Positions 1-64,000 of a DNA stretch of 64,000 nt are shown here, piece by piece. How positions within the stretch are numbered: position 1 is the first letter of the stretch; the number at the start of each line of letters is the position of its first letter. The stretch is from Candidatus Saccharimonadota bacterium (GTDB lineage Bacteria > Patescibacteriota > Saccharimonadia > Saccharimonadales > Saccharimonadaceae), in contig JAFVBJ010000003.1 of the NCBI GenBank assembly GCA_017480035.1, positions 298,126 through 362,125 of the forward strand. The letters run 5' to 3'. The position numbers and the translations under genes are program-made. The notes below the pieces were generated by a model, which was given only the letters and a program-made list of their open reading frames with translations, did not search any database and was not told where the DNA came from.

Positions 1-25
1 CGTCGCAAACAAATTCTCTGACTGT

Positions 26-3000
26 ATGGGTGATCGTAAAGGTGGTGAAGATTATAACCGTACTTACAATGGCGCAGACGAAATTGCCAAGGGTAAATGG
101 TTTAATGATGCATTGTTAGGTAAGACTGCATACGCCGTCGGTCCATGGCTTGAAAGTCAAACTCAGGGTAACTTTAGCGATGGTAAAATCTGGTGTGAAG
201 AAAATATTTTGCCGATGTTCTTGAATACATTCGGTTATTCAATTACTGAGGTTGCTTGCAACAAATTCTCTGACTCTGGAAATGGACACTTATCCGGTGG
301 TATTTTCAAAACCTATAATGACACTAACTGTGAAGCAATGGATAACGTAGCTTATTACAAGGTCCAAAAAGACGATGCAAGAGCTTATATCGGACAACTT
401 TATGATGAAGCCGTTAAGGATAATCCATACGCGAAGAAATGGTCTGAGGACGTTAGTTATTATGATCCGGTAGTTGGTTATATTCTGTATAAGCAGGACT
501 TTGACACTGCTTGTGCTGCTTCATATGAAACCGATTCAACTAACACGACAGTTTTTAGCAAAAAAGTTAAAACTGTGAATGATAAAGGCGAGATTGAAGA
601 ATATTATGTTACACCAAAATCAGGCATGAGAGATGGTTCATCATCTGGAAAATCCTTCGTTTCTGGTGGTCCAGAAACTTGTGATGGACTGATCGATAAG
701 ATGAACTCATACGCCACAAATTACCAGGAGAAAATTCTTGAGGCAATCAAAATAGAGTGTGCGTCTGATGACGTAAAAAAGAAAGTCGAAGAGTATATTA
801 AGAAATACGAAGAAGCTGATAGTCTTACCGCCGACGAGCAAAAGGAACTAGATAAACTCAAGAAGGCACGCGATTCAGGCGATTATACTCAAGCTACTGA
901 TAAGGGCGGTCTCGAATGCGCAGAATTTAAGGATATTACGATTACAACGCCAACGCCAACATCGAGCACGACTTCTGGTGGCGGCGAGACAGATTCCGAA
1001 TCTGAAGAGGAAAAATGCTACCAGAATGCCAAATCTCTTGGTTGGGTAATTTGTCCGGTTATCTACGGTCTTCGTGACATGACTGAGAATATTTATAGCG
1101 CAATCGAGCCGTATCTCCAGACCAACGTCTCTATCGTGAACCAATTTGGAGACACGAACAGCGGGCTCTATAAATCCTGGGCTATATTCAGAAATATAGC
1201 AAACATTGTCTTTGTAATCCTGTTCTTATTTGTTATCTTCTCGCAACTCACTGGCTATGGCATCGACAATTACGGTATCAAACGTATGCTCCCGAAACTC
1301 ATTCTCACTGCAATTATTGTTAACTTGTCATTTATTATTTGTGCAATTGCTGTTGATGCTTCAAATATCGTAGGTTCAAGCATCAAGAGTTTCCTTGAAA
1401 GTATTGGTCCGGATGCCGGACTTGGTGGCAACTCTGTCAGTGCATTTAACATAATTACTCAGAAAGTTGTCGGAACTATTGCGGCCATTGGTACTGGTGC
1501 TGCAATTCTCGCTGTTGGTTTCGCTCTTGAAGGATGGGCAATCATCATTCCAATTCTTCTCTTCCTTCTCACTGTCGTCATCGCAATCTTCTTCGCACTT
1601 GTCGTTCTCAGTATGCGTCAAGCCCTCATCGTCATGTTAATCGTCCTCTCTCCATTAGCATTCGCTTGTAACACTTTGCCGAACACCGAAGGAGTCTTTA
1701 AGAAATGGTGGAGCGCCGCAAAGGGTATTCTTATGGTCTATCCAATCATCGGCGCAATTATCGGCGCAGGATACCTCACTGCAAGCATCCTCATGAGTAC
1801 AGACCAAGGATTCTTCATGGTGCTTACTGCTGGTATTCTCATGGTTGGGCCGTATTTCTTGATTCCATCGTTAACTAAGAAGTCGATTGACGCCGTCGGA
1901 AGCCTTGGGTCGAAGATTAGCGGCGTTGGCAAAGGCTTCAGCGGTAAAGCTAAAGGAGTCGTCAATGATGCACCTCGTGTTAAAGACTTCAAGGCTAATC
2001 AAATTGCTAACAGGCAAGCAAACTCAAGATATAACCGTGCAAACGGTAAGTTCAGCCGCTGGCTTGACAATAAGACTCTTGAGTCTGCAGAGAAAAATAA
2101 AGGTAAAAAAGGAATTCGAGCAGCAATCGCACGCAGAACTATTGCAAGCAACGGGCGTTTGCGTGCCGCACAACGTAATAATGAACTTCGCGTCAGCAAC
2201 TCCCGCGAGAGTGTAATGAACTCGTCTCGCGCAGCTGCTAATGAGCGCCAGAGGATGGAAACTGGTGGTTTTGCTGCTAGAGAAGCGAGTATTGCTGATG
2301 AAGCTCTAAGTAAAGCTGTTGTTGACTACGAAAAACTTATTTCGGGCGACAAATATTCATATATTGATGAAAATGGTGCAGCGCAGAAAGTTAACTTCCA
2401 AAATAACTCTGAGATTGGCGCAGCACTCAAGGCGGAATTGCTCAAAGGAGACGCTGCTGACCAGAGTAAAATTCGTGCCCTCCAAAATACCCTCAATCGC
2501 AAAGGTGATAAAGGGCGCAACGAAATCTTCAGTGCTATGGCCGGTGCTCAAAAAGCTGCAGCTGGTGGTAATGGCAGTATCTCGAAAGATTCCGTTAAGA
2601 CATTCTCTGGCAACATTATGAATAATCAAGGCGACTACAAGGGTTCGCATCGCTCGCTTTACGAATATGCAAAAGATACTGCCTCTGATGGTAATAATGC
2701 AAGCATCGATTCGTACGGTTCGAAAGGCATTGAATCTCTCACCGCAGATAGCTTCCTTAACACTGATTCTACTCAAATGCAGAGGTATCTTGCTTCGTTC
2801 AGAGGCGATCAGGGTGCTCCGGCTATCAGTGCAGACGAAAAGCAAAGGCTCTCGGAGATTGCACATTCTATCGCAAATAACACGAACGTACATAGCAAGA
2901 TTCGCAAGGACGATTACGGCGAAGCGTTGAAAACCTTTGCGCCTGATGTAGATTGGGATGACGTATTTAATGGTAATAGCATAAAAGTAGCGCATAGTCC

Positions 3001-3247
3001 TGCGCCAACTCCATCCACTCCGCCATCCCAGACCCAAGCTGCTCGTGGCGCTGGCGCCAATGCTGCCACCCAAAGCGCAACAGCAACTGCCGAAGCTGCC
3101 CGCAACGCTCAACGCATTAACCGTGCCGCTGACAACGCCGGTCAGAGAATTAACTCTGCCGACCGCACAAGAGTCGACCAAGCTTTGAAAAACGCCGAAA
3201 ACGGCGGCGGCAGTCAAACTGATTCAGGAATCTGGCTTCCAAGCTAA
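26..3247 (+). CDS. Large VirB6/TrbL-like polytopic membrane protein of Saccharibacteria T4SS-type loci (5'-partial; frame is open upstream of 26)
   Basis: Cys-rich extracellular N-terminal part, Thr/Ser/Gly linker, then WAIFRNIANIVFVILFLFVIFSQ...IKRMLPKLILTAIIVNLSF multi-TM core, long Ala/basic cytoplasmic tail. No stop codon in frame from position 2. Confidence 0.6.
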   Translation: MGDRKGGEDYNRTYNGADEIAKGKWFNDALLGKTAYAVGPWLESQTQGNFSDGKIWCEENILPMFLNTFGYSITEVACNKFSDSGNGHLSGGIFKTYNDTNCEAMDNVAYYKVQKDDARAYIGQLYDEAVKDNPYAKKWSEDVSYYDPVVGYILYKQDFDTACAASYETDSTNTTVFSKKVKTVNDKGEIEEYYVTPKSGMRDGSSSGKSFVSGGPETCDGLIDKMNSYATNYQEKILEAIKIECASDDVKKKVEEYIKKYEEADSLTADEQKELDKLKKARDSGDYTQATDKGGLECAEFKDITITTPTPTSSTTSGGGETDSESEEEKCYQNAKSLGWVICPVIYGLRDMTENIYSAIEPYLQTNVSIVNQFGDTNSGLYKSWAIFRNIANIVFVILFLFVIFSQLTGYGIDNYGIKRMLPKLILTAIIVNLSFIICAIAVDASNIVGSSIKSFLESIGPDAGLGGNSVSAFNIITQKVVGTIAAIGTGAAILAVGFALEGWAIIIPILLFLLTVVIAIFFALVVLSMRQALIVMLIVLSPLAFACNTLPNTEGVFKKWWSAAKGILMVYPIIGAIIGAGYLTASILMSTDQGFFMVLTAGILMVGPYFLIPSLTKKSIDAVGSLGSKISGVGKGFSGKAKGVVNDAPRVKDFKANQIANRQANSRYNRANGKFSRWLDNKTLESAEKNKGKKGIRAAIARRTIASNGRLRAAQRNNELRVSNSRESVMNSSRAAANERQRMETGGFAAREASIADEALSKAVVDYEKLISGDKYSYIDENGAAQKVNFQNNSEIGAALKAELLKGDAADQSKIRALQNTLNRKGDKGRNEIFSAMAGAQKAAAGGNGSISKDSVKTFSGNIMNNQGDYKGSHRSLYEYAKDTASDGNNASIDSYGSKGIESLTADSFLNTDSTQMQRYLASFRGDQGAPAISADEKQRLSEIAHSIANNTNVHSKIRKDDYGEALKTFAPDVDWDDVFNGNSIKVAHSPAPTPSTPPSQTQAARGAGANAATQSATATAEAARNAQRINRAADNAGQRINSADRTRVDQALKNAENGGGSQTDSGIWLPS

Positions 3248-3256
3248 GGATAAATA

Positions 3257-4249
3257 ATGGAAGTTATATTACAATTCCTCATCCTCATCGTCGGGTTTGT
3301 AGTTCTGATTAAAGGCGCTGACGTCTTTGTCGACGGCGCTTCCGCCACCGCCGAAAATTTCAAAGTTCCAAAAATGATGATTGGTCTCACTATTGTCGCT
3401 TTTGGTACTTCCGCCCCAGAATTTGCTGTCTCAGTCAAATCAATCCTCTCCGGCAATACCGACATGCTACTCGGTAATGTTATCGGCTCAAACGTCCTCA
3501 ACATTCTCCTTATCATCGGCCTCTCCGCCATGATTAAACCGCTAATCGTCCAGAGTAACACTGTAAAAAAGGAGCTCCCAATCGTCCTTCTCATGACACT
3601 AATTTTTGCAGTACTCTTGCTCGATAATATTTTCGACCCTGGCGCTATCGCGAATTTCTCGCGCCAAGACGGCATTGTCATTGTTCTCGCATTTAGTATC
3701 TTCGTTTATTACCTCATCAGCATGAACCGCGCACGTAAACTCGTCGAGGAGGAAAAAACCGACGAAAAACCGCAAATGCGACTTCTAAAAGCTCTCATTT
3801 TTACGGTTCTCGGCATCGCCGCTATCGTTGTCGGCTCTAACCTCGTCGTCGATTCCGCCTCAAAAATCGCTGGAATTTTCGGTGTATCCGAAAGTATGAT
3901 TGCCTTAACTATCGTTGCTCTTGGCACTTCGCTCCCGGAGCTGGTCACTTCGATTATTGCCACGAAAAAAGGCGAAGTCGATCTCGCTCTCGGCAATGTC
4001 GTCGGTTCAAACATCTTCAACATCGGTATCGTCGCCGGCATCCCGACCGCAATTTTCGGCGGAATTTCTCAAATTTCGTTTAATATCGTCGATCTCGCCG
4101 TGATGATTTTCTCCGCCGTTTTTCTTTATCTTTTTGCTCGCGACGACCGCAAAATCTCGCGCCTCGAAGGCGGAATCTTGCTCGTTATTTTCGTTATCTA
4201 CTATTCATATGTTGTGATGAATGGCCTAGGCGTCATCACAAGCCTTTAA
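3257..4249 (+). CDS. yrbG: Calcium/sodium antiporter (YrbG/CaCA family)
   Basis: Two alpha repeats GLTIVAFGTSAPE...GNVIGSN and ALTIVALGTSLPE...GNVVGSN. Confidence 0.92.
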   Translation: MEVILQFLILIVGFVVLIKGADVFVDGASATAENFKVPKMMIGLTIVAFGTSAPEFAVSVKSILSGNTDMLLGNVIGSNVLNILLIIGLSAMIKPLIVQSNTVKKELPIVLLMTLIFAVLLLDNIFDPGAIANFSRQDGIVIVLAFSIFVYYLISMNRARKLVEEEKTDEKPQMRLLKALIFTVLGIAAIVVGSNLVVDSASKIAGIFGVSESMIALTIVALGTSLPELVTSIIATKKGEVDLALGNVVGSNIFNIGIVAGIPTAIFGGISQISFNIVDLAVMIFSAVFLYLFARDDRKISRLEGGILLVIFVIYYSYVVMNGLGVITSL

Positions 4250-5059
4250 AACATCTTCAAACAGCACCGAAACTGTTAGTGGTCCAACGCCGCCGATTTT
4301 TGGTGTGATTGCTGCTAGGTCTTCGCGCGCGCGAATCTCATCCGAAATATCTCCAACGAGATGCCCGCCTTCACTTGCCGTTCCCGCATCAACAATAATC
4401 GTTCCCGGCTTAATCATTTCGTTTGAAATTAAGTGTGGATTCCCAGTCGCTGTGACGATGACGTCAAAATCTTTTAGTTTCGAAAAATCTGAACCGCGAT
4501 GAAAAACTTCGAGCGAAAATCCTGAATTTGTCCACATCCGAATTAGTGGCGCGCCGACTAATTTTCCACGCCCTACAATCGCGATTTTTTTATCAGCAAG
4601 TTCGATGTCGTGTCCCGCGAGCAACCAATTTATTGCTGTCGCTGTCGCTGAGTTAAACACACGCTCGTTTTCGCGCCCATCATAATTCGCGAGGCCATCA
4701 ACATCTTTTTTTGCTGCGATTTTATCTACGATTTTTTCCGTTGCATCTTTATCAACGAGCGGCAGTTGCACAATCATCCCAGAAACTGTTTCGTCTGCAT
4801 TGAAATTTTCGATTGCATTTTCGAGCGCGATAGCGCCATTTTCTTCTGCCGGATAAAACGCGTCAACTACTTCTACTCCAATGTCGTTTCCATATTGTTT
4901 TTTTAGTTCAACATATTTTGTGATGACTGGATTGTTTGAGTCGCGTAAAATCACGAGTTTTGGAAATTTTTTTTGTGAACGCAAAGCTTTTACGCGGTGC
5001 GCTTGACGTTCTTTGATAAAACCGGAAAGTTCGCGCCCATCCAGAATCTTTTTTGTCAT
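4226..5059 (-). CDS. folD: Methylenetetrahydrofolate dehydrogenase/cyclohydrolase
   Basis: ILDGR start, IVQLPL, KDVDGL, IVGRGKLVGAPL, VDAG, ITPKIGGVGPLTV. Confidence 0.93.
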   Translation of the reverse strand: MTKKILDGRELSGFIKERQAHRVKALRSQKKFPKLVILRDSNNPVITKYVELKKQYGNDIGVEVVDAFYPAEENGAIALENAIENFNADETVSGMIVQLPLVDKDATEKIVDKIAAKKDVDGLANYDGRENERVFNSATATAINWLLAGHDIELADKKIAIVGRGKLVGAPLIRMWTNSGFSLEVFHRGSDFSKLKDFDVIVTATGNPHLISNEMIKPGTIIVDAGTASEGGHLVGDISDEIRAREDLAAITPKIGGVGPLTVSVLFEDVLKACDDA

Positions 5060-6078
5060 TATTTTCTATCTTCCTTTCCGATTACATTTGGTTCTTGTTC
5101 GAGGCGAAAACCAAATTTATCAAAAACAATTTCCGAAATTTCTTCCACTGCACGTTCTAAATCTGCATATTTTTTTGCCGAATCGTTAATCAAAACCAGC
5201 GCAGCTTTGTCTGAAATCTTGAATCCGTGAAAATCGCGACCTTTCAAACCAGATTTTTCAATCAGCCATCCAGTATTTACTTTTGTTCCGTGGTGTGGAA
5301 TTCCGCGTTTGTCTAAATCTTCAATTTCTTCCGGCATGACATAGATATTTTTGAAAAAACTGCCAGAACTTGCGATTTTTTCTGGGTCAGGAAGTTTTGA
5401 GTCGCGAATATTTCGTACTGCTTCGGCTAGTACCGCCGGTTCACGCGACGTAATATTTTTTTCATCCAAATAGCTTTGGAGTGAGCCATAAAGTTCACCA
5501 GAAATTTCGCCACGAGATAAAATAAATTCAACTTTGATGATAAAATATTTTCCGCGTTCTTTGCCGTTAAAAATCGACTTGCGATATGAGAAATGGCAAT
5601 CATCCGCTTCAATCCATTTCAAATCTCCGGTCAAGAAATCTGCCACAAAAATCCGCGAAATCATCTTTGAAACGTCCTGTCCGTAGGCGCCGATGTTTTG
5701 GACCGGCGCTGCGCCGACCGTTCCCGGAATTCCCGCGAGACATTCGACTCCCGTGCAACCCATCTCGGTCGTCTTATCGACAAAATCGTCCCATTTACAC
5801 CCACCTCCGACTGTGAATTTTACTTCTTTTCCTGGAAGTTCTTCAATCGTAATATCGCTATATTTATTTATGATGATTACACCGTTAAAATCTTCGTCTG
5901 TTGCAAAAGTGTTTGCTCCACCGCCGAGAAAATAATATTTTTTCAGTCCGCGAGCTTTAAATTCCGAACGCGCCTTGATAATTTCAAGTTCTTTATTAAG
6001 CTCAAAAACATACTTTGCAACTCCACCGATTCGCATCGTTACAAGTTTTGAAATTGGCACATTTTCCCGAATTTTCAT
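5059..6078 (-). CDS. murB: UDP-N-acetylmuramate dehydrogenase
   Basis: TMRIGGVA, LGGGANT, LAGIPGTVGAAPVQNIGAYG, FSYRKSIF, SGSFFKN, LEQEP. Confidence 0.95.
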   Translation of the reverse strand: MKIRENVPISKLVTMRIGGVAKYVFELNKELEIIKARSEFKARGLKKYYFLGGGANTFATDEDFNGVIIINKYSDITIEELPGKEVKFTVGGGCKWDDFVDKTTEMGCTGVECLAGIPGTVGAAPVQNIGAYGQDVSKMISRIFVADFLTGDLKWIEADDCHFSYRKSIFNGKERGKYFIIKVEFILSRGEISGELYGSLQSYLDEKNITSREPAVLAEAVRNIRDSKLPDPEKIASSGSFFKNIYVMPEEIEDLDKRGIPHHGTKVNTGWLIEKSGLKGRDFHGFKISDKAALVLINDSAKKYADLERAVEEISEIVFDKFGFRLEQEPNVIGKEDRK

Positions 6079-6137
6079 GAAACTATTTTACCATAAAAAC
6101 CTCGACTTTTCCATCTGTCTAGGGTATAATCATAAGT

Positions 6138-6512
6138 ATGTTAGCACAAGGTCTAATTTCTTGGTGGTATGTCGACGGCTACAAACTTTTTGTGAATAAA
6201 CTTTGGACGAAACTTGGCGACACTATTGATCTTTTTTCGATTGGTTCACTTATTAAAACTCTTTTCGCGCCTTATCGTCAAATTGCCGCAAACGAAACCG
6301 GCACTAGCATCGACGACAAACTTCTCGCGTTTGTCGACCGTCTAGTTTCGCGTCTCGTTGGTAGTGTTGCGAGAATCGGCATTATTCTCGCCGGTATCGT
6401 TGTCATTCTTATTCAATTTCTCGGCTCAATCCTTTCTCTCGTTATTTGGCCGCTCATTCCGTTCTCGCCAATCCTATTTATCGTTCTTGCAGTGATGGGA
6501 GTGACGCTATGA
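6138..6512 (+). CDS. Conserved small membrane protein coupled to the Clp-like ATPase
   Basis: TLFAPYRQ motif, C-terminal hydrophobic helices; ATGA overlap with the next gene. Confidence 0.75.
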   Translation: MLAQGLISWWYVDGYKLFVNKLWTKLGDTIDLFSIGSLIKTLFAPYRQIAANETGTSIDDKLLAFVDRLVSRLVGSVARIGIILAGIVVILIQFLGSILSLVIWPLIPFSPILFIVLAVMGVTL

Positions 6513-8905
6513 ACGAATTCAAATATAATTCCACTCGCGCAAAATACGCCCGTCTCGGACATTTGTTAAACTCTCCGGTAATTTTTGCTTTACTTTGGCT
6601 TTTAATCCTCGTCCCGCCGATTTTTGGAATTTTGCTTTTAATTCAGAAAAATTCACTCGGCTGGCTCTTTTTCATCGTAACAGTTTTTGCATTGATGACA
6701 CTCGTCATTATTAAATTGCTTTTCTTGCGCGTTCCGCTCGGAAAAACTGACGACATCACCGACATTCTTTCGAGTAATGTCATCTCAATCATGAATAAGG
6801 ACCCAACTCCAAAAGAATTTGCCCCAAAATTGATGGAAACACGTTCAGGCCGTTTTCTCGCTCTGCGTTTTGGATTAGTTCCGCGCTTGCTCGCAGGTGT
6901 CGCGAGTGATTTGCCGGACGACATGACGCCGGTTTTTGAAAACGCTCGCAAAATTGCTAAAGAAATTAACGCTCCACAAATTTCCGGTGGTATTCTCGCT
7001 GTCGCTATCATCATCACGCATCCAAATCATGAAGAAATTCTCGCACGCATGCGACTTTCCGTTTCGGATTTGAAAGAGGGAATTATTTGGTACAATTATC
7101 TCCATGGTCTCGTCAAAGATTCAAAGAAAAAACGTCGTGACGGCGGAATTGCCCGTGATTTCACTTTTGGATTTACCCCGCTTCTTTCACGCTACGGCTT
7201 AAATCTTTCCGCGAATCGTAGCTTGACGATGAAAACTCAACTTTTCCGTTCCGAGCACAAAGAAGCTATCGCCCAAATGACCGAAATTTTCAGCAACGCT
7301 GGTCGTCAAAATGTTGCGCTTATCGGACCGGACGGTTGTGGTCGCTCGACCGTCGTGAACGCTTTTGCTGAACAATTGCTCGATGCAAATTCGAAAATCC
7401 CAAACAACTTAAAATATCGTCAAATCATCAAACTTGATGCTGCCGCACTGATTGGTGGAACTAGTGGCCAAGGCGATATCGAACGTCTCGTTTCGAGCCT
7501 CCTAAACGAAGCTTACTCCGCAAAAAACATTATTTTATATCTAAATAACGCACATCTTTTCTTTGAAACTAGCGTTGGTTCGGTTGATATTTCTAATATG
7601 CTGACTCCAGTACTCGAAGCTGGAAATTTGCGCATGATTTTGTCGCTCGACGAGCAAAGATTTCTTGAAATTTCTTCGCGCAAACCGAATTTGACCAATG
7701 CGCTCAACAAAATCATGATTAATCCGTCAAACGAATCCGAAACTATGAAAGTAATGGAAGACCAAATTCCGGGCCTTGAATGGAAATATCATGTCACATA
7801 TACTTATTGGGCTTTGAAAGAAGCGTATCGCCTCGGCGACCGTTATATTAAAGACGTTGAAATGCCAGGTCGCGCTATTCGCGTTCTTGAAGATGCTGCA
7901 CGCTACGCAAAAGACGGTTTAGTTTTTGGCGAATCCGTCCAAGAAGCGATTGAAAAAACACAAGGCATCAAACTTCAAGCCGCAACTAGCACCGAAGAAT
8001 CTCGCGACCGACTTTTGAATCTCGAACAACTCATCCATGAGCGCATGATTGACCAAGAACCGGCCGTGCACGCCGTTTCTGACGCATTGCGTCGCGCTGC
8101 TGCTGGCGTTCGCAACGAAAACAAACCAATCGGCACTTATCTCTTCCTTGGTCCAACCGGCGTCGGTAAAACTGAGCTTGCCAAAGCCCTTTCGCAAGTT
8201 TATTTTAATGGCGAATCTGAGATTATTCGTATTGACATGAACGAATATGTCGAGTCAAGCGACGTCAATCGTTTGATTGCTGAAGGTGCGACCGATGCAA
8301 TGTCTCTTACTGCACAAGTCCAAAAACATCCATTTTCTGTCGTTTTGCTTGATGAAATTGAAAAAGCTAGCCCGCAAGTTCTAACGACGCTCCTCCAAAT
8401 GCTCGACGAAGGAATTCTACGCGACACGAAAAACCATGAAGTTTCTTTCCGCGACGCGATTGTAATTTGTACTTCGAACGCAGGTGCTGATAAAATCCGT
8501 GAGCGCATTGACAGCGGGAATTACGAAAGTCTAAAAAATGAAATCACGAATTTCTTGATTGAATCACGCGAATTTAAACCGGAATTTTTGAACCGTTTTG
8601 ATGAAATTTGTTTGTTTAAGCCGCTCAGCAAAGATGACTTAATGAGAATTACCGACCTTCTCATAAAAGGTGTCAACAAAACTCTTGCACCGCAAAAAAT
8701 CGAAGTTGCACTCGAAGATGACGCGAAAATGCTATTGATTGACGCTGGCTACGACCCGATGCTCGGCGCTCGTCCGATGAAACGCGTCGTCAGCAAAACT
8801 GTCGAAAACATCGTCGCAAAAGCTTCGCTGCGCAGCGAAATTAAAAGTGGCGACGTCTTGAAAATTACTGCCGACCAAATCAAACAAGAACTAGGGAACG
8901 AATAA
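6509..8905 (+). CDS. Membrane-anchored ClpA/B-family AAA+ ATPase with degenerate first AAA domain
   Basis: Start reassigned to ATG 6509. Two N-terminal TM helices; D1 GPDGCGRST/LYLNNAH; D2 FLGPTGVGKTELAK, RIDMNEY, LLDEIEKA, FKPEFLNRFDE, GARPMKR. Confidence 0.88.
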   Translation: MNEFKYNSTRAKYARLGHLLNSPVIFALLWLLILVPPIFGILLLIQKNSLGWLFFIVTVFALMTLVIIKLLFLRVPLGKTDDITDILSSNVISIMNKDPTPKEFAPKLMETRSGRFLALRFGLVPRLLAGVASDLPDDMTPVFENARKIAKEINAPQISGGILAVAIIITHPNHEEILARMRLSVSDLKEGIIWYNYLHGLVKDSKKKRRDGGIARDFTFGFTPLLSRYGLNLSANRSLTMKTQLFRSEHKEAIAQMTEIFSNAGRQNVALIGPDGCGRSTVVNAFAEQLLDANSKIPNNLKYRQIIKLDAAALIGGTSGQGDIERLVSSLLNEAYSAKNIILYLNNAHLFFETSVGSVDISNMLTPVLEAGNLRMILSLDEQRFLEISSRKPNLTNALNKIMINPSNESETMKVMEDQIPGLEWKYHVTYTYWALKEAYRLGDRYIKDVEMPGRAIRVLEDAARYAKDGLVFGESVQEAIEKTQGIKLQAATSTEESRDRLLNLEQLIHERMIDQEPAVHAVSDALRRAAAGVRNENKPIGTYLFLGPTGVGKTELAKALSQVYFNGESEIIRIDMNEYVESSDVNRLIAEGATDAMSLTAQVQKHPFSVVLLDEIEKASPQVLTTLLQMLDEGILRDTKNHEVSFRDAIVICTSNAGADKIRERIDSGNYESLKNEITNFLIESREFKPEFLNRFDEICLFKPLSKDDLMRITDLLIKGVNKTLAPQKIEVALEDDAKMLLIDAGYDPMLGARPMKRVVSKTVENIVAKASLRSEIKSGDVLKITADQIKQELGNE

Positions 8906-8907
8906 AA

Positions 8908-9516
8908 ATGAAAAATCTTGAAAAACTTAAAAAACGCAAAATCGTCCTCATCTCCACTGCTGCTTTTTGGATTAATTTTTTCCTTATTGTCCTCGTACAT
9001 AATTTGACCGGCACCGCCGGAATCCACATCAATTTTTCCATCTCAAAATACGTCGGACTCTCGTTTCCATCCGCCATTCTTTTCTGTATCGTGAACGTAA
9101 TAATTTCTTTTGCAATTTGGCATTATCTCAAACTAATTTTGAAAAACGATCTCCAAAAATTTTTTCTTTTTATTATCGTTTTCACTTTGATTAGCCTCTC
9201 AATTTTTCCAATCGGTCTATTTGATAATATTATTCCCGAGCCAATCATCTTCGGCCGCACGCCAATTTCTTTTTTCCATGTTTTGACGTCGCGTACAATG
9301 TTTGTCGCGATGGCAGGTTTTGCACTCGCAACTTTCTTCATGAGCGAATCACTCGGTTATAGTCGTAACGTTCGCGTGATGAATTTGGTTTTTGTTATGT
9401 ATGCCGCCATCTGCATCGTTTCATATCTTTTCTTCCCAGATTTCTTCTGGAGTATCGACATCATTTTTGAATCGCTCTATATTGCATTTTTCTTCAACGT
9501 CGTGCTGTCATTTTGA
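8908..9516 (+). CDS. Hypothetical multi-pass membrane protein
   Basis: About 5 hydrophobic segments; 2 nt after the upstream stop. Confidence 0.7.
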   Translation: MKNLEKLKKRKIVLISTAAFWINFFLIVLVHNLTGTAGIHINFSISKYVGLSFPSAILFCIVNVIISFAIWHYLKLILKNDLQKFFLFIIVFTLISLSIFPIGLFDNIIPEPIIFGRTPISFFHVLTSRTMFVAMAGFALATFFMSESLGYSRNVRVMNLVFVMYAAICIVSYLFFPDFFWSIDIIFESLYIAFFFNVVLSF

Positions 9517-9542
9517 CCGCGCTTATGCTAAAATAAATTTAT

Positions 9543-10982
9543 ATGGGTCTATTTGATAGAATTAGAAATGAACTAAAAGAAGAAAGATCTCCAGCGAAAA
9601 CTGGTTGGGAAAATATGGACGTGCGCCAGGAGCAGTCTGTCGAAAATGAGCGCCAGTCCGAAGTTCAGAAAAAACGCCAATACGATAAACTCATCCAAGT
9701 TTTGAAGCCTCAAACTCCAGACGTCTCGAAAGTTATGGGCGAGCCGGAGCCTGCCGGTCCAAACGACGAAGATATTGTTCTCGCGAAAATCGCCTATGGC
9801 CAGACTACGAGCAAAGATTTTGAAATGGTTTTAAACAACATTAAAGGCCCGCTCACTGATCGTTACGGCGAACAAAGCGAAAAAGCCATCTTTGGCGCAT
9901 TTTCGCGCATCTCAGACGACAAACATCAACTAAAAATGTTACAATTTGCAATCGGCCAAAATCCTGACGACTATAACAAAGCTGAACCTGATGCTGTTTC
10001 GCTCGCAGCTGACACATTTAAAAACCCAATGCAATTTGAAGCGAAAATGGAACCGTTCATGACCTATCTCGCAGAGCATAACTCTCCTGAAAAAGTCAAA
10101 GAATACGAAGAAGCTTTTGACGACTTATCAAAAAATCTTTTCGGAAAGAAATATGAATACTTCAAACGCATGCAGGAACTGACCGCCAAATCGGCTCGAA
10201 TTTTTGGCGCACCAGAAAAATCCCCATTAGTTCCGGAAGGTATCCCAGTAGTTGAAACCGAAAAATCGAGCGAACGCTTAATTAAAGGTGGCAGCTACTA
10301 CCAAATTTCACGTGCCCAAGCTAAAAATGGCATTCGTGCTGAATTTGGCCGCACGCTCGAATACGACCAAGATTGTGAAGATTCAAGTTTTGTCGACCCA
10401 GACAAAGGTTTCTTCGGCGTTTTTGATGGTGCTGGCGGACACGTTGGTGGACGTCGCGCTTCGAGTATCGGCGCCGCAACGATGGCGGACATGATGCGTC
10501 AATTTGGAGAACCAAAAACTCCAGCTGACCTTTCAGATTGGCTCGACGAAGCTTCGCGTCGTGTCTCAAATGACCCTAGTGCCGGTTACGCCACCGCCAC
10601 TCTCGCAAAAGTCATCAACAGTCAAAACGGCAAAAAGGCTGTGATATACGCCCAAGTTGGCGATTCCAGACTCTATATTATCCATAAAAATGGCCAAGCT
10701 GAGCTCGTCACGAAAGACGAAGGTTTTGAAAATAAAATTACAAACGCTCTCGGTTACGACCAAGACACTACTTGTCGTCAAGCCGGCTATCGTGAACTTG
10801 TGCCTGGCGACAAAATCATGCTTTGTTCCGACGGCATCACTGGCGACAAAGGTACTGATTTGATGAGCGAACAAGAAGTTGGCGCTATCGTTTCTGGTGT
10901 TGACACGGCTTATGCAGCTCAAGCTCTCGTTCATCAAGCCAGAAAAAGCGACGATCGCACGGCAATCGTCGCTGAAGTATAA
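9543..10982 (+). CDS. PP2C/PPM-family Ser/Thr phosphatase with long unknown N-terminal region
   Basis: CEDS, FGVFDGAGG, VGDSRLY, MLCSDGIT, DDRTAIV motifs in the C-terminal half. Confidence 0.85.
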   Translation: MGLFDRIRNELKEERSPAKTGWENMDVRQEQSVENERQSEVQKKRQYDKLIQVLKPQTPDVSKVMGEPEPAGPNDEDIVLAKIAYGQTTSKDFEMVLNNIKGPLTDRYGEQSEKAIFGAFSRISDDKHQLKMLQFAIGQNPDDYNKAEPDAVSLAADTFKNPMQFEAKMEPFMTYLAEHNSPEKVKEYEEAFDDLSKNLFGKKYEYFKRMQELTAKSARIFGAPEKSPLVPEGIPVVETEKSSERLIKGGSYYQISRAQAKNGIRAEFGRTLEYDQDCEDSSFVDPDKGFFGVFDGAGGHVGGRRASSIGAATMADMMRQFGEPKTPADLSDWLDEASRRVSNDPSAGYATATLAKVINSQNGKKAVIYAQVGDSRLYIIHKNGQAELVTKDEGFENKITNALGYDQDTTCRQAGYRELVPGDKIMLCSDGITGDKGTDLMSEQEVGAIVSGVDTAYAAQALVHQARKSDDRTAIVAEV

Positions 10983-11672
10983 CTATTTCTCCGGTTCCTT
11001 GAACCACACACAGTAATCGCGATATAATTGCGGGATTCTGCCGAGTCCAAAATTGGCTTTCATTGGTGCATAAATTCCGCCACTCAAAGCGTCTTTGACT
11101 GAGCGTTCAAGTTCCTCTAGATGCGAACACCACACTTTACTTGTGCTATATTCGTATTCGTCCGAATTTAGAATTATTCTCTTCTCGGCTTCGATACAAG
11201 CTTGTAGTTTTTTGTTGTGTGGTCGCAGAATCTCGAAAAATTTTAACGTCGAGAAAGCTAAATCAAGATCGAGATTCCTCGCAAGGCAAAGCGCATGCCA
11301 ACCCGGCTCTTTTGGCGAAGAAACTTCCGGTCCGAAAATTCGGATTTGAATATCAAACACTTCGTCGTCGTCCAAAACAAGATTGAACCACTTTTTCTTA
11401 AGGATTACCTCGCCCGGATTTTTACCCGCAAAGGAAAAAGCGAGAGCTGTCTTTGACTCAGAGTTCCCGTTGTCGAAGAATTTCATCTCGAAATTTCCAC
11501 GCGAAATCTCCGGCCAAGAAAATCTTGTGTCCTCATTAGACTGCAAAACTGCATGAAGCAGAGCTGCTAATCGTTTTTCGTCATTTTCCGACAAATAACG
11601 TGCTGCTTCCTGGGCAATCAATCCATTCGGCGGATGTACGTGCTCCAAATTTGCTTCAGGATAGAATGACAT
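10983..11672 (-). CDS. Hypothetical protein
   Basis: Long ORF; start reassigned to ATG 11672 (GAGGTGG upstream, -10 TGATATAAT near 11742-11750). Confidence 0.65.
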   Translation of the reverse strand: MSFYPEANLEHVHPPNGLIAQEAARYLSENDEKRLAALLHAVLQSNEDTRFSWPEISRGNFEMKFFDNGNSESKTALAFSFAGKNPGEVILKKKWFNLVLDDDEVFDIQIRIFGPEVSSPKEPGWHALCLARNLDLDLAFSTLKFFEILRPHNKKLQACIEAEKRIILNSDEYEYSTSKVWCSHLEELERSVKDALSGGIYAPMKANFGLGRIPQLYRDYCVWFKEPEK

Positions 11673-11791
11673 AGAAAACCACCTCTTTCTAAAAAAATAG
11701 TTATAAAAGAACAAAGTGAGCGTTGTTGCTCACCTGCTACAATTATATCATAGTTAAGGCAAAGAAACTATCCCGTGCTATAATATCAGAA

Positions 11792-12859
11792 ATGGATGCG
11801 TTCTATACTTCCACTGTTTTGGCTGAGACTATGGGTTTGTATTTTCCAGATTTCAAAAAAGAAGAAATCCGCATTCTCGAACCATCTGTCGGAACTGGCA
11901 ATTTACTGCCCGAAATTTTCAAAAAATATCAAAATAAAAAAGTTGTGATTGATGTTTTTGATGTTGATGAAAAAGTTTTGAAAAACCTCAAAAAATCTTT
12001 ACGCGAGATTCCGAAAAATTTCAAAATAAATTATTTTTGTGAAGATTTTTTGTCACATAATTTTCACGCAAATTATGATTTTATTGTTGCGAATCCGCCG
12101 TTCACTTTTGCGCAAGAATTTCTCGAAAAATGTTTGACGCTCGGCAATAAAATCGCAATGATTATGCCAAAAACTTTTTTGAGCTCCGAGAAATTTCGTC
12201 GCACGCGGGATTTTATCGAAAATATTGAAATCGAAAACATTTTAGATTTTGGCGAACGCGGATTTTCTGATGTAAAAATCGAAACGATATGTCTTTTTTT
12301 GAATGCAAACGGAAAACCAAGCGAGCATCAAAAATACATCACGGACAAATCATTTCCGTATTGGCTGCTTTATCGAAACGAAAAATTTGATAAATTTTTC
12401 AAAAAACTCGAACTCGGAATTTTTGATGTTGCGCGCGACCGCGATTTGAAAAATGAATTTTTATCATCCGAGAAATCTCCTGAAAACAATATTTGGGTTT
12501 TGCGTTCAAGAAATATCGCAAAAAACGGATTGAAACATTTTGAAAAATACGATAGATATACTTCAAAAGAAAATTTAAAAGGCACAAAAGCGGTAAAATT
12601 TTTGAATCGTGATGATGTTTTTCTTGTCCCAAACATGGCCGAAAAAATCCGCATTGCGAAAAAATCCAAAAATGTTGTTTGTAATGGCTCGGTTGCGATT
12701 TTGATTCCAAAGAATAATATAGAAATTTTCGAAAAAGATGTAGAGTTTTTTGAAAGTGATGAGTTTAACGAGTTTTATGACATTGCAACGAATCGCGCGA
12801 CCCGCTCAAGAAATATCGACAAAAATTCAGTTTTCTTCTTTGGAAAAAACCGAAGATGA
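11792..12859 (+). CDS. Orphan amino (N6-adenine-type) DNA methyltransferase, Eco57I/TaqI-like catalytic core
   Basis: Motif I ILEPSVGTGNLL, motif IV VANPPF, DFGERGFSDVKIET; AT-rich sequence; start at ATG 11792 after TGCTATAAT. Confidence 0.82.
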   Translation: MDAFYTSTVLAETMGLYFPDFKKEEIRILEPSVGTGNLLPEIFKKYQNKKVVIDVFDVDEKVLKNLKKSLREIPKNFKINYFCEDFLSHNFHANYDFIVANPPFTFAQEFLEKCLTLGNKIAMIMPKTFLSSEKFRRTRDFIENIEIENILDFGERGFSDVKIETICLFLNANGKPSEHQKYITDKSFPYWLLYRNEKFDKFFKKLELGIFDVARDRDLKNEFLSSEKSPENNIWVLRSRNIAKNGLKHFEKYDRYTSKENLKGTKAVKFLNRDDVFLVPNMAEKIRIAKKSKNVVCNGSVAILIPKNNIEIFEKDVEFFESDEFNEFYDIATNRATRSRNIDKNSVFFFGKNRR

Positions 12860-12935
12860 ACGATTGAACCAATTTTTAAAAGGCAAAAAATAACAAGGGC
12901 GTTAGTGGAATTTTAAAGTGATTCTTAAAGCTCAT

Positions 12936-12956
12936 AAAAAAGCGGGCCTGAGCCCG
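12936..12956 (-). terminator. Intrinsic terminator after tRNA-Arg
   Basis: CGGGC-TCAG-GCCCG followed by a T tract on the minus strand. Confidence 0.7.
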
Positions 12957-12958
12957 AG

Positions 12959-13035
12959 TGGTACCCGTGGAGGGACTCGAACCCCCGACACCTTGTTCCG
13001 AAGACAAGTGCTCTAATCCACTGAGCTACACGGGC
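12959..13035 (-). tRNA. tRNA-Arg(TCG)
   Basis: Cloverleaf GCCCGTG/CACGGGT, anticodon arm CTTGT-CT TCG GA-ACAAG, TTCGAGT loop, encoded CCA. Confidence 0.95.
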
Positions 13036-13093
13036 ATAAAAATATTTTACCACATTTTTCCCCAGAGTGCTACTTCTGTGGTATAATAAGCTT

Positions 13094-15313
13094 ATGGCAA
13101 AACGAAAGAAACGTAAATCTTCAAGAGAAGTAGCTCCTGAACATGAGCTTCCGGGTGGTTTCTGGCGTCAAGTTGGCGCAGTTGTTCTTCTTGCTCTCGC
13201 AGTCGTCCTCGTTATGACGTGGTTCGGCTCTGGTGGCACTATCTTAAACAACATTCATGCTGGCGCAACTTATGCGATTGGCTATGCAGCTTATTTCATT
13301 CCAATTTTGCTAGTCTATCTCGCTGTTTCGATTTTTCGCGCTGAAGGTAATCGCCTCCCAATCGTAACTTGGGTTGCGAGCTTTCTCATGGTCGCTTGGC
13401 TTTCTGGTATCTTCGGAATCCCTACTTTCGGTCAAGAAAACCCGACCGGTGGCGTCGTCGGCGAAGGCCTAAACACTCTCATGACTCAAATTCTCGATAA
13501 AGGTGTCGTTGTCTTTATCTATGTCGTTCTGATTTTTATCACTGGCATCTTCATTCTCGCGATTTCTCCAGCTTCCGTTTTTCGCTTCATTGGCGGACTT
13601 TTTCGTAGCACCAGAAAAAGCGAGGACCAAGAAAATGCAAAAATTGCGCGTCGTGCAAATGCCGAAGCAAGTTCCGCTCCAATTCGTGTTCGTGGCGGTA
13701 TTTCTGAAGCTGTCGCAAAAGCCGATGAAGAGAATAAAAAGCTTAATATCCATCGTCCAGCCGCCGAGAAAAAACCAGTCGAAGAAAAAGTCCCAGAGCG
13801 CGCACTCGTCGCTGTCTCTGATCCGAATTGGAAAATGCCTAGCACCGATCTTCTCTCGAAGAAGACGAATCCGCCTGATGGTGGCAACATCCAACAAAAC
13901 GCTGCGATTATTCGCCAAACTTACGAGCAATTCGGCATTAATGTTGAAATCGACGGCGCTAACGTCGGCCCGCGCGTCACGCAATATACTTTGAAGCCGC
14001 CTGCCGGCATCAACCTCGGAAAAATTACCGCTCGCGACAAAGAGCTCGCGATGAATCTCGCAGTCGACAAAATCCGTATCGAAGCTCCAATTCCTGGTAC
14101 AAACCTCGTCGGCGTTGAACTTCCGAACGCGCGCTCCGAAGGCGTTACTCTCCGTAGCCTTCTTGAATCTCCAGCTTGGAAAAAGGCCGATAAACCTCTA
14201 ACTTTTGTCGTCGGTAAAGATATTTCCGGCCAACCAATCATGGCAAACCTCGCCAAAATGCCACATCTTCTTATCGCCGGTACAACTGGTTCTGGTAAAT
14301 CCGTCATGACCAATATCTTGATTTCGAGTTTGCTTTATCGTAACGCTCCGAGTGATCTAAAACTTATCATCGTCGACCCGAAACAAGTTGAAATGGTCCA
14401 ATATGACGGCATCCCACATCTTCTCACCCCAATCATCAACTCGACCGACAAAGCTCTCTCGGCTATGAAATGGGCCGTAAACGAGATGGAGCGCCGCTAT
14501 ACGCAAATGGCGAGCGAACATGTTAAGAATATCGAAGATTACAACGCTAAAATCGCTAGTAGATCCGCCACCGTTAAAGATGAAGATGGCAACGACCAAC
14601 AACAAGAAGGCGCTAAAATGCCTTATATCGTCGTGATTATCGATGAGATGGCAGACCTCATGATGCAAGCCGGCAAAGACCTCGAACAGCCGATTGTCCG
14701 CATTGCCCAGAAAGGTCGTGCTGCTGGTATGCACCTTGTACTTGCAACTCAGCGTCCAGTCGTGAAAGTTATTACCGGCCTCATTAAGTCAAACGTCCCG
14801 GGTCGTATCGCTTTCGCCGTCAATAATAACCAAGATTCCCGCATCATGCTCGACATGGGTGGCGCCGAAAAATTGCTCGGTTCTGGCGATATGTTGATGC
14901 TTACGACCGAAATGATGGGTAAACCTCGTCGTATTCAGGGCGCTTTCGCTTCTGATGCCGAAATCGAAAAATTGACGAATTTCCTCCGCGAGCAACGCGC
15001 TCCAGAATATAATGACGAAGTTATCTCCCAAGCCGTTTCGGTTGGTCCTGGCGATGGAGGCTCAATCGGTGATTTTGGCCGTAAATATGACCCGAACGAC
15101 CCGCTAGTCCGAAAAGCTGTTGAGATTATGATTAGTAATGGTAAATTCAGTACCTCAATGCTCCAGACTTATCTCGGAAAAGGACATGGTTTTGTCTCTG
15201 GGCTCGCGCTTTGGTTTGGCGAAATTGGCGTAATCGGCGAAGCAAATGGCAACAAACCGCGTGATGTCCTTATCAGCTCTCTCGAAGAATTCGACGAGCT
15301 CGCAAATCACTAG
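13094..15313 (+). CDS. ftsK: DNA translocase FtsK/SpoIIIE
   Basis: N-terminal TM helices; GPRVTQY, PHLLIAGTTGSGKS, DPKQVE, IIDEMADLM, LATQRP, GAEKLLGSGDML; start ATG 13094. Confidence 0.95.
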   Translation: MAKRKKRKSSREVAPEHELPGGFWRQVGAVVLLALAVVLVMTWFGSGGTILNNIHAGATYAIGYAAYFIPILLVYLAVSIFRAEGNRLPIVTWVASFLMVAWLSGIFGIPTFGQENPTGGVVGEGLNTLMTQILDKGVVVFIYVVLIFITGIFILAISPASVFRFIGGLFRSTRKSEDQENAKIARRANAEASSAPIRVRGGISEAVAKADEENKKLNIHRPAAEKKPVEEKVPERALVAVSDPNWKMPSTDLLSKKTNPPDGGNIQQNAAIIRQTYEQFGINVEIDGANVGPRVTQYTLKPPAGINLGKITARDKELAMNLAVDKIRIEAPIPGTNLVGVELPNARSEGVTLRSLLESPAWKKADKPLTFVVGKDISGQPIMANLAKMPHLLIAGTTGSGKSVMTNILISSLLYRNAPSDLKLIIVDPKQVEMVQYDGIPHLLTPIINSTDKALSAMKWAVNEMERRYTQMASEHVKNIEDYNAKIASRSATVKDEDGNDQQQEGAKMPYIVVIIDEMADLMMQAGKDLEQPIVRIAQKGRAAGMHLVLATQRPVVKVITGLIKSNVPGRIAFAVNNNQDSRIMLDMGGAEKLLGSGDMLMLTTEMMGKPRRIQGAFASDAEIEKLTNFLREQRAPEYNDEVISQAVSVGPGDGGSIGDFGRKYDPNDPLVRKAVEIMISNGKFSTSMLQTYLGKGHGFVSGLALWFGEIGVIGEANGNKPRDVLISSLEEFDELANH

Positions 15314-15406
15314 ACTTTTTCCACAACTTGTGCTAAAATATATCTAATATTAGCTCAGCAAACGACTATTTTATAAGTGCGTTTGCTTTAACCAAAGGAG
15401 TACAAA

Positions 15407-15766
15407 GTGAAACAGTATGAACTTACTGTCATGTTTCATCCTGATTTAGAGATGAACTTGACCCCTGCTGTTGAGAAGGTGAACAAAATCATCGAATCAG
15501 CAGAAGGCAAAATCGTCAAAGAGACGAACGAAGGTAAGAAACGCCTAGCTTACTCAATCAAGGGTAATGAATATGCGTGCTATTACTACTACGAACTCGA
15601 GCTTCCAGCTCAAGCACCGCAGAAAATTTCGTCTGCTTTGAACATCACTGACGAATCACTTCGTTATCTTCTCTGCGCTGTCGACCCACGCAAAGCTAAA
15701 TATGAAGCTTTGAAAAAATCGACCGAAAGCGAAGAAGAAAACGATGAAAATTCTGAAGAAAACTAG
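15407..15766 (+). CDS. rpsF: 30S ribosomal protein S6
   Basis: GTG start after AAGGAG; KQYELTVMFHP, GKKRLAYSI; rpsF-ssb-rpsR order. Confidence 0.95.
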   Translation: MKQYELTVMFHPDLEMNLTPAVEKVNKIIESAEGKIVKETNEGKKRLAYSIKGNEYACYYYYELELPAQAPQKISSALNITDESLRYLLCAVDPRKAKYEALKKSTESEEENDENSEEN

Positions 15767-15788
15767 AAATTAAAGAAGGAGTTTATTT

Positions 15789-16229
15789 ATGGCGCGGGGA
15801 TTTAGTAAAGCAATCATCATGGGCAATATCACGAGAGACCCTGAACTTCGTGCAATCCCTAGTGGAGCACAAGTCTGTTCTTTCAGTGTTGCCGTCAATC
15901 GCACTTTCAAAGGCAGCGACGGTGAAAACAAGGAAGCAGTTTCATTTATCAACTGTTCCGCCTGGGGAAAAGCTGCTGAAATTATCGCTCAATATGCGAA
16001 AAAAGGCACCGGCATCATGGTTTCCGGCCGTCTCGAACAGAGAAGCTATGAAGCTAAAGACGGTTCAAAACGTTCAGCTACCGAAATTATCGTTGAAGAT
16101 TTCAACTTCCTCGGTGGTCGCGACAGTGCCGGCGGCGCAAATGAAAGCGCTGGAGCTGCAGTTTCTGACGACATCGCACCAGATGATGTGCCTGATGAAC
16201 CAATCGACCTTAGTGACGTCCCGTTCTAA
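15789..16229 (+). CDS. ssb: Single-stranded DNA-binding protein
   Basis: KAIIMGNITRDPELR, VSGRL, acidic tail ending DVPF. Confidence 0.96.
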   Translation: MARGFSKAIIMGNITRDPELRAIPSGAQVCSFSVAVNRTFKGSDGENKEAVSFINCSAWGKAAEIIAQYAKKGTGIMVSGRLEQRSYEAKDGSKRSATEIIVEDFNFLGGRDSAGGANESAGAAVSDDIAPDDVPDEPIDLSDVPF

Positions 16230-16253
16230 GGTGAATAATTTAAAGGAGAAAAA

Positions 16254-16448
16254 ATGAGAAGGGTTAAAAACGATCCAAATCTTTACTTCGATTATCGCGA
16301 TGTAAAGACTTTGCAACGCTACATCGACGCTTATGGCCGCATTGAGCCAATCTCAAAGACTGGTCTCTCTGCAAAGCAACAACGCCAACTCGCTGTTGCG
16401 ATTAAGCGCGCACGACATCTTGCACTTTTGCCATTTGTCGCTGAATAA
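16254..16448 (+). CDS. rpsR: 30S ribosomal protein S18 (short, Zn-free form)
   Basis: [38 protein letters not shown]. Confidence 0.95.
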
Positions 16449-16487
16449 TAAATTAGGTTTGCTTTTTGCGGGCCAGAGAGGAAAAAT

Positions 16488-17048
16488 ATGTACGGACCAA
16501 CAGATTTGAAGAAAAATGTGCTGATCACACTTGACGGGCAACCGTACAAGGTGGTTGAGTACTCCCAAAAGGTAATGGGCCGTGGCGGTTCAATCGTGAA
16601 CGTCAAGGTGAAAAACCTCATCACTGGTGCTCTTCTTCCAAAGACTTTCAAAGGTCAGGAAAAAATCGAGCCAGCTGAAGTGACGAACAAACACGTCCAA
16701 TACCTCTATAAAGACGATGAAAAATTCTATTTCATGGATCCAGAATCGTTCGAACAATACGAACTCGCTGCCGACATGGTTGGCGACATGAAAGATTTCA
16801 TGAAAGATGGTGACGAGATGGATATCCAATTCTATAACGGAACTGCAATTAATCTCGTTCTTCCAAAGAACTTGTGGCTCGAAGTCACCTACACTGAAAC
16901 TGCAGTCAAAGGCGATACTTCAACCTCAGTCATGAAAGATGCCACACTCGAAACTGGAGTCGTGATCAAAGTTCCAGCATTCATCAAAGTTGGCGACATC
17001 GTCTCGGTCGACACTGATACTTACGATTATCGTGAGAGGAGAAAATAA
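16488..17048 (+). CDS. efp: Elongation factor P
   Basis: DLKKN, MGRGGSIVNVKVKNLITG (Arg-type loop), KGDTS, KDATLETGVVIKVPAFI. Confidence 0.95.
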   Translation: MYGPTDLKKNVLITLDGQPYKVVEYSQKVMGRGGSIVNVKVKNLITGALLPKTFKGQEKIEPAEVTNKHVQYLYKDDEKFYFMDPESFEQYELAADMVGDMKDFMKDGDEMDIQFYNGTAINLVLPKNLWLEVTYTETAVKGDTSTSVMKDATLETGVVIKVPAFIKVGDIVSVDTDTYDYRERRK

Positions 17049-17059
17049 TTAACTCTCTT

Positions 17060-17707
17060 GTGTCAAAGAGTCCGGCGCCAGTTTCGCGTGCCGAAGGAAA
17101 ACTTGCGGGCGCCGCTCGCGAGTTTTCTTATGATTTTCGTGATAAAACCGTGCTTGACATCGGCTCAAGCACCGGTGGCTTCACAGAATTCGCTCTAAAA
17201 TCCGGCGCAAAACACGTCATTGCTATCGAAAAAGGCACCAATCAGATGAAATCGCCACTTCGTCTTGACCCGCGTATCGACTTGCGCGAAAAAACTGATA
17301 TTTTTGACGTAGACCGCGAAGTTCTTGGCTCTTGCGAATATTTTGAAACGCTCGAAACACTCTCCCGTTCAAAATCTTCGTCAGCTCCAAAAACCCATAT
17401 CGACGCCATTTTAGCGGACGTTTCTTTTGTCTCACTCAAAAAAGTCTTGCTCCACGCAAAATATCATATCGCCTCGGTCGACACTGATTTTCTTGTCATG
17501 CTAAAACCTCAATTCGAAGCAAAACCGTTTGAACTGAAACGGGGAATTGTCAAAAACGAAAAAATCCGTCGCGACCTCATCAAAGATTTTGAAAAATGGC
17601 TCAAAACTCAAGGTTTCATCATCGTGAAAAAACGCGACAATGATTTTGCCGGCAAAAACGGCAACCTCGAACGCTTCTATCTCTTAAAACTCGCGAAGAA
17701 ATACTAA
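17060..17707 (+). CDS. tlyA: TlyA-family rRNA 2'-O-methyltransferase lacking the N-terminal S4 domain
   Basis: VSRAEGKL, LDIGSSTGGFT, DVSFVSL, LKPQFE, GKNGNLE. Confidence 0.85.
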   Translation: MSKSPAPVSRAEGKLAGAAREFSYDFRDKTVLDIGSSTGGFTEFALKSGAKHVIAIEKGTNQMKSPLRLDPRIDLREKTDIFDVDREVLGSCEYFETLETLSRSKSSSAPKTHIDAILADVSFVSLKKVLLHAKYHIASVDTDFLVMLKPQFEAKPFELKRGIVKNEKIRRDLIKDFEKWLKTQGFIIVKKRDNDFAGKNGNLERFYLLKLAKKY

Positions 17708-18550
17708 TTATTTCTTTTCACCGCCAAGTACGACGTTGTTAGCATGGAGCCAGCCTTCGACTGTTCCACCATCGAGATATTCGCCAGCGGTTCTCGCAAC
17801 GCGGATTGTTCCGCCTTTTTCGATGAACGATGCGAACGGGTCGGTAATCATGTATTCTTGGTCGTTCGGGCCAAAATCGTGTGAGTTGACATAGTCTACA
17901 ATTTCGCGAAGAAGTGACGGCGAAAGAATGTATTTCGAAACCGATGCCAGCCCAGTCACTTGTTCCGGTGCTGGTTTCTCTGTGATTTTTGTTAGACGTT
18001 CGTTCTCAATCGTGAGTGCGCCGCCATTTAAGAGCGCTTCATACGGATGGTCAATTCCGAGAATGACCGATTCATCTTCGCCTTGTATCGCCTTAGTGAG
18101 CGAAGTCGCCGAAGATTCGCCATCCGGATTCCAAATAAAATCGTCACCCATGAAACAATAAACCGGTTCGTTGATGTTGTATTCTTCAACCACCATCGCA
18201 ACCGGCACCGCAGTACCATAGCGCCCCGATGGGTCTTGAATCGTATAGTGAATTGTCACATCTTCCGGCAAAGTTTTTGCGAGCTCGAGCCTGTCCTTTT
18301 TTCCGCGCTCAATCAGATAATTATTCAGCGCGAGATTATCTTTATAAAACTCTTGGACTTGGCAAGGCTCGACATTTGAAATCACCATATAAATATCTTT
18401 TACGCCCGCCTCAATCAGCTCTTGTACCGAGTAGTCGACTAGCGGTCTATTTCCGACTGGAAGCATCGATTTTTCAATAATTTTTGTGATTGGAAGCCTG
18501 CGCGTTCCCCAGCCTGCAACAGGGATGATTGCTTTAGTGATTTTCTTCAT
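17708..18550 (-). CDS. galU: UTP-glucose-1-phosphate uridylyltransferase-like sugar-phosphate nucleotidyltransferase
   Basis: KAIIPVAGWGTRRLPITK, KSMLPVGNRPLVDY, EKP, YLDGG. Confidence 0.85.
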   Translation of the reverse strand: MKKITKAIIPVAGWGTRRLPITKIIEKSMLPVGNRPLVDYSVQELIEAGVKDIYMVISNVEPCQVQEFYKDNLALNNYLIERGKKDRLELAKTLPEDVTIHYTIQDPSGRYGTAVPVAMVVEEYNINEPVYCFMGDDFIWNPDGESSATSLTKAIQGEDESVILGIDHPYEALLNGGALTIENERLTKITEKPAPEQVTGLASVSKYILSPSLLREIVDYVNSHDFGPNDQEYMITDPFASFIEKGGTIRVARTAGEYLDGGTVEGWLHANNVVLGGEKK

Positions 18551-18603
18551 ACCTACCTTTCATTATAGCATATTTTTACGTTTTTGTCAATGCTTATGCT
18601 TTT

Positions 18604-19932
18604 TTAGCCTTCGAAATCCGGTTTGCCGAGCAATCTAAACATTTCATTTTTATATGCTTCAACTCCCGGCTGGTCAAACGGATTGACCTGCTCAAATTTT
18701 GCCGAAATCGCACATGCGAGTTCAAAGAAATAAATCAGCGACCCGAGACTCCTTTCGGACAAATCTGGCATGATGACCTCGAGCACCGGAATATGTTGCG
18801 AGTGCGCCGTGATGGTTGCATCTTTTGCTTTTTCGTTAATAAAACCGAGCTCTTTTTCTTCGAGATATTGCAGTCCGTCGAGATTTTCATCCATTTTCGG
18901 GACAGTGATTTGCGGGTTGATCCGGTTTGTGTATTTTGGTGCCGGCAGATTTTCAAACGAAATAATTGTTTCAAAAATATTCGGTCGGCCCTGTTGCATG
19001 TATTGCCCGAGCGAGTGTAAATCGGTTGTATAAATTGCGGTCGCCGGGAAAATTCCTTTGTCTTCTTTACCTTCCGATTCGCCAAAAAGTTGTTGCCACC
19101 ATTTTTCAAGATATTCCATGCATGGTTCAAAGCAGGAAAGCACTTCAACATCATAATTTCGTGTGCGGAGAATGTGGCGTGCCGCAGCGTATTTGAAAAT
19201 TGCATCCGTAATCGAGCCGGCAATTTCTTCGTTTGAAGTTTCGGTTCCGGAAGTGAGTTGTGTCATCAGCGCCGCTTCTTCTTCACGCGCACCCGACATC
19301 AAATCATCAATATTCACTCCAGCGACCGCGAGCGGCAAAAGTCCCACCGCCGTTAAAACCGAATAACGTCCGCCAATATCGTTTGGCACAACGAATCGTT
19401 CATAGTGATTGTAGAGTGCTTCGTCGTGTAAAGCGCCAGATTCCGCATCAGTCGTCGCATAGATTCGCGCGTAAGCTTCATTTTCACCGTATTTTTCGAT
19501 TAATTTTTCTTTGAAAATGCGAAATGCAATCGCCGGTTCGGTCGTCGTTCCAGATTTTGAGATGACGTTTATTGAAAAATCTTTATCGCCAATTTCATCG
19601 AGAACTTTTTGAGTCGAGATGGTAGAAATTGAGTTTCCGGCATAGAGAACTTTTGTGTTGGATTTAATTTGCGATTCGAGTGCGTCGATGATAGCTTTGT
19701 GCCCGAGATAAGAACCGCCAATTCCGATGCAAACGAGATAATCTGAGTCGCTTTGGATGCGCTGCGCGGCAGCTTTGATACGCGAAAATTCGTCTTTGTC
19801 ATAATTTTCCGGCAGAGAAACCCACCCCGCCATCTTGTCCTCACGGACTTCGTCCATCAAATTTTGAGCTGAACTAGCTTGAACCGCGAGCATTGAAGCG
19901 TCAATATCACAGTGAAATTTCAAATTTATCAT
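18604..19932 (-). CDS. pgi: Glucose-6-phosphate isomerase
   Basis: GIGGSYLG, SKSGTTTEPA, IGGRYSVLTAVGL, QLFGESEGK, DLHSLGQ, NPFDQPGVEAYK. Confidence 0.96.
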   Translation of the reverse strand: MINLKFHCDIDASMLAVQASSAQNLMDEVREDKMAGWVSLPENYDKDEFSRIKAAAQRIQSDSDYLVCIGIGGSYLGHKAIIDALESQIKSNTKVLYAGNSISTISTQKVLDEIGDKDFSINVISKSGTTTEPAIAFRIFKEKLIEKYGENEAYARIYATTDAESGALHDEALYNHYERFVVPNDIGGRYSVLTAVGLLPLAVAGVNIDDLMSGAREEEAALMTQLTSGTETSNEEIAGSITDAIFKYAAARHILRTRNYDVEVLSCFEPCMEYLEKWWQQLFGESEGKEDKGIFPATAIYTTDLHSLGQYMQQGRPNIFETIISFENLPAPKYTNRINPQITVPKMDENLDGLQYLEEKELGFINEKAKDATITAHSQHIPVLEVIMPDLSERSLGSLIYFFELACAISAKFEQVNPFDQPGVEAYKNEMFRLLGKPDFEG

Positions 19933-19986
19933 TTTTACCTCTCTTTTCCTCTATTATATCATAATGTGATATAATTTAAGGAACGG

Positions 19987-20073
19987 GCCCGCTTGGCGGA
20001 ATTGGTAGACGCGCTAGCTTCAGGTGCTAGTGATCGTAAGATCGTAAGAGTTCAAGTCTCTTAGTGGGCACCA
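19987..20073 (+). tRNA. tRNA-Leu(CAG)
   Basis: GCCCGCT/AGTGGGC acceptor, CTAGC-TT CAG GT-GCTAG, long variable arm, CCA. Confidence 0.95.
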
Positions 20074-20103
20074 AAATTTTTCCAACAGAGGTAAGATTTC
20101 TCA

Positions 20104-20940
20104 ATGGTTAACTTTCTAAACGAACTGACGACTTGGATTCTTTATTTTTTCATCTATTCGATTATCGGGTGGGTTTTTGAATCGACCTACTGTTCTCTGA
20201 AAGCAAAACCGCCTCATTTTATCAACCGCGGTTTTCTCTTTGGTCCACTTTGCCCGATTTATGGTTCCGGGTTGGTCGCAGTCGCGTTTCTGATGCAACC
20301 GTTCACATATATCGACCCGGTCGCAAAATTCCTCATCATCGCTGGAGTCTGTACTGTTATCGAATATGTCGCAAGCTTTGTGATGGAAAAACTCTATCAC
20401 GTTCGTTGGTGGAGCTATAGAAACTCTTGGTATAATTTCACAATCAACGGTCGCGTTTCGTTTTGGACCTCGATTGGTTTTGGGCTTGGTGGACTGATTG
20501 TTTTGAACTATATCCATCCGAGTATCGTCGATTTCGTCGGAAGTTTTAGTTTTGGCGCAAAAATGGCGCTCTCAGTCTCACTGATTATCCTCTTTATGCT
20601 TGATAACTACATGTCAAATGCCGCCGCCGCTTCGGTCAAGCACGCCTTAAAAGGCGGTAAAATCGACCTGACTGACGAAATTAAACGCTATGCGATTAAC
20701 TATTATCGCGAACAGACGAGAAAAACCCGCCGTCTCGCGAAAAAACTTCTGAAACAGATGAAAAAGGCCCAAAAAACTGCCATCAAACAGCTGAGGGGCG
20801 CCCAAAAACGCATCATGCGCCAAGCTGCAAAGCTCGAATATCGTGCTAAACGCCATGAAGTGCGCAAGGAAATCGCTAAAACTGACCTAAAGACCATTCC
20901 GCGTAAAACTGAAAGACTAAAAAAGAACTCAAAGTTTTGA
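20104..20940 (+). CDS. Putative ABC-transporter-permease-like membrane protein (CmpB/TmcB-like) with basic coiled C-terminus
   Basis: FFIYSIIGWVFE, NRGFLFGPLCPIYGSG, IEYVASFVME, WWSY...INGRVS. Confidence 0.78.
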   Translation: MVNFLNELTTWILYFFIYSIIGWVFESTYCSLKAKPPHFINRGFLFGPLCPIYGSGLVAVAFLMQPFTYIDPVAKFLIIAGVCTVIEYVASFVMEKLYHVRWWSYRNSWYNFTINGRVSFWTSIGFGLGGLIVLNYIHPSIVDFVGSFSFGAKMALSVSLIILFMLDNYMSNAAAASVKHALKGGKIDLTDEIKRYAINYYREQTRKTRRLAKKLLKQMKKAQKTAIKQLRGAQKRIMRQAAKLEYRAKRHEVRKEIAKTDLKTIPRKTERLKKNSKF

Positions 20941-20957
20941 GTTCAAATAAATCACGG

Positions 20958-21034
20958 TGGTGGGCGATAGAGGAGTCGAACCTCTGACCTCGTCTACGTC
21001 AAAGACGCGCTCTAGCCAACTGAGCTAACCGCCC
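20958..21034 (-). tRNA. tRNA-Val(GAC)
   Basis: GGGCGGT/ATCGCCC acceptor, CGTCT-TT GAC GT-AGACG, CCA. Confidence 0.95.
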
Positions 21035-21102
21035 GAGTAAATTCATTATATCACATTTTGATTTTTTAGGCAATTCTATTTTCCCGTGATATAATAAAAT
21101 AT

Positions 21103-22716
21103 ATGGATAAACTGAATTATGGTGGGCCGGTTGTTCTTGTCGTCATGGATGGCGTCGGTCTATCTAGAGACCTAAAAGGTAATGCCGTTCTCCAGGCACA
21201 CACTGAATTTTTGGATAAGGCTGTCCAAACTCAAAAGACTATGGGCTTGAAAGCCTCCGGCGAAGCCGTGGGAATTTTGGCTGGACAAATGGGAAATTCT
21301 GAAGTTGGACACAATGCTCTCGGTGCCGGTCAAATTATTAAACAGGGAATTGCCAAAATCGAAGACGAACTCGAGACTGGTAAAATCTGGGAATCAACTG
21401 CCTGGACTGGCGCAATCGCAAACGTCAAAGCTCACGATTCAACCCTCCATTTTTCTGGAATTTTTAGTGATGGCGGTGTTCATTCCGACATCAATCATCT
21501 CGAAAAAATGTTAAAAAGGGCGAGTGAAGAAAAAATCAAACGCGTTCGCATTCATCTCGTTTTGGATGGACGTGACGTTCCGCCTCGTAGCGCCGAAAAA
21601 TATGTCGACCGTCTCGAAAAATTCCTCGACACTTTAAAGGACGAATATGGTAATAAACGTGACTACAAAATCGCCGGTGGTGGCGGCCGCATGGTCTATG
21701 TTGCCGACCGCTATGAAACTGATTGGGAAGTCGTCAAACGTGGCTGGGATGCTATCGTTTACGGCAAAGCCGAAAACTATTATGGCTCTGCCTCGGAGGC
21801 AATCTCCGAATTACGCCGCAAAAATTCTGATATTTTAGATCAATATCTCCCGCCGTTCGTGCTTGTCGAAAACGGCGAACCGGTTGGAAAAGTCAGCGAC
21901 GGCGATAGTTTTATTTATTATGATTTTCGTGCCGACCGCGCCATCGAAATCGCCGAAGCTTTCACTTACGATAATTTTGACGGATTCGACCGTGGCACTG
22001 AAGGAAATCGTAAGCTCGACGTTTTCTTCGCTGGCATGACCGAATATAATTCCGACACTCACGTCCCACAGTATCGCTTAATTGAGCCGGTCGAAATCAA
22101 AGATTCTCTCCATGAATTTCTTGGTCGTCATGAAATTTCGCAACTTTCCGTTGCTGAAACTGCAAAATTTGGCCACATTACTTACTATTTTAACGGTAAT
22201 TCTTACGAAAAATACAACAACGAAAAACAAATCGAAATTGAGTCCGACACTCGTCCATATAACGAACGTCCGTGGATGAAAGCTGCTGAAACGACCGACG
22301 CTTTACTTGATGAAATTGAGAATTATAAATTTATCCGCATTAATTATGCTGGCGGCGATATGGTTGGACATTTTGGCGACATGGAAGCAACGATTACGGC
22401 GATGGAAGCGATTGATATCCAACTTTCACGCCTTGCAAAAAAACTTGATGAAATCGGTGGAATGATGATTATTACTGCCGATCACGGCAACGCCGAAGAA
22501 TTACTCGACGAAAATGGGGAGCCAAAAACTTCGCACTCAACCAATCTCGTTCCGTGTATTTTCTATGATAATACCGAAAATGCTAAACTTTATGATTTGA
22601 ACCGCATTTCTGATGCCGGACTTTCGAACATTGCTTCGACTCTCGCGAATCTGCTCGGTTTTGATAATTCCGAATTTCCAGAGAGTTGGCGCGAAAGTCT
22701 CATAAAACGTCTGTAA
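21103..22716 (+). CDS. gpmI: 2,3-bisphosphoglycerate-independent phosphoglycerate mutase
   Basis: VVMDGVG, GQMGNSEVGH, DGGVHS, DGRDVPP, FRADRA, AETAKFGHITYYFNG, DMVGHFG, TADHGNAE. Confidence 0.96.
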   Translation: MDKLNYGGPVVLVVMDGVGLSRDLKGNAVLQAHTEFLDKAVQTQKTMGLKASGEAVGILAGQMGNSEVGHNALGAGQIIKQGIAKIEDELETGKIWESTAWTGAIANVKAHDSTLHFSGIFSDGGVHSDINHLEKMLKRASEEKIKRVRIHLVLDGRDVPPRSAEKYVDRLEKFLDTLKDEYGNKRDYKIAGGGGRMVYVADRYETDWEVVKRGWDAIVYGKAENYYGSASEAISELRRKNSDILDQYLPPFVLVENGEPVGKVSDGDSFIYYDFRADRAIEIAEAFTYDNFDGFDRGTEGNRKLDVFFAGMTEYNSDTHVPQYRLIEPVEIKDSLHEFLGRHEISQLSVAETAKFGHITYYFNGNSYEKYNNEKQIEIESDTRPYNERPWMKAAETTDALLDEIENYKFIRINYAGGDMVGHFGDMEATITAMEAIDIQLSRLAKKLDEIGGMMIITADHGNAEELLDENGEPKTSHSTNLVPCIFYDNTENAKLYDLNRISDAGLSNIASTLANLLGFDNSEFPESWRESLIKRL

Positions 22717-22756
22717 AATTTATTCATACTATGATATAATTTTTCAAGGAATTATT

Positions 22757-24307
22757 ATGAAAAAAGAAGTATCATATCAACAAGAAATTGGTCGCGTTAT
22801 CGAGTCGATGCGTAAAGAAAAAGGCATGACTCAATCTGAGCTTGCGCGACAAATTGGCACTTCACAGTCCGCGATTCATCGTATCGAAAAAGGTGAGCAA
22901 AACATTTCGCTCGAAATGGTGAAAAAAGTTTCGACCGAGCTTGGCGGCCAAATTCTCTCTATAAACGACTCCTCATCACAGAGCTATCGTATTAATGGCG
23001 GCAAAACTTTGAGTGGCGAAATCACGATCAATACTTCAAAAAATGCTGCTGTCGGGTTGCTTTGTTCTTCGCTTCTAAATTCCGGCAAAACTATTCTTCA
23101 TCATGTTGCGCGCATCGAAGAAGTTTATCGCATCATCGAAGTTCTTGAAAGTATTGGCGTGAAATGTCGCTGGGTAAATCGTCATAAAGATCTTGAAATT
23201 ATACCACCACGTGAATTGAAACTCGAAAACCTCGATTCTGCTGCTGCTCGCCGCACGCGCTCAATTATTATGTTTATGGGTCCATTACTTCATAAATTCA
23301 AGAAATTCGAATTGCCATACGCTGGCGGTTGTTCGCTCGGCACGCGCACAGTCGACCCGCACATGCGCGCACTTTCGACTTTTGGTCTCGAAGTTGACGC
23401 TGAGAAAAAACCTGGATTTTACGAAACTACTATCGACCAGAAAACTCTCAATTCAAAAACTCCGAAGAAAATCGTTTTGATTGAACGTGGCGACACTGTG
23501 ACAGAAAATGTTTTAATGGCTGCTGCACTCTATCCCGGCAAGACAAAAATCATCGGCGCTTCACCAAACTATATGGTCCAAGACGTTTGTTTCTTCCTTG
23601 AAAAACTTGGCGTCAAAATTAAAGGTATCGGCTCTACCACGCTCGAAGTCACTGGCGTCGAAAAAATCGATCGCGATATTGAATATTGGCCAAGCGAAGA
23701 CCCAATCGAATGTATGAGTTTTATCGCCGCCGCACTCGTCACAAAATCTGAAATTAAAATCACTCGCGCGCCAATCGAATTTCTCGAAATCGAGCTTGAA
23801 GTTTTGAAGTCTATGCACGCAAAAATCGAAATTTCCGAAGAATACAAATCAAAAAATGAAAAAACTCGCCTCGTTGATTTGATTGTCAAGAAATCGAATT
23901 TGAAAGCTCCAATGGACAAAATTCATCCGATGCCGTTCCCAGGCCTCAACATCGATAATCTTCCATTTTTCGGCGTGATTGCTGCTGTCGCAGAAGGAAG
24001 AACTTTGATTCACGACTGGGTTTTTGAAAATCGTGCGATTTATACTAGCTATCTCTCAAATTTGAACGCAAAAGTTGAGCTTCTCGACGCGCACCGCGTG
24101 TATGTCGAGGGCCCGACAAATTGGCGCCCAGCCGAACTTGTCGCGCCGCCGGCGCTTCGCCCAGCCGTCGTGATTTTGATTGCGATGCTCGCCGCACCTG
24201 GCACGTCAATCCTTCGTAATATTTATTCGATTTCTCGTGGTTACCAAGATTTCGCCCGTAGATTAAATCATCTCGGCGCCGACATTCAGCCACTCGCAGG
24301 AATTTAG
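22757..24307 (+). CDS. murA: UDP-N-acetylglucosamine 1-carboxyvinyltransferase with N-terminal XRE helix-turn-helix
   Basis: MTQSELARQIGTSQSAIHRIEKG HTH; SKNAA, AGGCSLGTRTVDPH, PFPGL, FENR, RGY. Confidence 0.92.
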   Translation: MKKEVSYQQEIGRVIESMRKEKGMTQSELARQIGTSQSAIHRIEKGEQNISLEMVKKVSTELGGQILSINDSSSQSYRINGGKTLSGEITINTSKNAAVGLLCSSLLNSGKTILHHVARIEEVYRIIEVLESIGVKCRWVNRHKDLEIIPPRELKLENLDSAAARRTRSIIMFMGPLLHKFKKFELPYAGGCSLGTRTVDPHMRALSTFGLEVDAEKKPGFYETTIDQKTLNSKTPKKIVLIERGDTVTENVLMAAALYPGKTKIIGASPNYMVQDVCFFLEKLGVKIKGIGSTTLEVTGVEKIDRDIEYWPSEDPIECMSFIAAALVTKSEIKITRAPIEFLEIELEVLKSMHAKIEISEEYKSKNEKTRLVDLIVKKSNLKAPMDKIHPMPFPGLNIDNLPFFGVIAAVAEGRTLIHDWVFENRAIYTSYLSNLNAKVELLDAHRVYVEGPTNWRPAELVAPPALRPAVVILIAMLAAPGTSILRNIYSISRGYQDFARRLNHLGADIQPLAGI

Positions 24308-24316
24308 CGTTTTTCG

Positions 24317-26350
24317 CTAGTATTCCGGGAAGGGATCAAAATCATCGTATTCGATATCATCTTTCCACGGGTCAAACGCTTTTTTACGTTTTCGCGGATT
24401 TGGTGCATACGGGTCAAAATCTTCATCTACTTCATCAAACTTCTCGCCATCGTATTGTCCTCCGTCATGTCCAGCATACGGATCGTATCCAAGTTCGGTT
24501 AGAAATCTCGACGGCAAATTATAGCTTCTTTGCCCCATCGAAAATCGCGAACTCGCGAATGTTAAAAACAATTTTTCCTTCGCACGAGTCATCCCGACAT
24601 ATGCCAGCCGTCTTTCTTCTTCAATCTCTTCTTCCGAATCGTCGCGCAGACTCGGGAAAAGCCCTTCTTCCATTCCAACGATAAAAACTACCGGAAATTC
24701 AAGCCCCTTCGCCGCATGCAAAGTCATGAGCGTCACGGAATTTTTATCCGTCTCCTCGTCTGCCAAAGACATTAAAACTGCCTCCGCCAAAAAATCTTCG
24801 AGCGTCTCAAATTCCGTCGCATTCGAAACCATAGCGTTTAAGTTTAGCGCTCGTTCATCGCCAGCCGGCGTGCCGTCATGAACGCGTTCAATCAACCCAA
24901 ATTTCTGAATTACGTTCAGAACAATATCATTCGGCGCCGCTTCCAAATCAACTTCGCGCACAAAATCCACAAATCTCGAAACTGCTGTTTTGGCTTTTCC
25001 GGAAAGCACCGTCGAAATATCATAATCTCGAAACGGATCGCCTTCCATCTCATTCATCGCCGCAAACATTTTTGCGATGCTTGCTGCACCGACTCCGGAA
25101 AAAACGTTTTTACAAACTCGCTCAAACGAAATTCTGTCTCGCGGGTTAAATAAAATCTTCAAAATCGCTAGCACATCTTTTATTTCTTTACGGTCATAAA
25201 ATCTCACGCCGCCGATAATTTTATATGGAATATGTAAATCAAGAAATGCTTTTTCAAAGTTATATGATTGCGCGTTCGTGCGATAGAGCACTGCAAAATC
25301 AGAAAAATCGCGTTTTTGGGCGAGAATTTTGACCTTAAATGCAACAAATTTCGCTTCCGCATTTTCGTCTCGGAGATTTTCGATATCCACTGGCTCACCG
25401 TCGCCCGACTCTGTAAAAAGTGTTTTGTCTGTGCGAGTCTTGTTCTTATTTATAACTTTTTGTGACGCTTTTAAAATATTTCCTGTCGAACGATAATTTT
25501 GCTCAAGTTTTATTACTATTGCGCCCGGAAAATCGCGTTCAAAATTCAAAATATTTGTAAAATCTGCCCCGCGCCATGAATAAATTGACTGCCAATCGTC
25601 GCCCACTACACAAATGTTTCGTTCGCTGTTTACCAGCGCTTTCACTAGCCGATATTGAATGTGGTTCGTGTCCTGATACTCATCAATCAAAATATGTTTG
25701 AACTTTCTCTGCCATTTTTCGCGAATTGCCGGATTTTTCTCAAAAAGCTCTACTACTCTTAGTAAAATATCATCAAAATCGAGTGCATTCGCCTCATTTT
25801 TCATTCGTTCATAAACACGAAAAATCTGTGCAGTTTTTTTCTGGTTTGGGTAAACTGCCGAAGCTTCATAGCTCTCGATTGTTTCGCCAGAATTTTTGCA
25901 GCTCGAAATAATCGATTGTACAGATTTTGGCTTCAGATATTTATCATCGATTTTTAGTTCTTTTATCGCACGTTTAATCAATGCAATTTGGTCATCCATG
26001 TCATAAATCACGAAATTTTTGTCGAGCCCTGCGTGCTCATTTTCAATCCGCAAAATTCTCACGCAAACCGAATGAAAAGTTCCCATGTACGGCATAAATT
26101 CGCGCGGAACTTCGTCAAACCTTTCTGGCTGCACTAAATTCCAAAGTCTTAGTCGCATTTCTTTTGCAGCCTTATTTGTGAAAGTTACCGCGAGAATTTC
26201 GTGTTCAGTGATGCCGTGTGAAATCAAATTTGCGATGCGATGCGTCAAAGTTTTAGTTTTACCTGAGCCTGCGCCCGCCAAAATCAAAACCGGACCAGAC
26301 AAAGTCTCGACCGCTCGCTTCTGCTCTTTGTTTAATCCCTCCGTAAACAT
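24317..26350 (-). CDS. pcrA: ATP-dependent DNA helicase PcrA/UvrD
   Basis: Start ATG 26350; AGAGSGKTKTLTHR, TFTNKAA, DEYQDTN, VGDDWQSIYSWRGA, QNYRST, TLHAAKGLEF, EERRLAYVGMTRA. Confidence 0.95.
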   Translation of the reverse strand: MFTEGLNKEQKRAVETLSGPVLILAGAGSGKTKTLTHRIANLISHGITEHEILAVTFTNKAAKEMRLRLWNLVQPERFDEVPREFMPYMGTFHSVCVRILRIENEHAGLDKNFVIYDMDDQIALIKRAIKELKIDDKYLKPKSVQSIISSCKNSGETIESYEASAVYPNQKKTAQIFRVYERMKNEANALDFDDILLRVVELFEKNPAIREKWQRKFKHILIDEYQDTNHIQYRLVKALVNSERNICVVGDDWQSIYSWRGADFTNILNFERDFPGAIVIKLEQNYRSTGNILKASQKVINKNKTRTDKTLFTESGDGEPVDIENLRDENAEAKFVAFKVKILAQKRDFSDFAVLYRTNAQSYNFEKAFLDLHIPYKIIGGVRFYDRKEIKDVLAILKILFNPRDRISFERVCKNVFSGVGAASIAKMFAAMNEMEGDPFRDYDISTVLSGKAKTAVSRFVDFVREVDLEAAPNDIVLNVIQKFGLIERVHDGTPAGDERALNLNAMVSNATEFETLEDFLAEAVLMSLADEETDKNSVTLMTLHAAKGLEFPVVFIVGMEEGLFPSLRDDSEEEIEEERRLAYVGMTRAKEKLFLTFASSRFSMGQRSYNLPSRFLTELGYDPYAGHDGGQYDGEKFDEVDEDFDPYAPNPRKRKKAFDPWKDDIEYDDFDPFPEY

Positions 26351-26409
26351 AATGAATATTATATCATGAAAAATACGTTTTTTGCTGTTCTGTGTTATAA
26401 TGGTTATGT

Positions 26410-27342
26410 ATGAAACTGCGACCTCATACTCTAATATTTTCAAGACTTTTACTTTTTGCCGTTTTCGGACTGATTTTCGCTTTTCTTCTCGTTGCTAATT
26501 TCTCTCGCACGAAATTCGCTGATGCTTTTGCAAAAGAATCTGCAGATTCCGCCGAGACTCACTTTGTCACATTCCACGAAAACAAAGAATCTTTGACGAT
26601 AAAAACCAACGCCAAAACCGTCGAAGAAGCTCTCTCCCGTGCAAAAATCGAACTCGATAAAAACGACCGCACTGAGCCTGAACGCCTCGAAGAAATCGTT
26701 TCTGAAGACGGCAAAAATTTTGACGTTTACATTTACCGCGCTCGCCCAGTCATTATCATTGACGGCACTGTAAAAAAATACCTCATGACTGCAACTTATG
26801 ATAAAAAATCGCTTGCCTCCCAAGCCGGCTTCACTATCTATAAAGGCGACCAGATAAAAACCAAGCTTTCTAAGAACGTTCTCGAAGCTGGCCTTACCGA
26901 AACTTATGAAATCGTCCGCAGCGGCGACACTGAAACTGATTCTAAAGCCGAAATGAAATCTTTGGAGCGTAAAGAAATTTTAGATATCGCAGAAATCAAA
27001 GAAGAGCCAAAAACTCTCGAAAAGGTCCCGGAATTCGTCACCAACCCAGACCGCGCAACCTGTGAAGCTTGGATGCGTGCCGCCGGCGTCTCCGAAAGCG
27101 ATATGGATGTCGCCTACTGGATTATTTTCAAAGAATCAAAATGCCGCTATAATGCCACGAACAAATCTTCCGGCGCTTACGGTATCCCACAAGCACTCCC
27201 GGGACGCAAAATGGCGAGTGCCGGCGCAGATTGGGAAACGAACCCAATCACCCAAATTAAATGGATGATTAGCTACGTTAACGGTCGCTATGGCGGCTGG
27301 AACGGCGCAAAAGCCTGGTGGGATGCACATCACTGGTATTAG
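26410..27342 (+). CDS. RpfB/YabE-like protein: N-terminal TM, DUF348-like repeats, C-terminal lysozyme-like transglycosylase domain
   Basis: KTNAKTVEEALSRAKIEL (DUF348-like); WIIFKES, SSGAYGIPQALPG, NPITQIKW, RYGGW...WY; directly upstream of rsmA. Confidence 0.75.
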   Translation: MKLRPHTLIFSRLLLFAVFGLIFAFLLVANFSRTKFADAFAKESADSAETHFVTFHENKESLTIKTNAKTVEEALSRAKIELDKNDRTEPERLEEIVSEDGKNFDVYIYRARPVIIIDGTVKKYLMTATYDKKSLASQAGFTIYKGDQIKTKLSKNVLEAGLTETYEIVRSGDTETDSKAEMKSLERKEILDIAEIKEEPKTLEKVPEFVTNPDRATCEAWMRAAGVSESDMDVAYWIIFKESKCRYNATNKSSGAYGIPQALPGRKMASAGADWETNPITQIKWMISYVNGRYGGWNGAKAWWDAHHWY

Positions 27343-27350
27343 AGGAAAAT

Positions 27351-28109
27351 ATGGGTTTACAGAATAATAAATCTCTCGGACAACATTGGCTAAAAGACCG
27401 CGCTATCCTCGACGAAATCGCCGATGAAGCGCTCTGCGACGTCGACTTATGTATCGAAATCGGCCCAGGTCTCGGTACTCTGACTAGCAGTCTTCTAAAA
27501 CGTTTCAAAAAAGTTCTTGCTGTCGAATTTGACGCAAAACTCGCCGGCAATCTCCCGAAATCTTTCCCGGGAAAAAATCTTGAAGTAAAAAATGAAGATT
27601 TTTTGAAATTCAATCTCGACGATATATCCGAAAAATACGCCGTCGCTGGAAACATCCCATATTATATTACTAGTCCGATTATCTTTAGGCTGCTTGAAGC
27701 GAAAAATAAACCTGAAAAAATTGCACTTCTCATCCAGAAAGAAGTTGCCGAGCGTATTCTTGAAGGGCCTGGTCGCCACACTTATCTTTCTCTCGCCGTC
27801 CAGAACTATGCCGAAGTCGAGCCGGGAATTGTTGTCCCGAAAAATTATTTCACCCCGCCACCGAAAGTTGATTCCGCAACGATAATCTTGATTCCGCGCA
27901 AAAAACCGCTCGTTGGCGATGAAGTTCTACGCTTCGCAAAACAAGGTTTCTCAAACCCACGCAAAAAACTTATCAAGAACCTTCCGTATGATAAAGAAAA
28001 GCTCGAAGCGATTTTTCATAAATTGATGCTCGACCCGAATGTCCGCCCGAGTGACCTAAATCATCAAGATTGGCAGGAATTGCTTGACAATATTTTAAAA
28101 ACTGTATAA
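27351..28109 (+). CDS. rsmA: 16S rRNA dimethyladenosine transferase KsgA
   Basis: Start ATG 27351; KSLGQHWL, IEIGPGLGTLT, GNIPYYITSPI, QKEVAER, FTPPPKVDS. Confidence 0.93.
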   Translation: MGLQNNKSLGQHWLKDRAILDEIADEALCDVDLCIEIGPGLGTLTSSLLKRFKKVLAVEFDAKLAGNLPKSFPGKNLEVKNEDFLKFNLDDISEKYAVAGNIPYYITSPIIFRLLEAKNKPEKIALLIQKEVAERILEGPGRHTYLSLAVQNYAEVEPGIVVPKNYFTPPPKVDSATIILIPRKKPLVGDEVLRFAKQGFSNPRKKLIKNLPYDKEKLEAIFHKLMLDPNVRPSDLNHQDWQELLDNILKTV

Positions 28110-28112
28110 AAT
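28084..28112 (+). promoter_or_regulatory. Sigma70 promoter of the pilin gene
   Basis: TTGACA (28084-28089), 17 bp spacer, TAAAAT (28107-28112). Confidence 0.7.
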
Positions 28113-28178
28113 AAAGCATAAGGATAATCTCTATCTGTGTGTCCTGAGCGCACAGGGAAAAATATAAGAAAGGATAAA

Positions 28179-28844
28179 ATGAAAAAACTAAATACAAACA
28201 AGAAAGGCTTTACGATTATCGAGGTCGTGCTCGTCCTTGCTATCGCCGGTCTTATCTTCATGATGGTTTTCATCGCACTTCCAGCGCTCCAGCGCTCACA
28301 ACGTGATACACAGCGTTCTAACGATATCGCTCGTGTCCAAACCGCCCTCAACCAATACCAAGCTAACAACCGTGGCGCAATTCCTGGCGGTGACAACAAG
28401 AGCCAAATGTATGTTAAAGGTCATGAAACCCAACTTACTAGTACGGCCGCTTATGCTACAGGTACATGGGGCTATTTCTATGACCAATATTTGATTGTTA
28501 ACTCTGGTGGTTCCCAGGACGTCTTCGCTGACCCAGATGGTGGTTTCTACTCTCTTTGGGTTCAACAATGTAATCCAGCTACTAAAACTGCCGGTACAGC
28601 TTGCGCTACTACAGTCCAACGTGCAACAGTTACCTTTGACGATCAATCTCTCGGTGCATTAACTAATGAAAACTCAGCTGCAAGTAGCGACTCAAAGAAC
28701 ACATCTGGTGAGATTGGCCATTCCATCTCAATCGTCATTCACGCAACCTGTAACGGTGAAACAGCTACATATTCAACTGGTGCCCGTAAAGTTGCAATTC
28801 TCTACAAGAAGGAAGGTGGTGGTACCTTCTGTCTCAACAACTAA
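28179..28844 (+). CDS. Type IV pilin (class III signal peptide)
   Basis: MKKLNTNKKG/FTIIEVVLVLAIAGLIFMMVF; 4 Cys in the globular domain; SD AAAGGA; own promoter and terminator. Confidence 0.9.
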   Translation: MKKLNTNKKGFTIIEVVLVLAIAGLIFMMVFIALPALQRSQRDTQRSNDIARVQTALNQYQANNRGAIPGGDNKSQMYVKGHETQLTSTAAYATGTWGYFYDQYLIVNSGGSQDVFADPDGGFYSLWVQQCNPATKTAGTACATTVQRATVTFDDQSLGALTNENSAASSDSKNTSGEIGHSISIVIHATCNGETATYSTGARKVAILYKKEGGGTFCLNN

Positions 28845-28877
28845 TCTAGTTGCCTAAAATATTTGACGAAAACTGCT

Positions 28878-28907
28878 AAAGTACCCCTTGAAAAAGGGGT
28901 ACTTTTT
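28878..28907 (+). terminator. Intrinsic terminator after pilin
   Basis: AAAGTACCCCTT/AAGGGGTACTTT stem plus T tract. Confidence 0.85.
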
Positions 28908-28943
28908 ATGCTAGAATAGATATTGTACTGATTTAGGAGTTAT

Positions 28944-30854
28944 ATGGTTGAAAAGAAAATAAATCATCAAAAAAATCAAAAAAAATCTTCGAATGGTATT
29001 CGCAGTATATTCTTTGTTATTATCGTCTTCTTGTTTGCATACGCTTTCGTAAACAGTTTCTCTGCTGGCGCGAAGACCGAAGAAGTTGCCCTCTCTGATG
29101 TCATCGCTCGCGCGAACGACGCGAATGGCAACATCAAGAAAATCACCGTCTCCGGCAGCGACCTCTATATCACCTTGAAGGATAAAGATCAACCGACTCA
29201 GCATTCTCGCAAAGATTCTTCTGGTACTCTTTATGAACAAGGTTTGAAAAACAGCTGCGCCGACAAGACTGGCGACGAACTCACTGAATGCCAAAAAACT
29301 TACCCAGTTGTCGAATATGAAGAACCTGTGAATTATGGCGACATCATCTTCAATGTCTTGACTCTTGGTCTCCCGATTCTCGCCATCATTATCTTCTTTA
29401 CTTACATGATGCGCCAAGCTCAGTCCATGAATAAAGAAAACATGGGCTTCGGCAAAGCTAAGGCGAAACTTTATGGCCCAGACAAGAAGAAAGTTACTTT
29501 TAAAGATGTGGCTGGAAATGAATCCGCAAAACAAGATCTCGAAGAAATTGTCGACTTTTTGAAAAATCCGAAAAAATATGAAACGCTCGGCGCAAAAATT
29601 CCGCGCGGTGTGCTTCTGGCTGGCGACCCAGGAACCGGTAAAACCTTGATGGCTCGCGCTGTAGCTGGCGAAGCAAATGTTCCGTTCTTCAGTATTTCTG
29701 GCTCGGAATTTGCTGAAATGTTCGTTGGTGTCGGTGCAAGCCGCGTTCGCGACTTATTTAGCAAAGCGAAGAAAAACGCTCCAAGTATCATCTTTATCGA
29801 TGAAATTGACGCCGTCGCGCATAAACGTGACGCGCGTGGCGGTGCCGGTCGTGAAGATGAACAGACCTTGAATCAAATTCTCGTTGAAATGGACGGATTT
29901 GATAACGAATCTGGCGTAATCGTGATGGCTGCCACCAACCGTGTTGACATGCTTGATAAAGCTCTCCTTCGTCCAGGTCGTTTTGATCGCCATGTTGACG
30001 TTGCTTTGCCGGAACGAAAAGATCGTCTTGCAATTCTTAAGGTCCACTTCAAAAATAAGCCGCTTGAAGAGGGAATCAATCTTGATTCGCTTGCTGCAAA
30101 AACCGCTGGTTCGTCTGGTGCTGATCTTGCAAATATTGCTAACGAAGCAGCAATCACTGCCGCTCGTGAAGGTCATAAAACAATCACTTCTGATGATATC
30201 ACCGAAGCCTTTGAACGCGTTGCAATCGGTCCGAAGCGTCAAAGCAAAGTTATGAACGAACACGAAAAGAAGCTCACCGCTTATCACGAAGCCGGTCATG
30301 CAATCGTTGGACACGTTCTTCCAGATTCCGACCCGGTTCACAAAGTCACGATTATTCCTCGTGGCCACACCGGCGGCGTCACTTGGTTCCTCCCCCCAGA
30401 AGACCGCAGCTATAAAAACATCTATGAACTAAAAGACGTTCTCGCTCGCGCGATGGGCGGTCGTATCGCTGAAAAACTCATTTTTGGCAAGGACGACATC
30501 ACGACTGGCGCTAGCTCTGATTTGAGAAACGTCGCTAGCCTCGCGAAAGAAATGATTGTCGAGGAAGGCATGGGCTCCGAAACTAGAAACCTCGTCTTCC
30601 CAGAAGAAGCGACTGGCTACTATACTATCTCGACCGGGAAACCGTATTCTGAAAAGACTGCCGAAATCATCGATAAGGAAATTAAGACGCTTTCCGATGA
30701 AGCTGCAAAACGCGCCGAGCTCGTACTCTCCGCGAACCGCGAAGCTCTTGATCGTCTCGCTGAAGCCCTGCTTGAAAAAGAAACTCTCGACGAAGATGAA
30801 CTTCCGGCACTTTTGAAGGGAACCACTCTCCCAGAAGGAGCTAAACTTCACTAA
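28944..30854 (+). CDS. ftsH: ATP-dependent zinc metalloprotease FtsH
   Basis: Two TM helices; [47 protein letters not shown]. Confidence 0.97.
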
Positions 30855-32494
30855 TGAAGAAATTCCAATTTCGCTCAGTTGTAGCGCTCGCAAACAGCAA
30901 ACTCAGCATTAAATTCGCTGCAGTTTTGCTGAGTGCGTCGACGCTCATCTCGGCGCTTTTAGGGATCTTTCGTGACCGTCTCTTAAACTCACTCTATCTC
31001 GACACTTACCCGACCGGCATCGACGCTTACACTGCCGCTTTCACGGTCCCGGATTTTATGTTCTTCATTTTGACTTCCGGTGCACTTGCCGTTTCATTCA
31101 TTCCGGTTTTTAACCAACGTCTTGCCTCCGGCAATAAAAAATCCGCTTGGGAACTCTCGACTTCGGTCTTAAATTTATTCGCATTCGTGACTCTCGTCGC
31201 CTCGATTCTTATCATGATTTTTGCCGATCCGCTGATTCGCTACGTTGTCGGCCCAGGTCTCGATGAGTCCGGCACAATTCTCGCGATTAACATGATGCGC
31301 GTCATCGCTATCAATCCGTTTTTGTTTAGTATTGCGACCGTCCTTTCCTCAATGCAACAAGCCGTCGGGCGTTTCGTATTCTACTCTCTCGCTCCGGCAC
31401 TCTATAATGTCGGCATCTTGATTGGCATTACTTTCTTCACTGGCGGCATTAACCTTTTCGGTATCCAATTCTTTGAAGGCGGCATCATGGGTGTTGCACT
31501 CGGTGTCGTTTTTGGCGCTGTTTTGCAAGTTATCGTCAGCCTAATCGGTCTCTTTGGTCTCGGTTTCGATTATGAATTCAAAATTTATTGGAAAAATCAT
31601 GGTTTCCGCTCCGTCTTAAAACTCCTTCCGGCTCGTTCACTTGACCAGGGGATTGATTACGTTTCTGGAATCGTGAATACGAATCTTTCCTCGCGCATGG
31701 GTGCCGGCGCTCTCCGAAGCTACCAACAAGCCAACACACTCCACACTATGCCAGTAAACTTAATTGGTGTCGCGATTTCGACTGCCTTTTTCCCGAAAAT
31801 GACCGAAGAAACCGGCGAAGGCAACATCGAAGAATTCAACGATACTTTTAGAAAAGCTCTCCGTATGATTGTCTGGATTTCTCTCCCGGTTTCTGCTATT
31901 GCTTACTTCGGACGTGGCTACGTCGTCAACTTCATTAAAAACGGTGGCGACCCAGTTATCGCGAGCGTTCTCGGCGCTCTCGTTCTTGCGATTTTCGCTC
32001 AATCTGTCTTTCATATTGCCTCGCGTGGTTTCTATGCTCGCCAAGACACAAAAACTCCGTTCATTATCAGTGTCATCGCTATCGGACTCTCGATGATTTT
32101 CTCTGTTCTCTTCACAAAATGGGGTTTCGGTCCAGATGGTCTCGGTTGGGCGCAAAGCCTCGGCGCTGTTATAGAAATGTTCCTACTTCTTGGTATTCTC
32201 AATAAACGTTCAAAAAACAAGCTTTTCGACAAAACTTTCTGGTCTGCCTTCGTTCGCATGTTGCTCGCCACTCTTGTCACTGGTGTTACCGCATATATTA
32301 TGACAAAACTCCTTCCTCTCATGGCGACCGATAACTCTTTCTTTGTCACTTTCCCGAAATTCCTCGTCATTTCGCTCGTCTCTGGCGCGGTTTATCTCGC
32401 TGCGAGCTATCTGATGGATCTTGAGGAAGTCGCTCCGATTTTTAAGTGGCTCAGCAAAGCTTTATTCCGTAACGTCACAGACAAAAAAGACTAA
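30854..32494 (+). CDS. murJ: Lipid II flippase MurJ (MviN)
   Basis: LGIFRDRLL, AYTAAFTVPD, GALAVSFIPVF, ALYNVG, IGVAISTAFFP, RGFYARQDTKTP. Confidence 0.92.
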   Translation: MKKFQFRSVVALANSKLSIKFAAVLLSASTLISALLGIFRDRLLNSLYLDTYPTGIDAYTAAFTVPDFMFFILTSGALAVSFIPVFNQRLASGNKKSAWELSTSVLNLFAFVTLVASILIMIFADPLIRYVVGPGLDESGTILAINMMRVIAINPFLFSIATVLSSMQQAVGRFVFYSLAPALYNVGILIGITFFTGGINLFGIQFFEGGIMGVALGVVFGAVLQVIVSLIGLFGLGFDYEFKIYWKNHGFRSVLKLLPARSLDQGIDYVSGIVNTNLSSRMGAGALRSYQQANTLHTMPVNLIGVAISTAFFPKMTEETGEGNIEEFNDTFRKALRMIVWISLPVSAIAYFGRGYVVNFIKNGGDPVIASVLGALVLAIFAQSVFHIASRGFYARQDTKTPFIISVIAIGLSMIFSVLFTKWGFGPDGLGWAQSLGAVIEMFLLLGILNKRSKNKLFDKTFWSAFVRMLLATLVTGVTAYIMTKLLPLMATDNSFFVTFPKFLVISLVSGAVYLAASYLMDLEEVAPIFKWLSKALFRNVTDKKD

Positions 32495-32557
32495 TATTTC
32501 TCCTTGAAAAAACGATATCGCTCGTGTATAATTGAATAAAGATAAAAAGGAGGTCAA

Positions 32558-33511
32558 GTGACGAAAAGTCATTTAAAGTCAGTATTTGCAGCCGTTGCTG
32601 CTTCATTAATGTTAAGTATTTCTGGTATCTTCGGTGTGTCTCCTGCTTTCGCTGCAGAGTCTCAAGATTTTCCAGTTTATCTTCTAGTTTCGCCTGCGAG
32701 CCAAACTCTCGGCAAACTTGAACCAGGGAAGAGCTATAGTGGCGAATTCCTCGTGAAAAATATCGGTACCGATACTTTCGATTACACAGTCTACGCCGCT
32801 CCGTACTCTGTTGAAGATGAAGAATACAACTCAAACTTCGAAAAAACGAACAACTACACTTTCATCTCTGAATGGTTCACTTTTAGTAAAGATGAGGGCA
32901 CTCTTTCTCCGCAACAGGAGGAAAAAATCCAATACACTGTCAAAGTCCCTGAAAGTGCCGCCGGTGGAGCCCAAAACGCAGCTATCATGGTCCAGAGCGA
33001 TACCAGCGCGAAAGATTCAAACATCGTCCTCGCTTCTTCTCGCGTTGCGATGATTGTCTTCTCCCAAATCAACGGCGAAGTCAACGCTTGTGGTAAAATC
33101 GTCGACAAAACTGTCCCGAGCTTGCTTTTGAATCCACCAATCTCCGCCTCTGGTCGCGTCGAAAACTGTGGTAACATCGATTTGAACGTTCGTTATGTCA
33201 TGGAAGTGACGCCGCTATTCTCAAATGAACCAATTTATTCTAACGAAGATGAACCGCTCGTCCTTGCAACTCTCCCTGAAACTCGCCGTTTCACAAGTAT
33301 TGAGTGGGAAAACACCCCAGCAATCGGCATCTACAAAGTTCACTTAACTATCACCTATAACGACCAGACCGAAGAAGTCACAAAAATCGTCCTCGTTTGT
33401 CCGCTCTGGGTCATCGTCTTAGTCTTAGTCTTTATTGGCGCGCTCATCTTCTGGCTCGTCTCGAGAAACCGCAATCGTAAAGCTGCTAAAAAAGCCGCTA
33501 CCGAAGAATAG
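32558..33511 (+). CDS. DUF916/WxL-interacting-like secreted Ig-fold protein with C-terminal TM anchor (paralog 1)
   Basis: GTG start after AGGAGG; signal peptide; LEPGKSYSGEFLVKNIG...YTVKVPESAAGG; C-terminal TM plus basic tail. Confidence 0.6.
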   Translation: MTKSHLKSVFAAVAASLMLSISGIFGVSPAFAAESQDFPVYLLVSPASQTLGKLEPGKSYSGEFLVKNIGTDTFDYTVYAAPYSVEDEEYNSNFEKTNNYTFISEWFTFSKDEGTLSPQQEEKIQYTVKVPESAAGGAQNAAIMVQSDTSAKDSNIVLASSRVAMIVFSQINGEVNACGKIVDKTVPSLLLNPPISASGRVENCGNIDLNVRYVMEVTPLFSNEPIYSNEDEPLVLATLPETRRFTSIEWENTPAIGIYKVHLTITYNDQTEEVTKIVLVCPLWVIVLVLVFIGALIFWLVSRNRNRKAAKKAATEE

Positions 33512-33518
33512 GAGGTTT

Positions 33519-34490
33519 ATGAAGAAACATTTACTAAGAACTTTAATCGCAGTCATCACTTTTGTCGCGACTGTCTTTGCTCCGCTCACTCCAGTTTTTG
33601 CGGACGGAGACACTCCGGCAGTCTGGCTCCAGATTTCTCCAGTCGCATCGCGTGTCACGCTTAACCCTGGCGACGAACTTACATATAAACTCTACGTTGA
33701 CAACATTGGCACCTCGAAATTCAAATTCCGTGTCTATGCTTCACCATACACTATCGCAAACGAAGCTTATGAAGTCGACTTCACTGCCGAAACAAACCGC
33801 ACGCAAGTCACTCGTTGGATTACTTTCAACCAAAACAACGAAGCAAAGAAAGACTCCGAAAAGAAATGGGTAAAAGAAGCAACTTTTGAGCTCGAGCCAA
33901 ACGAACGCGAAACTGTCGAATATAAAATCGAAGTTCCTGATGATATCCCATCCGGCGGTCAATATGCTACTATCTTCGCCGAGTCTATCCCTGAAAGCGA
34001 AGCGACGTCGACCGGTGTCCGCACTGTTTCTCGTGTTGGCATGATTCTCTATGGTAGCACGAGTGGTGAAACTGTCGAAAAAGCCACCATCTCGAATTTG
34101 AATGTCAAACCGTTCTTGACTGGTGGTAAAATTTCCGCCGAAGTCGACCTCAGCAACGAAGGCAACACCGATTACTCTGCCACAGTCAGTATGAATATCG
34201 ACAAAATCATCGGTGGGACTGTCGCCGAAGTAAAAAGTAACTACCCTGTCATCCCAGATTCGCCGACTCGTCACGCTGTACTCGAATGGGAAGAAACTCC
34301 AGCTTTCGGCATCTTCAAAGTCAAAACTACCGTCCAAGCCCTCGATCAAACTCTTGAAGATGAAAAAATCGTCCTTGTTTTGCCGATTTACATCATAATT
34401 ATCATGCTTGTGCTATTGACAATTATTATTGCATGGCTTATAATCCTTATTAGGAAGCGCCGTGCTCAGAAGTCGCGTCTTATTGTGTAA
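33519..34490 (+). CDS. DUF916/WxL-interacting-like secreted Ig-fold protein with C-terminal TM anchor (paralog 2)
   Basis: Start ATG 33519 after GGAGG; LNPGDELTYKLYVDNIG...YKIEVPDDIPSGGQYA; collinear with paralog 1. Confidence 0.6.
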   Translation: MKKHLLRTLIAVITFVATVFAPLTPVFADGDTPAVWLQISPVASRVTLNPGDELTYKLYVDNIGTSKFKFRVYASPYTIANEAYEVDFTAETNRTQVTRWITFNQNNEAKKDSEKKWVKEATFELEPNERETVEYKIEVPDDIPSGGQYATIFAESIPESEATSTGVRTVSRVGMILYGSTSGETVEKATISNLNVKPFLTGGKISAEVDLSNEGNTDYSATVSMNIDKIIGGTVAEVKSNYPVIPDSPTRHAVLEWEETPAFGIFKVKTTVQALDQTLEDEKIVLVLPIYIIIIMLVLLTIIIAWLIILIRKRRAQKSRLIV

Positions 34491-34602
34491 TCGCGAAACA
34501 TGATATAGACAGACAGAAAAGCAAACGCTCCGATTCAGAAACTGCGAACTTTGAATCGGAGCTTTGGCATCCAAAATAAAAACATAAAAAAGCGAGTGTG
34601 AA

Positions 34603-35538
34603 ATGAAAAAACATGCGAAAATTTTAGGCTCGATTGGGGCTGCTGCCGCAGTTTCAATGGGTATTTTTGCTGTCACAAGTCCTGTGATGGCCCAAGATCT
34701 AGTTCCGCTAGATTACAAAAACAACAATAATACATCGGCTGACGTCGAAGTAAAGTTAAAGGTTGTCGGTGAAACTCCGATTATCGATATCGACTCTCCG
34801 CTTGATGGCGCCGTCATCATCGGCAAGGAATTCTCGGTCGACATCAACTACGAACATGCCAACCAGCTCGACTATCGTCTGATTTATGTTGCGGAAGACG
34901 GTACTCGCACTACTTACGATTTGCCATCAAAAATCGTTGTCGATACTGGCGTCTCGGATGGTAGCGATGCGTTCGACCTCGATGCTTCCGACTATGGTGG
35001 TAAATACGGCACTTACATCTTAGAAGCTACCGCAAACGGTGCCGGCTCAACCACTGATTCGGTCATGTTTAAACTTATTTCTTTCGACTTCACAGTCAAG
35101 GGAATCGAAGAATCGACTAACAACCCAATCATCACTATCGTTGAGGCTCCGGTCGTCTATAAAAGCTTAATCCAGGTATTTGACGAAGACGATAACGCGA
35201 TTTTTGAAGAACCAATCGAAGTTATCTTGAACGAAGGTGCGGAAACTGACGTTACTCTTCCGCTAGCAAAATACGGTGTACCTGAAGGACAATATCGCAT
35301 CGTTGCTGTGCCATATGACGAAGATGGTAATATTATCGATGCAAGCAAAGAGCACTCCGTCCATTACACGCCAGCTCCAGCTCCAGAGGTTCCAGATACC
35401 GGTTCAATTCTCGAGAATCTCGGTCTTTCGCGCCAAGATCTTATCTCGACCGGTCTCGCACTTCTCTTTGTCTGTGCTTTCTTCGGTGTTCTCATTATCG
35501 CCAAGAAGAATCGCAAAGAAAAACAAAATCGTCACTAA
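34603..35538 (+). CDS. Surface protein with beta-sandwich-like repeats and a VPDTG sorting-like C-terminus
   Basis: Signal peptide; PAPAPEVPDTG, then hydrophobic helix and KKNRKEK tail. Confidence 0.65.
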   Translation: MKKHAKILGSIGAAAAVSMGIFAVTSPVMAQDLVPLDYKNNNNTSADVEVKLKVVGETPIIDIDSPLDGAVIIGKEFSVDINYEHANQLDYRLIYVAEDGTRTTYDLPSKIVVDTGVSDGSDAFDLDASDYGGKYGTYILEATANGAGSTTDSVMFKLISFDFTVKGIEESTNNPIITIVEAPVVYKSLIQVFDEDDNAIFEEPIEVILNEGAETDVTLPLAKYGVPEGQYRIVAVPYDEDGNIIDASKEHSVHYTPAPAPEVPDTGSILENLGLSRQDLISTGLALLFVCAFFGVLIIAKKNRKEKQNRH

Positions 35539-35571
35539 AAAGGACGAAAAACAAATTAAAAACTCGCTTTA

Positions 35572-35605
35572 AAAAAGAGCGTCTCGGTTTTGAGGCGCTC
35601 TTTTT
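35572..35605. terminator. Bidirectional intrinsic terminator
   Basis: AAAAAGAGCGTCTC/GAGGCGCTCTTTTT between convergent genes. Confidence 0.85.
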
Positions 35606-35608
35606 GTC

Positions 35609-35833
35609 TTATCCGACGATGATTAGAACCATAGAAGCTGCCGCCAGTCCAACCAAAATGAACCAAAACCACGAAAACTTCCCGGTCTTTTTCAAATCTT
35701 TTGTATAATCCGAATCTTCGACAAAATCTGGGTCATCGACTTTTGTTGCTTTTGCGCGCGAACGCAAATCAGCTGCGATTCGGTCGTTTAACTCAGTTTT
35801 TCTTTCTGTTTCTTTGTGAACAATAACGCCCAT
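35609..35833 (-). CDS. Small conserved membrane protein
   Basis: GGAGG upstream of ATG 35833; TELNDRIAADLR; C-terminal TM helix. Confidence 0.7.
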   Translation of the reverse strand: MGVIVHKETERKTELNDRIAADLRSRAKATKVDDPDFVEDSDYTKDLKKTGKFSWFWFILVGLAAASMVLIIVG

Positions 35834-35913
35834 ATTACCTCCTTCAAACAATTATTTCTATTTTAACACAAAATTGTGATATAATGAAGATAATATTACT
35901 TTAAGGAGGTAAA

Positions 35914-36822
35914 ATGGCTAACACAAAGTCAAAGAAGACGACTAAAAAGTCGACTTCAAAAGCCAAAGCTGTTGCGACCAAGTCAGAAAAGACCGTAAAA
36001 GCAGAAACAGCTGCCGTAACAACTTCGGCATCCGCAATTGCAAAGGGCGGAAACCCGTTCAAGGGATTCTTTGCTAAAAAATGTGATAAAGATGAAAACA
36101 TCTTGACGATTTTCAAGAGCCCGAGAATCTGGGGCGCTATCGCCGGTGAGCTCATCGGTACGATGCTCCTCACGATGTTGATGTTCACTCTCGGTGTCTA
36201 TCAACCACTCTATCTTATGATCGGCGTAATCGGCATCACGATGGCTGTCTATGCCTTCTCTGGTGCACATCTCAACCCAGCTCTCACAGTTGGCATGATG
36301 GCTTCTCGCCGTGTTTCCGCAATCCGTGGCGTTCTCTACATCGTCGCGCAAGTTGTCGGTGCTTGGCTCGGTCTCATCATCCTCTCTGGCTTCCGCTCAG
36401 CTGGTGGTGATGCAGTCGAATTGACAACTATGACCGCTCTCGAGAACGAAACTCTTTGGACAAACATCTTCATCGAGTTCCTCGGCTCTGCAATTCTCGG
36501 CTTCTTCTTCTGCCGTGCTCAGAGCTACAAAACCGCAAAAGGTGCTTTCACCTACGCTGCTCTCGTTGCAGGCGGTTTGACACTCGCTGTGCTCTTTAGC
36601 GTTGTTATTTCAAGCAACTATGTCAGCCTTTCAAACAACTTCGCTTTGAACCCAGCAATCGCAATCATGGAACAAATCTTCCCAACCACAGCTGATGGCT
36701 TTGGTGAATTGATTGGTGCAGTCGCACAATCTGCTCTCGTTTATATCATTGTCCCGATGCTTGGTGCTGCCGTTGGTTTCGCTGTTGCAGACGCATCAAA
36801 GAAACTTGCCGGCGAAGAATAA
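35914..36822 (+). CDS. Aquaporin/MIP-family channel with Lys/Ala-rich N-terminal extension
   Basis: GELIGT, SGAHLNPALT, EFLGS, second box FALNPAIA. Confidence 0.88.
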   Translation: MANTKSKKTTKKSTSKAKAVATKSEKTVKAETAAVTTSASAIAKGGNPFKGFFAKKCDKDENILTIFKSPRIWGAIAGELIGTMLLTMLMFTLGVYQPLYLMIGVIGITMAVYAFSGAHLNPALTVGMMASRRVSAIRGVLYIVAQVVGAWLGLIILSGFRSAGGDAVELTTMTALENETLWTNIFIEFLGSAILGFFFCRAQSYKTAKGAFTYAALVAGGLTLAVLFSVVISSNYVSLSNNFALNPAIAIMEQIFPTTADGFGELIGAVAQSALVYIIVPMLGAAVGFAVADASKKLAGEE

Positions 36823-36837
36823 TTCACCTGGAAATTG

Positions 36838-36869
36838 AAAGATATCCCGCACTTGCGGGGTATCTTTTT
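36838..36869 (+). terminator. Intrinsic terminator after the aquaporin gene
   Basis: AAAGATATCCCGC/GCGGGGTATCTTT plus T tract. Confidence 0.8.
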
Positions 36870-36908
36870 CTTGCAAAAAAATGCCATAAGCATTATAATA
36901 TATTCATC

Positions 36909-38294
36909 ATGGATCCAAATACAAACTTAGCTCCTGACGCTGCTCCGGCTCCGCTCGGGTCGTCTCCTGAGCCGACTCCTGTCGCTCCAGAACCGCTAGC
37001 AGCCCCGGAACCTCTTGCTCCGAATCCGGCTGTTGACGTTGCCAACGCCGCTCTTGCTGGCGCAACTCCTGTTGTTACGACTACTGATCCGAATGCTGCT
37101 GACGTTGCCCCTGAGCCAACTCTCCAAGCTCCTGTTCTCGCTCCATCCGCCGATTTCCAAATGGGCGAAGTTTCGACTGTTTCCGCTGTCCAAAACGGCG
37201 CAGATGGCAATCTTGCTGCCGCTGCTGATGAAGTAATGGTTGGCGCGCCGCTCGAAGAACAGCCGTCGAATCCGATGGACGACCCGAATGTTGACCAACT
37301 TGCTAATTCCGACGGAGGTGCCGAGCAGCAAACCACCGGCCAAGAATCAGCTGATTTTAACGATCCAAACGCCGCTGCTGAAGCTGAAGCTGCCGCAAAC
37401 AAAGGCAAAGATGACGAAGAAGAACAAGAACCAATCGTCGCTGCCGCCCCAGTCCCAGGCTCAATCGGTTCCGCAAAATCTTATACTGACATCCAGCGCG
37501 CCGAAGCTGAAAAAGCCGCAAAAGTCGCCGCGAAACAAAATCAGAAAATTAAATTAAGTAAAAACACTATCTTAATTATCGTCATCGCTGTTGTCGCAGT
37601 GATTGGCATTATCGTTGGCGCTCTCGTCATTTTCGGTGGTTCTTCAACTCCAAGCCCAACCTCGACTACTTCGTACTCCGACGACGATGACGGTGGTGAC
37701 ACTAGCTCCTATTCAACTCTTTCCTGTAAACGCAACCTCGCCGCCGAAGAATACGGTTCTTATGGCGCTGTTTCCGGTATCCAAGAAAACATTTTTTACT
37801 TCAAAGACGACGCGCTTGACGGCCTCGTTACGAATTTCGCATACACTTATGCAAACCGCGCACTTGCCGAAATTGCCCTCGATACTTTCATGAGCAGCTA
37901 CGGCGTAACAACAGCAGGGAAGATGCCTGAACACGGTTCTGCCTCTGGCGAAACCGAAGAACCAGACACTAACGAAGATAGCGAAAGCGAAGATTCTAGC
38001 TCTACTAAAACCGCTGCCGAAATGCTCCACCACTACGTCTGGCTCGAAAATTACACCGTCACTCACGGCATGTCGATTGAATCAGCCGACATCGAAGCTT
38101 GGCTTGCTTCCGATAACTACAGCGACAAAACCTACGGCGCGACCGAAGATGGTGCTGCCGCTCCGCTACTTGACGGCGAGACCGAAGAAGATGTCGAAAC
38201 GACCGAAACCGGTGAAGTTGTCCGCAACCTGAACTACTACAATCGCCTCCAAAATCACATCAACTACGATTGTAATATCATTAAAAGTAATTAA
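36909..38294 (+). CDS. Single-pass membrane protein: Pro/Ala-rich acidic N-terminus, acidic extracellular domain with 2 Cys
   Basis: Low-complexity PAP-rich N-terminus, TM IIVIAVVAVIGIIVGALVIF, LSCKR...YDCN. Confidence 0.75.
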   Translation: MDPNTNLAPDAAPAPLGSSPEPTPVAPEPLAAPEPLAPNPAVDVANAALAGATPVVTTTDPNAADVAPEPTLQAPVLAPSADFQMGEVSTVSAVQNGADGNLAAAADEVMVGAPLEEQPSNPMDDPNVDQLANSDGGAEQQTTGQESADFNDPNAAAEAEAAANKGKDDEEEQEPIVAAAPVPGSIGSAKSYTDIQRAEAEKAAKVAAKQNQKIKLSKNTILIIVIAVVAVIGIIVGALVIFGGSSTPSPTSTTSYSDDDDGGDTSSYSTLSCKRNLAAEEYGSYGAVSGIQENIFYFKDDALDGLVTNFAYTYANRALAEIALDTFMSSYGVTTAGKMPEHGSASGETEEPDTNEDSESEDSSSTKTAAEMLHHYVWLENYTVTHGMSIESADIEAWLASDNYSDKTYGATEDGAAAPLLDGETEEDVETTETGEVVRNLNYYNRLQNHINYDCNIIKSN

Positions 38295-38324
38295 AACTCG
38301 ATTTTTATGATATAATTCTACTAT

Positions 38325-38408
38325 GCCCGGGTGGTGGAATTGGTAGACACGTATGCCTTAGGAGCATATGCCATGCGCGTGCTGGTTCGAGTCCAGTCCC
38401 GGGCACCA
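38325..38408 (+). tRNA. tRNA-Leu(TAG)
   Basis: GCCCGGG/CCCGGGC acceptor, TATGC-CT TAG GA-GCATA, CCA. Confidence 0.95.
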
Positions 38409-38468
38409 TTGACAAAAATATCAAAATATGCTATAATGTAAATATAGGGTCGCATTTGACCTTATTTT

Positions 38469-38900
38469 TTAATTCTTATCACACACCAAATTAAATTCGA
38501 CGTCGTAATCTTTCTTCCCGTAAGGCTCATGCGCCTTGAAAATCGCCGTCGATTTGTTTGTGTCGCAAGAATACGAATCTGTCTCGAAATACGAGCGATA
38601 ATTCACATTATTTTGCAAAAATTCATGGTTCAAAATCTGACGCAGCTTAATTGTGAACCCATTTTTATATCCTGAAAACGCCTCTGCAAGCTCCTCCCCA
38701 TCATGCTCGACGATAAAATTTTCATACAAGCTGTCTTCGTAATACTTCCTCGAGAGCTCCTCGAATTTTCTCTCCGCAAAAAATGTATTTTCGTATAGTT
38801 TAATATAAACAATCAGTCCCACGACGGCCAGAACCGCCACAAAAATCAAGAGAATTATTACTTTCGAGACGACCCCACTCCTTTTTCGCTCAATCTTCAT
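38469..38900 (-). CDS. Hypothetical single-pass membrane protein
   Basis: Start ATG 38900 after TGGTACAAT; N-terminal TM; two C-terminal Cys. Confidence 0.7.
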   Translation of the reverse strand: MKIERKRSGVVSKVIILLIFVAVLAVVGLIVYIKLYENTFFAERKFEELSRKYYEDSLYENFIVEHDGEELAEAFSGYKNGFTIKLRQILNHEFLQNNVNYRSYFETDSYSCDTNKSTAIFKAHEPYGKKDYDVEFNLVCDKN

Positions 38901-38950
38901 ATCTCTATTGTACCACAACATAACCGTTTTAATTATGTTAAAATAGAAAC

Positions 38951-40879
38951 ATGAACCGATTTTTCACGAAAAACACCCGAATCGTCCTCGTCCGACTTTT
39001 TATTATCGCTGTCACAGCAATCCTTTTCACCTTTTTTCTCGAATGGCGCTTCCTCGACAACGATTTTGACCGCGTCCTGAATTTCGTGACGACAAAACCG
39101 CAAGTTTTCTTCTATAACGCTCTCCTTTTTGCATTCCTCGAATCGCTCATCACTGCCATCTGGAAAACCCCTTGGACTGGTCTCGGCATCAGTTTCGCTC
39201 TCACCATCATCATCTCGTACATTTCCGTCCAAAAACAAGCTTTCCGCGGTCAACCTCTGCTCCCGGATGATTTTATGCTCACCGACCAAGCCGGCACTAT
39301 CTCAAAATTCATCGACATCTGGTCGCTCATCCGCATGCTTCTCGCCGTCGCTCTCGTCATCGCCCTCACTTTGCTTTTAAACCATCTCACAAAATCCTTT
39401 TTCGCCATCGAAAAGAAACAAAATCTCCGTCTTTTCCGCATCATTCTCGCTATTGTTGCCGTAGTTGGTTTTCTCGGCTCAACTAATTTCATCCGCCACC
39501 ACAGCGGCGAACGCGACCAAGACGTTCCGTTTCTCGGCACTAAATTTGTCGCCTGGAACCAAATGGTGAACTACGAAGACAACGGTTTCATCATCGGCTT
39601 TCTCTACAACCTCTCAAAATTCAAAATGGTCGAACCGAGCGACTATTCCGAGTCAAAAATCGCCGAAATCAAATCATCCTATGAAAGTCCCGAACCAAAA
39701 ACCTCTCTCAGTTCCGCCGATTATAACATCGTCGTCATCTTGAACGAATCGTTTTACGACCCCGAAATCATCTCCGAATTTTATCCTGTCTCCGCCAACA
39801 ATCTCGGCGGCAAAAACTCCATGAACGTCCCAATCACTTCATCTGTTGCACCCACCATCCAAAACCTCATCAAAAACGATCAAACTTCCAAAAACTACGC
39901 CATCGGCCAAATGTATTCGACCGATTACGGTGGTGGCACCGCTAACATCGAGTTTGAAGTCGATACCGGCATGACGAATTATTGGGCAAACACCGTCCCT
40001 TACGTCGACCTTTTCCCGCACCTCGAAAAAGTTCCTAGTATCGCCCAAATCGCGAAGCAAAACGGCTACAAAACTCTCGCTATCCACCCATTCAACGCCG
40101 GCATGTACAAACGAAATATTGCTCTGAAAAAAGAAGGTTTTGATGATTTTATCGACGAATCACGCATGACCGAAACAGAGAAAGACGACCACCGCGAATA
40201 TATCAACGACCGCTCCGCTTACAACGAAACTCTGAAATACCTCATCGAAACAGACGAAAAACTCCTCGTCTCTCTTATCACCATGCAAAATCACGCCGGT
40301 TACGGCTCCGACAACTACTCATCTCGCAGCTATCATCTCGCTTCCGCCCCTAAAAACGACTCCTCAAACCCATTTTCTGATGACGAGCGGAACGAAGTCG
40401 AAATCTACCTCGAAACTCTCCATAATTCCGACTATTATCTCGACGAATTCCTCAAAAAACTCGAAAAATTCGACGAAAAAACTGTCATTTTGTTCTATGG
40501 CGACCATGCTCCCGGCGTTTTTGGTCGCGTTGACGAGTCAAAAGACAAATCCGCTTCCGACCTCTCTCGCATCACTCCTTATCTTATCTGGGCGAATTTC
40601 GACCTCGAAGACGTCAAATACGAAAATATCGAGCGCTTCAACGTATCAAAAACCACTCTCCCAACAACCACTCCAAACTGCCTCACAAACACTCTTTTCT
40701 CTCTGTTAGACGTCGAAAAACCGGACTACATGAACCTCTTAAATTCCGTCTGCGATAAGTCTCCAATCCTCGCCCAAACTTATTTCGCTTCCTCCGCCCC
40801 AACTCAATCTGAAGTCCTGAAAAACTACGAACTCTTCACTTACGACATCCTCGGCGGCAAGCAATACTGGCTGAAATAA
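38951..40879 (+). CDS. LTA synthase / sulfatase-family phosphoglycerol transferase-like protein
   Basis: About 5 TM helices; IVVILNESF, YGGGTANIEFEV (catalytic Thr), AIHP, TMQNH, YGDH. Confidence 0.85.
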   Translation: MNRFFTKNTRIVLVRLFIIAVTAILFTFFLEWRFLDNDFDRVLNFVTTKPQVFFYNALLFAFLESLITAIWKTPWTGLGISFALTIIISYISVQKQAFRGQPLLPDDFMLTDQAGTISKFIDIWSLIRMLLAVALVIALTLLLNHLTKSFFAIEKKQNLRLFRIILAIVAVVGFLGSTNFIRHHSGERDQDVPFLGTKFVAWNQMVNYEDNGFIIGFLYNLSKFKMVEPSDYSESKIAEIKSSYESPEPKTSLSSADYNIVVILNESFYDPEIISEFYPVSANNLGGKNSMNVPITSSVAPTIQNLIKNDQTSKNYAIGQMYSTDYGGGTANIEFEVDTGMTNYWANTVPYVDLFPHLEKVPSIAQIAKQNGYKTLAIHPFNAGMYKRNIALKKEGFDDFIDESRMTETEKDDHREYINDRSAYNETLKYLIETDEKLLVSLITMQNHAGYGSDNYSSRSYHLASAPKNDSSNPFSDDERNEVEIYLETLHNSDYYLDEFLKKLEKFDEKTVILFYGDHAPGVFGRVDESKDKSASDLSRITPYLIWANFDLEDVKYENIERFNVSKTTLPTTTPNCLTNTLFSLLDVEKPDYMNLLNSVCDKSPILAQTYFASSAPTQSEVLKNYELFTYDILGGKQYWLK

Positions 40880-40985
40880 CCATAAGCACCTCTTGCATTT
40901 TTCCGCAAAATGTGCTATAATATAGGTATAGGCTTATGGTGGGCCTAAAAATCCACAAATCGCACTTTTAAAGGAGGAATAAAAC

Positions 40986-41537
40986 ATGCAAACTTTCAGT
41001 AATCTTTTTCCTATGACCCCGGCACAATCTTGGGCGTTTCTACTGCTGCTTTTCTCAGTATCAGCCCTCGTGGCTTACCTCATCTGGTATCTCGACATCG
41101 TTGCACAGCTTTCATTTACGAACTGCAAAGTCGTCGGTGCTAAAGGCATCATTTACGCTTTTCGCGGAATCGAATGTTATGAAATTCTGCGCGAACGCGT
41201 CATCGGAGTAACGAGAAATGAGATTGGCTATAGAGTCTCCACCTCTGATGGTGAAGTCCCTGGTACCTATTTCATTATCACTTCGAGAGAAGATGTTGGA
41301 AATCCGGAATACGATGAGGCAATTGAGCTTGCTGGTGATGACGAGCGCTTAAAGAAAGAATTGCTTCCGCCCGCTCGGGTCAAAAACTATTTTGTCCTGA
41401 AGAACAAGGAAACTGGCGAGAGCCAAGAATTCTTCGTTGTCTATTTAAAATATGACAATACCGTTGAGGTCGAAGAAGCCTTAAATCGCTATTTCGATGA
41501 AGAATTCGAAGATATCTGTAAAAACAATGTAGCATGA
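40986..41537 (+). CDS. Hypothetical protein with N-terminal TM helix
   Basis: Own promoter (TTGCAT-17-TATAAT), AGGAGG SD, own terminator. Confidence 0.72.
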   Translation: MQTFSNLFPMTPAQSWAFLLLLFSVSALVAYLIWYLDIVAQLSFTNCKVVGAKGIIYAFRGIECYEILRERVIGVTRNEIGYRVSTSDGEVPGTYFIITSREDVGNPEYDEAIELAGDDERLKKELLPPARVKNYFVLKNKETGESQEFFVVYLKYDNTVEVEEALNRYFDEEFEDICKNNVA

Positions 41538-41548
41538 ACTCCGAAAAT

Positions 41549-41570
41549 GCCCCGCCTAGCGGGGCTTTTT
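41549..41570 (+). terminator. Intrinsic terminator
   Basis: GCCCCGC-CTA-GCGGGGC plus T tract. Confidence 0.8.
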
Positions 41571-41597
41571 CATGCTGAAATATGGTAAAATAAAGAT

Positions 41598-43067
41598 ATG
41601 GAAGATTTTGAATCGACTTTTTTCTTTTATGACCTCGAAACTAGCGGCCTCGACCCGAGAGAAGACCGCATCATGCAATTTGCTGGTATCCGTACTGACC
41701 TCGATTTCAATCCTATCGGCGACCCGGTTAATATCCTCGTAAAACTTGCCGACGACACACTTCCAAGCCCCGGCGCCATCAACGTCACTCATATTACTCC
41801 TCAACAGACCCAGCTCGACGGTATTTCCGAACCAGAATTTTGTAAATATGTCCAAGAAGAAATTTTCACGCCCGGCACTGTCGAAATTGGCTATAATTCC
41901 GTCCGTTTTGATGATGAACACATGCGCTTTTGTTTTTATCGCAATTTCTATGACCCGTACGAATGGCAATGGAAAGATGGTCGTTCACGTTGGGATTTGC
42001 TCGATGTTGTTCGCATGGTGCGCGCTCTTCGCCCGCAGGGAATCAAGTGGCCATTCTCGACTGCCACGCGTAAAAAAGATGATGGTACCGAAGAAACTTT
42101 TGAAAAACCAAACAATCGTCTCGAAAACTTGACGAAAGAAAACGGCCTAAAACACGAACACGCTCATGACGCGCTTTCTGATGTCGAAGCTTTAATTTCC
42201 GTCACAAAACTCATTAAAGAAAAACAGCCGAAACTCTTTGACTATCTTTTTAAAATGCGAAACAAAAAGTTCGTTGCATGCCAGCTTGATAGTAAATCCC
42301 CGCTCGTCTACACTACTGGTCGCTATTCGTCGAAGTTTTGGCATACGAGTGTCGTTTTTCCGCTTTGTAATTTTAAAGATGGTCGTGCACTTGTTTTTGA
42401 CCTTCGCTATAATCTCGATGAGTTACTCGAAGCCGAGAAAAATTTCAAACCTGAAGAAAAGACTGACCGTTTTGGCCGAAAATATATCACAAAATTCTCT
42501 TGGTTTCCGATTGTTAAAGAACTTGCATATAATAAATGCCCGGCGATTGCTCCGATTGGCGTATTAGATGCCGAATCGGAACCAGGCAAAACTGGCTGGG
42601 AACGCATCAGTCTCGAAAAGTCTCAAGTCGAGAAAAATCTCGAAATCCTAAAATCTCACCCAGAATTTGCCGAACATATGCAAAAACTTTTTGCGGATAA
42701 GAAGGATTCATACGTGAAGTCCGAAGATGCTGACGCGCAGCTCTATGACGGCTTCATTCCGGATGGCGACCGCGTCAAAATGAAAGATGTGCGTGGCCGA
42801 AACGCTAATGAACTCGCAGATTATCATCCAATGTTTGAAGACCCGCGTCTTTCTGACCTACTTTTGCATTATAAGGGCCGTAATTTCCCAAATTCTTTCG
42901 ACGAAACCGAGCAAAAACAATGGGAAAAATATCGCCTTGCTCGTCTCCAAAAACAAGAAAAGATTTTTGTTGCCGAACTCGAAAAAATGAAAGACGAAAT
43001 GGATCCAAATCTCCTCGAAGATTTGTTGCTTTGGTACCAAAGTTTAGCCTCTGGCGATTACGAGTAA
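41598..43067 (+). CDS. sbcB: Exodeoxyribonuclease I
   Basis: FFYDLETSG, DRIMQFAGIRTD, GYNSVRFDDE, RWDLLD, HAHDALSDV, NKCPAIAP, LLHYKGRNFP. Confidence 0.93.
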   Translation: MEDFESTFFFYDLETSGLDPREDRIMQFAGIRTDLDFNPIGDPVNILVKLADDTLPSPGAINVTHITPQQTQLDGISEPEFCKYVQEEIFTPGTVEIGYNSVRFDDEHMRFCFYRNFYDPYEWQWKDGRSRWDLLDVVRMVRALRPQGIKWPFSTATRKKDDGTEETFEKPNNRLENLTKENGLKHEHAHDALSDVEALISVTKLIKEKQPKLFDYLFKMRNKKFVACQLDSKSPLVYTTGRYSSKFWHTSVVFPLCNFKDGRALVFDLRYNLDELLEAEKNFKPEEKTDRFGRKYITKFSWFPIVKELAYNKCPAIAPIGVLDAESEPGKTGWERISLEKSQVEKNLEILKSHPEFAEHMQKLFADKKDSYVKSEDADAQLYDGFIPDGDRVKMKDVRGRNANELADYHPMFEDPRLSDLLLHYKGRNFPNSFDETEQKQWEKYRLARLQKQEKIFVAELEKMKDEMDPNLLEDLLLWYQSLASGDYE

Positions 43068-43139
43068 AAATGTCCTAAAACTTGACTTTCTATCTGTTAT
43101 ATGCTAATATTTTTTGAAAAGAAGGGAGTTTATTTTCTG

Positions 43140-43823
43140 ATGATTTACGGTTATATTCGTGTCTCGACTGACAAGCAGACTGTCGAAAATCAACGTTTTG
43201 AAATCAACAATTTTTGTAAGCAGAAAAAACTCAAAATCGACGGTTGGATTGAAGAAACGATTTCCGGAACAAAAGAATATGATAAACGCGAACTCGGCCG
43301 CTTACTTAAGAGAATTAAAAAAGGCGATCTTATAATCTGCGTTGAGCTCTCCCGCCTCGGCCGTAATCTTTTTATGATTATGGAAATTCTTAATATCTGT
43401 ATGACGAAAGAATGCCAAGTTTGGACAATCAAGGACGGCTATCGTCTCGGTGATGACATCCAAGCAAAAGTTCTTGCTTTTGCGTTCGGACTTTCTGCCG
43501 AAATTGAAAGAACTTTACTCTCCCAAAGAACAAAAGAAGCGATGGCTCGTTTAAAATCAGAAGGGAAACGTCTTGGCCGTCCAGTTGGCAGCCATCTTCC
43601 TCAGACTTCATATAAATGCTATGGTGGCGATAAAAAGATTGTAAGAATGATGAATAATGGCGTCTCTTGGACAAAAATGGGCGCGAGGTTTGACGTCACC
43701 CATTCAACCCTAAAAAACTATGTCGTGCGCTTCCTTCCGGAATACGCTGATTATGATAGTGAAAACCCCGCAACTTACCCGGCTAATAAGAAAATTGGCG
43801 CCTTGGACTCTGTACAAAAATAA
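43140..43823 (+). CDS. Serine recombinase (resolvase/invertase), Mpi master DNA invertase-like
   Basis: Start ATG 43140; MIYGYIRVSTDKQTVENQRFEI, ELSRLGRNLFMIMEILN, FAFGLSAEIER, GKRLGRP, C-terminal HTH. Confidence 0.88.
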   Translation: MIYGYIRVSTDKQTVENQRFEINNFCKQKKLKIDGWIEETISGTKEYDKRELGRLLKRIKKGDLIICVELSRLGRNLFMIMEILNICMTKECQVWTIKDGYRLGDDIQAKVLAFAFGLSAEIERTLLSQRTKEAMARLKSEGKRLGRPVGSHLPQTSYKCYGGDKKIVRMMNNGVSWTKMGARFDVTHSTLKNYVVRFLPEYADYDSENPATYPANKKIGALDSVQK

Positions 43824-43862
43824 CTTTTTGTGGTAAAATATACGCGTTAAAAACGGAGATAA

Positions 43863-46784
43863 ATGATGGCAAATGGACTTTTAAGCCCAGCCGGAATCAA
43901 AATGCAAAACGGAGACGAAAATTGCATCAAAATTCGCGGCGCAAGGCAGCACAATCTGAAAGATATTGATATTGACATCCCGCGCGAAAAACTCGTCGTG
44001 ATTACCGGGCTTTCTGGCTCTGGAAAATCAAGCCTAGCTTTCGACACAATCTACGCTGAAGGCCAGCGTCGCTATGTCGAATCGCTTTCAAGCTACGCCA
44101 GAATGTTTCTCGGTGTGATGGACAAGCCTGATGTCGACACTATCACTGGTCTTTCTCCGGCCATCTCCATCGACCAAAAATCGACTTCGAGGAACCCGCG
44201 TTCGACCGTCGCGACCGTGACCGAAGTCTATGATTATCTCCGTCTTCTCTTTGCACGCGTCGGCGTGCCACATTGTCCGATTTGTCATCGCGAAGTTTCT
44301 AGGCGTAGCGTCGAAGATATTGTGAATGAAGTGATGAAACTTCCTCTCGGCAGCAAACTTATGCTCCTCGCCCCAATCGTCCAACAGAAAAAAGGCGAAT
44401 TCCAACACATCTCCGAACAATTCATCCAAAAAGGTTTCTCGCGCGTCCGTGTCGACGGAATCGTTTACGCTCTCGACGAATTTCCGGAACTTGAAAAGAA
44501 TATTAAACACGACATCGAAATCGTCGTTGATCGCTTCATTTTGTCGCCAGATTTACTCTCGCGTATTTCCGGTTCAATCGAGCAAGCTCTCGATCTTGGT
44601 CAGGGAATCATTAAACTTTTGAGAATTAACGACAATTCCAGTTCCATCGAGCAAAAAAATCTCGAAGATACTGAAGTCTTGACCTATTCCCAGCGCTACG
44701 CCTGCGAATATCACCCGGACGAACTCATTCCGGAACTCGAACCGCGTTTATTCTCGTTCAATGCTCCGCAAGGCGCTTGTCCGACCTGTACCGGTCTCGG
44801 TAGCCGTCTCGAAATCGACCCGAATCTCGTTTTCAATAAAAACTTAACAATCGCCGAAGGTGGAATTCGTCCGTTTAATCGTATCCGTGATGATTCTTGG
44901 TGGATGAAACGTTTGGATGCCGTCGCGAATCGCCATAATTTTTCTATCCATATTCCAATCAAAGATTTGACCGAAGAACAAAAACAACTCATTCTCTACG
45001 GCACCGGTGATGAAAAATACCAAGTCCGCATTAACGGCTCTGGTAAATGGCAAGAAGGCGCTGTCTACGAATCAACTTACGAAGGTGTCATCCCAACTCT
45101 CGAGCGTCGTCATAAAGAAACCGACTCTGAATTTATCCGTAAAGACATCGAACGTTTCATGCGCGTTCGCGAATGTCAAACCTGTCATGGCGCTCGTTTA
45201 AAGCCAGCCGTGCTCGCTGTCACAATCCATGATCTAAATATCGTCGACATGTGTAATCTCGACGTCGATTCGACACTCGAAGTTTTGTCTCAAGACCTCG
45301 AATTTTCCGAATCGGAGCAAATGATTGCGAAACCAATTTTGAAGGAAATTAGAGAGCGCATTAAATTCATGCAAGACGTCGGTCTCGGTTACATCGAACT
45401 CGGCCGCGCCGCCAACACACTTTCTGGTGGCGAAGCTCAACGTATTCGCCTTGCGACTCAAATTGGTTCCGGCCTCCAAGGTGTGCTTTACGTTCTTGAC
45501 GAACCGTCCATCGGCCTTCATCAACGCGACAACGACAAATTGATTGCCACTTTGAAGCATCTTCGCGACTTGAAAAACACTGTTCTCGTCGTTGAGCACG
45601 ACGAAGATACCATGCTAAGCTCCGATTATCTTATCGATATCGGCCCGAAAGCCGGCAATCTCGGCGGTGAAGTTGTTGCGGTTGGCACCCCAGAAGAAGT
45701 CATGAAAAATGAAAATTCCATCACCGGAAAATATCTTGCCGGGAAAATGACGATTGAAGTTCCGAAAAAACGCCGTAAAGCTAAAGTTGGCAAAGAGCTA
45801 GTTGTAAAAGGTGCTCGTGAAAATAATCTGAAAAATATCGACGTACATTTTCCACTTGGCGTGATGACCGTCGTTTCTGGTGTTTCTGGCTCTGGCAAAT
45901 CCACGCTCGTTAACGAAATTCTCGCGAATGAACTTCTCGCAAAATATCATCGCGCCCAAACCGTTCCAGGCGCGCACGACGCAGTTGAAGGCACTGAAAA
46001 TCTTGATAAATGTATCGTGATTGACCAGTCTCCAATCGGCCGCACTCCACGCTCTAATCCTGCGACCTACACCGGTGTTTTCAACCAAATCCGCGAGCTT
46101 TTCGCCAAACAACCAGAAGCTGAGATTCGTGGCTATAAAGCCGGCCGTTTCAGTTTTAATATCAAAGGCGGTCGTTGCGAACACTGTCAGGGCGACGGCG
46201 TAAATAAAATCGAGATGCACTTCCTTCCGGATGTTTATGTCACTTGTCCGGCCTGTCATGGCAAGAGATATAATCGTGAAGCGCTCGAAATAAAATATAA
46301 AGGCAAAGATATTTCACAAGTTCTCGATATGACAATCGACGAAGCAGTCGAATTCTTCAAAAATATCCCGAGTATTGCGCCAAAATTAAAAACTATCCAA
46401 GAAGTTGGTCTCGGTTATATCCGTCTCGGCCAGCCAGCCACGACTTTCTCTGGCGGCGAAGCCCAACGCATTAAACTTGCAACCGAGCTTTCTCGTCGCT
46501 CGACCGGAAAAACTCTCTATATTCTCGATGAGCCAACCACCGGGCTTCATACCGACGACGTCAAACGTCTCCTTGCTATCTTGAATCGCTTAGTCGATGG
46601 TGGAAATTCGATGATTATTATCGAGCATAACCTCCACGTCATTAAGAGCGCGGATTGGATTATCGATATGGGCCCAGAAGGTGGCCAGAAAGGCGGAATG
46701 GTTGTCGCGGAAGGCACTCCGGAAGACCTCGCAAAAAGAACAGATACGCCAACCGGTCAGTTCTTGAAAAATTTCATAAAATAG
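43863..46784 (+). CDS. uvrA: Excinuclease ABC subunit A
   Basis: [41 protein letters not shown], second SGGEAQR, Zn fingers. Confidence 0.97.
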
Positions 46785-46822
46785 TGTATAATTGATACTA
46801 ATTGTAAAAATAAAGGAAAAAT

Positions 46823-47515
46823 ATGTCTGATATTAAGTTAAGTTTGAATGCTCGAACTTTGACTGGCAAGAAACTTGCCGGTCTCCGTGCTGATGGACTT
46901 ATTCCTTCCGTCATCTATGGCGAAGGCGAACCGGTCCTCACCCAGAGTGCGTACAACGAAACCGAGAAAGTCCTTCTCGCTGCCGGATACCACTCAACTG
47001 TCGATGTCGATATCGACGGCAAAAAGAAAATGGTCATCGTGAAAGATGTGAATCTCGACCCAGTTTCAAGAAAAATTGTCAACGTCGAATTCCAAGCCGT
47101 CTCGGCTGACCGTGCGATTGAAGCAACCACTCCAATCGAACTCACCGGCTTCGAAACTTCCGACGCTTCGAAAGCTCACTACACGATTCTTCAAGTTATG
47201 GAAGAAATCGACGTTAAAGCAAAACCTTCGGATCTTCCGAAAGAGCTCACTATCGATGCTTCGAAACTCGCTAACCTCGACGATAAAATCACGATTGCTG
47301 ACATCGTCTTGCCGGCTGGCGTCGAATTTGCTGAAAAAGACATTGATATGAACGCTGCTATCGCAATTCTTTCTGACCCTGCTGCTGAAGCCGCTGCACG
47401 TGAAGCTGAAGAAGCTGCCGCAAAAGAAGCTGAAACTGTTGATGCTGCTGACGTCCCGAGCGACAACGGCGCAAAACCTGAAGAAGCTGCTGAAGGCGAA
47501 GCAAAAGCTGAATAA
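46823..47515 (+). CDS. rplY: 50S ribosomal protein L25 (long CTC form)
   Basis: LRADGLIPSVIYG, VNVEFQAV, DLPKELTIDASKL, acidic tail. Confidence 0.92.
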   Translation: MSDIKLSLNARTLTGKKLAGLRADGLIPSVIYGEGEPVLTQSAYNETEKVLLAAGYHSTVDVDIDGKKKMVIVKDVNLDPVSRKIVNVEFQAVSADRAIEATTPIELTGFETSDASKAHYTILQVMEEIDVKAKPSDLPKELTIDASKLANLDDKITIADIVLPAGVEFAEKDIDMNAAIAILSDPAAEAAAREAEEAAAKEAETVDAADVPSDNGAKPEEAAEGEAKAE

Positions 47516-47530
47516 TTCAGCAAATAACAG

Positions 47531-47565
47531 AGAAAGTGTTGTAATTATTACAACACTTTCTTTTT
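47531..47565 (+). terminator. Intrinsic terminator after rplY (14-bp perfect arms)
   Basis: AGAAAGTGTTGTAA-TTA-TTACAACACTTTCT plus T tract. Confidence 0.8.
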
Positions 47566-47608
47566 ACTGTAAAATGCTTATGCTCAAAACTATAGAAATA
47601 GACAATAA

Positions 47609-47638
47609 AAAATACTCCGGATAAAAGGAGTATTTTTT
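47609..47638. terminator. Second, bidirectional terminator for the aldolase gene
   Basis: AAAAATACTCC/GGAGTATTTTT. Confidence 0.75.
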
Positions 47639-47647
47639 ATATCGTTA

Positions 47648-49471
47648 TTAAGATAAGTTGTTTTTCGTCAGTGCTTTACAGTTCTCTACGAGTCGTTTTG
47701 CAAAAGCTTCGCGCGCGTTGTCCGCGTTATTATTGTCGCCTTTCCATGCATCGAGTGCCGGCCCCTGCAATGCACGTGCATAAGAGAATGTCACAGCCCA
47801 AGGAAACGGCCCGTTGTTTGTCACGGCTTGTAAATTTTCCGTCGCTTGCTCGACGCCTTGTCCACCAGAGAGGAAAACGACTCCCGCGAGTTCTTTTGGA
47901 CAATGTTCTCGCAGAACTTTTGCGGTCCATTCGCCAACTTCTTCTGGAGAACTTTGATTTTCATACTTCTTTCCGGCAAGCACCATGTTCGTTTTCAGGA
48001 TGCATCCTTCAAGATTCACGCTAAATCTCGCAAGTTGTTTGAATAAACAGTCGAGAATTTCGCCAGTGATTTTCGCACAAGTTTCAACCGAATAATATCC
48101 ATCATGCACTACTTCTGGCTCAACAATTGGCACAATCCCAGCATTTTGGCAGTCTTTTGCATATTGCGCGAGGATTTCACAGTTCTTTTCAATTGCGAAT
48201 TTTGACGGCGTCTTTACAGAAACATTATCTCCACCTACTCCGTCGAGCGTCACTTCGAATGCTGCACGCCATTTTGCAAATCGTGCTCCCATTTCGAAGT
48301 ATTCTGCGAGTCTCTCCGGCAAATCGTCTAGCCCCTTCGTCCATTTTTCTGTCGCATATTCTGGCTCAGAAAATGGTTCGAGCCCTTGGTCGACTTTAAT
48401 TCCTGGAACAATTCCTTTTGCAGTTAAGAAAGAGACAAAATCGCTCCCGTCATCCGCTTTTTGGCGCGCCGTTTCATCGAACAAAATCACACCATTAACA
48501 TATTTTTCAAGGTTATGTGTCGTGAAGAAAATATTGCGGTAGTCGCGACGATGTTCTTCGTCGTCCGGAATTCCAGCCTCCTCGAATTTTTTATGAATCG
48601 AACCGCCACTTTCATCGGCCGCGAGGATTCCGCGACCCGGGCTTACCATTGTTTTTGCAATCAAACGCAAATTTCCGTCCGTTTCGCGACGTTTTTCAAT
48701 CATTTCAGTCAATTTTTTCAATGACAAACTCTCTGTGATAGTTGAGTTTTCGACGTTTAAAGCTGCCATTTCGAGCGCATCTTTTGTTGAAGTTCCATTC
48801 ATCATCGCTCCGAAAATCGTCGCCGCGATAATCGAATAACTCGTCAGATGTGTCATCAAATCATTTTTCGAGACTTTGTATCGACGCACAATGCTTCCGC
48901 ATTTGATTTCTCGGTGTAAAATCGTACAAACTACGCCTTTTGGCGACGCTTCCGAGAGTTCTCCGTCCGTGAAAACGACGTTCGCAACTCGCGTCAACTC
49001 CTTTACTCCGGTCGTGAAATTATTTACGTTCGCAAAAATCGCAAGTTTTGCGTGAGTTAAACCGAGATAATTTTTCACTTTTTCAGCTAATTCGTCGGAA
49101 ACTTCTGCGGAACGGTCGATAAAAATCCAGTCAACTGGGTTGTTTGGGGAATTAAAAACCGACAAAACGCGTTCACTCGGCACGAAATATGAAATATTTT
49201 CGCCACTTGAAAGCACATAACGATACGAATCGGCAATTTTCTTTTCTTCTTCGCCGGAAATCGACGACTCAAGCCCGAGTTTATCAAAAACTTCTTTCGT
49301 CACTCTTGCGCCGCCAAAAACCGATGTGCGCGAAAAAAACGCATGGTGTCCGCCGTCAAAAGCGATATCCATCCATGGCGTGCCGTTTTCATCTGTTTCA
49401 AACTTATTTTGTCTCTCATCGAGACCTAGATAAACATCTTTTATGATGTTCCCAACAATCAAAATACGCAT
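47648..49471 (-). CDS. fba: Fusion of a degenerate PfkB/ribokinase-like domain and class I fructose-bisphosphate aldolase
   Basis: C-terminal GRGILAADESGGS, GIKVDQG, AKWRAA, VPIVEPEV, LKTNMV, FLSGGQ, FSYARALQ; N-terminal ILIVGNIIKDV. Confidence 0.88.
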   Translation of the reverse strand: MRILIVGNIIKDVYLGLDERQNKFETDENGTPWMDIAFDGGHHAFFSRTSVFGGARVTKEVFDKLGLESSISGEEEKKIADSYRYVLSSGENISYFVPSERVLSVFNSPNNPVDWIFIDRSAEVSDELAEKVKNYLGLTHAKLAIFANVNNFTTGVKELTRVANVVFTDGELSEASPKGVVCTILHREIKCGSIVRRYKVSKNDLMTHLTSYSIIAATIFGAMMNGTSTKDALEMAALNVENSTITESLSLKKLTEMIEKRRETDGNLRLIAKTMVSPGRGILAADESGGSIHKKFEEAGIPDDEEHRRDYRNIFFTTHNLEKYVNGVILFDETARQKADDGSDFVSFLTAKGIVPGIKVDQGLEPFSEPEYATEKWTKGLDDLPERLAEYFEMGARFAKWRAAFEVTLDGVGGDNVSVKTPSKFAIEKNCEILAQYAKDCQNAGIVPIVEPEVVHDGYYSVETCAKITGEILDCLFKQLARFSVNLEGCILKTNMVLAGKKYENQSSPEEVGEWTAKVLREHCPKELAGVVFLSGGQGVEQATENLQAVTNNGPFPWAVTFSYARALQGPALDAWKGDNNNADNAREAFAKRLVENCKALTKNNLS

Positions 49472-49627
49472 ATTATATATATTTTACCACAAGCGTGTTT
49501 ATTTTTGTACCTCGTTTTAAGAATTTGCAACCAAATAAGTCATTTGTGAACTTCAACCGCGGTAGGAGTTCGAGTAGGCGAGAGCTTGCTCTCATCTGCG
49601 AGACGACGCCCCGCGGAAGAAGTGTAA

Positions 49628-49655
49628 TAAAGAAAAACCCGCGTTTAGCGGGTTT
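49628..49655 (-). terminator. Intrinsic terminator after rpmA
   Basis: AAACCCGC/GCGGGTTT plus T tract on the minus strand. Confidence 0.8.
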
Positions 49656-49659
49656 AACT

Positions 49660-49932
49660 TTATCGAACTTCTACGCGGACGCGCGGAAGGCTTTTGCCGG
49701 AGAAGTGAGTCTTTTTCGTCTTCACGAATGTGACGACACCATCTTTTGCGGCGTGGATTGTGAAGTTCTTTGACATATATGTGCCAGGACCAGCGATTTT
49801 TGTTGAGCCAGTTTGGCGGACAAGCACTTCACCGTTTCTAACTTTTTGTCCACCAAAGCGTTTGACACCGAGGCGTTGACCCGCATTGTTATGGACGTTC
49901 TTGGCGGTACCGCCAGCTTTAACGTGTGACAT
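49660..49932 (-). CDS. rpmA: 50S ribosomal protein L27
   Basis: SHVKAGGT, GQRLGVKRFGGQ, VRQTG. Confidence 0.95.
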   Translation of the reverse strand: MSHVKAGGTAKNVHNNAGQRLGVKRFGGQKVRNGEVLVRQTGSTKIAGPGTYMSKNFTIHAAKDGVVTFVKTKKTHFSGKSLPRVRVEVR

Positions 49933-49935
49933 ATC

Positions 49936-51099
49936 TTATCTTTTCCTTAATACTATTATTTCTCGAGCCACAATTTGCCCTTCTCTGAAGTAGAGCATAT
50001 CCTCTTGACTCAAGTGGTTTAACTTTAGAACATTATACCCCATATCTTTAATTTCGTCAAGGATATTCAACCTTTCGTAGTGTCCATTTGGTCTGAGCCA
50101 AGCCGGCACGGCGAGCGCGAGTGGTGTTCTTGAGTCAATCTGCCCCGAAATATTCTTCAAAAACCCTAGAATTATGCTTTTACACTCTTGTTTTTGCTCT
50201 TTCAATTTAATTTCGACTGGCGGTTGACTCATCGGCGCCCCGAGATACGTTTCACAAGCGACCGCATCGATTTTTTTATCCCAAGAGAAATTAGTCGCAT
50301 CGCCAACCGAAAGCAAAAACAAGTTCTTTGCGGTAGCAGGACCTTGGGCTACCGCGAAGGAACTGTTTTCTTTTTCCGTTAGCCATTCCAAATTTTTCTC
50401 CGAATACTCAATCATGCGGTCGCTTAAATCTGTTCCGTACGCCGTGTAGCCGTCAAGCAAAGCTTCCTGTAAAACCACGCCAGTTCCACAAAACGGATCT
50501 AAAATTCGCGAACCTTCAGGCAGTGGTCCGCAAAGATTAATTAAAATCTGCGCCAATTTCGGCGGGAGCATTCCAACTTTCGCATCTCTTGCCGGTCGTG
50601 CTTGGTCGCGATTTTTATAAGCCGTAATATTTTGCACCCCAATTAAAACATACCATTCTTTGCCAACCTTCAAAAACTCCACATGTCCGTCTTTTTCGCC
50701 CATTTGATTGTGATGTGATGTCGCCGTAGAAAGCGCTGCGTCGTTATTTTGTAGAACTCGCGCCGAGCGTCCCTGCCGTGCTAAAATTTTCTTGATTTTC
50801 AGCGCTTCGCCTTGTGATTTAAATTTTCTCGCCCCTTTCGAATAATCCGAAACTCCAATCACGAATTTTCCAGAAAAAGCCCCGTCGCTAGTATTTAAAT
50901 TCAGAAGATAATCAACTGGATTTTCCGAAATCAATTTTCCAAATTTCAGCGTTCCGCCGAATCGATTGATGTTAATGGTTTTATTCGATTCAAAAACCGC
51001 AAGATTTGGTGCAATTTTTTTGACACTTTCGCCAAATTGCGCCGTTAGTTCCGCCAAAGAAATGTCGGAAAGTCGTCCAAGAACCGCTAAATATTTCAT
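49936..51099 (-). CDS. TRM11-like SAM-dependent methyltransferase (THUMP-type N-terminus)
   Basis: Start ATG 51099; RPARDAKVGMLPPKLAQILIN, ILDPFCGTGVVLQEA, GTDLS, GDAT, CETYLG. Confidence 0.78.
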   Translation of the reverse strand: MKYLAVLGRLSDISLAELTAQFGESVKKIAPNLAVFESNKTININRFGGTLKFGKLISENPVDYLLNLNTSDGAFSGKFVIGVSDYSKGARKFKSQGEALKIKKILARQGRSARVLQNNDAALSTATSHHNQMGEKDGHVEFLKVGKEWYVLIGVQNITAYKNRDQARPARDAKVGMLPPKLAQILINLCGPLPEGSRILDPFCGTGVVLQEALLDGYTAYGTDLSDRMIEYSEKNLEWLTEKENSSFAVAQGPATAKNLFLLSVGDATNFSWDKKIDAVACETYLGAPMSQPPVEIKLKEQKQECKSIILGFLKNISGQIDSRTPLALAVPAWLRPNGHYERLNILDEIKDMGYNVLKLNHLSQEDMLYFREGQIVAREIIVLRKR

Positions 51100-51117
51100 G
51101 TTATAATATATTATATC

Positions 51118-52203
51118 ATGGAAAAATTCTCGGTTTCTGAATTTATCGCCTACTGTAATCAAACTTTAGAATACGCATATACTGGCTGCACGGTTGAAGG
51201 TGAAGTTTCTGAAATGAAAACGAGTCAAGGCAAATGGGTCTTCTTTAGCTTAAAAGACGACGACGGCTCAATCGATTGTTTTATTCCAATTTGGCAACTT
51301 CGTGTACCAATCGAAGATGGTATGAAAATTATTGTGCGTGGAACACCAAAGCTGACGAGTTGGGGAAAATTTAGTTTTACAGTTCAAGCGATTCAACCAG
51401 TCGGGCAGGGAAACATTAAGAAAAGTTTTGAACTTTTGAAAAAGAAACTCGAAAAAGAAGGACTTTTCGACGAAGCGAAAAAACGCTCAATTTCAAGAGA
51501 TATCTCGAAAATCGGCGTCATCTCAAGTACGCAAGCCGCTGGCTATGCTGATTTTATTAAAATCATCAATGAACGTTGGGGCGGCCTGGAAATTTCAGTT
51601 TGTCACACTCAAGTCCAAGGCCTTGTCGCGCCAGACCAAATTATTCGCGCGTTAAATTATCTGAATGAACGCGCCGAAGTTGAAGTGATTGCAATCATTC
51701 GCGGCGGCGGTTCTGCTGACGACCTCGCTTGCTTTAATGATGAGAAGCTTGTCCGTGCTATTGCCGCTTCAAAAATTCCAGTTATCACTGGCATCGGTCA
51801 CGAAGTCGACGAAAGTCTTTCTGATCTCGCTGCCGACGTTGTCGCATCAACTCCAAGCAACGCTGCCCAAATGCTCACGCGCGACAAAAAAGCCGAAATC
51901 GAAAATCTCCACGAAAATATTTCGCGTATTTCTACCCAAATTTCCTCGCGTCTCGATTTGATAAGAAGCGACACGAAAATGAAAACTCTAAGTATCGCCT
52001 CAAAAATTTATTCCGATATTGAATCGAAAATCGCCCAAACTATTAATCTCAAAAAAGTACTTGAAGGTCTAAATCCCGACAATATTTTGAAAAATGGCTA
52101 CGCGATTTTGACCGGAAAAGTTGCCGTCGGTAGCGAAATTAAAATCGAAACCGCAAAATCCTACATCAATGCCAATATAACAAAAGTAAAGGAGAAAAAA
52201 TGA
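51118..52203 (+). CDS. xseA: Exodeoxyribonuclease VII large subunit
   Basis: VEGEVS, FFSLKD, IGVISS, RGGGSADDL, ITGIGHEVD, TPSNAA. Confidence 0.95.
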   Translation: MEKFSVSEFIAYCNQTLEYAYTGCTVEGEVSEMKTSQGKWVFFSLKDDDGSIDCFIPIWQLRVPIEDGMKIIVRGTPKLTSWGKFSFTVQAIQPVGQGNIKKSFELLKKKLEKEGLFDEAKKRSISRDISKIGVISSTQAAGYADFIKIINERWGGLEISVCHTQVQGLVAPDQIIRALNYLNERAEVEVIAIIRGGGSADDLACFNDEKLVRAIAASKIPVITGIGHEVDESLSDLAADVVASTPSNAAQMLTRDKKAEIENLHENISRISTQISSRLDLIRSDTKMKTLSIASKIYSDIESKIAQTINLKKVLEGLNPDNILKNGYAILTGKVAVGSEIKIETAKSYINANITKVKEKK

Positions 52204-52394
52204 CTAAAAAACTTAACGAGAAAATTGCCGAATTAGACAAAAAAGTCGAATGGTTTTATGGCGACGAATTTAAGCTCGATGAAGCTAGCGCAAAATATAA
52301 AGAAGCAGTCAGCCTCGCAAAAGAGATTGAATCCGATTTAAAAAATCTCAAGAATGAAATCAAAATCATCGAAGAAGATTTTACGAAAGAATAG
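52200..52394 (+). CDS. xseB: Exodeoxyribonuclease VII small subunit
   Basis: Short helical protein with ATGA overlap to xseA; LDEASAKYKEA. Confidence 0.85.
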   Translation: MTKKLNEKIAELDKKVEWFYGDEFKLDEASAKYKEAVSLAKEIESDLKNLKNEIKIIEEDFTKE

Positions 52395-52451
52395 CGAAAA
52401 AACGAATTTTCCGCTTGCAAAAAATGTTAAACATAAGTAAAATAGAATCAT

Positions 52452-53246
52452 ATGAATAATAGTGGGCAACCATACGGTCAAAACATCAATAATTTTCAGG
52501 GAACGCCGCAAGTGGCGCCAAATGCTATGCCTGGTTATATCCCGCCGCGCCCAAGCCAGCCAATTCGTCCGGGTCAACCAAATGTCCCTGGTAACCCTGA
52601 ACCGGAGAAAAAAGACCGTTCCGGTCTGATAAAGACTATTCTTTTGATTTTTACTTCGCTTGTCGCCGCGACGTTTATTGTCCTCTTTATTGTGATGTAT
52701 ATAAACTGGAACGAAGCGAACACGAACGTCAAAGGTAAAATCGATGTTGCTGTCGCCGAAGCAAACAATGAACTCCGAACGGAACTCGAATCGCAATTCG
52801 CAGAAAAAGAAAAATACCCACTTTCAAAATTCTCTGGTCCGACTGATTTCGGCGCCTTGACTTTCGAATATCCAAAAACTTGGAGTGTCTACGTTCCTGA
52901 TGATGGCTCCACAGCCCAAGATTTCAACGCTTACATGAACCCAGGCCAAGTTAACGTCGTGAATGCAAAAACTGTGATGGCTCTTCGTGTCAGCATCGTC
53001 AATAAATTGACCGACACAGTCAAACAGCAATACGCCTCTTATATTAAGAATGGTAAGATGGAGATTTCGACCACCGTCGTAAATGGTGTTGATGTCGACG
53101 TCTACACTGGCCAATTACCATCAAGCCTCCAAGGTATCGTCTGTATCTTTAAGATTCGCGACAAAACCGCCATCATCCAGACCGACGCCATGATTTTCAA
53201 AGACGACTTTTATAAAATCCTCAATTCTATCACGTTCAACGCTTAG
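52452..53246 (+). CDS. Single-pass membrane protein: Pro/Gln/Asn-rich N-terminus, coiled segment, PsbP-like C-terminal domain
   Basis: TM ILLIFTSLVAATFIVLFIVMY; LTFEYPKTWSVY. Confidence 0.7.
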   Translation: MNNSGQPYGQNINNFQGTPQVAPNAMPGYIPPRPSQPIRPGQPNVPGNPEPEKKDRSGLIKTILLIFTSLVAATFIVLFIVMYINWNEANTNVKGKIDVAVAEANNELRTELESQFAEKEKYPLSKFSGPTDFGALTFEYPKTWSVYVPDDGSTAQDFNAYMNPGQVNVVNAKTVMALRVSIVNKLTDTVKQQYASYIKNGKMEISTTVVNGVDVDVYTGQLPSSLQGIVCIFKIRDKTAIIQTDAMIFKDDFYKILNSITFNA

Positions 53247-53274
53247 TCCACGTATTTTATGCTATACTATAAGT

Positions 53275-53961
53275 ATGCAGGAGGTAGATAATATTTTTGT
53301 CGCAGCTCACGAGCTGAAAAGCCCGCTTTCTCTTTTGCGTCAACTCGCGCTCTCGATGGAAATTGACGACCAAATCTCACTCAAACGCACTCAATCTCGC
53401 ATGGTCGAAGTTTCTGAACGCGCCCTCCGCCAAGTAAACGACTTAACAAAAGTTTCTCGCCTCGAAGATGGCTTGTTTGAACTCGAGCCAGTTTCGATTC
53501 GCGCAGTTTGTAATGAAGTGACGAATGAACTTCGCTATCTTTATCGCGCTAATCATCGCGATATTTTTGAAAAATACACCAACCACTCAAAACTCGTCAT
53601 TGCTAATCGCGAATTACTTTACTCTGTGATTTATAATTTCTGTTCTAACGCTATGCACTATTCCGATGCTGGTACTCGCGCTCGTATCTTTGTCCGCGAC
53701 AGGAAAGGCAAAGTCGAAATCCAAGTTAGAGATTACGGCCCAGCTCTTCCGACAAAAATCTGGAAAGATTTGAATCATGGCTGGTTACGCGAACCGACTT
53801 CGGTTGCGATGCGTCCCGGTTCGAGTGGTCTCGGACTCTACATCGCCTCGAAATTCAGCCGCTATATGCACGGCGAAGTTTCGGCTGTCCGCCACAGAGA
53901 TGGCACGAGTTTCACGCTCATTCTTCCTGTTTCGACTCAAACTAGCTTATTTGGAGAATAA
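53275..53961 (+). CDS. Cytoplasmic histidine kinase without sensor domain
   Basis: H-box AHELKSPL, N-box YNFCSNAMHYS, G1 RDYGP, G2 GSSGLGLYIA. Confidence 0.88.
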   Translation: MQEVDNIFVAAHELKSPLSLLRQLALSMEIDDQISLKRTQSRMVEVSERALRQVNDLTKVSRLEDGLFELEPVSIRAVCNEVTNELRYLYRANHRDIFEKYTNHSKLVIANRELLYSVIYNFCSNAMHYSDAGTRARIFVRDRKGKVEIQVRDYGPALPTKIWKDLNHGWLREPTSVAMRPGSSGLGLYIASKFSRYMHGEVSAVRHRDGTSFTLILPVSTQTSLFGE

Positions 53962-53962
53962 G

Positions 53963-54331
53963 ATGGCTCTAGTTTATGTGCTCGAAGACGACGAAATCAT
54001 GGGTGAGCTTTTCAAGAAATATCTTCGCGGGCTCTGCAAAGTAAAAGTTTTTCAAGATGCAATTTCTGCGATTTCCGAAATCTCTGACGATAAACCGTCC
54101 CTAATTTTTCTTGATATTCTTCTGACTGGTCCGGATGGTTTTACTTTTTTAAATGAAGTCGTTAGTTACGAAGATACTGCGAAAATCCCAGTCGTCATCG
54201 TCACAAGTCTCGACCTTAAGACTGACAACCTAAAAAACTATAACGTCGTGAAGATTCTAAAAAAAGATGAACTAGTCCCAGACGACATCAAAAATCTCGC
54301 GTGCGAATTTTTGGAGCCAAAAAATGCCTAG
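53963..54331 (+). CDS. Single-domain response regulator
   Basis: Start ATG 53963; LEDD, FLDILLTGPDG, IPVVIVTS, ILKK. Confidence 0.9.
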   Translation: MALVYVLEDDEIMGELFKKYLRGLCKVKVFQDAISAISEISDDKPSLIFLDILLTGPDGFTFLNEVVSYEDTAKIPVVIVTSLDLKTDNLKNYNVVKILKKDELVPDDIKNLACEFLEPKNA

Positions 54332-55022
54332 TAGCAATCGCCGTCGTAACGACCTTCGCACAAAAGCAATTATTCTTCATCGCACAAAATATGGAGAAAC
54401 TGACCGGATTTTGAATCTTTTGACTCCCGAAGGTCGCAAATCTTGTGTCGCAAAAGGCGTTCGCAAAGAAAAATCGAAACTCGCTGGTGGAATTGAAATG
54501 TTTACCGTCTCGGATATCGTGATTCACGAATCCGAAAAAAGTGACATGGGAATTTTAACTTCCGCCAAAATGATTAAAAGCTACATGAATATTATTTCCG
54601 ATTTAGAACGCTTCGAACTTGGCTCAAAAATTATCAAATTCGCTAATAAAATTTCCGAAAATGTCGATTCTCCGGAACTTTTTTCGCTCGTTAATCAATG
54701 TTTTTGGGCGCTTGACAAAAACCTAAATCGCGAGCTAGTCGAGAGCTTTTTTCTCTTTAATTTGATGCGGATTTCTGGTGAAGAAGTCAACCTCCATCGC
54801 GACACCAATGGCGAAAAACTTGATGAAAACACGATTTATGCATGGGAAACTTTTGAGAACGCTCTCCGCCCCGAATCAAACGGCAATATCACTGCCGACC
54901 ACATTAAACTAATGCGCCTGATTTTAACCTCTCCACTAAAAACCGTTATGCAGGTCAAAAGCAAAGAAAAACTTCTCCCGGAAGTCCTATTTATCGCAAA
55001 ATCAGTCGCCAAATCCGCCTAG
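54324..55022 (+). CDS. recO: DNA repair protein RecO
   Basis: AIILHRTKYGETDRILNLLT, AKGVRKEKSKLAG. Confidence 0.88.
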   Translation: MPSSNRRRNDLRTKAIILHRTKYGETDRILNLLTPEGRKSCVAKGVRKEKSKLAGGIEMFTVSDIVIHESEKSDMGILTSAKMIKSYMNIISDLERFELGSKIIKFANKISENVDSPELFSLVNQCFWALDKNLNRELVESFFLFNLMRISGEEVNLHRDTNGEKLDENTIYAWETFENALRPESNGNITADHIKLMRLILTSPLKTVMQVKSKEKLLPEVLFIAKSVAKSA

Positions 55023-55055
55023 ATATGTTAAAATTATAGAGATAGGAGATTTTTT

Positions 55056-56381
55056 ATGGCAACAAAATTAGAGGACATTGTTAGTTTATGTAAACGCCGC
55101 GGATTTATTTTTCCGGGCTCTGATGTTTATGGCGGTTTCGCTGGTACATGGGACTATGGCCCGCTTGGTGTTGCTTTGAAGAAAAAAATCATGAACGAAT
55201 GGTGGAAGTTCTGGGTTGAAGACCGCGACGATATGTTTGGCGTCGACGCCGCAATCATCATGAATCCAAAAACCTGGGTTGCTTCCGGTCATGCTGCAAC
55301 TTTTGCTGATCCTCTCGTTGAATGTCTCGAATGTAAGGGGCGTTTCCGCGCTGACAAACTTGCCGACGGAATTAATGAATCCGTCACGACCGAAGAATTC
55401 CATAACCTCCACGCAAAATGTCCGACTTGCGGCAAAGAAAATTGGGGCCCAATCAGAAAATTCAATATGATGTTCCAGACTCACGTTGGCCCAATCGTCG
55501 ACGACACTTCCGTCGCCTATCTTCGCCCAGAAACCGCGCAAGGCATTTTCACGAACTATAAAAACGTTGTTGACTCGATTTATCCTTCGATTCCATTTGG
55601 CCTCGCGCAACAGGGAAAAGCTTTCCGAAATGAGATTTCGCCACGCGATTTTGTTTTTCGTTCACGCGAATTCGAACAAATGGAGATTGAATATTTTGTT
55701 CACCCAGATACCTGGGAAGAGAATTTTGAAAAACTTTTGAAATCAGTTCACGAATTCCTTGAAGAAAAAATGGAAATTCCGGCCGAAAAAATTCACGAAC
55801 TTGAAGTTGCGCCGGAAGACCGCGCACATTATTCGAAGCGCACAATTGACGTCGAATTTGACTATCCAATCGGCCGCGAAGAGTTGATGGGAATTGCTTA
55901 TCGTACTGATTTTGACCTTGGAAACATCCAGCGTGAATCTGGAAAATCAATGGAATATCGCGACAAGATGACTGGCGAAACGTTTGTGCCACACGTTATC
56001 GAACCGTCATTTGGTGTTGAACGTCTTCTCATGGCTGTGCTCGCTTCGAGCTACACCGAAGAAGAAAAAGACGGAAAAACTCGCGTGCTTTTAAAGCTCC
56101 CGGAAACTCTCGCTCCGTTCAGATTCTGTGTTTCGCCACTTCTCAAAAACAAGCCAGAACTCGTTGAAAAAGCCAAAGAAGTTTATGATGCGCTTCGCGC
56201 AAAATATGGCAACGTGACTTGGGACGATTCCGGAAATATCGGCAAACGCTATATGAAACAAGACGAAATCGGAACGCCGAAATGTGTTGTTGTCGATTTC
56301 GATACTCTGGAAGATGGAACCGTCACGGTTCGCGACCGCGATATGACCGAGCAAACTCGCGTGAAAATCGAAGAACTCTAG
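55056..56381 (+). CDS. glyS: Glycine-tRNA ligase (alpha2, homodimeric type)
   Basis: LCKRRGF, WDYGPLG, YLRPETAQG, FRNEISPR, FEQMEIE, HVIEPSFGVER, QDEIGTP. Confidence 0.96.
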   Translation: MATKLEDIVSLCKRRGFIFPGSDVYGGFAGTWDYGPLGVALKKKIMNEWWKFWVEDRDDMFGVDAAIIMNPKTWVASGHAATFADPLVECLECKGRFRADKLADGINESVTTEEFHNLHAKCPTCGKENWGPIRKFNMMFQTHVGPIVDDTSVAYLRPETAQGIFTNYKNVVDSIYPSIPFGLAQQGKAFRNEISPRDFVFRSREFEQMEIEYFVHPDTWEENFEKLLKSVHEFLEEKMEIPAEKIHELEVAPEDRAHYSKRTIDVEFDYPIGREELMGIAYRTDFDLGNIQRESGKSMEYRDKMTGETFVPHVIEPSFGVERLLMAVLASSYTEEEKDGKTRVLLKLPETLAPFRFCVSPLLKNKPELVEKAKEVYDALRAKYGNVTWDDSGNIGKRYMKQDEIGTPKCVVVDFDTLEDGTVTVRDRDMTEQTRVKIEEL

Positions 56382-56400
56382 CTTGTGGTATAATGGGGGT

Positions 56401-56949
56401 ATGAAAAAACGCAAGAAAACAAAAAAATATAAAGTTAGTCTGTCAGTTGTTTTAAGCCCGATTATCATATTTTCGCTTCCTGTGGTTGCTATAACAACGA
56501 TCGACCTCATGGACGGTGGCTTTTCGCTACTTTTCATGGGTTTTCTCTTTTTTCCAGTAGCGATTGTAGCTGTAATTGCTGGAGTTTTCGGTTCATATAT
56601 AATAGGTCGAAATATCGCAATCTATAATCAGGTCCACGGGAAATCTATTAGCGCGAATATTAAATGGTTGCTTGTGATGGTTCTGGTGCTAGCAGGCCTA
56701 AGTATTGGTCTTGCGGGCTTAATGAGAGGCTACCCGATGAAACATTGTCTTAGCGCTTGTGAAAAGATTCCTTTTTATGAATCAGTTTTTACTGCATTAG
56801 CTTATATTATGGTTGCGTCAATTCCAGCTTTTTTCGCCACCTTGAAAAAATATGACGAAAAAACTATCAAAAAACTCGCTGATATACCAGTGAAAAAATC
56901 CTCAAAAAAATCTACAAAAAACTCCCACGAAGATTTTGAAGAATTGTAA
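56401..56949 (+). CDS. Hypothetical membrane protein (AT-rich)
   Basis: Start ATG 56401 after TGGTATAAT; about 4 hydrophobic segments. Confidence 0.7.
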   Translation: MKKRKKTKKYKVSLSVVLSPIIIFSLPVVAITTIDLMDGGFSLLFMGFLFFPVAIVAVIAGVFGSYIIGRNIAIYNQVHGKSISANIKWLLVMVLVLAGLSIGLAGLMRGYPMKHCLSACEKIPFYESVFTALAYIMVASIPAFFATLKKYDEKTIKKLADIPVKKSSKKSTKNSHEDFEEL

Positions 56950-56995
56950 AATGCGACCAAAATACCGACAACCATCCACGGAGACTTAATAATAC

Positions 56996-57508
56996 TTAAA
57001 TAAAAATTCGTTTTCCGCTCTCGCAGTGTTTGTAAAATTCTGAGCAAGAAAAATTTTTATTTGGAGCCACGTATTCGTAAATGCATAAATTTTTGGGGTT
57101 ATACTGACTATCAAGCTCGTTATCAATAAACTTTACTCTAATATCTTTTAGGGCCGCCTCGGAATTATCGTACTGATATAGTCCGCGCATTAACATCCAC
57201 GAATGCTCATACCAATAAGCTTTATCATCTTTGTGAAAAATCAAAAAAGTGTGCGTCGGGCATTTGTCGTCGTCATAATAAACAATGAAATAGGTTTCAA
57301 ACGATAGATTCTTTTTATTAAAAAGCTCACGTTCTAGTTCAACTTGGTCCCAACACACACCAAGCTTACTTTTTCGAAGTTGGTCTGGCGATTGGAGCCT
57401 GTATTTTTGGCTAAATTCGTCAAATTCAGTATAGCGTCTGCCAGCCTCATCAACCCAACCATATTCGATGTCTTTCATGATGTCATCAATATCAGAAATA
57501 AAATCCAT
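56996..57508 (-). CDS. Hypothetical protein, papain/transglutaminase-like fold suspected
   Basis: GVCWDQVE (Cys), THTFLIF (His), WYEHSW (Glu); AT-rich. Confidence 0.55.
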   Translation of the reverse strand: MDFISDIDDIMKDIEYGWVDEAGRRYTEFDEFSQKYRLQSPDQLRKSKLGVCWDQVELERELFNKKNLSFETYFIVYYDDDKCPTHTFLIFHKDDKAYWYEHSWMLMRGLYQYDNSEAALKDIRVKFIDNELDSQYNPKNLCIYEYVAPNKNFSCSEFYKHCESGKRIFI

Positions 57509-57551
57509 GCCACTATTATACTATTTTTAGAGCTTAATAAAAAATAATCAC

Positions 57552-57576
57552 AAAAAATCCCTTATTTCAGGGATTT
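57552..57576 (-). terminator. Intrinsic terminator downstream of tRNA-Phe
   Basis: AAATCCCT/AGGGATTT plus T tract on the minus strand. Confidence 0.75.
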
Positions 57577-57595
57577 GTTTGAATACTGTGCGAAC

Positions 57596-57698
57596 TGGTG
57601 GTAGCCATGCTGCGCATGTCTTCCACCAATCCAGCTCGCTTCGCTCGTTTTTTGTCTTGCGACAAAAAACTTGCCTTCGGCAAGTTCTGGATTGGTGG
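57596..57698 (-). repeat. Multi-hairpin element at the tRNA-Phe 3' end
   Basis: Perfect 12-bp IR 57623-57634/57687-57698 enclosing inner hairpins; TGGTGGT repeated at 57596 and 57693. Confidence 0.7.
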
Positions 57699-57768
57699 TC
57701 ACGGCTGGACTTGAACCAGCGACACGCGGCTCTTCAGGCCGCTGCTCTACCAACTGAGCTACATGACC
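57693..57768 (-). tRNA. tRNA-Phe(GAA)
   Basis: GGTCATG/CGTGACC acceptor, GCGGC-CT GAA GA-GCCGC, CCA. Confidence 0.95.
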
Positions 57769-57845
57769 GCACAAATTGACGTTCGTCTCATATTATTATA
57801 GCACAAAATAAGATAGAATCAACCAGGAAGTGATATAATATATAT

Positions 57846-59150
57846 ATGAAAAAATTTAATACATCCCCAATTTCTGGCATGCAAGAGCTGACTCCAGCTA
57901 AGCAGGCCATCTTTGACAAGCTTAAAAACGAGATTGCTGGGGTGTATCATTCTCACGGTTTTCTCTCGATTGAAACGCCAATCATTGATCGTACCGAAAT
58001 CCTACTTGCGAAAGCTGGCGGTGATACCGAGAAACAAATCTATAAAGTCGTGAAGACTGCCGAGACTGAGGGTGATGCGGACCAAGCACTCCGCTTCGAT
58101 CATACCGTCCCGCTCGCACGCTACGTCGTCGAACACGAAAACGACATCACTTTCCCATTTAAAGTCACTCAAATTGGCCGCAACTTCCGTGGTGAACGCG
58201 CCCAAAAAGGCCGTTTCCGCGAATTTTATCAACTCGACGTCGACGTAATCGGCCGCGAAAAACTTGCGCTCGCTTATGATGCTGAAGTTGTGAAAACAGC
58301 TTATGACGCGCTTAAAACTTTCATTAAACCGGAGATGAAAATTCGAATCAGCAACCGCAAAATTCTCTCCGGTCTTCTCCAAGAACTCGGTCTCGAAACA
58401 AAATCTGAAGACATTTTCAGTATTATCGACCACGCCGAAAAAGTCCCGAAAGAAAAGACGCTTTCCGCTTTCGAAGAAATCGGTCTTAGTAATTCCGAAA
58501 TCGAAAAACTCTCGAGCTTCATGGGAATTAATGGCACTCGTGAAACTGTCATCGAAAAGTTGAAAAATCTCGACATCAAAAACGAAATCTTCGCGCTCGG
58601 CGTCGAAGAACTTGACGAAGTTCTCGCTCTTCTCGAAAAACAAGGTTTGAAAGACACTGCGGTTGGCGACATGTTGATTATTCGTGGTCTCGATTATTAT
58701 ACCGGCTCAGTCTTTGAAACATTCCTCCCGGAATATCGTGAAATTGGCTCGATTTGTTCCGGCGGCCGCTACGAGAATCTCGCTTCGAACTACACCGAAA
58801 ATAAATTCCCGGGCGTCGGCATCTCGATTGGCTTAACTCGTCTTTTCTACGTTTTGAATGAGAATAATCTACTTGACGAAGTCTCCGAAAATCCAATCGA
58901 CCTCGTCTTGATTCCATTCTCCGAAAATGAATACGAATATACTTTCAATCTCGCCGAAAAACTTCGAAGCTCCGGCAAAAAAGTCGACATCAATCTTTCC
59001 GACAAAAAAGTTGGCGATAAATTCACCTACGCTGCAAAAATCGCGAAATTCGCGTCCGTGATTGGTGGAAATGAAGTTGAAACCGGCAATATTGAAGTAA
59101 AAAACCTCGAAACTGGCGAAAAACTTAAACTCGAAGACTATATTAGATAA
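57846..59150 (+). CDS. hisS: Histidine-tRNA ligase
   Basis: ISGMQE, IETPI, LRFDHTVPLARY, GERAQKGRFREFYQLDVD, RGLDYYTG, GGRYENL, GISIGLTR. Confidence 0.96.
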   Translation: MKKFNTSPISGMQELTPAKQAIFDKLKNEIAGVYHSHGFLSIETPIIDRTEILLAKAGGDTEKQIYKVVKTAETEGDADQALRFDHTVPLARYVVEHENDITFPFKVTQIGRNFRGERAQKGRFREFYQLDVDVIGREKLALAYDAEVVKTAYDALKTFIKPEMKIRISNRKILSGLLQELGLETKSEDIFSIIDHAEKVPKEKTLSAFEEIGLSNSEIEKLSSFMGINGTRETVIEKLKNLDIKNEIFALGVEELDEVLALLEKQGLKDTAVGDMLIIRGLDYYTGSVFETFLPEYREIGSICSGGRYENLASNYTENKFPGVGISIGLTRLFYVLNENNLLDEVSENPIDLVLIPFSENEYEYTFNLAEKLRSSGKKVDINLSDKKVGDKFTYAAKIAKFASVIGGNEVETGNIEVKNLETGEKLKLEDYIR

Positions 59151-60223
59151 TGGAAAATATCAATTCATACATCGCTTGTCAGAAAAAGCGAGTCTCTATT
59201 TTTAACCCAATAAACGACGTCGACGCGATGATTCTCGCCCGCTTTTCCTATCTCCCATTTCATAAAATTAAGTTAGGGGAGAGGGAAACTATCGGCTCAA
59301 TTTGCCAAAAAATGACAGAAAAACTCAAAGTCGAGGATTTTGCTTGGCCGGATGATTATGAATATGTCCAGAAAATGTTCGTCTCAAAACGTTTCAAAAA
59401 TATGCGCGTGACCGATTATGTCCGCAAAAACTCAGAGAAAATCGAACGCCAATTTTCTGCCGTCACTATCCACACTACCTACTACGAAATGTACCTTAGT
59501 TTTTTCGGTACAGATGATACGCTTGTCGGCTGGAAAGAAGATTTTAATCTTGCTTTTCTCGATGTCATTCCGGCCCAAAAAGCTGGCGCAGAATATCTCG
59601 CCGCAGTACACCGAAAATATCCCACAAAATTACTTCGTCTCGGCGGTCATTCAAAAGGTGGAAATATCGCGATGTATTCCGCAATCACCGCGAAAGATTC
59701 ATGGCAACGTCGCATGTTGAAAATCTATAATTTTGACGGCCCGGGACTCCGCAAGGGAACTGCCGCACTCGACACTGGCTCCGAAAAAGTTCTCCGCAAA
59801 ATCCGCAGCTTCATTCCGCAAGGTTCGGTTATCGGCCGCCTTTTCGAACACAAAGAAAAAGTCCGCGTCGTGAAATCTGTCGGGAATAATCTCTATCAGC
59901 ACGACCTCTACACTTGGCAGATTAGTGGCAAAAACATCGTTCCGTCCTCAACCACAAAAGCTTCCGACCTTGCCGACAAAACCATCACGAATTGGCTCGA
60001 ATCTGCCTCGAAAGAAGACCAAAAAATCTTCATCAACTCGATTTTCAAAGTTTTTGCTTCCGCAAACGTCAATACTCCGCTCGAACTAAAAGCTAATTTC
60101 TTAAAATTCACCCCGACTTTATTGAAAGCTTATCGTAGCCTCCCGAAAGAACAGCGCAAAGTCATCATGGAAATCTGGAAAAAACTCGCCATCTCTTTCA
60201 TGAAAGCTAGGAAGGAAAAATAA
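59150..60223 (+). CDS. DUF2974 (Mbeg1-like) alpha/beta-hydrolase, lipase-like
   Basis: FSAVT, FFGTDDTLVGWKEDF, GGHSKGGNIA (GxSxG), FDGPG, HDLYTW. Confidence 0.82.
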   Translation: MENINSYIACQKKRVSIFNPINDVDAMILARFSYLPFHKIKLGERETIGSICQKMTEKLKVEDFAWPDDYEYVQKMFVSKRFKNMRVTDYVRKNSEKIERQFSAVTIHTTYYEMYLSFFGTDDTLVGWKEDFNLAFLDVIPAQKAGAEYLAAVHRKYPTKLLRLGGHSKGGNIAMYSAITAKDSWQRRMLKIYNFDGPGLRKGTAALDTGSEKVLRKIRSFIPQGSVIGRLFEHKEKVRVVKSVGNNLYQHDLYTWQISGKNIVPSSTTKASDLADKTITNWLESASKEDQKIFINSIFKVFASANVNTPLELKANFLKFTPTLLKAYRSLPKEQRKVIMEIWKKLAISFMKARKEK

Positions 60224-60861
60224 TGTCAACTCGCAAATTTGAGCTCGACCAGCATTTCTTAAAATCTCCGAAACTTGCTTTGATGTTGATTGGTCATAGT
60301 AATATTCGAAAAAACGATACTGTCGTCGAAATTGGTGCTGGCTCTGGCGTCATCACAACCGCACTCAGCAAGCGCTGCAAAAAAGTCATCGCAATCGAAC
60401 CGGACCACGAAACTGCTGAAAAACTTCGCGAAAATCTCCGGAAATTCGGCAGTAAAAACGTCGAGATTGTCGAAAAAGATTTTCGTGATGTGAAATTTCC
60501 GTCCGAACCATACAAAATCTTTGCGAACCCTCCCTTTCGCTATTCTTCTGAAATTTTCTACAAACTCTTAAATCTCGAAAATCAGGGCGGTAAAATCGTC
60601 AAAAAACAGGGAGAATGTTGTAATTTTGACAACACTCTGCCAAAATCAATCTACCTCATTCTTCAGAAAAATCTTGCTCTGAAACTTATTCAAACGGATC
60701 GCCATTATACTTCCCAGCTAGGGTATCTTCTCCAGGAAAAATACACTACGAAAATCCGCTTTCCTCTTCGAAAAACGGATTTCACTCCTCCTCCAGCTGT
60801 TGATACGGTGCTTTTTGAAGCGAAGCTTATTTCAACCCAGCCTCAAGATAATAAGTCTTGA
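60223..60861 (+). CDS. Erm/KsgA-family rRNA adenine N6-methyltransferase, second and shorter paralog
   Basis: LDQHFL, VVEIGAGSGVIT, AIEPD, KIFANPPF, DFTPPPAVDT. Confidence 0.8.
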   Translation: MSTRKFELDQHFLKSPKLALMLIGHSNIRKNDTVVEIGAGSGVITTALSKRCKKVIAIEPDHETAEKLRENLRKFGSKNVEIVEKDFRDVKFPSEPYKIFANPPFRYSSEIFYKLLNLENQGGKIVKKQGECCNFDNTLPKSIYLILQKNLALKLIQTDRHYTSQLGYLLQEKYTTKIRFPLRKTDFTPPPAVDTVLFEAKLISTQPQDNKS

Positions 60862-61576
60862 CTTGGTCCCAGCCCCAGCTCGTGTCGAAGCCGGTCGTCT
60901 CAAGCCCGCCGAATTTGAAGTATGGCATCCCGGACGTCCCCGATTTTTCCATAATTTTTGCAGCTTTTTTCGTGTTTTCTCGTACATGCTCGAGCTGTGA
61001 ATGATTCTTATAACAGTCCTTAAACGAGTCGCCTAGCCCGACTTCGTATCCAATCTCAAGCCAGTAATCTGCGGTCATTCCTTCGATTTTCGGCGCTGTT
61101 TTTGAGTTTCCGATGCCTTTTGAATGGTAATCTTCGTTGAGTGATGTCATTGTATTGTGATAATATTCCCAGAATTTTCCTTCTTCCGTCGCACAGAGCG
61201 TTGCTTCTGCCGCCTGTTCGGATTTTGCGCCCGCCTCACCGTATTCATTCAAGAAATCCGTGATTCTCATCTCATAGACCACGTCATTATCTTTGAGCCA
61301 CTGTTCAAATTCGTCTTGATGCGACATAATTGCGCGCGAGAAATAATCACAATACGGACACATAATATCTGTCGTCATGACATAATGGTTCTTCGCGTCT
61401 TTATTCCCGAGAATTGTTCTTTCGTCCCAAATCGCGTTCAAATCGTCGCTCTTTGGTGTTCCAATCACAATTAGCGAAATAATCGCAATCGCAATCAAAA
61501 CTAGCACAATCACGCGAATCACAACTCCTACCGCGCCGTTTCCGCCGCCAATTTTTTCGTAATCTGAATCGTTCAT
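60827..61576 (-). CDS. Membrane-anchored DsbA/thioredoxin-fold oxidoreductase
   Basis: N-terminal TM; LGNKDAK, DIMCPYC, SGMPYF cis-Pro loop. Confidence 0.82.
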   Translation of the reverse strand: MNDSDYEKIGGGNGAVGVVIRVIVLVLIAIAIISLIVIGTPKSDDLNAIWDERTILGNKDAKNHYVMTTDIMCPYCDYFSRAIMSHQDEFEQWLKDNDVVYEMRITDFLNEYGEAGAKSEQAAEATLCATEEGKFWEYYHNTMTSLNEDYHSKGIGNSKTAPKIEGMTADYWLEIGYEVGLGDSFKDCYKNHSQLEHVRENTKKAAKIMEKSGTSGMPYFKFGGLETTGFDTSWGWDQVKTYYLEAGLK

Positions 61577-62184
61577 TTTTTGCTTCCTTTCTTTCTAAAT
61601 TCCTCAGATTTTATTATTGCATACGTCTCAAAACCAACTTTTTTCAGTGCAAATAGCGCTATTAAAATCGAAAGGATTGTTAGTACCCAACTCACCGTTC
61701 CCGCAATCGCCATCCCAGAGCTTCCGGCAATCGAGATGATGATTGGTGCTAGAATCGTCGTTCCGCAAGTCGGGCAACCCGAGCCAAGCACAATCAGACC
61801 TGTGATAATCCCAGCATTCTGGAGATTCGCGGTATCTTTTCGATATTTATAAACATAAACCACCAGCCCAATCAGCGTCGATTGTAAAATTGTCACGAGA
61901 AAGATAAATAGAAAGTCAGAAAACTCTCGATTCACTCCAAAAGTGCCGAGAAAAGCGTTGAAAAGCAGGGAAATTTTATCGAAAAATCCTACTCTCATCA
62001 AAATTCCGAAGCTTGCGCCGCCAGAAGCAAGTAAATTCAGCAACGTCCCGAAGAACACGAAAGCAATCAAAAAGGTGATCACGAAGCGTTTTTTGCGAGT
62101 CGCAAGCAAAACTCCATAAAACGCAAGCTTGAATTCATCAAGCCACCTCGAGAGCTTTGAATAAATTTTCTTACCTCCAGCCAT
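61573..62184 (-). CDS. Four-TM membrane protein with a CxxC motif
   Basis: Start ATG 62184 after TGATATACT; LGSGCPTCGTTIL; 4-nt overlap with the dsbA-like gene. Confidence 0.75.
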   Translation of the reverse strand: MAGGKKIYSKLSRWLDEFKLAFYGVLLATRKKRFVITFLIAFVFFGTLLNLLASGGASFGILMRVGFFDKISLLFNAFLGTFGVNREFSDFLFIFLVTILQSTLIGLVVYVYKYRKDTANLQNAGIITGLIVLGSGCPTCGTTILAPIIISIAGSSGMAIAGTVSWVLTILSILIALFALKKVGFETYAIIKSEEFRKKGSKK

Positions 62185-62323
62185 ATATATAAGTATATCA
62201 TGAAAAAACGCTAGGAATATAAAATCGTCGAAAAATTGAATTACCCCAGCAAAACCGAACAAAAATTTTCGAAACCGAACGAAAAACGCTCATGCGATAA
62301 CATAAAAAAACTAAAAATCAATA

Positions 62324-62351
62324 TTGACAATCATTTTGCTCGTGCTAAAAT
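62324..62351 (+). promoter_or_regulatory. Sigma70 promoter with extended -10 and A-rich upstream tract
   Basis: TTGACA 62324-62329, TGC-TAAAAT 62343-62351. Confidence 0.75.
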
Positions 62352-62357
62352 TAAAGT

Positions 62358-62495
62358 AAGATTTGAGCGTTGTTGAGAGAAGCTCGAATCGAAAAATCCG
62401 GGTGGAGTGTGAAGTTAATTTGGCTAATTGCTATGAACTAGCAACCACCTAGAAATTAACTTGAAAAAGAAATACGCCAATCAAGGCGTATTTTT
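62358..62495 (+). ncRNA. Candidate ~138-nt structured small RNA
   Basis: Lies between a promoter and a terminator; two hairpins; no ORF. Confidence 0.5.
62470..62495 (+). terminator. Intrinsic terminator
   Basis: AAATACGCC/GGCGTATTT plus T tract. Confidence 0.8.
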
Positions 62496-62610
62496 ATAGC
62501 AGTTTCGCTGAAAATATGATAAAATAAGTCTACGGTGCTGTAGGCAGAAGCCTTCATCGCCGGCATTCGCAAAAGATGCCAAAGCAAACTTTGTCACCCT
62601 TTGCTCATTT

Positions 62611-62684
62611 GGCGCTGTGGCGGAGTGGTTACGCAGAGGTCTGCAAAACCTTGTACACCGGTTCAATTCCGGTCGGCGCCTCCA
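62611..62684 (+). tRNA. tRNA-Cys(GCA)
   Basis: GGCGCTG/CGGCGCC acceptor, U73, GAGGT-CT GCA AA-ACCTT, CCA. Confidence 0.95.
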
Positions 62685-62764
62685 CGACGAATGAAAGCAA
62701 GCTTTCTTCGTCGTGTTCGGCACCTTGATTGCCTAACGGTAAAACGGCGCCTCCAAATTTATTA

Positions 62765-62849
62765 GCCCTGGTGGCGGAATTGGTATACGCGTTCGACTTA
62801 AAATCGAATGGAGAAATCCATATGGGTTCAAGTCCCATCCGGGGCACCA
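62765..62849 (+). tRNA. tRNA-Leu(TAA)
   Basis: GCCCTGG/CCGGGGC acceptor, TTCGA-CT TAA AA-TCGAA, CCA. Confidence 0.95.
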
Positions 62850-62939
62850 CTGGTACGACCCGCACCATCGCGGTGAAAACATTAAAAGAAAAATAGCTTG
62901 AAATATCATCAAAATTTGTTATAATAAACATACATTCAT

Positions 62940-63016
62940 GCGAATGTAGCTCAGTTGTTTAGAGCGCTTCCTTGCCAAGGAAGAGGTCGAGAGTTAGAGT
63001 CTCTTCATTCGCACCA
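62940..63016 (+). tRNA. tRNA-Gly(GCC) with U19/A56 and A73
   Basis: GCGAATG/CATTCGC acceptor, CTTCC-TT GCC AA-GGAAG, T-loop TTAGAGT, CCA. Confidence 0.92.
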
Positions 63017-63060
63017 CTAAGTGCCGGTTGACCCCCCTCAGCCGGCACTTAGTGGTTTTA
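63013..63060 (+). terminator. Long hairpin terminator overlapping the tRNA-Gly ACCA end
   Basis: ACCACTAAGTGCCGGTTGA/TCAGCCGGCACTTAGTGGT followed by TTT. Confidence 0.75.
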
Positions 63061-63128
63061 GGCCTAAAAAACTATCGATTTTTTTGCATAAGTTTGATAT
63101 AATAGATACATAATTAAAAGGAGATAAA

Positions 63129-63725
63129 ATGTCAACTGGGACAATCATTCTCATCGTAGTCATCGCAGTCGTTGTACTTCTGCTCTTGATCGTGATGGGC
63201 TCATATAACGGATTAGTAAAACTTAACGAACGCGTCGAGGAAGCTTGGTCTGACATCACGGTCCAATTAAAGCGCCGTGCCGACCTCATCCCAAACCTCG
63301 TCGAAACCGTCAAGGGCTACACTAAACACGAAAACGAAGCTATTAAAATGGTTTCCGAAGCTCGCGCAAAAATGATGGGCGCTCGCTCGGTTTCACAAAC
63401 TGCTGAAGCTGATAAAAGCTTCATGGGCGCACTTTCGCGTATCATGGCCGTCTCTGAATCATACCCAGAGCTCAAAGCCGATGCAAACTTCCGCCAACTC
63501 ACCGAAGAGTTGACCGACACCGAGGACAAAGTCCAAGCCGCTCGTCGTTTCTACAACGCTGGTGTTAAGGAATTCAACACAAAGACGAAAGTCTTCCCAA
63601 CAGTCCTCATCAACAACATGTTCCTTCACTTCAAACAACGCGAATATTACGAGGTTGACGAAGAAGAAGCAAAACGCATCGACAAAGCTCCAACTGTCAG
63701 CTTTGACGACAAGAAAGAGAAATAA
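63129..63725 (+). CDS. lemA: LemA family protein
   Basis: SYNGLV, EAWSDITVQLKRRADLIPNLVETVKGY, ESYPELKA, ARRFYN. Confidence 0.95.
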   Translation: MSTGTIILIVVIAVVVLLLLIVMGSYNGLVKLNERVEEAWSDITVQLKRRADLIPNLVETVKGYTKHENEAIKMVSEARAKMMGARSVSQTAEADKSFMGALSRIMAVSESYPELKADANFRQLTEELTDTEDKVQAARRFYNAGVKEFNTKTKVFPTVLINNMFLHFKQREYYEVDEEEAKRIDKAPTVSFDDKKEK

Positions 63726-63730
63726 ATCGC

Positions 63731-64000
63731 ATGTACAAGCAAATCGCAGCCAACAAACGCAACACTGTTATCATCATGATTGGATTCGTGATGCTAATCT
63801 CTGCTATTGGCTGCGCTTTTGCTTATGCTTTTAACGACTGGTATATCACAGTTTATGTGCTAGTCGTTAGCAGCATTTATGCTTTAATACAATATTTCGC
63901 CTCGACGAAACTCGCTGTTGCGATGACTGGCGCGAAAAAAATCGACAAAAAGGATAATAAACGCCTCTTTACTATCGTTGAAAATCTCGCGATTACCGCC
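63731..64000 (+). CDS. htpX: M48 zinc metalloprotease HtpX (3'-partial)
   Basis: MYKQIAANKRNT...TM helices...TIVENLAI directly after lemA; not in the ORF track because it runs off the window. Confidence 0.85.
   Translation, partial: MYKQIAANKRNTVIIMIGFVMLISAIGCAFAYAFNDWYITVYVLVVSSIYALIQYFASTKLAVAMTGAKKIDKKDNKRLFTIVENLAITA

Follow-up and report, generated by a model that had tools for sequence, protein, structure and literature searches.

An apparently undescribed family of tRNA-tail echo modules behind tRNA-Cys and other tRNA genes of Ca. Nanosyncoccus

The rtT repeats of the E. coli tyrT operon (RtT RNA, RF00391) are co-transcribed 178-nt tandem units that lie directly behind a tRNA gene and end in a copy of the tRNA 3′ end, including the CCA; their function is unclear. 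In plant mitochondria, t-elements act as tRNA-like processing signals. The gene context of rtT is mentioned in a preprint (bioRxiv 10.1101/2024.07.17.603846). Insertion mediated by an integrase classically leaves partial copies of a tRNA as its footprint (bioRxiv 10.1101/2020.12.28.424599). In E. coli, a structured tRNA trailer is removed by PNPase or RNase P, as in the leuX terminator-removal pathway (PMC2811032).

The DNA analyzed here (the window, 64,000 nt, G000:C3:298126–362125) belongs to a 773-kb, 97.5%-complete genome, G000. The other G codes denote genomes of relatives, and the comparison set holds 369 genomes of the genus Ca. Nanosyncoccus. Behind tRNA-Cys(GCA) of the window stands a trailer of 71 nt (62685–62755), of which 60 nt are the insert proper. 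The trailer is real and non-random and belongs to a lineage-wide family that is apparently undescribed, being absent from Rfam and from the literature searched. As an operational definition, an echo module is the unit from the CCA of a tRNA to an exact copy of that tRNA's own tail, CCA included.

By analogy of build, the closest known parallels are the rtT repeats and the partial-tRNA att scars. Like rtT, the trailer is non-coding, lies behind a tRNA, ends in a CCA-ended tail copy, is reiterated in tandem, and is, we infer, co-transcribed. Unlike rtT, it has 71 nt, is inside a tRNA–tRNA spacer, and has its like behind many different tRNAs in hundreds of species; the RF00391 covariance model gives no match in 62350–63100 (E ≤ 10). 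As in att scars (CIMEs, tycheposon islands), repeats of a tRNA 3′ part bracket the insert, relatives differ in its presence, serial events would push older copies downstream, and a hot spot for accessory genes adjoins (in G009). Unlike those scars, the insert is short (60 nt), carries no cargo, has no integrase nearby, has an identity block of only 8–18 nt, and contains compensated hairpins. Like the leuX terminator-removal trailers, it is a folded segment beside a tRNA, for tRNA-processing enzymes, and, like the t-elements, it may offer an acceptor-like NCCA helix readable by RNase P. Unlike both, the Cys trailer carries an exact copy of the neighboring tail, and its part in trailer processing is that of a candidate. 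With integron attC sites, the trailer shares variable sequence on a conserved hairpin geometry, gain or loss of whole units, and a weak hint of better folding on the bottom strand, but R′/R″ core motifs, IntI, and cassette ORFs are absent, and the likeness serves as a lead only.

The tRNA-Cys locus of the window

All the features listed in the preliminary description were found again on the sequence at the stated coordinates (Table 1). The exact 11-nt repeat CGGCGCCTCCA, reported there, does occur twice and comprises the 3′ acceptor strand of tRNA-Cys, U73, and CCA. It has three occurrences on the two strands of the 773-kb genome; chance alone would give ~0.0004 copies per 150 nt. The hairpin CACGACGAA/TTCGTCGTG, said to capture the terminal CA, is present as well (arms 62683–62691 and 62707–62715): the CA of the CCA end forms the first two pairs of H1, which continues inward as a GAAAG-CAAG-CTTTC stem. 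The folding energy of H1 is −17.7 kcal/mol against −5.6 ± 2.1 kcal/mol for dinucleotide shuffles (z = −5.7). CGGCACC (62718–62724) can pair with the upstream GGTGCTG, but the complementarity is not perfect as claimed (six Watson–Crick pairs and one G–T wobble). Shuffle and chance controls, proposed as a possible refutation, leave the repeat and H1 far beyond chance but the 7-mers alone unremarkable: GGTGCTG and CGGCACC are each expected ~0.01 times per 150 nt and are hence not rare. What significance they have is to be sought in the relatives and not in the window alone.

Table 1. Positions of the tRNA-Cys locus features and of the tRNA-Phe module in the window
Feature	Position	Strand	Basis or remark
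Extended −10 box TATGATAAAAT, promoter of tRNA-Cys/Leu	62515–62525	+	Promoter scan; downstream of the upstream terminator
77-nt 5′ leader insert	62534–62610	+	Alignment of the tRNA-Cys 5′ regions of G000, G285, G022, and G003
tRNA-Cys(GCA), with U73 and encoded CCA	62611–62684	+	ARAGORN and Rfam, 62.8 bits
A1, own tail of tRNA-Cys, CGGCGCC-U-CCA (repeat copy 1)	62674–62684	+	Repeat search
H1, 14-bp hairpin (9 bp, one bulged nucleotide, 5 bp, CAAG loop)	62683–62715	+	
Middle block GTTCGGCACCTTGA	62715–62728	+	Nearly invariant in 12 species
hp2, small hairpin TTGCC-TAAC-GGTAA	62729–62742	+	Compensatory changes
A2, exact tail copy 2, CCA-ended, 9 nt ahead of tRNA-Leu	62745–62755	+	
tRNA-Leu(UAA), downstream partner in the Cys–Leu transcription unit	62765–62849	+	ARAGORN and Rfam
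tRNA-Gly(GCC)	62940–63016		ARAGORN and Rfam
tRNA-Phe module, same build as the Cys trailer	57596–57692	−	7-nt tail copy, hence weaker evidence

Other identities for the trailer or its parts were tried and set aside. H1 is not an intrinsic terminator: it is followed by GTTCGG instead of a U-tract, and the terminator scan is negative there. The conserved TTGAC might belong to a promoter of tRNA-Leu inside the trailer, but there is no −10 box at the correct spacing. Derivation from a MITE or IS does not fit a 60-nt insert without terminal inverted repeats and a duplicated length that varies from 7 to 18 nt between loci. With permissive thresholds, Rfam returned no family for this locus and eight loci with the core motif described below, except an unrelated L10 leader. 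Between A2 and tRNA-Leu, a scan for terminators and promoters found neither. Because there is no U-tract and tRNA-Leu starts 9 nt further on, the trailer would be transcribed as an internal spacer of the Cys–Leu unit. The −10 box lies 7–10 nt ahead of the tRNA start in G022, G048, G313, G149, and others; in the window, transcription probably starts at about 62532–62534, coinciding with the first base of GGTGCTG.

That base opens the 5′ leader. GGTGCTGT, at 62534, is a 7/8 copy of tRNA positions 1–8, and both hairpins described earlier, GGC-AGAA-GCC and GGCAT-TCGCAAAAG-ATGCC (with an N9 loop), are present; the fold of the leader is mildly unusual (z = −2.0, dinucleotide shuffles). In G000 and in its sister species G285 (HisRS 86% identical), ~70–77 additional nt directly follow the first GGYGCTGT. 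In G022 and G003, the octamer runs straight into GGCGGAG and tRNA-Cys starts ~9 nt past the −10 box. Among the relatives with the upstream flank compared, the leader occurs only in G000 and G285. Its first 36 nt are 89% identical between the two and the remainder is unalignable; both species retain the GGC-loop-GCC hairpin and a small stem, (Y)GCTG...C(R)GC(R), but G285 does not preserve the anticodon-like GGCAT...ATGCC arm and its GCA loop. The leader had been likened to a decayed tRNA-Cys. With that arm not conserved in G285 and only the first 8–12 nt tRNA-like, the likeness does not hold; and since neither ARAGORN nor the Rfam tRNA model (to E ≤ 10) matches 62534–62610, the leader reads as an insertion with an 8-nt repeat and not as a recognizable pseudo-tRNA. 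On this comparison, it was inserted after tRNA position 8, separately from the trailer and more recently, with the 8-nt repeat as its boundary. In G008 (L033, G008:C8:64052–65206, minus strand), tandem partial copies of the promoter and tRNA-Cys stand upstream of the intact gene; they hold the first 59 nt of tRNA-Cys and are each cut at the T-loop (GGTTCAATT).

Of the 14 positions of the middle block, 11 agree with the tail allele GGTCGGCACCTCCA, and the block is probably a degenerate third tail copy, its CCA decayed to TGA. Apart from one A–C mismatch, its GGCACC is complementary to the GGCGCC present in each tail copy. Since A1 and A2 are identical and GGCGCC is its own complement, two folds compete that have roughly equal numbers of base pairs. 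The first keeps the native tRNA and has a helix between middle block and A2; the second, chosen by RNAfold and RNAalifold, pairs the tRNA 5′ strand with A2 and A1 with the middle block. The second fold is related to the suggestion of a nested precursor, in which an alternative acceptor stem, on the outside, would join the leader GGTGCTG or the tRNA 5′ strand to the distal tail copy and give a switchable or additional CCA-ended tRNA-like product. In favor of the suggestion, folding programs choose the outer pairing (minimum-free-energy folds of G000 and the RNAalifold consensus); moreover, positions 3 and 70 and the distal copy covary in G149 and G230. With A1 equal to A2, however, this covariation cannot separate the outer stem from the native one. 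The version that needs the leader strand is specific to G000: no other carrier with the upstream flank compared has the leader, and G285 has the leader without the trailer. We know of no bacterial pathway that would handle a tRNA whose T-arm is separated from the acceptor strand by an insert of 71 nt, and we find a nested precursor very unlikely.

Some further symmetries are present around the locus. A perfect 9-nt inverted repeat, CAATCAAGG/CCTTGATTG (62478–62486 and 62723–62731), joins the loop of the upstream terminator with the junction of middle block and hp2, and AATCAAGG occurs also within the tRNA-Cys promoter spacer of G003, G062, and G296. The terminator of tRNA-Gly(GCC) (63013–63056) has a 19-bp stem that opens with the tRNA's own ACCA; that of G285 has the same design with compensatory changes in mid-stem. 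The hairpins downstream from Leu-CAA, Val-TAC, and Glu-TTC of G000 likewise pair with the CCA. In E. coli, the glyW-cysT-leuZ operon encodes Gly(GCC), Cys(GCA), and Leu(UAA); the window has the same trio within 62611–63016, and G009 has it in the E. coli order.

The trailer among relatives

In the genus, a trailer of the same type (type 1) follows tRNA-Cys in 12 of the 369 genomes (G000, G003, G022, G009, G313, G048, G062, G296, G149, G256, G327, and G230). G263 holds a 13th exact match to the motif with no tRNA-Cys upstream; it is apparently due to chance and was left out. The order is always CCA, the 33-nt H1, GTTCGG(Y)(R)CCTTGA, an hp2 of 4–5 bp, the exact tail copy, and tRNA-Leu. The spacer between A2 and tRNA-Leu has 0–12 nt, except in G313 (longer) and in G009 (with an inserted gene); in G327 it has 0 nt, and the terminal CCA adjoins position +1 of tRNA-Leu. 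In 12/12 carriers, A2 is identical to the tail of the resident tRNA-Cys. In G149 and G230, the acceptor stem is GGTGCTG/CGGCACC and the terminal copy is also CGGCACC; the remaining ten have CGGCGCC both in the tRNA tail and in the copy. The middle block is nearly invariant and A2 is invariant but for one covarying site, among carriers with HisRS only 53–65% identical; the neighboring spacers and promoters resist alignment even for the sister species G000 and G285.

Empty sites and length polymorphism were asked for among relatives in the preliminary description, and both are found. G285 shares with G000 the Cys-Leu-Gly order, the terminator, and the leader, but its Cys–Leu gap has only 16 nt, and the trailer is missing exactly at the repeat. 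At the level of these alignments, the unit is thus shown to be gained or lost exactly at the tail repeat. The idea of insertions at both ends of the gene is borne out as well, since both flanks behave as inserts between short direct repeats of tRNA ends. In the HisRS tree, carriers occur in at least three places and the well-supported branches require at least three gains or losses: one well-supported clade of six species is made up of carriers, G327 stands apart, G000 is beside the non-carrier G285, and G149 and G230 are beside the non-carriers G019 and G008. So patchy a distribution would be expected either from horizontal spread or from several exact losses between the 11-nt repeats. Reiteration occurs too: G001 has 2.2 units in tandem, and G048 and G009 each have part of a third unit. 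In G009 (L011:1777–3012), a gene for a PD-(D/E)XK nuclease (PF14281, E = 5e-26) lies between the Cys trailer and tRNA-Leu, just past the partial third hairpin unit, and accessory genes appear to have a hot spot here. Two wider scans were made. Contigs with two tail copies 45–75 nt apart were swamped by the tandem tRNA genes of Actinobacteria, and metagenome contigs with middle block plus tail gave only chance matches in GC-rich coding DNA.

The 12 Cys trailers were aligned for covariation. H1 is without indels, with 33 nt and a fixed bulge position in 12/12, and its stem sequence is different in each species. Changes on both sides of a pair, compensating each other, occur at 10 of 14 pairs in H1 and at 3 of 5 pairs in hp2. 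In H1, 94.6% of the cells are paired, against 39–46% with slid partners, and the observed values are reached in 0 of 500 shuffles. The helix between middle block and A2 has no covariation support in this alignment. H1 stems change about as fast as neutral spacer. Among the non-Watson–Crick cells of the helices, A–C (20) outnumbers G–U (4); counted as independent events, the numbers are roughly 12–14 and 4. With this excess of A–C over G–U, all three helices would pair better on the bottom strand, which argues, suggestively only, against selection on the sense RNA. In folding tests, the cognate tail stabilizes the terminal hairpin more than non-cognate tails do in 27 of 33 modules, by −2.9 kcal/mol on average; ungapped antisense complementarity to the cognate is not in excess (5.9 vs. 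6.0). The trailer is under some constraint, of structure in the hairpins and of sequence in the middle block and the tail copy.

Echo modules behind other tRNAs

A search with the tail pattern and a gap of 30–60 nt, which misses type 1 (gap of 62 nt), revealed a second type of trailer behind tRNA-Cys in G324, G242, G336, G114, G127, G108, G001, and G151. In type 2, the CCA is followed by a hairpin that is short and variable, then by (T)TC(C)GGNNCC and the conserved core GCGTCCCAAGGGGC, and at the end by a tail copy of the genome's own allele. Behind tRNA-Cys, the tail copy follows four tail alleles (CGGCGCC, CGGCACC, CGGTGCC, and AGGCACC). The 12-mer core CGTCCCAAGGGG with a CCA-ended tail is present in 29 of the 75 genomes with a completeness of at least 98%, in up to five copies each; the reversed pattern, as a control, gave 0 matches. 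Such core modules stand directly behind tRNA-Asp, Cys, Thr, Leu(GAG), and Leu(UAA), with cognate tail copies of 8–15 nt, and the rule of the cognate tail holds for core modules with a tRNA upstream. The tRNA-Thr modules form arrays of up to three units, and in the tRNA-Pro module the copy is longer and takes in the whole T-arm.

The common build is CCA, a hairpin that abuts or takes in the CCA, a conserved segment, a small apical hairpin, and a copy of the own tail. The Cys trailer has the boundary copy of its own tail, compensated internal hairpins, and units of the same build elsewhere. It does not contain the core hairpin CGTCCCAAGGGG and has CTGCC/TTGCC-loop-GGCAG/GGTAA instead; with the same build but without the shared core, it is a type-1 variant. 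The sole core match in G000 (C3:139072) falls inside a 165-aa ORF and was treated as chance.

In G000, tail copies of at least 8 nt are found behind two tRNAs, for 0.25–0.5 expected. Behind tRNA-Glu(CTC) (G000:C2:101082–101270; L238:383–570), an exact 18-nt copy of its own tail (CTCCCGCAGGAGTCACCA) lies 67 nt downstream, in the order terminator-like hairpin, 35-nt segment, tail copy, and second terminator. The copy reaches into the T-loop with a 2-nt deletion and is missing in G327 (with an identical tRNA), G003, G285, and G022. Behind tRNA-Phe, a 12-bp pairing, CCACCAATCCAG with CTGGATTGGTGG, takes in the CCA end; the large hairpin pairs with CCACCA and encloses a terminator and two mini-hairpins, and the module ends with a CATGC-GCA-GCATG hairpin followed by a second ACCACCA.

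Related sequences occur in other settings. In other Nanosyncoccus genomes, the core CGTCCCAAGGGG with a short GC-rich stretch ending in CCA is found also at loci without a tRNA (L282, L286, L290, L297, L299, and L308; L291, L293, L294, L305, and L284). Two contexts recur there: in one, long inverted repeats enclose the core and AGCTTATGG comes after its CCA; the other begins with GGGGCGCGTCGCTCGC. Rfam gave no family match for either context. At L005/L051 (G021:C10:3400–4800), at least two repeats of the final 32 nt of tRNA-Gly(GCC) follow downstream from the gene.

The recurrence of the core bears on the account that the trailer is the inert scar of one phage or island integration followed by deletion, or of one tandem duplication, with neither family nor constraint. 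The direct tail repeats that bracket the insert, and the nuclease gene inserted just past the trailer in G009, are what such a scar might leave. But a scar would not track the tail alleles, and it would hardly keep 14 + 11 invariant nt and two compensated hairpins at ~55% HisRS identity or share a core found behind at least five tRNA types. Conservation, covariation, and core recurrence already largely refute an inert single-event scar, and we hold it to be extremely improbable.

Origin and candidate function

In our judgment, the trailer is probably a co-transcribed tRNA-tail echo module, one of a lineage-wide family, with an origin at the DNA level and a candidate function. A DNA-level event at the tRNA 3′ end would duplicate the tail, either by serial insertion or an att-type crossover with a recombinase acting in trans, or else by template switching or unequal recombination that involves the tail and its hairpin. 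Repeated at the CCA end, such events might have stacked two sub-units, each of tail plus hairpin, in which the middle tail is the older and decayed one. A search for recombinases found none near the locus (C3:360736): matches to PF00589 are limited to C3:26207–26737 and to a weak fragment at C3:381510, and the sole tyrosine recombinase is ~334 kb from the trailer on the same contig. In the Cys–Leu transcript, the trailer may fold into self-contained hairpins and leave the true tRNA free to fold. The cut of RNase P at tRNA-Leu would leave a structured, CCA-ended 3′ end resistant to PNPase, and H1, by its fixed length, could place a double-strand cut after the CCA.

The processing machinery of G000 is reduced. 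All of its 45 tRNAs encode CCA. Searches of the genome for a CCA-adding enzyme (PF01743), RNase Z, RNB proteins (RNase R/II), and RNase E/G gave no match. PNPase, RNase III, RNase J, and RNase Y are present, with PNPase as the only 3′ exonuclease found. With no CCA-adding enzyme detected, over-trimmed CCA ends could therefore not be rebuilt; and, given the reduced inventory of RNases, few enzymes must handle structured trailers.

On another view, the trailer is a selected RNA processing element of the Cys–Leu precursor that would offset the missing CCA repair and the missing RNases Z, E, R, and II. H1 would then be a ruler of fixed length for an RNase III cut right after the CCA; middle block and hp2, together with A2, would make up a minihelix that resembles an acceptor and leaves UCCA free, for recognition by RNase P or protection from PNPase. 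E. coli provides a precedent in its structured trailers, and the RNase inventory is compatible. Several observations agree with such a role: the constant 33 nt and bulge of H1 under freely varying sequence, the upkeep of middle block and A2 over deep divergence, the folding preference for cognate tails, and the case of G327, where the abutting CCA implies that RNase P alone would make the CCA end. But the type-1 motif is missing in 357 of the 369 genomes, the sister species included, and some genomes without it have a type-2 trailer behind tRNA-Cys instead. The A–C excess disfavors selection on the sense RNA, a near-neutral rate in the stem of H1 is unusual for a selected RNA helix, and the tRNA-Glu module is present in one species only, located behind a terminator. 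We regard a processing element selected as such as unlikely.

Beyond the echo module of DNA-level origin that we prefer, a bolder version can be entertained, tentatively and with somewhat more credence than the processing element: that the modules are mobile DNA units, defined by structure, which insert at tRNA CCA ends and are excised there, or a lineage-specific RNA device that both defines and shields 3′ ends beyond repair. In the mobile case, the bottom strand would fold and be handled by a recombinase in trans, tRNA 3′ ends would be landing pads as in integrons, and the Cys trailer would be a domesticated array of two units.

If mobile, the modules would be among the smallest site-specific elements known and would help to explain how tRNA 3′ ends seed variable regions in the streamlined Saccharibacteria, where classical mobile elements are scarce. 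Should they be RNA devices, they would illustrate how a lineage with a toolkit of only PNPase and RNases III, J, Y, and P matures and protects its tRNA ends by means other than rebuilding. Either way, echo modules are conserved and easily recognized, and current annotation ignores them.

Follow-up and report, generated by a model that had tools for sequence, protein, structure and literature searches.

A compensated U19-A56 elbow pair and a class-wide A73 in a probable housekeeping tRNA-Gly(GCC) of Saccharimonadia

The tRNA-Gly(GCC) described here is most likely (probability about 0.85) an ordinary housekeeping tRNA of protein synthesis, which carries a lineage-specific, compensated U19-A56 pair at its elbow and a discriminator A73 common to its class. 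The pair G19-C56 is taught as a near-universal contact of tRNA and is a landmark for RNase P, the ribosome, T-boxes and several enzymes. The gene was found in the window, by which we mean the whole stretch of 64,000 nucleotides that was analysed. The host is a gut Saccharibacterium of the class Saccharimonadia, phylum Patescibacteria, and its close relatives are named Candidatus Nanosyncoccus. Its genome of 772.8 kb is contained in 3 contigs, is 97.5% complete and encodes 45 tRNAs. The first-pass annotation had regarded the tRNA as functional but orthogonal-looking, and possibly as specialised or as evading host or phage factors. The present analysis supports its functional status. On the other hand, the A/U elbow pair and A73 are inherited traits of the whole class and not those of a special gene copy.

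Results

The tRNA-Gly(GCC) gene was located on the forward strand at 62940-63016 by ARAGORN and Rfam RF00005. It is 77 nt long, and its CCA end is encoded (63014-63016, forward strand). The score against RF00005 was 70.1 bits with an E value of 3e-13, where the gathering score is 29, and it was the second best among the 8 tRNAs in the window. Membership of the family was thus indicated by the cloverleaf, by a score above the threshold and by the agreement of ARAGORN. The anticodon GCC at 62974-62976 (forward strand; direct reading and ARAGORN) reads GGC and GGU. The D-loop AGTTGTTTA occupies 62953-62961 on the forward strand, with G18 at 62957. The T at 62958, within the D-loop AGUUGUUUA, is position 19, which is U in place of the canonical G. 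The T-loop TTAGAGT (UUAGAGU in the RNA) at 62994-63000 on the forward strand provides U54, U55, A56, G57 and A58. Position 56 at 62996 (forward strand) is A in place of the canonical C, and both the reading of the sequence and covariation make it the Watson-Crick partner of U19. In the conserved elbow set of RF00005, therefore, G18, U54, U55 and A58 are kept, while G19 and C56 are replaced by the complementary U19 and A56. The other tertiary partners are canonical at the sequence level (U8, A14, G15-C48, G18, U54, U55, A58, G53-C61, and G10-C25 with G45).

The glycine identity rules consist of G1-C72, C2-G71, G3-C70, C35, C36 and G10-Y25 with G45 (PMC9976931). The tRNA carries the complete set, the last element as G10-C25 with G45, and G51-C63 is present as well. 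The discriminator at 63013 (forward strand) is A73, whereas U73 is the bacterial norm. All the statements of the first-pass annotation on U19, A56, A73 and the first three acceptor pairs were correct according to the sequence, ARAGORN and RF00005. Minimum free energy folding of the bare sequence did not give the cloverleaf. Such a miss is usual for single tRNA sequences, and the result was overridden because the covariance model supports the cloverleaf.

A sigma-70-like promoter candidate, TTGAAA-16 nt-(TG)TATAAT, lies at 62898-62925 on the forward strand and ends about 14 nt upstream of the 5' end of the gene; it is a consensus match only, at 11 of 12 positions. At 63014-63055 on the forward strand, an inverted repeat with perfect arms of 14 bp, CCACTAAGTGCCGG / CCGGCACTTAGTGG, encloses a loop of 14 nt and is followed by TTTT. 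It is probably a terminator or a processing hairpin, judged from its sequence. The strict terminator scan listed nothing after the tRNA gene, and this hairpin was passed over because its loop exceeds 8 nt and no more than 4 T come after it. Its left arm includes the CCA end of the tRNA, and the primary transcript is therefore predicted to sequester the CCA. Upstream, tRNA-Cys(GCA) and tRNA-Leu(UAA) were identified by ARAGORN at 62611-62849 on the forward strand, both with canonical GG/UUC elbows. The cluster of these two genes with tRNA-Gly(GCC) is syntenic across orders of the class.

In the tRNA set of the genome, 41 of the 45 members combine a D-loop GG with a T-loop UUC. The four others are tRNA-Gly(GCC) with U19-A56, tRNA-Ala(UGC) and tRNA-Ala(CGC) with A19-U56, and tRNA-Gly(CCC) with C55. 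All three tRNAs with an altered position 56 bear the complementary base at position 19. The genome has one gene each for the glycine anticodons GCC, UCC and CCC, and A73 is present in all three. A second GCC tRNA, which the first-pass annotation had suggested looking for, was not found among the 45 tRNAs of this 97.5%-complete genome. In 412 long open reading frames, GGC and GGU amount to 68% of the glycine codons and 4.4% of all codons. The gene, being the only one for an anticodon whose codons are in use, has the profile of a proteinogenic isoacceptor, and it should be the essential GGY decoder because no other GCC gene serves these abundant codons. Function is thus supported by the sole gene, the codon share, the covariance-model score and the conservation described below. 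G51-C63 and G49-U65 of the tRNA resemble those of E. coli tRNA-Gly. Charging by the glycyl-tRNA synthetase (GlyRS), binding to EF-Tu and use on the ribosome would be expected.

Two elbow readers were found in the genome, RNase P RNA of type A (215 bits) and TruB (226 bits), while TrmFO was not found there. The T-box family RF00230 had no match in the genome or the window, and neither upstream of glyS nor elsewhere was a leader seen that could sense this tRNA. T-box control of tRNA-Gly(GCC) or glyS was therefore rejected.

Several other tRNAs of the genome are unusual in themselves. The two alanine tRNAs with A19-U56 lie outside the window, tRNA-Ala(UGC) at G000:C2:4258-4334 and tRNA-Ala(CGC) at G000:C2:247096-247171; their D-loops are AGCUGAUUA and AGCUGAUA and their T-loops UUUGAAU and UUUGAUU, respectively. 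A third one, tRNA-Ala(GGC), has a canonical elbow in the source genome and A19-U56 in many relatives. The tRNA-Gly(CCC) at G000:C3:377099-377173 has the T-loop UCCGACU, with C55 for the universal U55, and a weak D-stem. Pseudouridine 55 is not possible in it because of C55. Its orthologue in genome G103 has a normal UUCGAUU loop. Finally, a second tRNA-Pro(CGG) at G000:C2:256906-256981 has two acceptor-stem mismatches (CAAAGUA / UACCCUG) and may be a decaying duplicate.

An error of assembly or sequencing, or a decaying pseudogene, could in principle produce a tRNA with an unusual elbow. However, the 77-nt gene recurs with 100% identity in 12 further genomes of the genus. The acceptor and T stems of more remote members of the genus and order have diverged through compensatory substitutions, yet U19 and A56 are constant, and the conservation extends over the class. 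Contigs from three other metagenome runs (X2, X4 and X5), which come from two studies on animal gut or similar samples, span 62939-63016 without any alternative letter, at 62958 and 62996 as elsewhere; neither G19 nor C56 was seen in them. In the one RNA run compared, X17, no contig fell on the gene, which speaks neither for nor against expression. The covariance-model score of 70.1 bits is also high. No support for an artefact or a pseudogene was found, and this explanation, which the first-pass annotation had kept in view as an assembly error, is refuted with hardly any residual probability. In the gut metagenome contigs, the word depth was 150-390x on the tRNA gene against 7-11x on its flanks. 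Therefore, the identical gene is common to many co-resident strains, which explains why many MAG contigs break inside it.

The distribution of the 19-56 pair was determined in the phylum, in the class and among prokaryotes. The phylum search covered 301 genomes with a pattern anchored on the anticodon arm and the T-loop of Gly-GCC. It returned 12 genomes of the class of the window, 2 of them from other orders, and all of them have A73 and a 19-56 pair other than G-C. About 40 tRNA-Gly(GCC) of other classes all have U73, and they have G19-C56 except for three with A19-U56. These three are independent cases in three other families of the phylum. Locus L200 (G310:C1:52553-52787) was left out of these counts. 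It is called Gly(GCC), belongs to Patescibacteria, and is unlike its neighbours in having a 13-nt D-loop, the acceptor GGGGGCA/UGCCCCC and A73.

In the class survey, 125 of 151 genomes have a tRNA bearing A or T at both 19 and 56, and by hand count 150/150 of the matches listed are complementary. Among these matches, about 70 are tRNA-Gly(GCC) with U19-A56 and about 45 are tRNA-Gly(GCC) with A19-U56; the rest are 31 tRNA-Ala (all A19-U56), 2 tRNA-Gly(CCC) with U19-A56, 1 tRNA-Thr and 1 tRNA-Val. The Gly-GCC pattern with C56 or G56 gave nothing in the 151 class genomes but 6 chance matches that lack the anticodon stem, and G19 with A or U at 56 was not found in tRNA-Gly(GCC) of the same genomes. 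Class genomes without a pattern match have the gene split at contig ends, and a different elbow in them was ruled out for this reason. The two orientations, A-U and U-A, are mixed among the families and stand side by side even in single families and in one genus (f148 g296, f24, f153 and f154). For instance, L291 and L129 are identical except at 19 and 56, and L184 and L023 are identical except at 19 and 56 and for one extra U in the D-loop. A 747-kb contig of genome G288, from another order of the class, encodes 43 tRNAs, among which the A/U pair occurs in tRNA-Gly(GCC) only, and its tRNA-Gly(UCC) has A73. The change in tRNA-Gly(GCC) is therefore the oldest and of class level, and the alanine variants are younger. 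BLAST-type searches of five relatives gave nothing with tRNA-Gly(UCC) and two hits with tRNA-Gly(CCC), but short divergent tRNAs escape BLAST.

Some neighbouring observations concern gene duplication. The cluster L291:1-354 (G443:C42) contains both alleles: a U19-A56 copy that has G32 and is truncated by the contig start, then tRNA-Val and tRNA-Phe, and then an A19-U56 copy. At L289:1383-1568 (G386), an extra tRNA-Gly(UCC) with U19-A56 and the T-loop UUAAAGC lies just upstream of tRNA-Gly(GCC). Duplicates of the tRNA-Gly(GCC) gene therefore do arise. A tRNA-Cys of G288 (G288:C2:624137-624210) has the T-loop UGCAAAU with G55 and the D-loop AGGAGUU, and represents a different kind of elbow rewiring.

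Prokaryotes at large were scanned with one genome per species and fixed D-arm patterns that allow A or T at 19 and 56. At least 120 tRNAs were obtained, and among the matches listed 99 have A19-U56, 21 have U19-A56 and none has a mismatch. With regard to isotype, 81 of these listed matches are tRNA-Gly and 29 are tRNA-Ala, together 110/120. The glycine set includes UCC species of Bacteroidia, cultured Bacteroides among them, and the alanine set includes CGC species of Opitutae. Saccharibacteria tRNA-Gly(GCC) account for 19 of the 21 cellular U19-A56 cases among the matches listed. The same pattern on viral contigs gave at least 117 tRNAs of many isotypes, all complementary among the matches listed. 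Taken together, 237/237 of the listed cellular (120) and viral (117) matches are complementary at 19-56. The pairing is therefore not due to chance, and the compensatory nature that the first-pass annotation gave to the pair holds, as it does for the three position-56 variants of the source genome. Compensated A/U elbow pairs are common in nature, and only the U-A orientation in tRNA-Gly(GCC) is lineage-specific. U19-A56 is the majority state in the class and A19-U56 occurs in cultured Bacteroides and many lineages; that the variant be common was a circumstance which the first-pass annotation itself had named as speaking against its reading. In the open-access literature, natural tRNAs with A19-U56 or U19-A56 were not found to be discussed, and G19-C56 is treated as conserved.

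Discriminator A73 was considered together with the synthetase. In tRNA-Gly the discriminator is U73 in bacteria and A73 in archaea and eukaryotes (PMC9976931), and the first-pass annotation had accordingly called A73 archaeal or eukaryote-type. The tRNA of the window is like archaeal and eukaryotic tRNA-Gly in A73, but it differs in its synthetase. The GlyRS gene that the first-pass annotation had placed in the window was confirmed at 55056-56381 on the forward strand as an open reading frame encoding 441 aa, which is of the bacterial alpha2 type (TIGR00389, 483 bits summed). Its best solved relatives are bacterial alpha2 GlyRS with E values of 1e-123 to 1e-112, compared with 6e-91 for Nanoarchaeum and 1e-60 for human. 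It shares 57-64% identity with the enzymes of other orders of the class and 48-52% with those of other classes that have U73 tRNAs. An archaeal origin was rejected, since the nearest relatives are bacterial alpha2 and sister-class enzymes. Besides, A73 is not confined to the three glycine tRNAs of the source genome but was found elsewhere in the class, where other orders and families have it in Gly(GCC), Gly(UCC) and Gly(CCC). The glycylation system with A73 thus does not have the archaeal or eukaryotic composition, as its GlyRS is nearest to bacterial alpha2. The type of GlyRS was also rejected as the cause of A73. The alpha2beta2 form (glyQ) is present in only 2/301 phylum genomes, and the type cannot explain the base because the A73 and U73 classes all use alpha2. 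By these comparisons, the switch to A73 took place at the level of the class, on the background of a bacterial alpha2 GlyRS of apparently vertical descent, and is convergent with archaea and eukaryotes. No paper on the discriminator base in Saccharibacteria was found in the open-access literature.

Discussion

The overall result is best explained by an isosteric exchange at the elbow of a housekeeping tRNA. A Watson-Crick U19-A56 pair in place of G19-C56 would form the outermost tertiary pair of the elbow. [quoted passage not shown] Because elbow closure and the stacking face would be kept, the tRNA would fold, be processed, be charged by the alpha2 GlyRS of the window and be used on the ribosome as any elongator tRNA. 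It is consistent with this that molecules which recognise the elbow do so mostly by stacking against the flat surface of the pair (PMC4810234, PMC3664808). Charging of Aquifex tRNA-Leu is lost with G19C and regained in the engineered G19U:C56A, at a relative kcat/Km of 0.54 (PMC2377443). This Aquifex aeolicus double mutant carries the same replacement pair, which restores the tertiary pair and the aminoacylation lost in the single mutants. However, it is a laboratory construct of another isotype and concerns LeuRS only, whereas the pair of the window occurs naturally, is fixed and extends over the class. T-loop enzymes with a preference for C56 might be impaired by A56.

Compared with the canonical bacterial tRNA-Gly(GCC) of E. 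coli and Thermus thermophilus, the tRNA shares the class I cloverleaf, the anticodon GCC, G1-C72, C2-G71, G3-C70, C35, C36, G10-C25 with G45, G18, U54, U55, A58, and G49-U65 with G51-C63. As in Thermus, the charging enzyme is predicted to be a bacterial-type alpha2 GlyRS. The differences are U19-A56 for G19-C56 and A73 for U73. Natural A19-U56 tRNAs provide a further comparison. They include tRNA-Gly(UCC) of Bacteroidia (with the cultured Bacteroides clarus and B. oleiciplenus), tRNA-Ala(CGC) of Opitutae, some tRNA-Gly(GCC) of Clostridia and many phage tRNAs. They are likewise A/U Watson-Crick swaps in otherwise normal, lineage-wide housekeeping tRNAs, mostly of Gly and Ala. Unlike the tRNA of the window, they have the opposite orientation, and their glycine tRNAs keep U73.

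A specialised role was part of the first-pass reading. The tRNA could be a glycine donor for Fem-type cell-wall transferases, or a copy outside translation that escapes host or phage factors. Three points favour it: four FemAB-family genes in the genome, the confinement of its position-56 elbow variants to Gly and Ala tRNAs, which are the usual Fem donors, and the location of the S. aureus determinants of Fem preference in the D and T arms (PMC7826273). The FemAB-family genes, whose products would form an aminoacyl-tRNA-dependent peptidoglycan branch, lie at G000:C2:24029-25087, C2:320460-321407, C2:321467-322450 and C3:101588-102487. The Fem ligases that the first-pass annotation had proposed to look for are thus present, but they do not follow the elbow. 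FemAB occurs in 276/301 phylum genomes irrespective of elbow type, including classes with canonical G19-C56/U73 tRNA-Gly (the count contains the unpublished genome G194, on which no claim depends). Conversely, genomes G103 (100% complete) and G330 (99%) have the U19-A56 tRNA and no FemAB match. Bacteroides have A19-U56 in tRNA-Gly(UCC), yet the B. thetaiotaomicron control gave no FemAB match. A Fem-ligase link was rejected as the explanation of U19-A56. Apart from this question, the 276/301 genomes with FemAB suggest that branched peptidoglycan is the rule in Patescibacteria, and four such genes in a genome of 0.77 Mb may be recorded here.

The staphylococcal NP1-3 tRNA-Gly are additional copies that have a UCC anticodon and a UGC or UGU T-loop and are used by FmhB/FemA/FemB (PMC7826273). 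The tRNA of the window resembles them in that it is a glycine tRNA whose D- and T-loops are altered and whose organism encodes Fem transferases. In the NP tRNAs, however, the elbow is uncompensated and U55 is lacking; they bind EF-Tu poorly and are confined to staphylococci. In contrast, no additional isoacceptor exists here, the T-loop is UUAGAGU with U54 and U55 kept, the 19-56 pair is compensated, and the tRNA is the sole decoder of the abundant GGY codons. Considering the copy number and the distribution, with A73 class-wide and the GlyRS bacterial, the specialised or orthogonal reading is largely refuted and very improbable. What the first-pass annotation cited as background, namely U73 against A73, the readers of the elbow and the staphylococcal cell-wall tRNAs, is right (PMC9976931, PMC4810234, PMC7826273).

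The housekeeping reading leaves room for the question of how the U-A form arose. One answer, compatible with that reading and concerned only with origin, is that temperate phages which use the tRNA-Gly(GCC) gene as their integration site brought in or spread the U19-A56 allele. The attP of such a phage would repeat the tRNA sequence from the D-loop or the anticodon loop up to the 3' end, and integration would overwrite the 3' part of the host gene. With a crossover 5' of position 19, both partners would be swapped in one step. This is in keeping with L296:1114-2187, which is the viral contig IMGVR_UViG_3300029969_000036. A tyrosine integrase and a portal gene there adjoin a 42-nt copy of positions ~35-76, which is identical to the allele of the window, A56 included. 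By its sequence, the copy is probably the attP of a temperate phage integrating into the tRNA-Gly(GCC) of the window. With matched patterns differing only at 56, 41 viral stretches had A56 and none had U56, where the ratio in the cellular class is about 70:45. The viral copies begin at positions ~14, 17-18, 22, 26 and 30-35, and several contigs have a copy at each end. Since the starts reach back to ~14, some copies hold both U19 and A56. In L423 an integrase lies beside a near-full pseudo-copy. Moreover, an identical 49-nt core (positions 10-58) is shared by the distant families f1 (genus g1), f20, f146 and f148, while nearer genera differ.

These observations have to be read with caution. 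One data set accounts for 25 of the 41 viral stretches, which makes a bias of habitat or sampling likely, and phages may simply copy the allele of their hosts. In the source genome, no 14-mer of tRNA-Gly(GCC) has a second copy. Therefore, no prophage is present at this gene now, and a resident prophage was rejected. We regard the phage origin as a possible but rather unlikely account of the U-A form. In two relatives, at L007:1332-1531 (G021) and L003:1368-1559 (G007), two tandem units were seen directly downstream of an identical tRNA-Gly gene. The units of G021 measure 83 nt and those of G007 64 nt, and each consists of the last 31-34 nt of the tRNA and a hairpin complementary to the T arm. 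Such units are absent at the copy of the window.

Within the class, tRNA-Gly(GCC) is never G-C at 19-56, and yet its orientation between A-U and U-A changes many times. Plain neutrality among Watson-Crick pairs would not predict this state because the route through G-U to G-C is mutationally easier. Something may therefore favour or entrench A/U at this position. The identity of the bases itself could be selected in Saccharimonadia, in that a weaker pair is favoured or a base-specific reader disfavours G-C; candidate readers would be the A73-shifted GlyRS, a T-loop enzyme, a nuclease or a toxin. Selection of this kind accords with the absence of C56, G56 and the G19-U56 wobble from the tRNA-Gly(GCC) of 151 class genomes, and with the presence of both orientations within single families and one genus. 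The joint appearance of the A/U pair and A73 at class level and the concentration of cellular A/U elbows in Gly and Ala tRNAs (110/120 among the matches listed) point the same way. Against it, the tRNA-Gly(UCC) of the source genome and of G288 and the tRNA-Gly(CCC) of G103 combine G19-C56 with A73. GlyRS thus accepts both kinds of elbow, because A73 tRNA-Gly with G19-C56 exist in the class. Relatives are not independent samples, and the switches of orientation may come from phage-mediated or paralogue replacement. Furthermore, three other families of the phylum have A19-U56 with U73, and the same pairs occur in phage tRNAs of many isotypes. We consider selection of the A/U identity quite improbable on balance; it and phage replacement do not exclude each other. 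A joint version, in which the sole GGY tRNA of Saccharimonadia is locked to an A/U-only elbow and its repeated orientation switches are driven by integrating temperate phages, is speculative and doubtful. If it were true, lysogeny would replace the two bases of an essential tertiary pair at once and would spread the phage allele between distant hosts.

Returning to the housekeeping reading, the result for the tRNA-Gly(GCC) of the window is mostly deflationary, in that a normal tRNA and not a new kind of element would have been found. It is a modest curiosity for the evolution of tRNA identity and a natural case of covariation. When CPR genomes are annotated, tRNAs of this type should be marked neither as pseudogenes nor as 'special'. 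A whole class has its sole GGC/GGU decoder on U19-A56 or A19-U56 with perfect covariation, which is natural evidence that pairing matters at 19-56 and base identity does not. In addition, the change from U73 to A73 on the background of a bacterial alpha2 GlyRS would offer a clean system for studying how the glycine identity rules evolve.
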